Virus record (IMG/VR): IMGVR_UViG_3300020371_000006
Direction: 5' to 3' (one strand)
Origin: an uncultured virus (IMG/VR IMGVR_UViG_3300020371_000006)
Taxonomy: Duplodnaviria; Heunggongvirae; Uroviricota; Caudoviricetes; Kyanoviridae
Length of the DNA stretch: 20,000 bases
Of the stretch, positions 1 through 20,000 are shown in pieces. The stretch's first letter is position 1; each line of letters opens with the position of its first letter. The notes under the pieces were generated by a model. That model saw nothing but the letters and a program-made list of their open reading frames with translations. It was not told the DNA's origin and did not search any database. Position numbers and translations under genes: made by a program.

Positions 1-74
1 TGCCAGCAGTCTGAAGATGTCAGGGGACCCTTGGTAAACTGTCCACTCTACGGGGACAGTCATCCATCACGCGC

Positions 75-80
75 TATAAT
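75..80 (+). promoter_or_regulatory. Sigma70-type -10 box upstream of ORF 87
   Basis: TATAAT at 75-80, preceded by AACTGTCCAC (37-46) and inverted repeat ACTGTCC/GGACAGT (38-44/54-60). Confidence 0.5.
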
Positions 81-86
81 TAGGAT

Positions 87-1280
87 ATGGCAAAGCAGAA
101 CACTCACCTAGAACACTTAGAAGACGACATCCTGAACCAAGGTTCAAATGGAGGCAGGAACGCTATTGCATTCCTCCGTGAACTTGGCAAGATGCTGTCT
201 GAACCTGACTCTGGTATCCGTATTACTACCAAGTGGGATGGTGCACCCGCTGTTATCTGTGGTCAGCATCCTGAGACTAAAGATTTTTTTGTTGGCACCA
301 AGGGTGTATTTGCTAAGACTCCCAAGATCTGTATGAGTGATAAGGATGTTGACCTTCTCTACAGTGGTGAACTGGCAAACAAACTCAAGACTTGTCTTCG
401 TGAACTTCCCAAACTAGGTATCACTGGTGTGGTACAGGGAGATCTTCTGTTCACTAAAGGTGATGTGAAAACTCACAAGGTGAATGGTGAAGTGTGTAAT
501 ATCTTCCAACCAAACACTATCACCTATGCTGTTCCCCAGAAGAGTGAAATAGGTAAGAAGGTTGCAAACGCTAATATCGGTATTGTTTTTCACACTCGTT
601 ATACTGGTGGTCCTGAACTGCGTGATATGACTGCTAGTTTTGGTGTTAATGTTAATGCTTTCAAGAAAGTGAATAGCGTTGCTGTGTTCTCTTCTAACTT
701 CACTGATACTACTGGAGCATCTACCTTCACTGATAAGCAGAAGCGTGACTATGATGCTGCTGTAAACAAAGCAGAAGGTTCTCTCAAGCAGGCATCCAAG
801 TTCCTGGATGTTCTTAAGCAGACTGGAGATGGTAAGTTCCTGCTGTCTGCTATGTTCAAAGTGTACTTCAACACCTACATCCGCAGAGGTGTGTCGATGA
901 GTTCCGCGCAGCAAGTTGCTCTTGGGTTTGCTGCATACTATAAGTCTGCACTGGACAAAGAGATCTCTACTAAGAAGACTGAGAGCACTAAGAACAAGTA
1001 TCGTAAGATCCAATCTGACGGTCTTAAGTTCATCAAGGCAAATTCTAAAGCGATATATATGACTGTTGCTTCATATATGAACTTAACCCAAGCGAAGACT
1101 ATGGTCATCCGCAGGTTGGAAGCAGTCAAAGATATTGGAACTTATATCAAAACAGATAAAGGTTTCAGAGTGACTGCACCAGAAGGTTTTGTAGCGATCA
1201 AATCAGGTTCTGCCCTAAAACTTGTTGATCGTTTGGAGTTCTCCCGCGCTAATTTCACGGTAGAGAAGAATTGGGGCTAA
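87..1280 (+). CDS. Conserved cyanophage protein with ligase/capping-type nucleotidyltransferase motifs (DUF6267-like)
   Basis: 397 aa ORF; TTKWDG (motif I KxDG), QGDL, EGFV and KLV resemble ligase-superfamily motifs I, III, IV and V; lies directly upstream of the cytidyltransferase. Confidence 0.65.
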   Translation: MAKQNTHLEHLEDDILNQGSNGGRNAIAFLRELGKMLSEPDSGIRITTKWDGAPAVICGQHPETKDFFVGTKGVFAKTPKICMSDKDVDLLYSGELANKLKTCLRELPKLGITGVVQGDLLFTKGDVKTHKVNGEVCNIFQPNTITYAVPQKSEIGKKVANANIGIVFHTRYTGGPELRDMTASFGVNVNAFKKVNSVAVFSSNFTDTTGASTFTDKQKRDYDAAVNKAEGSLKQASKFLDVLKQTGDGKFLLSAMFKVYFNTYIRRGVSMSSAQQVALGFAAYYKSALDKEISTKKTESTKNKYRKIQSDGLKFIKANSKAIYMTVASYMNLTQAKTMVIRRLEAVKDIGTYIKTDKGFRVTAPEGFVAIKSGSALKLVDRLEFSRANFTVEKNWG

Positions 1281-1286
1281 TAAATA
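1279..1286 (+). promoter_or_regulatory. T4-like late promoter
   Basis: AATAAATA, intergenic, matching the T4 late consensus TATAAATA at 7/8. Confidence 0.7.
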
Positions 1287-1309
1287 TATAAGGAAACACG
1301 CATACTATA

Positions 1310-2461
1310 ATGAAATTCACCGAGTTCCTGTCTGAAGCAAGGACTGTTGCGGGTGACGCAGCAGCGAAACGTGGACTTCAACACGTCGGTCACGGTTACT
1401 ATGCTGATAGAAGTGGCAACATTGTTGCTAAGTCTGAAAAAGGTCAGCGCCTAGTTGCTGTGGATAAAAGTGAGGCACAAGCAGCACAAGCGGGTGTCGA
1501 ACAAGGAGACCAAGAAGATGCTCATCTCACAAGTGGTGAGGGTCTAGGAACTGTGGCGATTACATTCGGTCGTTTCAACCCGCCTACTATTGGGCACGAG
1601 AAACTTCTGGATGCTGTGGCAAAGGAAGGTGTTGATAATTATCGCATCTATCCTTCTCGTACGGTTGATCCTAAGAAGAATCCGCTGGAACCTGAAATTA
1701 AGGTTAAGTTTATGAACGAGATGTACCCGAGTCACTCGGATGCAATCGTCAATGACAGTGGTATGTCCAACATCTTCAATGTGATGGTGGCACTTCAGGA
1801 CGAGGGTTACACTGGTGTTACTCTGGTTGTTGGATCTGATCGCGTTTCTGAATTCAAATCTCTCCTTGAGAAATATAATGGTCAGGCATATGAGTTTGAA
1901 GAACTCAATGTTGTTTCTGCTGGCGATCGTGACCCAGATGCTGAAGGTGTAGAAGGTATGTCTGCATCTAAGATGCGAGCGTTTGCTGCATCAGGTGATC
2001 TTGAGTCATTCACGGAAGGAGTTCCTGGCGGCAATGCTGCCATTGCAAAGCGCCTGATGAATGAGGTCCGTAAGGGTATGGGTATTTCTGAGGAGGAACA
2101 GGTTGCTGCTGAGATGTGGGAGATTGCTCCTAAACTTGCACAACAAGATCTCCGCGAAGCATACTTCCAGAAAGATGTGTTTGAGGTTGGTCAACTGGTT
2201 GAGCATATGGACACAGGTGTCCGTGGTACAGTCACGGTCCGTGGTGCAAACTATGTGATCTACGAGACCGCAGAAGGTTATGTGTTTAAGAGTTGGTTGC
2301 AGCACATTGCTGAGGTAACTGAGAAGGAGAAGCATCATTCTGCTGATGATGGCAGTGGTAACGATTGGAAAGTTGGCACTGATACATACAGAAAAGCAGT
2401 ACAGGAAATGACTCCTGGTCAGTCGGTGAAGAAATTCAGCGACTTCCGAAAGTCTAAATAG
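1310..2461 (+). CDS. Cytidyltransferase-like (HIGH-motif nucleotidyltransferase)
   Basis: FGRFNPPTIGHEKL (HIGH-type motif), LVVGSDR and MSASKMR motifs; AAGGA RBS upstream. Confidence 0.85.
   Translation: MKFTEFLSEARTVAGDAAAKRGLQHVGHGYYADRSGNIVAKSEKGQRLVAVDKSEAQAAQAGVEQGDQEDAHLTSGEGLGTVAITFGRFNPPTIGHEKLLDAVAKEGVDNYRIYPSRTVDPKKNPLEPEIKVKFMNEMYPSHSDAIVNDSGMSNIFNVMVALQDEGYTGVTLVVGSDRVSEFKSLLEKYNGQAYEFEELNVVSAGDRDPDAEGVEGMSASKMRAFAASGDLESFTEGVPGGNAAIAKRLMNEVRKGMGISEEEQVAAEMWEIAPKLAQQDLREAYFQKDVFEVGQLVEHMDTGVRGTVTVRGANYVIYETAEGYVFKSWLQHIAEVTEKEKHHSADDGSGNDWKVGTDTYRKAVQEMTPGQSVKKFSDFRKSK
2454..2460 (+). promoter_or_regulatory. T4-like late promoter (variant)
   Basis: CTAAATA overlapping the upstream stop, 28 nt before ATG 2489. 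Confidence 0.55.
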
Positions 2462-2488
2462 TATTACGAAAAAAACGGTTAGTAAAGA

Positions 2489-4018
2489 ATGGACATCAAT
2501 CTTGCTAGTAAACTGGTAGCGTTTCCTCCTGAGGATGTGCAGCGTGTAACATATGTCGTAGACTACGCTCAGCACAACTTCTCTGGTGATGCTATCCACG
2601 GTTATATCAAGGAGCACCTTGAGTCTGATCGTCTCATCGGCATCGCAGATGTCATTCTTGAGAATCGGAATATGGCAACCATTAAGGCAAAGCCTTCCGA
2701 TGCGTCAGGCAAAATTGACACCGTAAAAGAAAAGGGATCTACAGAGGGTCCTGTCACTGCAACTCAGAATTCTGTAAAAGCAAAGGGTAAACCTGTTGCG
2801 AGTTGCTGTGAAGAAAATGAGATCGAAGAAGGTCTCAAGCAAGCACGTAAGAACGTTGGCGCAGGCAAGTGCTGGGATGGTTACAAAGCCAAAGGCACTA
2901 AGATGAAGGACGGTAAAGAAGTTCCTAACTGTGTCAAGGAATCTGAAGAATGGATGTGGGATCTGGTTGACGAACTGCAGGAAGAGTTCGACAGTCTCAC
3001 TGACGAAGATCTGGAAGACATCATTGTTGAAGCACTGGTTGACCTAGAAGACGAAGCACTGCTGCAAGAAGCGTGTGAAATGTTTGGTGAACTGGAACTT
3101 CTCTCTGAGGACTATTACGATTCTGCCGTTAAGGCATCTAAGGATAGCGCAAAGCGCATTGCAAGAGGCAAGCGTGTTGAGCGTCTGAAATCTGCCGCAG
3201 GTCGTGTTGGTTCTGCTCTTAAGTCTGGTGCCTCTAAGGCAGGTGCAGCAGTTAAATCTGGTGCTGCCAAGGCAGGCGAAGCTGCTAAGAAAGCAGCACC
3301 TAAAGTAAAGGCAGCAGTTAAGTCTGGTGCTAAGAGTGCTATTGGTGCCGCTGGTAAAGCAGCGGGTCACGCTGTTGGTTCATACCAAGCAGCGAGAATC
3401 AAAGCAAAGCGTGATGGGTTGAGCAAGTCGAAACCCGCAGCAAAGAAACCTGAAGCAAAATCAGGAGATGGAGATAAGACTGGTGGCAAACTTGATGGTT
3501 TGCTAAAGTCTATTAGAGGTGGATCCTCATCTTCTTCTGGTTCTAGTTCTTCTGGTGGTTCCTCCAGTTCCTCTGGTTCATCTAGTTCCTCCTCTTCCGC
3601 TCCCACTTCTACTGGTGGTGCTAAGGAAGGTGGTACTAAGAAGAAGTCTCTCCTCCGCCGTGCAGTTGGCGCTGTGGGTAGAGGCATCAAGAAAGTCGTC
3701 GGCAAGACGGCACGTGCAGTATCCTCTGGATCCGACAAAGTTGCACGTAAACTTGGAGAACAATCTATGGAATCACGCACCGATCGTGTCCGCCGCGTTC
3801 TTGCAATGCAGGAAACCGCAGACCACGACAAGACAACACTTCGCGATCCCGAAGGCATCTCCTGGAGAGATCGTCTCGGTATGCAAATCGAAGAGAAGAC
3901 CCCTGCTCAGAAGGCAAAGGCAGCTGCACTTGCCAAGTCCAAAGAACTTACTAACCAAGGTAAGCATAAGGAAGCATCCGAAGTCTTCAAGAAAGCATTC
4001 CCTAACTTTGGTAAGTGA
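2489..4018 (+). CDS. Hypothetical virion/internal head protein with acidic, Lys/Ala-rich and Ser/Gly-rich blocks
   Basis: 509 aa ORF after a late promoter; modular blocks separated by hydrophobic-x-E sites; [22 protein letters not shown] module. Confidence 0.65.
3518..3618 (+). repeat. Low-complexity Ser/Gly coding tract
   Basis: Degenerate TCN/GGT repeats encoding [34 protein letters not shown]. Confidence 0.7.
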
Positions 4019-4464
4019 TGGGCAAGAAAACTAAGATTATTATCAACCCTAAAAAGCAAGATCTGATGAAAGAATCCATCCGCACACTGCTCGCTGCAGA
4101 ATTAGCAACCCTGAAAGAAGCATCCAAGAAGCGTCTGGATCCTGTGGGTAAAGAAGACAAGGACATCGACAATGACGGTGACCACGATAAGTCTGACAAG
4201 TACCTGCTGAATCGTCGTAAGACGATCTCTAAAGCAATGGGTAAGAAAACTCATATCTGTGCATCACACTGTGAGCACGCTGAGTATGGCGTTTGCCAAA
4301 CCATCCCTGAGCAACACACCTTGGTGGAGTTGGCAGAACCTGATGCAGATGGTAACACCCATTTCGTAACTCATTACGATCTCATTGATGAGCAAGGTAA
4401 CATTCACGAGAACGTTGCTGTTGAAGATCTTGAGATCATCCTCGAAGCATCGCACAAGCACTGA
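4015..4464 (+). CDS. Hypothetical protein, probably virion-associated
   Basis: 149 aa ORF overlapping the upstream stop (start may be ATG 4018); [24 protein letters not shown] acidic loop and His/Cys-rich C-terminal half. Confidence 0.7.
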
Positions 4465-5198
4465 TGTATAGTTTCTCTGAATACCAATCCCTCGATGAGG
4501 GTAAGAAGAAAGGTTTGTGGGCAAACATCCACGCCAAGCGTAAGCGTGGTGAACGTCCTGCTCGTCCTGGTGAGAAGGATTATCCCAAGACTCTCAACGT
4601 AGAAGAGGTTGAGCAGGTTGAAGAGGGTAAATCTTCTCGTCCTATGGGAGTTATGCATCATTTTGCCCGTGGTGTGAAGCAGAAGAGAGGTGCTAAGAGC
4701 AATGAGGGTGATGGTAAGTATGTGAGGATGCAGACTACCAAAAAACAAAATAAGAAATCAGCAGATGCTGATGCTCATAGAGAAAAGCAAAAAAATGAGC
4801 GTGGTTTGACAATGTACCCTGAAGGGTATGCTCCTGGTGATGTGGACCAGAAAGTTGGTGCCGTCACTTCTATTCCTAAGAAAGAACAGGAAGCAGCAAG
4901 AAAGCGTTTGCTTGCTAAAGCAGCAGCAAAGCGCAAGTCAAAGGAGTCTAAGTGCGAAGAAGTTGAGCACATCAACGAGGAAGAGTACGATAGGATGCGT
5001 GATCGCAAACTTGAGAAGTATGGCTCAGGTTATAGATCTGCTGGTAATCGTCGCTACACCGCTAGATCTGGTGGCACTCAACCCAAACCAATGCCCAAGA
5101 AGAAGGATGGTCCTTCCGCTCTGGACATCGTAAAGGGTGAGATCGAGAAGAAGTATGGCAAAGGTGCCATTATGGATACCTCAAAGAAGAAGAAATAA
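4464..5198 (+). CDS. Hypothetical basic protein, probable internal head protein
   Basis: TGATG coupling; N-terminus [12 protein letters not shown]; Lys/Arg-rich modules separated by LDE/VEE/INE sites. Confidence 0.7.
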   Translation: MYSFSEYQSLDEGKKKGLWANIHAKRKRGERPARPGEKDYPKTLNVEEVEQVEEGKSSRPMGVMHHFARGVKQKRGAKSNEGDGKYVRMQTTKKQNKKSADADAHREKQKNERGLTMYPEGYAPGDVDQKVGAVTSIPKKEQEAARKRLLAKAAAKRKSKESKCEEVEHINEEEYDRMRDRKLEKYGSGYRSAGNRRYTARSGGTQPKPMPKKKDGPSALDIVKGEIEKKYGKGAIMDTSKKKK

Positions 5199-5232
5199 GC
5201 ATATATAAGATAGACCCATATGGTGTATCGCT

Positions 5233-5436
5233 ATGCTATCATTTCTTCTCCCTTTCGCCTACAAAATTGTAGACGCCGCTGTCGCTAAGATTCCTGATGA
5301 TGAGGAACTCGGTGACAAACTGATCGAAATCTGCCTTGTTATTCTTGGCAAAGCAGTCAAACTGACTAAGACAGATATGGATGACAAACTGCTTGAAGCA
5401 GTGACTAAAGCAGTCCGCACTCGCGAAGGCGAGTAA
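5233..5436 (+). CDS. Small hypothetical protein
   Basis: 67 aa ORF filling the gap, followed by a terminator. Confidence 0.7.
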   Translation: MLSFLLPFAYKIVDAAVAKIPDDEELGDKLIEICLVILGKAVKLTKTDMDDKLLEAVTKAVRTREGE

Positions 5437-5439
5437 TGC

Positions 5440-5465
5440 AAAGGGGACCCGAGTGGTCCCTTTTT
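5440..5465 (+). terminator. Rho-independent terminator
   Basis: GGGACC-CGAGT-GGTCCC followed by TTTTT. Confidence 0.75.
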
Positions 5466-5471
5466 CATTTA

Positions 5472-5479
5472 CATAAATA
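5472..5479 (+). promoter_or_regulatory. T4-like late promoter
   Basis: CATAAATA immediately after the terminator. Confidence 0.7.
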
Positions 5480-5515
5480 ACATATAGGAAACTCAATCGT
5501 AGAGGACAAACAACA

Positions 5516-6301
5516 ATGGCAATCTTCGGAAAAATTGATGCCGCGACCTTCTCTAACAATGTTGCCGTCACCAATGGCGATGCCACTGTTACGAAGAACG
5601 CTGCAGATACAGTAGTAGTTGGAGATGTGTTGGAACTTGGTGGTGTCGCGTACATCGTTAAGCAAGTTAATAGCACAACTTCTATCGAACTGCACAAGAA
5701 CTATGCAGGTAGCACCGCTGCTGCTCTGTCTGGCGCAGTCCGCAGAACTCCCCCTAAAGCAGTCGCAGAATATGTGATCAAGGGTGGCGACAGCAACTCT
5801 GATTACCAACTCGTATTTGTTGATACCACTGAAGATGGTATTGCATCTAACAAGTCACGTGGAATCGATGGACCTGGTTGGTGGTTGTATAGAACATACA
5901 ACACAGCAGAAGGAACCACACGTCATAAGGCAGAAAAACTTGCAGCACTTAGAGTTGCAGTAGGTACATCTGGTGACGTTGCTGATGAAACAGTGGCAGC
6001 AGACGTGCTTGAGACCATTACTATTGGTACTCAACCTGCTAACCAGAACACTTCTTCGGGTGCAGCAACATTCACTGTCGCAGCAACTGTGGATCAGTCT
6101 GGTACTATCACTTATCAGTGGCAGAAGAGAACATCTTCCGCTGGAAGATTCGCTAATGTGTCTGGTGCAACCAGTGCATCTCTCGTACTCTCTGGACAGA
6201 CTGCTGCTAACGACGGCAACCAGTACAGAGTTAAAATTAACTCTAGCAAGGGTGCTGCTGAAGTCGTAAGTAGTGTTGCTACTCTGACTTTCGTCTCTTG
6301 A
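5516..6301 (+). CDS. Virion structural protein with C-terminal Ig-like domain
   Basis: GAGGA RBS; Ala/Thr/Val-rich; C-terminal ITIGTQP...FTVAA...TYQWQK...YRVKI pattern typical of phage Ig-like folds. Confidence 0.7.
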   Translation: MAIFGKIDAATFSNNVAVTNGDATVTKNAADTVVVGDVLELGGVAYIVKQVNSTTSIELHKNYAGSTAAALSGAVRRTPPKAVAEYVIKGGDSNSDYQLVFVDTTEDGIASNKSRGIDGPGWWLYRTYNTAEGTTRHKAEKLAALRVAVGTSGDVADETVAADVLETITIGTQPANQNTSSGAATFTVAATVDQSGTITYQWQKRTSSAGRFANVSGATSASLVLSGQTAANDGNQYRVKINSSKGAAEVVSSVATLTFVS

Positions 6302-6321
6302 TTTTTAACCTATAATTTGTT

Positions 6322-6693
6322 ATGCATTTTGGTAGTCTCACAGCGGACAACTTTATGATGTTCGCTATGAAACATTATGACAATCCCCAGTCTGTCACAT
6401 ACGATGATTTTCTAGAAGATATGATGCGCTTCAAATATTTGAAGCGTCTCTTCGGAAGGTATGTAAAGACTGGGGTATTGCGTAATCATTTGATATTGAA
6501 CCACTTAATTGTGCTGTTCAATGTCTTCGGTGATGCTGCCATACCTTTGTTAGTGTATAAATTAGAGAAGCAGTATTGGGAAATCCTCAAAACATATGTT
6601 TTGTATCTCAATATGTACCCCGAAGCGGGGTGTGGAACGCTAGACTTTGTAGAAATTGATCCACACATTAGTAAACAACTAAGTGAACTATAA
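6322..6693 (+). CDS. Conserved T4-like phage hypothetical protein
   Basis: 123 aa ORF; FAMKHYDNP...RFKYLKRLF...LILNHLIVLFNVFG resembles a family common upstream of primase in T4-like phages. Confidence 0.75.
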   Translation: MHFGSLTADNFMMFAMKHYDNPQSVTYDDFLEDMMRFKYLKRLFGRYVKTGVLRNHLILNHLIVLFNVFGDAAIPLLVYKLEKQYWEILKTYVLYLNMYPEAGCGTLDFVEIDPHISKQLSEL

Positions 6694-6704
6694 CGAGGTT
6701 TCAA

Positions 6705-7619
6705 ATGGGTAAGAATTACGACTATCCTTTGTATGCTCCTTACACAAAGGTAGATGAATTTCATAAAAACAAACAGAACCTCGACGAGATTGCACCTGTC
6801 GTTGCTGGTGCTGCTAAGGCAGCGGCAGTTGGCGCAAAGGTGATTGGTAAAGTTGCAGCAAGAGGTGCTGTAGCTGCTACCAAAGCTGCTGGCAAAGGCG
6901 TTAGAGCAGTTGGCAAAAGCACAAAGAAGGCAGTCAAGAATACTGCGAAGGAAGTAGGTAGCACTATGGCTCAAGCAGAGTTGGCACGTCAGGTAAAGAA
7001 GCAGCAGGAAACAGAGAACATCCAAGAACGTGGTGATTTCTGGCATCCCGATCCAGATAAGGATCGTAAGTTGGGTGGACCTGGTGCTAACCAACGTGCT
7101 CGTGAAGACCGTGCTTCATCATCCAAACCCAAGAAAGACTACAGTAAGTCTCTGAAACCTGGTGAATCTTATATGGATTATGCCAAGCGTAAGAGGAGAG
7201 AGAAACTGAAGGAAGAGGGTGCACCCACTATGAATACTGGCACCGCTAATGGTGCTGCTGGTTTCAGTGCAGGTGCAGATGAGAATGGACCCACAGCAGG
7301 TCTGGACGCACCCCTTGGTGGTACTGCTAAGCAACCGAAAGGCAAGGGTGGCAAAGTTAAGAAGAGAAAATTTAAGTGCCGTAAGGCAGATGATGGTATC
7401 CATCAGGTATGCGAGGGAAAATCCGATCCCAGACATCTCGCATTCAAAGTTGAATTAGATGATATTGATTTTATCTTCTACGGGAAGTCTCCCGCAGATG
7501 TGAAGATTGCACTTCGTAAGATCTATAGACCAGAAAGACTGAAGTCTATGAAGATCACACGTGTGCTTCCTGGCGAAGTTCTGAAATATTACTGGGACAA
7601 GCGACAAGGAGCAATGTGA
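6705..7619 (+). CDS. Hypothetical modular basic protein, probably virion-associated
   Basis: 304 aa ORF, GAGG RBS; Ala/Lys-rich modules bounded by LDE, IQE, LKE and VCE. Confidence 0.7.
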   Translation: MGKNYDYPLYAPYTKVDEFHKNKQNLDEIAPVVAGAAKAAAVGAKVIGKVAARGAVAATKAAGKGVRAVGKSTKKAVKNTAKEVGSTMAQAELARQVKKQQETENIQERGDFWHPDPDKDRKLGGPGANQRAREDRASSSKPKKDYSKSLKPGESYMDYAKRKRREKLKEEGAPTMNTGTANGAAGFSAGADENGPTAGLDAPLGGTAKQPKGKGGKVKKRKFKCRKADDGIHQVCEGKSDPRHLAFKVELDDIDFIFYGKSPADVKIALRKIYRPERLKSMKITRVLPGEVLKYYWDKRQGAM

Positions 7620-8011
7620 TGCTTGGTTTAGGAAAACTAAACGTCCTGGAATCTAAACTTGATATTTACGAGGATCTCTCTAAGGAGATGCTGGACAAGT
7701 TAGAACGTGCTGTAGATAAAATCTCTGAGAACAGCAACAGAGTAGCAATCATTCTAGAGAGACACGAGTCTAGACTGGATGAGGGCGAGAAAACTAATGA
7801 AGCGATCCTAAAGTTGATCGAGAAAGTAGAACAAAAGATAGATGGTGTTGAGAACAGAGTTAATCAACTGTCTAGGTTCCGCTGGACTGCTGTGGGTATC
7901 GGTATCGCATTGATCACCACCCTGAAAGCGCCAGAGATTTTTAGTAACTTCTTGACACCAGGACAAAATTCATCTATGATTGAGAGCGTCAGAGTAGAAC
8001 GTCTCGGATGA
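7616..8011 (+). CDS. Hypothetical coiled-coil protein with C-terminal hydrophobic segment
   Basis: 131 aa ORF overlapping both neighbours; heptad-rich body then WTAVGIGIALITTL (start could be ATG 7619). Confidence 0.7.
   Translation: MMLGLGKLNVLESKLDIYEDLSKEMLDKLERAVDKISENSNRVAIILERHESRLDEGEKTNEAILKLIEKVEQKIDGVENRVNQLSRFRWTAVGIGIALITTLKAPEIFSNFLTPGQNSSMIESVRVERLG
7952..7980 (+). promoter_or_regulatory. Sigma70-type promoter for primase-nrdAB
   Basis: TTGACA (7952-7957), 17 nt spacer, TATGAT (7975-7980), 27 nt upstream of the primase ATG. Confidence 0.75.
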
Positions 8012-9006
8012 GTTATGTTGATGTCAAGTATGCTCGCCTTGTAGGCAGCAGACTAGACAATTTCAAAGAGAAAAAGTCAAACCTGTACAACTTTCGCTGC
8101 CCCTATTGCGGTGACTCTCAGAAGCAGAAGTCAAAAGCAAGGGGTTATTTCTTTGCGAAAGGAAATGACATCATCTATAAATGTCATAACTGTGGGGTTG
8201 GCAGAACACTTGGTAATTTCCTTAAGGATAATGCCAGGGATCTCTATGATCAATTTGTCCTGGAACGTTACAAGGATGGTTTGACTGGTAAAGCAACACG
8301 TGTTGCTAATCCATCACCTGAATTATTCAAGACCAAAACAAAGTTTAATTCCAGCACTAACCTCCCAACTCTTTCCTCACTAAATACCACACACCCAGCA
8401 CGGACCTATCTTGAACAACGTCAAATTCCTAGTGAAGCGTTTGACCGACTTTACTATGCAGACAAGTTCAAACGTTATGTCAATTCGCAAAAGCAGACGT
8501 TTGAAAATTTACAGAATGACCAACCCAGGATCATAATTCCACTCATTGACTTTGATGGAAAATGGTTTGGGATACAGGGAAGATCTCTGAATCCTAAATC
8601 TAAACTTCGTTACATCACTATTATTTACGATGAAACTAAACCCAAACTCTTCGGTCTCGACAAAGTGGACCTGTCAAGTCCTACCTACATCACTGAAGGA
8701 CCGTTGGATTCGCTCTTCATTCCAAACGCGATTGCTATGTGCGGAAGTGACGTTCATCTTGGTGACTGGGGCATTAGCAATAGGGTTTGGGTTTATGATA
8801 ACGAACCAAGGAACCCCCAAATCGTCGATAGAATCCGTCGAACAATCGATAGTGGCGACCCCGTAGTCATTTGGCCAAAGGGTATCAGACAAAAGGACCT
8901 CAATGATATGGTCCTTGCTGGACACAACGTACAAGACCTGATAGAATCTAACGTCTATCAAGGATTAGAAGCAAAACTAAAACTATCTCAGTGGAAAAGA
9001 GTATGA
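8008..9006 (+). CDS. gp61: DNA primase (T4 gp61 homolog)
   Basis: Zn finger NFRCPYCGDS...YKCHNCG; TOPRIM motifs YITEGPLDSLF, VYDNEPRN and KDLNDM. Confidence 0.95.
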   Translation: MSYVDVKYARLVGSRLDNFKEKKSNLYNFRCPYCGDSQKQKSKARGYFFAKGNDIIYKCHNCGVGRTLGNFLKDNARDLYDQFVLERYKDGLTGKATRVANPSPELFKTKTKFNSSTNLPTLSSLNTTHPARTYLEQRQIPSEAFDRLYYADKFKRYVNSQKQTFENLQNDQPRIIIPLIDFDGKWFGIQGRSLNPKSKLRYITIIYDETKPKLFGLDKVDLSSPTYITEGPLDSLFIPNAIAMCGSDVHLGDWGISNRVWVYDNEPRNPQIVDRIRRTIDSGDPVVIWPKGIRQKDLNDMVLAGHNVQDLIESNVYQGLEAKLKLSQWKRV

Positions 9007-11300
9007 ACGTAATCAAAAGGAACGGACAGTCCGAACCTCTCAACCTTGAAAAGGTACATCAAATGGTTGAGTTTGCCTGTGAGGGAGTTGCAGGTGTGTC
9101 AGAATCGGCAATCGAAATGAACTCCAATCTTCAGTTCTTCGATGGCATCAAGTCTTCAGAAATTCAAGAGATCCTTATCAAGTCCGCGAGTGATTTGATC
9201 TCTCTTGATGCTCCTAATTATCAGTTCGTTGCAGCACGTCTTCTACTCTTTAGTATCCGTAAGCAGGTATTTCCTGAGTGGAATACTACTGGTTACCTGC
9301 CACTTAGAGACCACGTGTCAGTATGTGTAGACGCAGGTGTCTATGACAAGAGTATTCTAACTAAATACTCAGACCAGGAGTGGCAGCAACTCGATTCCTT
9401 TATTGATCACGACCGATGCTATGGGTTTACCTATGCTGGTCTTAGACAAATTGTAGACAAATATCTGGTACAAGACCGTAGTACGGGACGCCTCTATGAG
9501 ACGCCTCAGTATATGTACATTATGGTTGCTGCCACACTGTTCCAAGACTACCCACCTCAGACACGTCTGGACTATGTACAGCGATACTACACAGCAACCT
9601 CCAAAGGAAAAATCAACCTCCCAACGCCAGTGCTCGCAGGAGTTCGGACGCCAATGCGTCAATTTGCATCTTGCGTTCTCGTTGATGTTGATGACACCCT
9701 CGATGGTATCTTTAGCAGTGATATGGCTATTGGTCGCTACGTCGCACAACGCGCTGGCATCGGTATCAACGCAGGCAGAATCCGTGGCATCAACGCTAAA
9801 ATCAGAGGCGGAGAGGTACAACACACAGGCGTTGTCCCCTTCCTTAAAAAGTTTGAGGCAACTGTACGATGCTGCACACAAAACGGCATCCGAGGTGGTT
9901 CTGCTACAGTTCACTTTCCTATCTGGCACCAAGAAATAGAAGATATTATTGTCCTCAAGAACAATAAAGGTACTGAGGATAATCGTGTTCGTAAACTTGA
10001 CTATTCTATTCAGATCTCTAAACTGTTCTATGAACGGTTCATTAGAAATGAAGACATCTCACTTTTCTCTCCTCACGACGTACCTGGTCTTTACGATGCT
10101 TTTGGTACTGATGGGTTTGATGCTCTCTACGCCTCGTACGAAGCGGACCCAGGGTGTCCTCGACGCACCATCAATGCTCAAGAACTCTTCCTTAACATAC
10201 TGAAGGAGAGGGCAGAGACTGGTCGTCTGTATATTATGAACATCGACCACTGCAATTCACACTCGTCCTTTAAGGACAAGGTGAATATGTCTAACCTGTG
10301 TCAGGAGATCACTCTTCCTACAGATCCTATCCAACACATCGATGATGATGCTGGTGAGATCGCACTGTGCATTCTGTCTGCTATCAACGTCGGTAAGATT
10401 CGTTCACACAATGAACTGGAAGAACTTTGCGATCTTGCAGTCCGTGGTCTGGAAGAACTGATTGACTATCAGAAGTATCCTGTCGCTGCTGCTGAACGTA
10501 GCACCCTTAGCAGGCGCTCCTTGGGCATCGGATACATCGGTCTAGCACATTACCTTGCCAAGCAAGGATTCAAGTATGACGACCCTGCAGCACTGTCTGA
10601 GGTCCATCGTCTTACTGAGGCATTCCAATACAACCTTCTTGTAGCATCAAATCAACTTGCTAAAGAGAAGGGACAGTGTGATGGTTTCCCTCGTACAAAA
10701 TATGCTGATGGAATTCTTCCAATCGATACATATAAACAGGACGTAGATGAGTTAGCAGCACCAGATTACCAATATGATTGGGAAGCTCTTAGAGAATCTA
10801 TCAAGAAGTACGGACTACGGCACAGCACGTTGTCCGCACAAATGCCTTCGGAGAGCAGCTCCGTTGTGTCAAACGCTACCAATGGAATCGAACCGCCTCG
10901 CGACTACCTGTCCGTTAAGAAATCAAAGAAGGGACCTCTTAAGCAGATTGTTCCTGGATACCCCCATCTAAAATCTAAGTACACATTGCTTTGGGATATG
11001 CCTTCTAACGAGGGATATATCAAGGTCGTGTCTGTGATGCAGAAATTCTTTGATCAAGCAATCTCTGGAAACTGGAGTTACAATCCTGAAAACTATGAAA
11101 ACAACGAGGTACCTAGTTCGGTAATGGCAAATGATCTTCTCACCACATACAAATATGGTTGGAAGACTTCCTATTACCAAAACACATACGACGCTAAAAA
11201 GGATGCTGACATTCCTGAGTCAGTATCTAAAGAACAACTAGATGAATTGATCAACGAACTCTTGGAGGCAGACGAAGACTGTGACAGTTGCAAAGTTTAA
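9003..11300 (+). CDS. nrdA: Ribonucleotide reductase class Ia alpha subunit
   Basis: N-terminal ATP cone (VIKRNG), FASCVL, SNLCQEI, C-terminal CDSCKV; ATG 9003 overlaps the primase stop (ATGA). Confidence 0.97.
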   Translation: MNVIKRNGQSEPLNLEKVHQMVEFACEGVAGVSESAIEMNSNLQFFDGIKSSEIQEILIKSASDLISLDAPNYQFVAARLLLFSIRKQVFPEWNTTGYLPLRDHVSVCVDAGVYDKSILTKYSDQEWQQLDSFIDHDRCYGFTYAGLRQIVDKYLVQDRSTGRLYETPQYMYIMVAATLFQDYPPQTRLDYVQRYYTATSKGKINLPTPVLAGVRTPMRQFASCVLVDVDDTLDGIFSSDMAIGRYVAQRAGIGINAGRIRGINAKIRGGEVQHTGVVPFLKKFEATVRCCTQNGIRGGSATVHFPIWHQEIEDIIVLKNNKGTEDNRVRKLDYSIQISKLFYERFIRNEDISLFSPHDVPGLYDAFGTDGFDALYASYEADPGCPRRTINAQELFLNILKERAETGRLYIMNIDHCNSHSSFKDKVNMSNLCQEITLPTDPIQHIDDDAGEIALCILSAINVGKIRSHNELEELCDLAVRGLEELIDYQKYPVAAAERSTLSRRSLGIGYIGLAHYLAKQGFKYDDPAALSEVHRLTEAFQYNLLVASNQLAKEKGQCDGFPRTKYADGILPIDTYKQDVDELAAPDYQYDWEALRESIKKYGLRHSTLSAQMPSESSSVVSNATNGIEPPRDYLSVKKSKKGPLKQIVPGYPHLKSKYTLLWDMPSNEGYIKVVSVMQKFFDQAISGNWSYNPENYENNEVPSSVMANDLLTTYKYGWKTSYYQNTYDAKKDADIPESVSKEQLDELINELLEADEDCDSCKV

Positions 11301-12462
11301 GATTTCAACTAATAGTAAACCCGTGGATTCAATCACGGTATTCAACCAAACCATACACGATACGAAAAAACAACCTATGTTCTTCGGTCAACCTCTGGGA
11401 GTCCAGAGGTATGATGGCGCGAAGTACCCAGTCTTTGAGAGACTCACAACACAACAACTCGGTTACTTCTGGAGACCTGAAGAGGTTTCTCTCCAGAAAG
11501 ATCGTGCCGACTTCCAAACTCTTACCGATGCACAGAAGCACATCTTCACTTCTAACCTTCGATACCAGATCCTCTTGGATTCTGTACAAGGGCGCGGTCC
11601 TGGGATGGCTTTTATCCCATACTGTTCACTACCTGAACTTGAGTCTGCGATGATTGCCTGGGAGTTTATGGAGATGATCCACTCCCGTTCCTATACTTAC
11701 ATCATCAAGAACGTTTACTCCAATCCTGAGGATGTGTTCGACACTATCCTGGATGACGAGAAGATCATTGCACGTGCTAAGTCTGTGACTGAAGCATATG
11801 ATGATTTCATTAACAGTGCTCATCTCTGGGATACATCTTCCTGGTGGAAAGGTGACTGGAAAGATTCTCCTTCTGCTCAGTGGGAGAAGAAAGATCTTAA
11901 GCGTAAACTGTATCGCGCAGTAATGAATGTGAATATCCTTGAGGGTATTCGTTTCTATGTTTCTTTCGCTTGCTCCTTTGGTTTCGGTGAACTGAAACTG
12001 ATGGAAGGATCTGCAAAGATTATTTCTTTGATCGCACGTGATGAATCACAGCACCTGGTTCTCACCCAGAACATCCTCAACAAGTGGAGAGAGGGTGATG
12101 ATCCTGATATGCTGGAGATCATCAAGGAAGAGGAAGGTAATGTCATCGAGATGTTCAAACGTACCGTTGACGAAGAGAAAGAGTGGGCAGAGTATCTGTT
12201 CAAAGATGGATCTATGATCGGTCTTAATGCTAAACTCTTGGGTCAGTACGTGGAGTGGGTTGCCAATCGCAGAATGAAGGCAATCGGAATTACTCCCCAG
12301 TATGATATTCCTGCTAAGCACAACCCCCTGCCCTGGACAGAGCACTGGTTGAACAGCAAAGGACAACAGAATGCTCCTCAGGAAACTGAGATTGAATCTT
12401 ATGTTGTCGGAGGCATCAAGCAGGATGTCAAGAAAGATACCTTCTCTGGTTTCCAACTCTAA
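11281..12462 (+). CDS. nrdB: Ribonucleotide reductase class Ia beta subunit
   Basis: FWRPEEV, EMIHSRSY, LEGIRFYVSF, RDESQH di-iron motifs; C-terminal PQETEIESY. Confidence 0.97.
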   Translation: MTVAKFKISTNSKPVDSITVFNQTIHDTKKQPMFFGQPLGVQRYDGAKYPVFERLTTQQLGYFWRPEEVSLQKDRADFQTLTDAQKHIFTSNLRYQILLDSVQGRGPGMAFIPYCSLPELESAMIAWEFMEMIHSRSYTYIIKNVYSNPEDVFDTILDDEKIIARAKSVTEAYDDFINSAHLWDTSSWWKGDWKDSPSAQWEKKDLKRKLYRAVMNVNILEGIRFYVSFACSFGFGELKLMEGSAKIISLIARDESQHLVLTQNILNKWREGDDPDMLEIIKEEEGNVIEMFKRTVDEEKEWAEYLFKDGSMIGLNAKLLGQYVEWVANRRMKAIGITPQYDIPAKHNPLPWTEHWLNSKGQQNAPQETEIESYVVGGIKQDVKKDTFSGFQL

Positions 12463-12464
12463 TT

Positions 12465-13064
12465 ATGATTATTGGTAATGTGCCCGAGTCGGTTTCCGAA
12501 CCGATTAGGGCAACTCTTTTGAATAGTTCCTACTTCCCTTGGTATATGATTACCGAGACAACTAGGTACGATCCCACATACAATGACAGCATACCTGATG
12601 AATTGTCTGGAGAAGACCCACAGTTTCAGCACACTGTCTTGAATAATAAAGGTGAGGTTACTTCACAGAGCAGTTACGACTTGGTGGTCGAACCTTTGTG
12701 GAGATATATAGTTACAAATTATGATAATGAGTTGGGTAGTTTTGAAAACTTCCGAAGGATCAAGATCAATCTCTTGACTAAGAAGGAGTCAAAACATATG
12801 TACCACACACCTCACGTGGACTATGATTACCCTCACAAAACTCTTCTATACTATGTGAATGATTCTGATGGACCAACCTATTTCTTTAACGAGAAGTATG
12901 ATGGCACTCGGAAGAAACTGACGATCAAGGAAAAGGTGGAACCCAGACAAGGTAGATTTATTATCTTCGACGGACATCGTTTCCACGCCAGTAGTAACCC
13001 CCAGTATCACGACTATAGATGCGTAGTGAACTTCAACTACATCTCAAATTTCTCAAGCAGTTAA
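12465..13064 (+). CDS. 2OG-Fe(II) oxygenase
   Basis: HVD (HxD) motif, LYYVNDSDGPT, FHASSNP, RCVVNFN. Confidence 0.85.
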   Translation: MIIGNVPESVSEPIRATLLNSSYFPWYMITETTRYDPTYNDSIPDELSGEDPQFQHTVLNNKGEVTSQSSYDLVVEPLWRYIVTNYDNELGSFENFRRIKINLLTKKESKHMYHTPHVDYDYPHKTLLYYVNDSDGPTYFFNEKYDGTRKKLTIKEKVEPRQGRFIIFDGHRFHASSNPQYHDYRCVVNFNYISNFSSS

Positions 13065-13156
13065 AGCGTGAGTTAAAGAGGGATAATGGAGAGCGTTATC
13101 GTTACAAACCGAAACAATCTTCTAAGAAAAAAGGTTCGCGCAAGCACAAAAAGTAG
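13019..13156 (+). CDS. Small basic hypothetical protein (45 aa)
   Basis: Manual translation MRSELQLHLKFLKQLKRELKRDNGERYRYKPKQSSKKKGSRKHKK; fills the gap before the late promoter; not in the ORF track. Confidence 0.45.
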   Translation: MRSELQLHLKFLKQLKRELKRDNGERYRYKPKQSSKKKGSRKHKK

Positions 13157-13175
13157 CGTTTGATACTAAAGGTTG

Positions 13176-13182
13176 CTAAATA
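13176..13182 (+). promoter_or_regulatory. T4-like late promoter (variant) for the riboswitch island
   Basis: CTAAATA, followed by hairpin GTGAAGATG-TTAT-CATTTTCAC (13186-13207). Confidence 0.6.
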
Positions 13183-13208
13183 GAAGTGAAGATGTTATCA
13201 TTTTCACA

Positions 13209-13441
13209 CGTTCATCTTATGTTAGCACTCCTGCTCGCATTGAACCTCGCTCACCACAATGACGGGTCACCCTATGGATGGCATATGTCTTGTGAGAGAT
13301 TCCTCCAACGTCGTGTGGAGATCCAGATGGATAGCAACTTAGACCAACGGTCAAAGTGGAATCTAATTGGATACCTCAAGTCGAAGGTGGAAGGTGAATG
13401 TGATGGGACGTTTACATAGGACGCAAGTAAGTCGCGGAACG
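13209..13441 (+). ncRNA. Glutamine riboswitch-like aptamer 1 (glnA/Downstream-peptide type core) with ORF-containing P2 loop
   Basis: P1 CGTTC(13209-13)/GAACG(13437-41); P2 TCTTATGT(13215-22)/ACATAGGA(13414-21); junction CGCAAGTAAGTCGCG. Confidence 0.75.
13219..13419 (+). CDS. Small protein encoded within P2 of aptamer 1 (66 aa)
   Basis: MLALLLALNLAHHNDGSPYGWHMSCERF...VEGECDGTFT; ATG in the 5' arm and TAG in the 3' arm of P2. Confidence 0.65.
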   Translation: MLALLLALNLAHHNDGSPYGWHMSCERFLQRRVEIQMDSNLDQRSKWNLIGYLKSKVEGECDGTFT

Positions 13442-13444
13442 GAG

Positions 13445-13633
13445 CGTTCATCCCAATGGTTGAATTTTTACTCTATGCAAATATGATGTGTTCTGATGCT
13501 GATGCATTGTTGCTCAGGATCGAAAAGAACAAATCAGAGATGCCCCCAGCAATCGTGCTGGAGTTAGTGGAGACCGTAAAGGAATCTGTACCAGAGTGCC
13601 ACCACTATTGGGACGCAAACGACTAAAGGAACG
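13445..13633 (+). ncRNA. Glutamine riboswitch-like aptamer 2 with ORF-containing P2 loop
   Basis: P1 CGTTC(13445-49)/GAACG(13629-33); 10-bp P2 TCCCAATGGT(13451-60)/ACTATTGGGA(13604-13); junction CGCAAACGACTAAAG. Confidence 0.75.
13456..13626 (+). CDS. Small protein encoded within aptamer 2 (56 aa)
   Basis: Manual translation MVEFLLYANMMCSDADALLLRIEKNKSEMPPAIVLELVETVKESVPECHHYWDAND; GGAG at 13441-44 is a possible RBS. Confidence 0.65.
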   Translation: MVEFLLYANMMCSDADALLLRIEKNKSEMPPAIVLELVETVKESVPECHHYWDAND

Positions 13634-13667
13634 GGCCTAAAAATCCAACTACTTTAGGAGTAATTCA

Positions 13668-13835
13668 ATGAACACACTTACACTGATCAAGAAGCAGATC
13701 CAAAAGCAGTCTGCACTGCACGATGCACAGATCTCTCACACTGCATATCGTGGTGTTGAGTACAACGTGAACTGTGCTGAACATAATGACGTTCACGGTA
13801 CCTTCTGCTACAGAGGGCACGTATATCAGAAGTGA
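13668..13835 (+). CDS. DUF4278-like YRG-motif peptide (55 aa)
   Basis: AGGAG RBS 13656-60; MNTLTLIKKQIQKQSALHDAQISHTAYRGVEYNVNCAEHNDVHGTFCYRGHVYQK has two YRGxxY motifs. Confidence 0.8.
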   Translation: MNTLTLIKKQIQKQSALHDAQISHTAYRGVEYNVNCAEHNDVHGTFCYRGHVYQK

Positions 13836-13839
13836 GGCA

Positions 13840-14010
13840 ATGAGAGAAAATTATCAGTATCATTACGATGATATGGATAAAGATTCTCGACCTCCTTCTT
13901 GCTATCAACTAACTTACCGTGGTGTTAATTACTGGTCCTGCTATCGAATCCATTTGAAGGACTATTTTGAGCAGTTGCTCACGGTAGAACCTCAATACAA
14001 TCGGAAATAA
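13840..14010 (+). CDS. Second YRG-motif (DUF4278-like) peptide (56 aa)
   Basis: GAGG RBS 13834-37; MRENYQ...CYQLTYRGVNYWSC...; ATG 13840 is preferred over the track start. Confidence 0.7.
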   Translation: MRENYQYHYDDMDKDSRPPSCYQLTYRGVNYWSCYRIHLKDYFEQLLTVEPQYNRK

Positions 14011-14033
14011 AGCACCCACACGGGTGCTTTTTT
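14009..14033 (+). terminator. Rho-independent terminator
   Basis: AAAGCACCC-ACAC-GGGTGCTTT followed by further Ts. Confidence 0.85.
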
Positions 14034-14035
14034 CT

Positions 14036-14052
14036 TGCTATAATACTAAATA
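14036..14052 (+). promoter_or_regulatory. Adjacent extended -10 and late-type promoter for talC
   Basis: TGCTATAAT (14036-44) followed by CTAAATA (14046-52). Confidence 0.6.
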
Positions 14053-14076
14053 GCAGTGCAACAACAGGAGGTCCAA

Positions 14077-14745
14077 ATGAAAATCTTTTTAGATTGCTCT
14101 GACCCAGATTTGATTGCGTATGCTGTTGAGACAGGTCTTGTGGATGGTGTAACAACCAACCCGAGTCTAATGCGTAAAGCTGGACAAAATCCGCGAGACG
14201 TGATAGAAAGGATCTGTGATTTATTTCCTTGGGACGCCTCTATCTCAGCAGAGGTAGTGGGCGATACTGCCGAGGAGATGTTGGAAATGGCAACTGACTA
14301 CTACCAGATTGCTCCCAACATTACAATTAAATTACCCTGCAACAGAGAAGGACTCATTGCTTGTGGTGATCTCAGCGGCGACGGGATTCCAACCAATGTC
14401 ACACTAATCTTCTCTGCCGCCCAGGCGATTCTCGCCGCCAAAGCAGGCGCTACTTACGTGTCACCATTCGTTGGTCGTGTCTACGATCAATACTGGGATG
14501 GTATGGATTTAATTAAACAAATTGATGAAATCTATGACAAACACGAAGTTGAAACAGAAATCCTTGCAGCTAGCATTAGGAATCCAATCGAAGTACCGAA
14601 TGCATTCCGAATGGGCGCTGATGTGGTTACTATGCCGATAGACATCTTTAGTAAACTGTACGATCACGTTCTAACAAAACAGGGATTGGACAAGTTTAAT
14701 GAAGACTGGTCACAACTGATGATGGAGATTCATTCGGATGAGTAG
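14077..14745 (+). CDS. talC: Transaldolase (TalC/FSA family), auxiliary metabolic gene
   Basis: MKIFLD, GVTTNPSL, ITIKLP (Schiff-base Lys), NVTLIFS, YVSPFVGR, ILAASIR; AGGAGG RBS. Confidence 0.95.
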   Translation: MKIFLDCSDPDLIAYAVETGLVDGVTTNPSLMRKAGQNPRDVIERICDLFPWDASISAEVVGDTAEEMLEMATDYYQIAPNITIKLPCNREGLIACGDLSGDGIPTNVTLIFSAAQAILAAKAGATYVSPFVGRVYDQYWDGMDLIKQIDEIYDKHEVETEILAASIRNPIEVPNAFRMGADVVTMPIDIFSKLYDHVLTKQGLDKFNEDWSQLMMEIHSDE

Positions 14746-14947
14746 GACTTGGCGGGTACCCTATCAATATGATGGTGGTACCCACTTTATTGATGTACAA
14801 ACTACATTTCCCTGGGAAGTGAAAGGTCTTGCGGATCGTATCCTCAGAACTGAGGAGGGTATTCGTGCGACTTTTACTGAGGGTATGTTTGATCTAATTG
14901 AACTTGACTCTAATGGAAAAGAAAAAACTAAAGAAGATCATTCGTGA
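14738..14947 (+). CDS. Hypothetical protein
   Basis: 69 aa ORF overlapping the talC stop. Confidence 0.6.
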   Translation: MSRTWRVPYQYDGGTHFIDVQTTFPWEVKGLADRILRTEEGIRATFTEGMFDLIELDSNGKEKTKEDHS

Positions 14948-15074
14948 TCTGAAATCTGTTCTTGCAGATTTGGAATCTGAAGTATATTCAGATCCTTCTA
15001 AATACCTAGAGCAGGACTCGAACTTCGGGTTCAAAGTGATAGGTACTAATGATGACGACGGAGACCCCGATTGA
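14913..15074 (+). CDS. Small hypothetical protein (53 aa)
   Basis: Manual translation MEKKKLKKIIRDLKSVLADLESEVYSDPSKYLEQDSNFGFKVIGTNDDDGDPD; fills the gap before the nuclease. Confidence 0.65.
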   Translation: MEKKKLKKIIRDLKSVLADLESEVYSDPSKYLEQDSNFGFKVIGTNDDDGDPD

Positions 15075-15477
15075 TTATGAGAACCCCTGGATTTTTAACG
15101 GACACCCTTTTCTATCTGAGGACATTAACGACTATTTCGGTTTTGTCTATCGGATTACAAACTTACAGTCTGACAGAGCGTACATCGGACGTAAATACTT
15201 CTGGCAGTATCGAAAGCCTAGAGGTAAATCTAGGAGAGTTAAGTCTGAAAGCGACTGGAAGAAATACTACGGAAGCTCTGACGAACTTAATCAGGAGCGC
15301 AAACGGATTGGGAATGATGCCTTTAGAAGGGAGATCCTTTATCTCTGCACCACAAAGGGAAGAACAAATTATGAGGAGACACGACAACTCTTTCTCCACA
15401 ATGTCCTTGCTGAAGACCGATACTACAACTCCAACATCCTAGGGAGGTACTACCGAAAAGATTTTCACGACGCTTGA
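15049..15477 (+). CDS. GIY-YIG nuclease, T4 endonuclease II-like
   Basis: GFVYRITN...YIGRK motif, ESDWKKYYGSS, YYNSNI. Confidence 0.75.
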   Translation: MMTTETPIDYENPWIFNGHPFLSEDINDYFGFVYRITNLQSDRAYIGRKYFWQYRKPRGKSRRVKSESDWKKYYGSSDELNQERKRIGNDAFRREILYLCTTKGRTNYEETRQLFLHNVLAEDRYYNSNILGRYYRKDFHDA

Positions 15478-15503
15478 CAATGGGGTCTGATCGCATATAT
15501 ACT
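15474..15503 (+). promoter_or_regulatory. Sigma70-type promoter
   Basis: TTGACA (15474-79), 18 nt spacer, TATACT (15498-503). Confidence 0.6.
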
Positions 15504-15533
15504 ATGCAAGTTGTTCGGACCCAGTTCAGAAAG

Positions 15534-15695
15534 ATGACCCGCGATTGGAACTATGACGATTTCAATGACGACCAGTCTTTCCTCTCCTCTACACTGGAAC
15601 TTATGGTAGACAAATTGCATCAGTATGTTGAAGACAATGAACTCGTCCAAGCAGAAGACGTAGCACAACGCATCAGAGACCTGACTCTGGACTAA
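15534..15695 (+). CDS. Small acidic hypothetical protein
   Basis: MTRDWNYDDFNDDQ...; start chosen downstream of the promoter. Confidence 0.55.
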   Translation: MTRDWNYDDFNDDQSFLSSTLELMVDKLHQYVEDNELVQAEDVAQRIRDLTLD

Positions 15696-15702
15696 CAGAC
15701 CT

Positions 15703-15776
15703 GGGCTAGTAGCTCAGTGGAATAGAGCAACTGCCTTCTAAGCAGTCGGTCGTAGGTTCGAGTCCTACCTAGCTCG
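15703..15776 (+). tRNA. tRNA-Arg (anticodon UCU)
   Basis: Acceptor GGGCTAG/CTAGCTC, D arm GCTC/GAGC, anticodon arm ACTGC-CTTCTAA-GCAGT, T arm GTAGG-TTCGAGT-CCTAC; CCA not encoded. Confidence 0.95.
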
Positions 15777-15818
15777 TTCCCTTCGGGGAAATGTAAAGTC
15801 TAGAACGAGGTATCTCTT

Positions 15819-16019
15819 ATGCCTGTTAAGAAGTCTGATCTCTCTTATTTGAGAGATGTTGTCAACGGCGACGTTGCCCTGGATACTGAGAATCCACCAC
15901 TGTTTTCTCGTCTCTTCAGATGGTATGAAACACACGGTGTTGATTTCTACGGTTCAAATCCAGATGAGAATTACGCCATTCTCATAGATCATCTCGCTCT
16001 GGACATTGGTTTTGGTTGA
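15819..16019 (+). CDS. Hypothetical protein
   Basis: 66 aa ORF with GAGG RBS. Confidence 0.7.
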   Translation: MPVKKSDLSYLRDVVNGDVALDTENPPLFSRLFRWYETHGVDFYGSNPDENYAILIDHLALDIGFG

Positions 16020-16064
16020 GACCTAATTCAACCTGGTGGAGCCAGTTGTACAACTGACCCTTTT

Positions 16065-16087
16065 GACCCCCGCAAGGGGGTCTTTTT
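16065..16087 (+). terminator. Rho-independent terminator-like hairpin
   Basis: GACCCCC-GCAA-GGGGGTC followed by TTTTT. Confidence 0.7.
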
Positions 16088-16119
16088 ATGTGTATAATAT
16101 ATGGGAACCAAACAAACCA

Positions 16120-16356
16120 ATGGACGTAATTCTCGAACGCTTTCCTTACCGCTATGTGCAGTGCGGTCTCTTAGAAATCAATGGTATGCCTGACTATCGT
16201 ATCCAGAAGTACGATGAGTACAGTAAGCGGTACCGTGATATGTACTACCTCGACAATGGTATGCAACTGGACACTGCTCTTGAGGACCCCGAGTACACTA
16301 AGTGGTTAGACCCCGCAGGAGTACCGTGTTATGTAAGGGACACAGTAACTGCTTGA
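16120..16356 (+). CDS. Conserved cyanophage hypothetical protein (78 aa)
   Basis: MDVILERFPYRYVQCG...PDYRIQK...EDPEYTKWLDP; TATAAT at 16093-98 upstream. Confidence 0.75.
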   Translation: MDVILERFPYRYVQCGLLEINGMPDYRIQKYDEYSKRYRDMYYLDNGMQLDTALEDPEYTKWLDPAGVPCYVRDTVTA

Positions 16357-16383
16357 CAAAGTTGTTACATTACTATATAATTA
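16353..16383 (+). promoter_or_regulatory. Probable promoter of the hli cluster
   Basis: TTGACA (16353-58) and AT-rich TATATAATT region about 17 nt downstream. Confidence 0.55.
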
Positions 16384-16406
16384 TGTAGTAATTCTTTACA
16401 AATCTA

Positions 16407-16610
16407 ATGACTATCACCACAAACGAGTTTGGGCAACAGAATATCTTTGCCAAAGAACCCCAGATGGTGGTCGAAGACTACAACAAGAAAGGTCTGTTCT
16501 CGCCTATGCAGTACAGAGAAATGTATAACGGTCGCTGGGCAATGATGGGAATCATCTCTGGTTTCATTTCATATGCCGCTACTGGTAAGTTCTTCTTCGG
16601 CATTTTCTAA
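16407..16610 (+). CDS. hli: High-light inducible protein
   Basis: EMYNGRWAMMG chlorophyll-binding motif, TGKFFFGIF C-terminus, NIFAKEP N-terminal motif. Confidence 0.9.
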   Translation: MTITTNEFGQQNIFAKEPQMVVEDYNKKGLFSPMQYREMYNGRWAMMGIISGFISYAATGKFFFGIF

Positions 16611-16654
16611 TGCTCCTTCCTTCAACAACACTACTCACCCCACCCCAAATCAAA

Positions 16655-16774
16655 ATGAAATTCGGTTTTACTCCTGAGGCAGAAATCCTCAACGCTCGCC
16701 TTGCTATGCTTGGTTTTGTTATTGCAGTTGGCACTTATATGACAACTGGTCAGATCCTTCCTGGCATCCTTTGA
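16655..16774 (+). CDS. hli: High-light inducible protein (39 aa)
   Basis: Manual translation MKFGFTPEAEILNARLAMLGFVIAVGTYMTTGQILPGIL (AExxNxRLAMLG, TGQIxPG); an in-frame upstream ATG exists at 16610. Confidence 0.9.
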   Translation: MKFGFTPEAEILNARLAMLGFVIAVGTYMTTGQILPGIL

Positions 16775-16902
16775 TGACTTGGGCGTGGGCAGCACTGTGG
16801 TTGGTTGCCTTCATTTTTATTGCGATCCATAACGATCACGATGAGGATGATGACGACCAAGGTGGGGGAACCCTCATACCAGTGACTGTCCCATCTGCCT
16901 GA
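16774..16902 (+). CDS. Small membrane protein with acidic tail (42 aa)
   Basis: TGATG coupling; MTWAWAALWLVAFIFIAIHNDHDEDDDDQGGGTLIPVTVPSA. Confidence 0.65.
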   Translation: MTWAWAALWLVAFIFIAIHNDHDEDDDDQGGGTLIPVTVPSA

Positions 16903-16906
16903 TAAT

Positions 16907-16913
16907 CTAAATA
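16907..16913 (+). promoter_or_regulatory. T4-like late promoter (variant)
   Basis: Intergenic CTAAATA. Confidence 0.5.
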
Positions 16914-16934
16914 GATTTTTTACGACACAAGGAA

Positions 16935-17075
16935 ATGGTTACGGATCTCTGGCAAGATATGTCAACACTTAATTCTCTCTATGAGGAACTATGTTGGGAC
17001 CCTGATGAAGAACTAGAGTTCAAACCTGACTTTACTAATGATTGTATTGTGATTCGTCGTAAAGAAAAAGAATAA
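16935..17075 (+). CDS. Small hypothetical protein (46 aa)
   Basis: AAGGA RBS; MVTDLWQDMSTLNSLYEELCWDPDEELEFKPDFTNDCIVIRRKEKE. Confidence 0.65.
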   Translation: MVTDLWQDMSTLNSLYEELCWDPDEELEFKPDFTNDCIVIRRKEKE

Positions 17076-17095
17076 TTCTCTGTTGGCAAAATCCA

Positions 17096-17185
17096 ATGGC
17101 ACTCCTAGCAACGGTTACAATATGTCTAGCAACATTCATAGGTGCAGCAATGCTGACCCAATCAGGTGAAGAGAACCTAGACTGA
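17096..17185 (+). CDS. Putative single-TM microprotein (29 aa)
   Basis: MALLATVTICLATFIGAAMLTQSGEENLD fills the intergenic gap. Confidence 0.45.
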   Translation: MALLATVTICLATFIGAAMLTQSGEENLD

Positions 17186-17262
17186 CAATTAAATAACTGG
17201 CACACACCCCGTTGGATCTCTCCACGGGGTGTTATACTATGTGGGTACTCGACGAGGTTAGT

Positions 17263-17838
17263 ATGCTCGAATGGTTATGCTTAGACTGTTCCTTCAATGA
17301 GCAAGAAGCACTTAAGGTATTTCAAGAACAAGGCATCCGTGATCCCTTGGCACTGTCTGTTGTGATGGCAAGTGTCAAACAAGAGTCCAAGTTCATCCCC
17401 AATATCTGCGAGGGTGGTGACATTGTTGACTATGAGGATTGCCACCGTGGTGGTTATGGACTCATCCAATGGACCACACAGGCACGTTATGATGGTCTAG
17501 GAAACTTCTGCAAGCGTTATGATTGCAACCCTAGTTCTTTGAAAGGTCAACTGCGTTACCTGGTTGAAGAAGTGCAGTGGAAGAGTGTACTACCAACCCT
17601 AAAAACCAGTGGTGGTTCGTTTTCTACCTACTACAATGCTACATATAGGTGGTTAGGTTGGGGCGTGGCAGGACCACGTACTCAATACGCATACAATTAC
17701 CTAGACCGTCTCTCCAAGAATGACAACTTCAGCAATATCGAATCCTGTCCCCAAGAGATACAAACTCCAAGCGGAGATGAAACCGAATCAATGGGTTTCT
17801 TTGAAAAATTATTGCGGTTTGTCAGAGGTCAAGGCTAA
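17263..17838 (+). CDS. Lysozyme-like protein (phage tail lysozyme type)
   Basis: GAGG RBS; VKQESKF (catalytic Glu), GGYGLIQWT...R, GQLRYL. Confidence 0.7.
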   Translation: MLEWLCLDCSFNEQEALKVFQEQGIRDPLALSVVMASVKQESKFIPNICEGGDIVDYEDCHRGGYGLIQWTTQARYDGLGNFCKRYDCNPSSLKGQLRYLVEEVQWKSVLPTLKTSGGSFSTYYNATYRWLGWGVAGPRTQYAYNYLDRLSKNDNFSNIESCPQEIQTPSGDETESMGFFEKLLRFVRGQG

Positions 17839-17917
17839 TTTCTACGTCAATGTTTGCAAACTAGCGAGCAAGTATGTAGCATCCTATAAGAACATCCGAA
17901 TGATTCTCGATGACTAG
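17720..17917 (+). CDS. Hypothetical protein overlapping the lysozyme 3' end
   Basis: 65 aa ORF that fills the 17839-17909 gap and overlaps the next ATG. Confidence 0.45.
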   Translation: MTTSAISNPVPKRYKLQAEMKPNQWVSLKNYCGLSEVKANFYVNVCKLASKYVASYKNIRMILDD

Positions 17918-18197
17918 CAGTTATGATGCTGACTGGCGGTACACCGACAGCGCAATGGAAGAGCGACAAAAGTTGTTGCTCTCTTGTATTAGAAAGGCAG
18001 GAGCACTACAACCCAGGCACTATGAATTTTGTGACTGGTGCATCTCCAATGGTGCTCACAAAGGTTTTGCCGACACAGAGATAGAGGATGATTTCGACTC
18101 CCAGGTATCCACACTATACCTTGAATGGTACTATGAAACGCAAATCCACAAAGAAAGCAGCGAAGAGAATAATCAAAGAGGCAGCGAAGCATCCTGA
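17910..18197 (+). CDS. Hypothetical protein
   Basis: 95 aa ORF; DWRY...YEFCDWC. Confidence 0.6.
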   Translation: MTSSYDADWRYTDSAMEERQKLLLSCIRKAGALQPRHYEFCDWCISNGAHKGFADTEIEDDFDSQVSTLYLEWYYETQIHKESSEENNQRGSEAS

Positions 18198-18303
18198 TCA
18201 CTACACACAGGACGATGTTGCGTATGCTTTTATGGTTTTGCGTATGATCAAGACCGAAAAGAAACGCAAGAAGGACGCTAGGAAAACTGACCCAGAGTCT
18301 TGA
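18133..18303 (+). CDS. Small basic hypothetical protein (56 aa)
   Basis: MKRKSTKKAAKRIIKEAAKHPDHYTQDDVAYA...; ends at the psbA promoter. Confidence 0.6.
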   Translation: MKRKSTKKAAKRIIKEAAKHPDHYTQDDVAYAFMVLRMIKTEKKRKKDARKTDPES

Positions 18304-18333
18304 CAGACGGTGAGGTTTCCCGTAATATAAATA
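18300..18333 (+). promoter_or_regulatory. Dual sigma70 plus T4 late promoter of psbA
   Basis: TTGACA (18300-05), 17 nt spacer, TAATAT (18323-28), overlapping a perfect TATAAATA (18326-33). Confidence 0.8.
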
Positions 18334-18370
18334 AGTTGACGGGTTACAAATCTTAAACCTTTGTCACACT

Positions 18371-18446
18371 TGACGCCTTACCGAGACTAAACAGCGTCAT
18401 TAAATAACAGTCTCTCATACCTGCACTGGAGGGTGGTGCAGGAATA
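18371..18446 (+). ncRNA. PhotoRC-II-like structured 5' leader of psbA
   Basis: Pseudoknot TGACGC/GCGTCA (18371-76/18394-99) with GAGACT/AGTCTC (18383-88/18409-14), then hairpin CCTGCACTG-GAGGG-TGGTGCAGG (18420-42). Confidence 0.75.
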
Positions 18447-18490
18447 TTTTAATACGTCACATCCCTAGTGACCTTACTTACCCTTTTTCA

Positions 18491-19573
18491 ATGTCTAGTT
18501 CAACTCTTTCAAGAAATACGCAACAATCTAACTGGGAAGCGTTTTGCTCCTGGGTTACTTCGACTGATAACCGCCTCTATGTGGGTTGGTTCGGCGTCCT
18601 GATGATCCCAACACTGTTGGCAGCAACTATCTGCTTCATCATCGCCTTCGTTGGTGCTCCTCCTGTGGACATCGACGGCATCCGCGAACCTGTTGCAGGT
18701 TCACTTCTTTACGGTAACAACATCATCTCTGGTGCAGTTGTTCCCTCTTCCAACGCTATTGGTCTTCACTTCTATCCCATTTGGGAAGCAGCAACCCTCG
18801 ACGAGTGGTTGTATAACGGTGGTCCTTTCCAACTGGTAGTCTTCCACTTCCTGATCGGCATCTATGCCTATATGGGTCGTGAGTGGGAACTGTCTTACCG
18901 CCTGGGTATGCGTCCTTGGATCTGCGTTGCTTACAGCGCACCTGTTGCAGCAGCATCTGCTGTGTTCCTCGTTTATCCCTTTGGTCAGGGTTCTTTCTCC
19001 GATGCTATGCCTCTTGGTATCTCTGGTACCTTTAACTATATGCTTGTCTTCCAAGCAGAACACAATATCCTTATGCACCCGTTCCATATGCTCGGTGTTG
19101 CTGGGGTATTCGGTGGATCTCTTTTCTCTGCTATGCACGGAAGTCTGGTTACTTCTTCTCTGGTCCGCGAGACTACTGAGCAAGAGTCCCAGAACTATGG
19201 TTACAAGTTCGGTCAAGAAGAAGAGACGTACAACATTGTCGCCGCTCACGGTTACTTCGGTCGTCTTATTTTCCAATACGCATCCTTTAACAACTCCCGT
19301 TCGCTGCACTTCTTCCTCGCAGCGTGGCCTGTTGTTGGCATCTGGTTCACCGCACTCGGCGTGAGCACGATGGCATTCAACCTGAACGGTTTCAACTTCA
19401 ACCAGTCTATCCTTGATAATTCTGGTAAGGTTCTGCCTACCTGGGCAGACGTGCTGAACCGTGCTGGTCTGGGTATGGAAGTGATGCACGAGCGTAATGC
19501 TCACAACTTCCCTCTCGACCTTGCTGCTGCTGAGACCACTCCTGTGGCACTCACCGCACCTGCAATCGGTTGA
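18491..19573 (+). CDS. psbA: Photosystem II D1 protein
   Basis: [43 protein letters not shown]; uninterrupted 360 aa. Confidence 0.99.
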
Positions 19574-19594
19574 TCTAGGTTACATACAACTTGT

Positions 19595-19621
19595 TAGGAC
19601 CCTTCGGGGTCCTATTTTTTT
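19595..19621 (+). terminator. Rho-independent terminator after psbA
   Basis: TAGGACCC-TTCG-GGGTCCTA followed by a T run. Confidence 0.9.
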
Positions 19622-19639
19622 CTCTAATTATGTAAAGTT

Positions 19640-19870
19640 ATGTCTCACGATTTGCTTGAACTACTGACCTACTATGTGATCGTCGCTGTTGTGTTTGTCG
19701 GTGCCCCTGGAGTCTTCTTCTTCATCGTCTTTATGCCCGCTCTGCAAAACACCAAGGGACGTATGGTTGGTTACAAAGATCACAAGACATATGGTGACTC
19801 GTCCATCTACGAAAATACACCAAGTGATTACAAAGGATACTCCTTACAAATTGGCACAGATCATTCGTGA
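19640..19870 (+). CDS. Small single-TM hypothetical protein between psbA and psbD
   Basis: 76 aa; hydrophobic YYVIVAVVFVGAPGVFFFIVFMP segment. Confidence 0.7.
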   Translation: MSHDLLELLTYYVIVAVVFVGAPGVFFFIVFMPALQNTKGRMVGYKDHKTYGDSSIYENTPSDYKGYSLQIGTDHS

Positions 19871-19911
19871 TACTTGGCCACAACTGTACTACTTAAAAGG
19901 TTCAAAACAAA

Positions 19912-20000
19912 ATGACAACAAGTACACTAAGAGCACCGACAAGGGGGTGGTTTGATGTTCTCGATGACTGGCTTAAGAGAGACCGTTTCGTTTTTGTTGG
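19912..20000 (+). CDS. psbD: Photosystem II D2 protein, 5' partial
   Basis: Manual translation [30 protein letters not shown], the D2 N-terminal signature; runs off the window. Confidence 0.95.

Follow-up and report, generated by a model that had tools for sequence, protein, structure and literature searches.

A predicted strand-swapped pair of glutamine aptamers with embedded small genes in an uncultured Kyanoviridae phage

Glutamine riboswitches and the paired motifs of the phage locus

In the nitrogen control of cyanobacteria, no amino-acid sensors other than glutamine riboswitches are known to us. Their function as ON switches and their association with DUF4278 genes are described in PMC6212724. 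PMC6698751 describes a long-range pair, a loop E turn and a P3 helix that projects to one side, equates P1 of the glnA RNA with the PK helix of the glutamine-II class, and reports that glutamine-II assembled as a two-piece RNA binds glutamine. Sherlock et al. (2022; PMC9481103) count 157 glutamine doublets and 4 triplets and treat such tandems as groups of independently acting riboswitches that are pseudo-cooperative and have several expression platforms. In the alignment of Weinberg 2010, the units are aligned singly and without P3.

We analyzed a window of 20,000 nt from an uncultured virus (IMG/VR record IMGVR_UViG_3300020371_000006); all features described below lie on its plus strand. It contains two complete sets of glutamine core motifs, a single anti-Shine-Dalgarno platform before an open reading frame termed ORF3, and the start signals of another one, ORF2, between the two units. 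Numbers in brackets denote the unit to which a motif belongs. The first unit comprises CGUUCA(1) (13209..13214), CGC(1) with AAGUA (13422..13429) and GGAACGG(1) (13436..13442); the second comprises CGUUCA(2) (13445..13450), a stretch of AUUGGGA, CGC(2) and AAA (13607..13619), and AAAGGAACGG(2) (13625..13634).

The Rfam models did not recognize this locus. No glutamine family was found in a scan of the window at the gathering threshold, nor was there a glutamine-family match at E<=10 over positions 13000-14000. RF01739 (gathering threshold 35 bits) had no match at E<=10 in the window or in the whole 31-kb record, and the best RF01704 match (gathering threshold 33 bits) was a 6.3-bit fragment elsewhere in the record, with none in 13000-14000. 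We do not take this miss to mean that the motif is absent and attribute it to the loop inserts of about 190 and about 150 nt, which would defeat the models. In compact relatives, the Rfam glnA model aligns a hybrid made of the 5' half of unit 1, the segment AGU..38 nt..ACU as P3 and the 3' end of unit 2; with 20 of 120 loci scored, this hybrid reached 43.6 bits in L030 and L040 and 38.4 bits in L078.

Several structural features of glutamine-I can be traced in the window itself. A 5-bp P1 helix, CGUUC:GAACG, closes the junction (13209-13 with 13629-33), the hairpin directly after CGUUCA is present as a long-range 8-bp helix closing over ORF1, and the long-range linchpin pair is C13424:G13634. 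P3, placed between AAGUA and GAAGG, is provided by AGUCG:CGACU, which is formed with the second unit and is not a hairpin. The P2 helix of glutamine-II was not found: no complement flanks either GGAACGG, and the strand that precedes each of them pairs with the other unit. A scan of genome contigs for the junction pattern gave no cyanobacterial sequence among the 80 matches listed, but most of what it gave were chance matches to unrelated bacteria, and it has no bearing on whether hosts carry the swapped doublet. Joined junction strings had no match in the Stockholm files of Weinberg 2010, in which rows are broken by gap characters.

A helix shared between two interleaved cores

The sequence-only reading had drawn attention to AGTCG (13430-34) in the junction of the first unit and its exact reverse complement CGACT (13620-24) in that of the second, and both are present in the window letters. 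As it had also noted, neither unit has space for a P3 hairpin of its own, since only 6 nt separate AAGTA from GGAACGG(1) and only 6 nt separate CGCAA from AAAGGAACGG(2). The first strand, S1 (AGUCG, 13430..13434), is the 5' side of the helix that the two units share and that serves the outer core as its P3; S2 (CGACU, 13620..13624) is the 3' side. Taken alone, the match in the window is only suggestive, because the probability of its arising by chance lies between 0.001 and 0.043 depending on the null model (P = 0.043 for a Watson-Crick run of at least 5 between two random 11-mers of the window, P = 0.008 for mononucleotide shuffles of the two junction strands, and P = 0.001 for a 5-mer match in fixed register).

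Homologous phage loci, in which covariation of the two 5-mers had been proposed as a check, keep the complementarity with compensatory changes. Among 133 distinct phage doublets listed, all five pairs are kept in 66, four in 63, three in 3 and two in 1. Double changes in this set affect pair 1, which is A-U in 120 and G-C in 9 doublets, and pair 5, which is G-C in 117, A-U in 5, U-A in 1 and C-G in 1; AGUCU/AGACU is seen in L800 and AGUCA/UGACU in L112. At the level of haplotypes, a mean of 4.05 pairs is formed, vs. 3.55 (sd 0.10) when partners are shuffled, and 0 of 2000 shuffles attain 4.05. In the alignment of compact doublets, pair 37-100 is AU in 20, GC in 6 and GU in 2 sequences, and pair 45-92 is GC in 6, UA in 5 and AU in 4. 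A longer, 8-bp form of the helix shows three Watson-Crick types at pair 8 and has two positions that are mostly C.A or A.C (19/29 and 11/15). The shared helix was absent from an RNAalifold prediction to which no structure was given. The helix is nevertheless beyond chance because the homologues keep the 5-mer pairing; judged by its covariation, AGUCG:CGACU is a real 5-bp helix. It corresponds to a P3 of the glnA type, with a predicted glutamine-binding core at each end.

The two motif sets had been pictured as an interlocked sensor in which one aptamer supplies a helix to the other. The part of this picture that concerns the helix is borne out, since the partner unit supplies it; the notion of self-contained aptamers that dock on each other is not, since each core uses strands of both units. 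Covariation shows a swapped pairing, with GGAACGG(2) as the partner of CGUUCA(1) and CGC(1), and with GGAACGG(1) as that of CGUUCA(2) and CGC(2). Among the loci listed, about 28 are informative and fit only this wiring; 0 fit only a side-by-side arrangement. Thus, 16 of 119 distinct doublets listed read CGG(1)..GGAACGG(1)-CGUUCA(2)..CGC(2)..GGAACGC(2), and 2 of them read CGUUCA(1)..GCAACGG(1)-CGUUGA(2)..GGAACGG(2). The matched junction GCAACGG-CGUUGA occurs in at least 10 riboswitch loci, which include the two just mentioned, and the two mismatched junctions occur 0 and 0 times among the matches listed. Trans pairing of the outer P1/PK helix is seen in L242 and L341, where CGUUUA(1) faces GAAACGG(2) around GCAACGG(1)-CGUUGA(2), and in L741 and L800 the combination of CGC(1), GGAACGC(1), CGG(2) and GGAACGG(2) converts the inner linchpin from C:G to G:C.

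In 29 compact doublets, both linchpins pair in trans in 29/29, and each fails in cis in 6/29; the outer linchpin covaries between C:G (23) and G:C (6). RNAalifold, run without a given structure, returned the same nesting, with an outer helix 3-7:105-109, an inner helix 48-52:58-62 and both hairpins. A cis (side-by-side) structure imposed on the alignment of the 29 compact doublets was rejected, as both linchpin pairs fail in 6/29. Since cis pairing is also Watson-Crick compatible in most loci, a transient cis fold during transcription is possible. The loci were collected by motif patterns, so that part of their invariance arises by construction; counts from different scans can be compared only approximately, and related phages do not represent independent cases. 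Exact duplicates were excluded before counting, as were 28 junction matches that had no upstream CGNAAGTA or no downstream xAAGNAACGN. In the literature searched, which does not extend to Ames & Breaker 2011, we found no description of a strand-swapped arrangement for glutamine riboswitches.

Covariation shows the predicted outer core to be a glnA-type (glutamine-I) three-way junction built from CGUUCA(1), hairpin 1, CGC(1)-AAGUA, AGUCG:CGACU as P3, and AAAGGAACGG(2). Its 5' strand (13209-14) lies about 210 nt further upstream and pairs with GAACG (13629-13633); C13424 of CGC(1) forms the linchpin with G13634. AAGUA would contribute the 5' strand of loop E, with AGUA at 13426-29 opposite AAA 13625-27, where most loci have GAA. 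The A variant of this putative loop E 3' strand is present in 33 of 119 distinct doublets listed, always together with a U in the anti-Shine-Dalgarno partner. AAAGGAACGG(2) combines this strand, the outer P1/PK strand G13629-G13633 and the linchpin G13634.

By the same evidence, the core predicted within the P3 "loop" is the same aptamer in circularly permuted order: GGAACGG(1), a 2-nt linker, CGUUCA(2), hairpin 2 and CGC(2)-AAA. G13437-G13441 pair with CGUUC 13445-13449 in the inner P1/PK helix, for which CGUUCA(2) provides the 5' strand, and G13442 forms a linchpin with C13616. Covariation further shows that this predicted core uses the shared helix from its opposite end. It is without loop E strands, as AAA and a single C replace AAGUA and GAA, and a loop of just 3 nt closes its P1/PK helix, with one of these nucleotides needed for the linchpin pair. 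On account of the missing loop E strands and the very short closing loop, binding of glutamine by the inner core is uncertain.

Small genes in the hairpin loops and the downstream expression platform

Each aptamer hairpin of the window closes over an open reading frame. The 5' strand of hairpin helix 1, UCUUAUGU (13215..13222), contains the AUG of ORF1 (13219-21) and forms 8 contiguous pairs with the 3' strand ACAUAGGA (13414..13421), which contains the ORF1 stop UAG (13417-19). This helix covaries in homologues (UCUUAUG/CAUAAGA, UCCAAU/AUUGGA, UCCUAU/AUAGGA, UCCGA/UCGGA). ORF1 (13219..13419), within the loop of hairpin 1, encodes 66 amino acids with two Cys residues and a hydrophobic N-terminus and matches phrog_6471 (E 1e-37), a family of unknown function. 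In all 28 distinct loci listed that have a long loop 1, the ORF is intact. The 5' strand of hairpin helix 2, UCCCAAU (13451..13457), overlaps the ORF2 AUG (13456-58) and pairs with 13607-13613; the helix is part of the minimum free energy (MFE) fold of the window and takes the forms UCCCAUGG/CCAUGGGA, UCCUUA/UAAGGA and UCCU/AGGA in homologues.

ORF2 (13456..13626; 56 amino acids, two Cys) matches phrog_504 (E 1.5e-21). It is intact, with its stop at the identical place, in 76 of 80 loci listed, and all 80 of the translations listed contain exactly 2 Cys residues. Conservation of the ORFs shows that both hairpin loops house small genes, for predicted two-cysteine proteins. The aptamer core itself supplies the last codons of ORF2 (W D A N D stop), which fall in the hairpin 3' strand, CGC(2), AAA and S2. 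The ORF2 stop codon TAA (13624-26) overlaps the shared helix, as the earlier reading had stated, with its T being the last base of CGACT; the stop likewise falls on the last helix pair in 76 of the 80 listed ORF-bearing loci. A Shine-Dalgarno-like GGAG (13441..13444), made up of the end of GGAACGG(1) and the linker AG, precedes the ORF2 AUG by 11 nt. Of the doublets listed, 47 of the 89 that bear ORF2 have a linker beginning with AG, as against 0 of the 44 compact ones.

A candidate expression platform (13623..13660) follows. CUAAAG (13623-28) can pair with CUUUAG (13652-57), and does so in the MFE fold; the latter overlaps AGGAG (13656-60), the Shine-Dalgarno sequence of ORF3. This anti-Shine-Dalgarno helix has C13623 and U13624 in common with the shared helix. 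Among the homologues listed it covaries (A-U 36, G.U 33, G-C 24, A.C 0), and in 89 of 93 loci listed the partner strand stops 8-10 nt short of the ATG. ORF3 (13668..13835; 55 amino acids), the putative riboswitch-controlled gene, is DUF4278- or IF17-like: it matches phrog_545 (E 1.6e-33) and scores 22.5 bits (E 1.5e-4) against PF14105, which is under the cut-off of 25.3. ORF4 (13840..14010; 56 amino acids) bears a faint likeness to DUF4278 (15.7 bits, E 0.019). A terminator-like hairpin with a T run (14009..14040) is the likely end of the transcription unit.

At the other end, a promoter-like site (TTGCTA, 17 nt, TATCAT; 13173..13201) matches the consensus and would put the RNA's 5' end at about 13208, at CGUUCA(1). 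Such matches are not enriched (2 observed vs. 2.5 expected in shuffles); in several related loci, TATAAT lies a few bases upstream of CGTTCA(1). Four RNA-library runs contained contig pieces identical or nearly identical to 13557-13634, 13609-13663 and 13815-13991. The same four runs also contained joints of 13453/13454 to 13610/13611 with 4-10 other letters between them; splicing was rejected as the source of these joints, which represent relatives in which a short hairpin replaces ORF2. The metatranscriptome pieces give a weak hint that the locus is expressed, as carry-over of DNA is possible and the contigs are uninformative on transcript ends and levels. The same layout is present in the cultured model phage Syn9 at gp196, gp197 and gp198.

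A proposed two-site glutamine sensor and its relation to known systems

We consider it probable that the locus is a single transcription unit (about 13208-14040) carrying a strand-swapped glutamine aptamer pair, for which we propose ON control. Once bound, glutamine would fix the shared helix in place together with loop E, the linchpin pairs and the P1/PK helices. The anti-Shine-Dalgarno helix would thereby lose CU of CGACU and the AAAG next to it, and the downstream DUF4278 (IF17-like) gene would be switched on, in the manner of the published single glutamine riboswitches. As neither core can do without the shared helix, occupation of one site would be expected to favor that of the other and yield a steeper response. 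Folding would also hide GGAG and AUG of ORF2, and ribosomes on ORF2 would have to unfold both cores.

A more far-reaching version of this proposal, which we advance tentatively, regards the doublet as one strand-swapped sensor of two glutamine molecules by which the operon is toggled; one RNA would then control two gene sets in opposite directions, with translation acting as a second input. At high glutamine, the folded RNA would hide GGAG/AUG of the genes for the two-cysteine peptides and open the Shine-Dalgarno sequence of the IF17-like genes; at low glutamine, the unfolded RNA would allow translation of the peptides. Ribosomes passing through ORF2 would erase both cores, since its last five sense codons and stop constitute aptamer core.

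The proposed aptamer pair has to be weighed against simpler assignments of function. It is unlikely, in our view, that only the outer glnA-type aptamer binds glutamine and that the inner elements are a non-sensing structured insert in the P3 loop, perhaps stabilizing P3 or housing ORF2. The full agreement of the outer hybrid with the Rfam glnA consensus would suit such a division, as would the inner core with its very short closing loop and neither strand of loop E. However, the inner P1/PK helix retains its pairing by double change in the GCAACGG-CGUUGA loci, the inner linchpin retains it by the exchange in L741 and L800, and 29/29 compact doublets preserve CGC(2), hairpin 2 and the C that precedes GGAACGG(1); for positions that would contact the ligand, such conservation is hard to reconcile with a mere spacer.

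Even less credence is due to the idea that the main role of the conserved helix and of the long-range hairpins lies in the translation of the embedded ORFs, either by coupling ORF2 termination to ORF3 initiation or by masking the ORF1 and ORF2 start codons, with glutamine sensing being secondary or absent in the ORF-bearing form. The position of the ORF2 stop on the last helix pair and inside the anti-Shine-Dalgarno strand (76/80 loci listed), the AUGs of ORF1 and ORF2 within the hairpin 5' strands, and the restriction of GGAG to loci with ORF2 all speak for it. Yet the helix and its covariation are kept in 44 compact doublets that have no ORF2, and are thus independent of the ORF, and the ligand-core motifs are all intact in the ORF-bearing loci. 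That two independent aptamers lie side by side and their 5-mers match by chance appears very improbable. Two 11-nt strands share a 5-bp match by chance in 0.8 to 4% of cases, the units stand singly in the 2010 alignment, and a true tandem exists in L747, where each unit has a P3 hairpin of its own; against this stand the covariation of the shared helix and the roughly 28 informative loci that break cis and keep trans pairing.

If the frequent glutamine tandems that are currently read as independent units were strand-swapped two-site sensors, their dose-response would need re-examination, as cooperativity in the strict sense is not the same as "pseudo-cooperativity." A natural counterpart would then exist for the domain-swapped crystal dimer of glutamine-II, and covariance-model searches would be expected to miss many members because whole genes can sit in aptamer loops. 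The end of ORF2, doubling as predicted ligand-binding core, offers a rare and testable overlap of RNA and protein constraints, and the presence of the locus layout in Syn9 makes experiments feasible.

Of the described systems, the predicted outer core resembles glutamine-I (glnA RNA, RF01739), with CGUUCA, a hairpin, CGN, AAGUA, P3, (G/A)AAGGAACGN and the long-range linchpin in the same order. It differs in that P3 is formed as a duplex between two units and encloses the second core as its "loop," and in that ORFs of about 150-200 nt occupy both hairpin loops of the window. With glutamine-II (Downstream-peptide motif, RF01704; 6QN3), the locus has in common the C:G polarity of the linchpin, CGC together with GGAACGG, the single nucleotide between the helix end and GGAACGG of the inner core, as in the crystal sequence, and the position before small ORFs and DUF4278 genes; unlike glutamine-II, the window doublet is without a P2 helix to the 3' tail. 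The glutamine-II crystal is a domain-swapped dimer (PMC6698751), whereas the swap predicted here is intramolecular and naturally conserved. As in the tandems of Sherlock et al. (2022), two glutamine units stand in a row, but here they are separated by 2-5 nt, exchange strands and, in compact doublets, have a single expression platform. Guanidine-II, mentioned in PMC6698751, is similar in that ligand sites arise from the association of two similar units; there two hairpins kiss loop to loop, whereas here a shared helix would carry a junction core at each end.

A further parallel would be the tandem glycine riboswitch, which binds one amino acid at two sites and has a single expression platform and inter-aptamer contacts. 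Its aptamers are complete domains whose docking relies on tertiary contacts, whereas in the arrangement proposed here the strands of the secondary structure themselves would be exchanged.

The helix shared by the two riboswitch units

The doublet at 13209-13634 consists of an upstream and a downstream glutamine-riboswitch unit, whose motifs are marked here by (1) and (2). Its strands AGTCG (13430-34; S1) and CGACT (13620-24; S2) are both present and complementary, as the sequence-only reading had proposed. That reading was also right in leaving neither unit room for a P3 of its own: only 6 nt lie between AAGTA and GGAACGG(1), and only 6 nt between CGCAA and AAAGGAACGG(2), so that this hairpin is impossible in either unit. 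A 5-bp match alone is not rare; its chance level is 0.8% for two shuffled 11-nt strands, 4.3% for random 11-mers of the window and 0.1% in fixed register. The weight must therefore come from homologues.

Two motif scans of IMG/VR yielded at least about 240 related viral loci (numbered with the prefix L), sets that we treat as samples. Many of the loci among the matches listed are doublets, either compact with a short second hairpin, or long with 150-200 nt from CGUUCA(2) to the second GGACGC. Rfam reported no glutamine family in the window at gathering score and none at E<=10 over 13000-14000; RF01704 and RF01739 were likewise absent from a search of the whole 31-kb IMG/VR record containing the window. 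We attribute the misses in the window to ORF-sized inserts in the aptamer loops. When 20 of the first 120 loci were searched, the glnA model aligned compact doublets as a hybrid, with CGUUCA and hairpin from unit 1, GGACGCAAGUA, a P3 of the form AGU..38-41 nt..ACU, and GAAGGAACGG from unit 2 (43.6 bits for L030 and L040, 38.4 bits for L078). From this alignment came the first sign that the AGUCG:CGACU helix corresponds to the P3 of glnA RNAs, with the two units nested instead of side by side.

Across phage doublets the shared helix shows covariation; the two 5-mers, whose covariation had been named as the check on the proposal, are conserved with compensatory changes in homologous phage loci. 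When the strand following AAGUA was compared with the one preceding [G/A]AAGG in 215 junction matches among those listed, duplicates included, we counted the matched S1/S2 types AGUCGC/ACGACU (72), AGCCGACUC/AAGCCGACU (41), AGCCGACAC/AUGCCGACU (11), AGCCGACGC/ACGCCGACU (5), GGACGGC/ACCGCCC (5) and GGACGACGC/ACGCCGCCC (4), as well as AGUCAC/AUGACU and others. We aligned 29 distinct compact doublets from the matches listed with MAFFT (alignment A1). Pair 37-100 is AU in 20, GC in 6, GU in 2 and other in 1; pair 38-99 is GC in all 29; pair 41-97 is CG in 28; pair 42-96 is GC in 25, AU in 1, GU in 1 and other in 2; and pair 45-92 is GC in 6, UA in 5 and AU in 4. Over the whole structure, 94.3% of cells are paired, compared with 84.3% in shuffles (0/500 reach the observed value) and 32-53% when the partners are slid. 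The first five pairs form completely in 66 of 133 distinct listed doublets, at 4/5 in 63, at 3/5 in 3 and at 2/5 in one, L747, a true side-by-side tandem; in the window all five are Watson-Crick.

Two results count against the helix: RNAalifold did not predict it on the alignment with no structure supplied, and positions 3 and 6 of an 8-bp form are mostly C.A or A.C (19/29 and 11/15 in A1). In this form AGCCGACU is the strand in both units (A1 columns 40-98 and 43-95; e.g., L041, L066, L075), which makes the duplex quasi-palindromic, with C.A mismatches at two symmetric positions. In a third lineage, A.C stands at these places (GGACGACG/CGCCGCCC). Such mismatches could be protonated wobbles or a deliberate weakening.

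Reading frames inside the aptamer loops

The claim that the stop codon of the second embedded ORF lies on the helix holds: ORF2 (13456-13626; 56 aa; family phrog_504) terminates with TAA at 13624-26, overlapping CGACT. Among 80 distinct listed long doublets, ORF2 is intact in 76 (exceptions: L008, L065, L101, L221), with its AUG 3-10 nt after CGUUNA(2) and a stop U[G/A]A whose U doubles as the final base of S2. Each of the 80 translations contains exactly two Cys and begins with a hydrophobic stretch; C-terminally, the conserved D-A-[N/K/H]-x-D-stop is the codon reading of the aptamer core GAC GCA AAC GAC UAA. A second family, phrog_6471, occupies the first hairpin in 28/28 distinct listed loci with a long loop 1 (ORF1 in the window, 13219-13419), its stop sitting in the hairpin 3' strand or in the UAA of AAGUAA. 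Members with two Cys and a hydrophobic N-terminus occur in both families, neither of which has a Pfam match.

The long-range hairpin helices enclosing these frames covary (UCUUAUG/CAUAAGA, UCCAAU/AUUGGA, UCCUAU/AUAGGA, UCCGA/UCGGA); in the window they comprise 8 pairs (13215-22 with 13414-21) and 7 pairs (13451-57 with 13607-13), the latter being part of the MFE fold. The linker begins with AG in 47/89 listed ORF2-bearing doublets versus 0/44 listed compact ones, which converts ..ACGG to GGAG 10-11 nt 5' of the ORF2 AUG. RNA-library contigs (runs X16 and X17) connect 13453/13454 to 13610/13611 via 4 or 10 other letters. They are relatives with a short hairpin in place of ORF2; compact and ORF-bearing forms thus coexist in the sea.

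Expression platform and genomic setting

CU[G/A]AAG, whose CU is common to S2, is complementary to CUU[C/U]AG in a predicted anti-Shine-Dalgarno pairing. Among the matches listed we examined 115 units, 93 of which have at least 6 of 7 pairs. In 89 of these 93, 8-10 nt separate the end of CUU[C/U]AG, which overlaps AGGAG, from the next ATG, and the variable pair in the 93 is A-U (36), G.U (33) or G-C (24), never A.C. An extra hairpin, GGAAACGGAUCC...GAGAAGGUUAAU, separates GGAACGG(2) from the Shine-Dalgarno sequence in L836 (phage Syn9; 826-868), L017, L026, L046 and L080; the window lacks it. The gene after the platform, ORF3 (13668-13835), matches DUF4278 below threshold (22.5 bits; cut-off 25.3), and the following gene (ORF4, 13840-14010) does so more faintly. 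Klahn et al. (2018; PMC6212724) showed that glutamine riboswitches turn on DUF4278/IF17 genes, with release of an RBS-blocking helix as their proposal; the predicted platform fits this mechanism.

Upstream, a promoter-like site stops 7 nt short of CGUUCA(1), and a terminator-like hairpin lies 3' of ORF4, both being consensus matches only. Several loci (e.g., L030, L087, L091, L093; L836 at 393-398) carry a TATAAT box a few bases 5' of CGTTCA(1), with TATCAT (13196-13201) as its counterpart in the window; given where the box lies, the transcript probably starts at the first base of the aptamer.

The window represents part of a T4-like cyanophage. Used as a query, 751 nt around the doublet matched 418 phage records, nearly all Synechococcus/Prochlorococcus myoviruses, and a PhotoRC-II RNA (18364-18455; 59.4 bits) and a tRNA (15703-15776; 69.6 bits) both fit a cyanomyovirus. 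The cluster is flanked by a weak 2OG-Fe(II) oxygenase-like ORF (12465-13064; 22.1 bits, below cut-off) and a transaldolase gene (14056-14745; 192.9 bits); in S-IOM18 and Syn9 it lies between nrdB and talC. The layout of the window recurs in the cultured model phage Syn9, where loop 1 contains gp196, loop 2 contains gp197, and gp198 follows downstream.

Pairing within or between the units

The CGUUC:GAACG pairing is P1 in glutamine-I and PK in glutamine-II RNAs, and a long-range pair joins the base after CG to the base after GGAACG, according to the published structures (PMC6698751). These elements could pair within each unit (in cis) or between units (in trans), and most doublets are compatible with both since their units have identical letters; loci whose units differ are decisive. 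Sixteen of 119 distinct listed doublets combine CGG(1) and GGAACGG(1) with CGC(2) and GGAACGC(2), so that both long-range pairs form in trans only. Two others (L039, L089) combine CGUUCA(1) and GCAACGG(1) with CGUUGA(2) and GGAACGG(2), and here both P1/PK helices pair in trans only. Three further junction scans returned at least 118, 120 and 116 loci, mostly chance matches: among the matches listed, 10 with the matched junction GCAACGG-CGUUGA lie in riboswitch context (at least 2 of them on the contigs of L039 and L089), and none do for either of the two mismatched junctions. L242 and L341 have an outer CGUUU:AAACG together with an inner GCAACG:CGUUG. GGAACGC at the junction had riboswitch context in 5/120 listed matches; L741 and L800, with CGC(1), GGAACGC(1), CGG(2) and GGAACGG(2), are compatible with trans only, and L721 and L825 are uninformative. 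Among the matches listed, no P3-less locus fits cis only. L747 is a classical side-by-side tandem with a P3 hairpin in each unit; both architectures therefore occur in viral contigs.

On A1 we rejected the cis structure, which leaves each long-range pair unformed in 6/29 sequences versus 0/29 for the trans structure. RNAalifold without a given structure recovered an outer helix (3-7:105-109), an inner helix (48-52:58-62) and both hairpins, and the whole fold is nested apart from the two long-range pairs. Sequence comparison thus indicates that the wiring is swapped between the units. The earlier proposal of a partner-supplied helix interlocking two sites is supported by covariation and trans wiring, and its anatomy of two separate aptamers has been redrawn as nested, with strands swapped.

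With a between-unit duplex instead of a P3 hairpin, the S1 3' end would lie at the far end of the helix, where GGAACGG(1) would consequently meet CGC(2)-AAA; at the near end, CGC(1)-AAGUA would meet GAAGGAACGG(2). The outer core would be a glnA three-way junction of the usual kind, loop E included. The inner core, a putative glutamine site, would be a circular permutation of this aptamer at the P3 loop, with its ends linked by 2-5 nt and no loop E strands. Putative properties of this arrangement are cooperativity, an inner core that binds glutamine and some part played by ribosomes.

In the Stockholm file of Weinberg et al. (supplement 5, parts 127-129), such units are aligned singly with the P3 region unpaired, and Sherlock et al. 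(2022; PMC9481103) count 157 doublets and 4 triplets, which they term pseudo-cooperative. Full-text searches turned up no account of swapped wiring or aptamer-internal ORFs, although an earlier report is possible (Ames & Breaker, 2011). The glutamine-II crystal is a domain-swapped dimer, and a two-piece RNA can bind glutamine (PMC6698751). In the crystal sequence, the helix end is followed by one nucleotide and GGAACGG, a spacing also present in the inner core, and the natural doublet resembles such a domain swap with its partners covalently joined.
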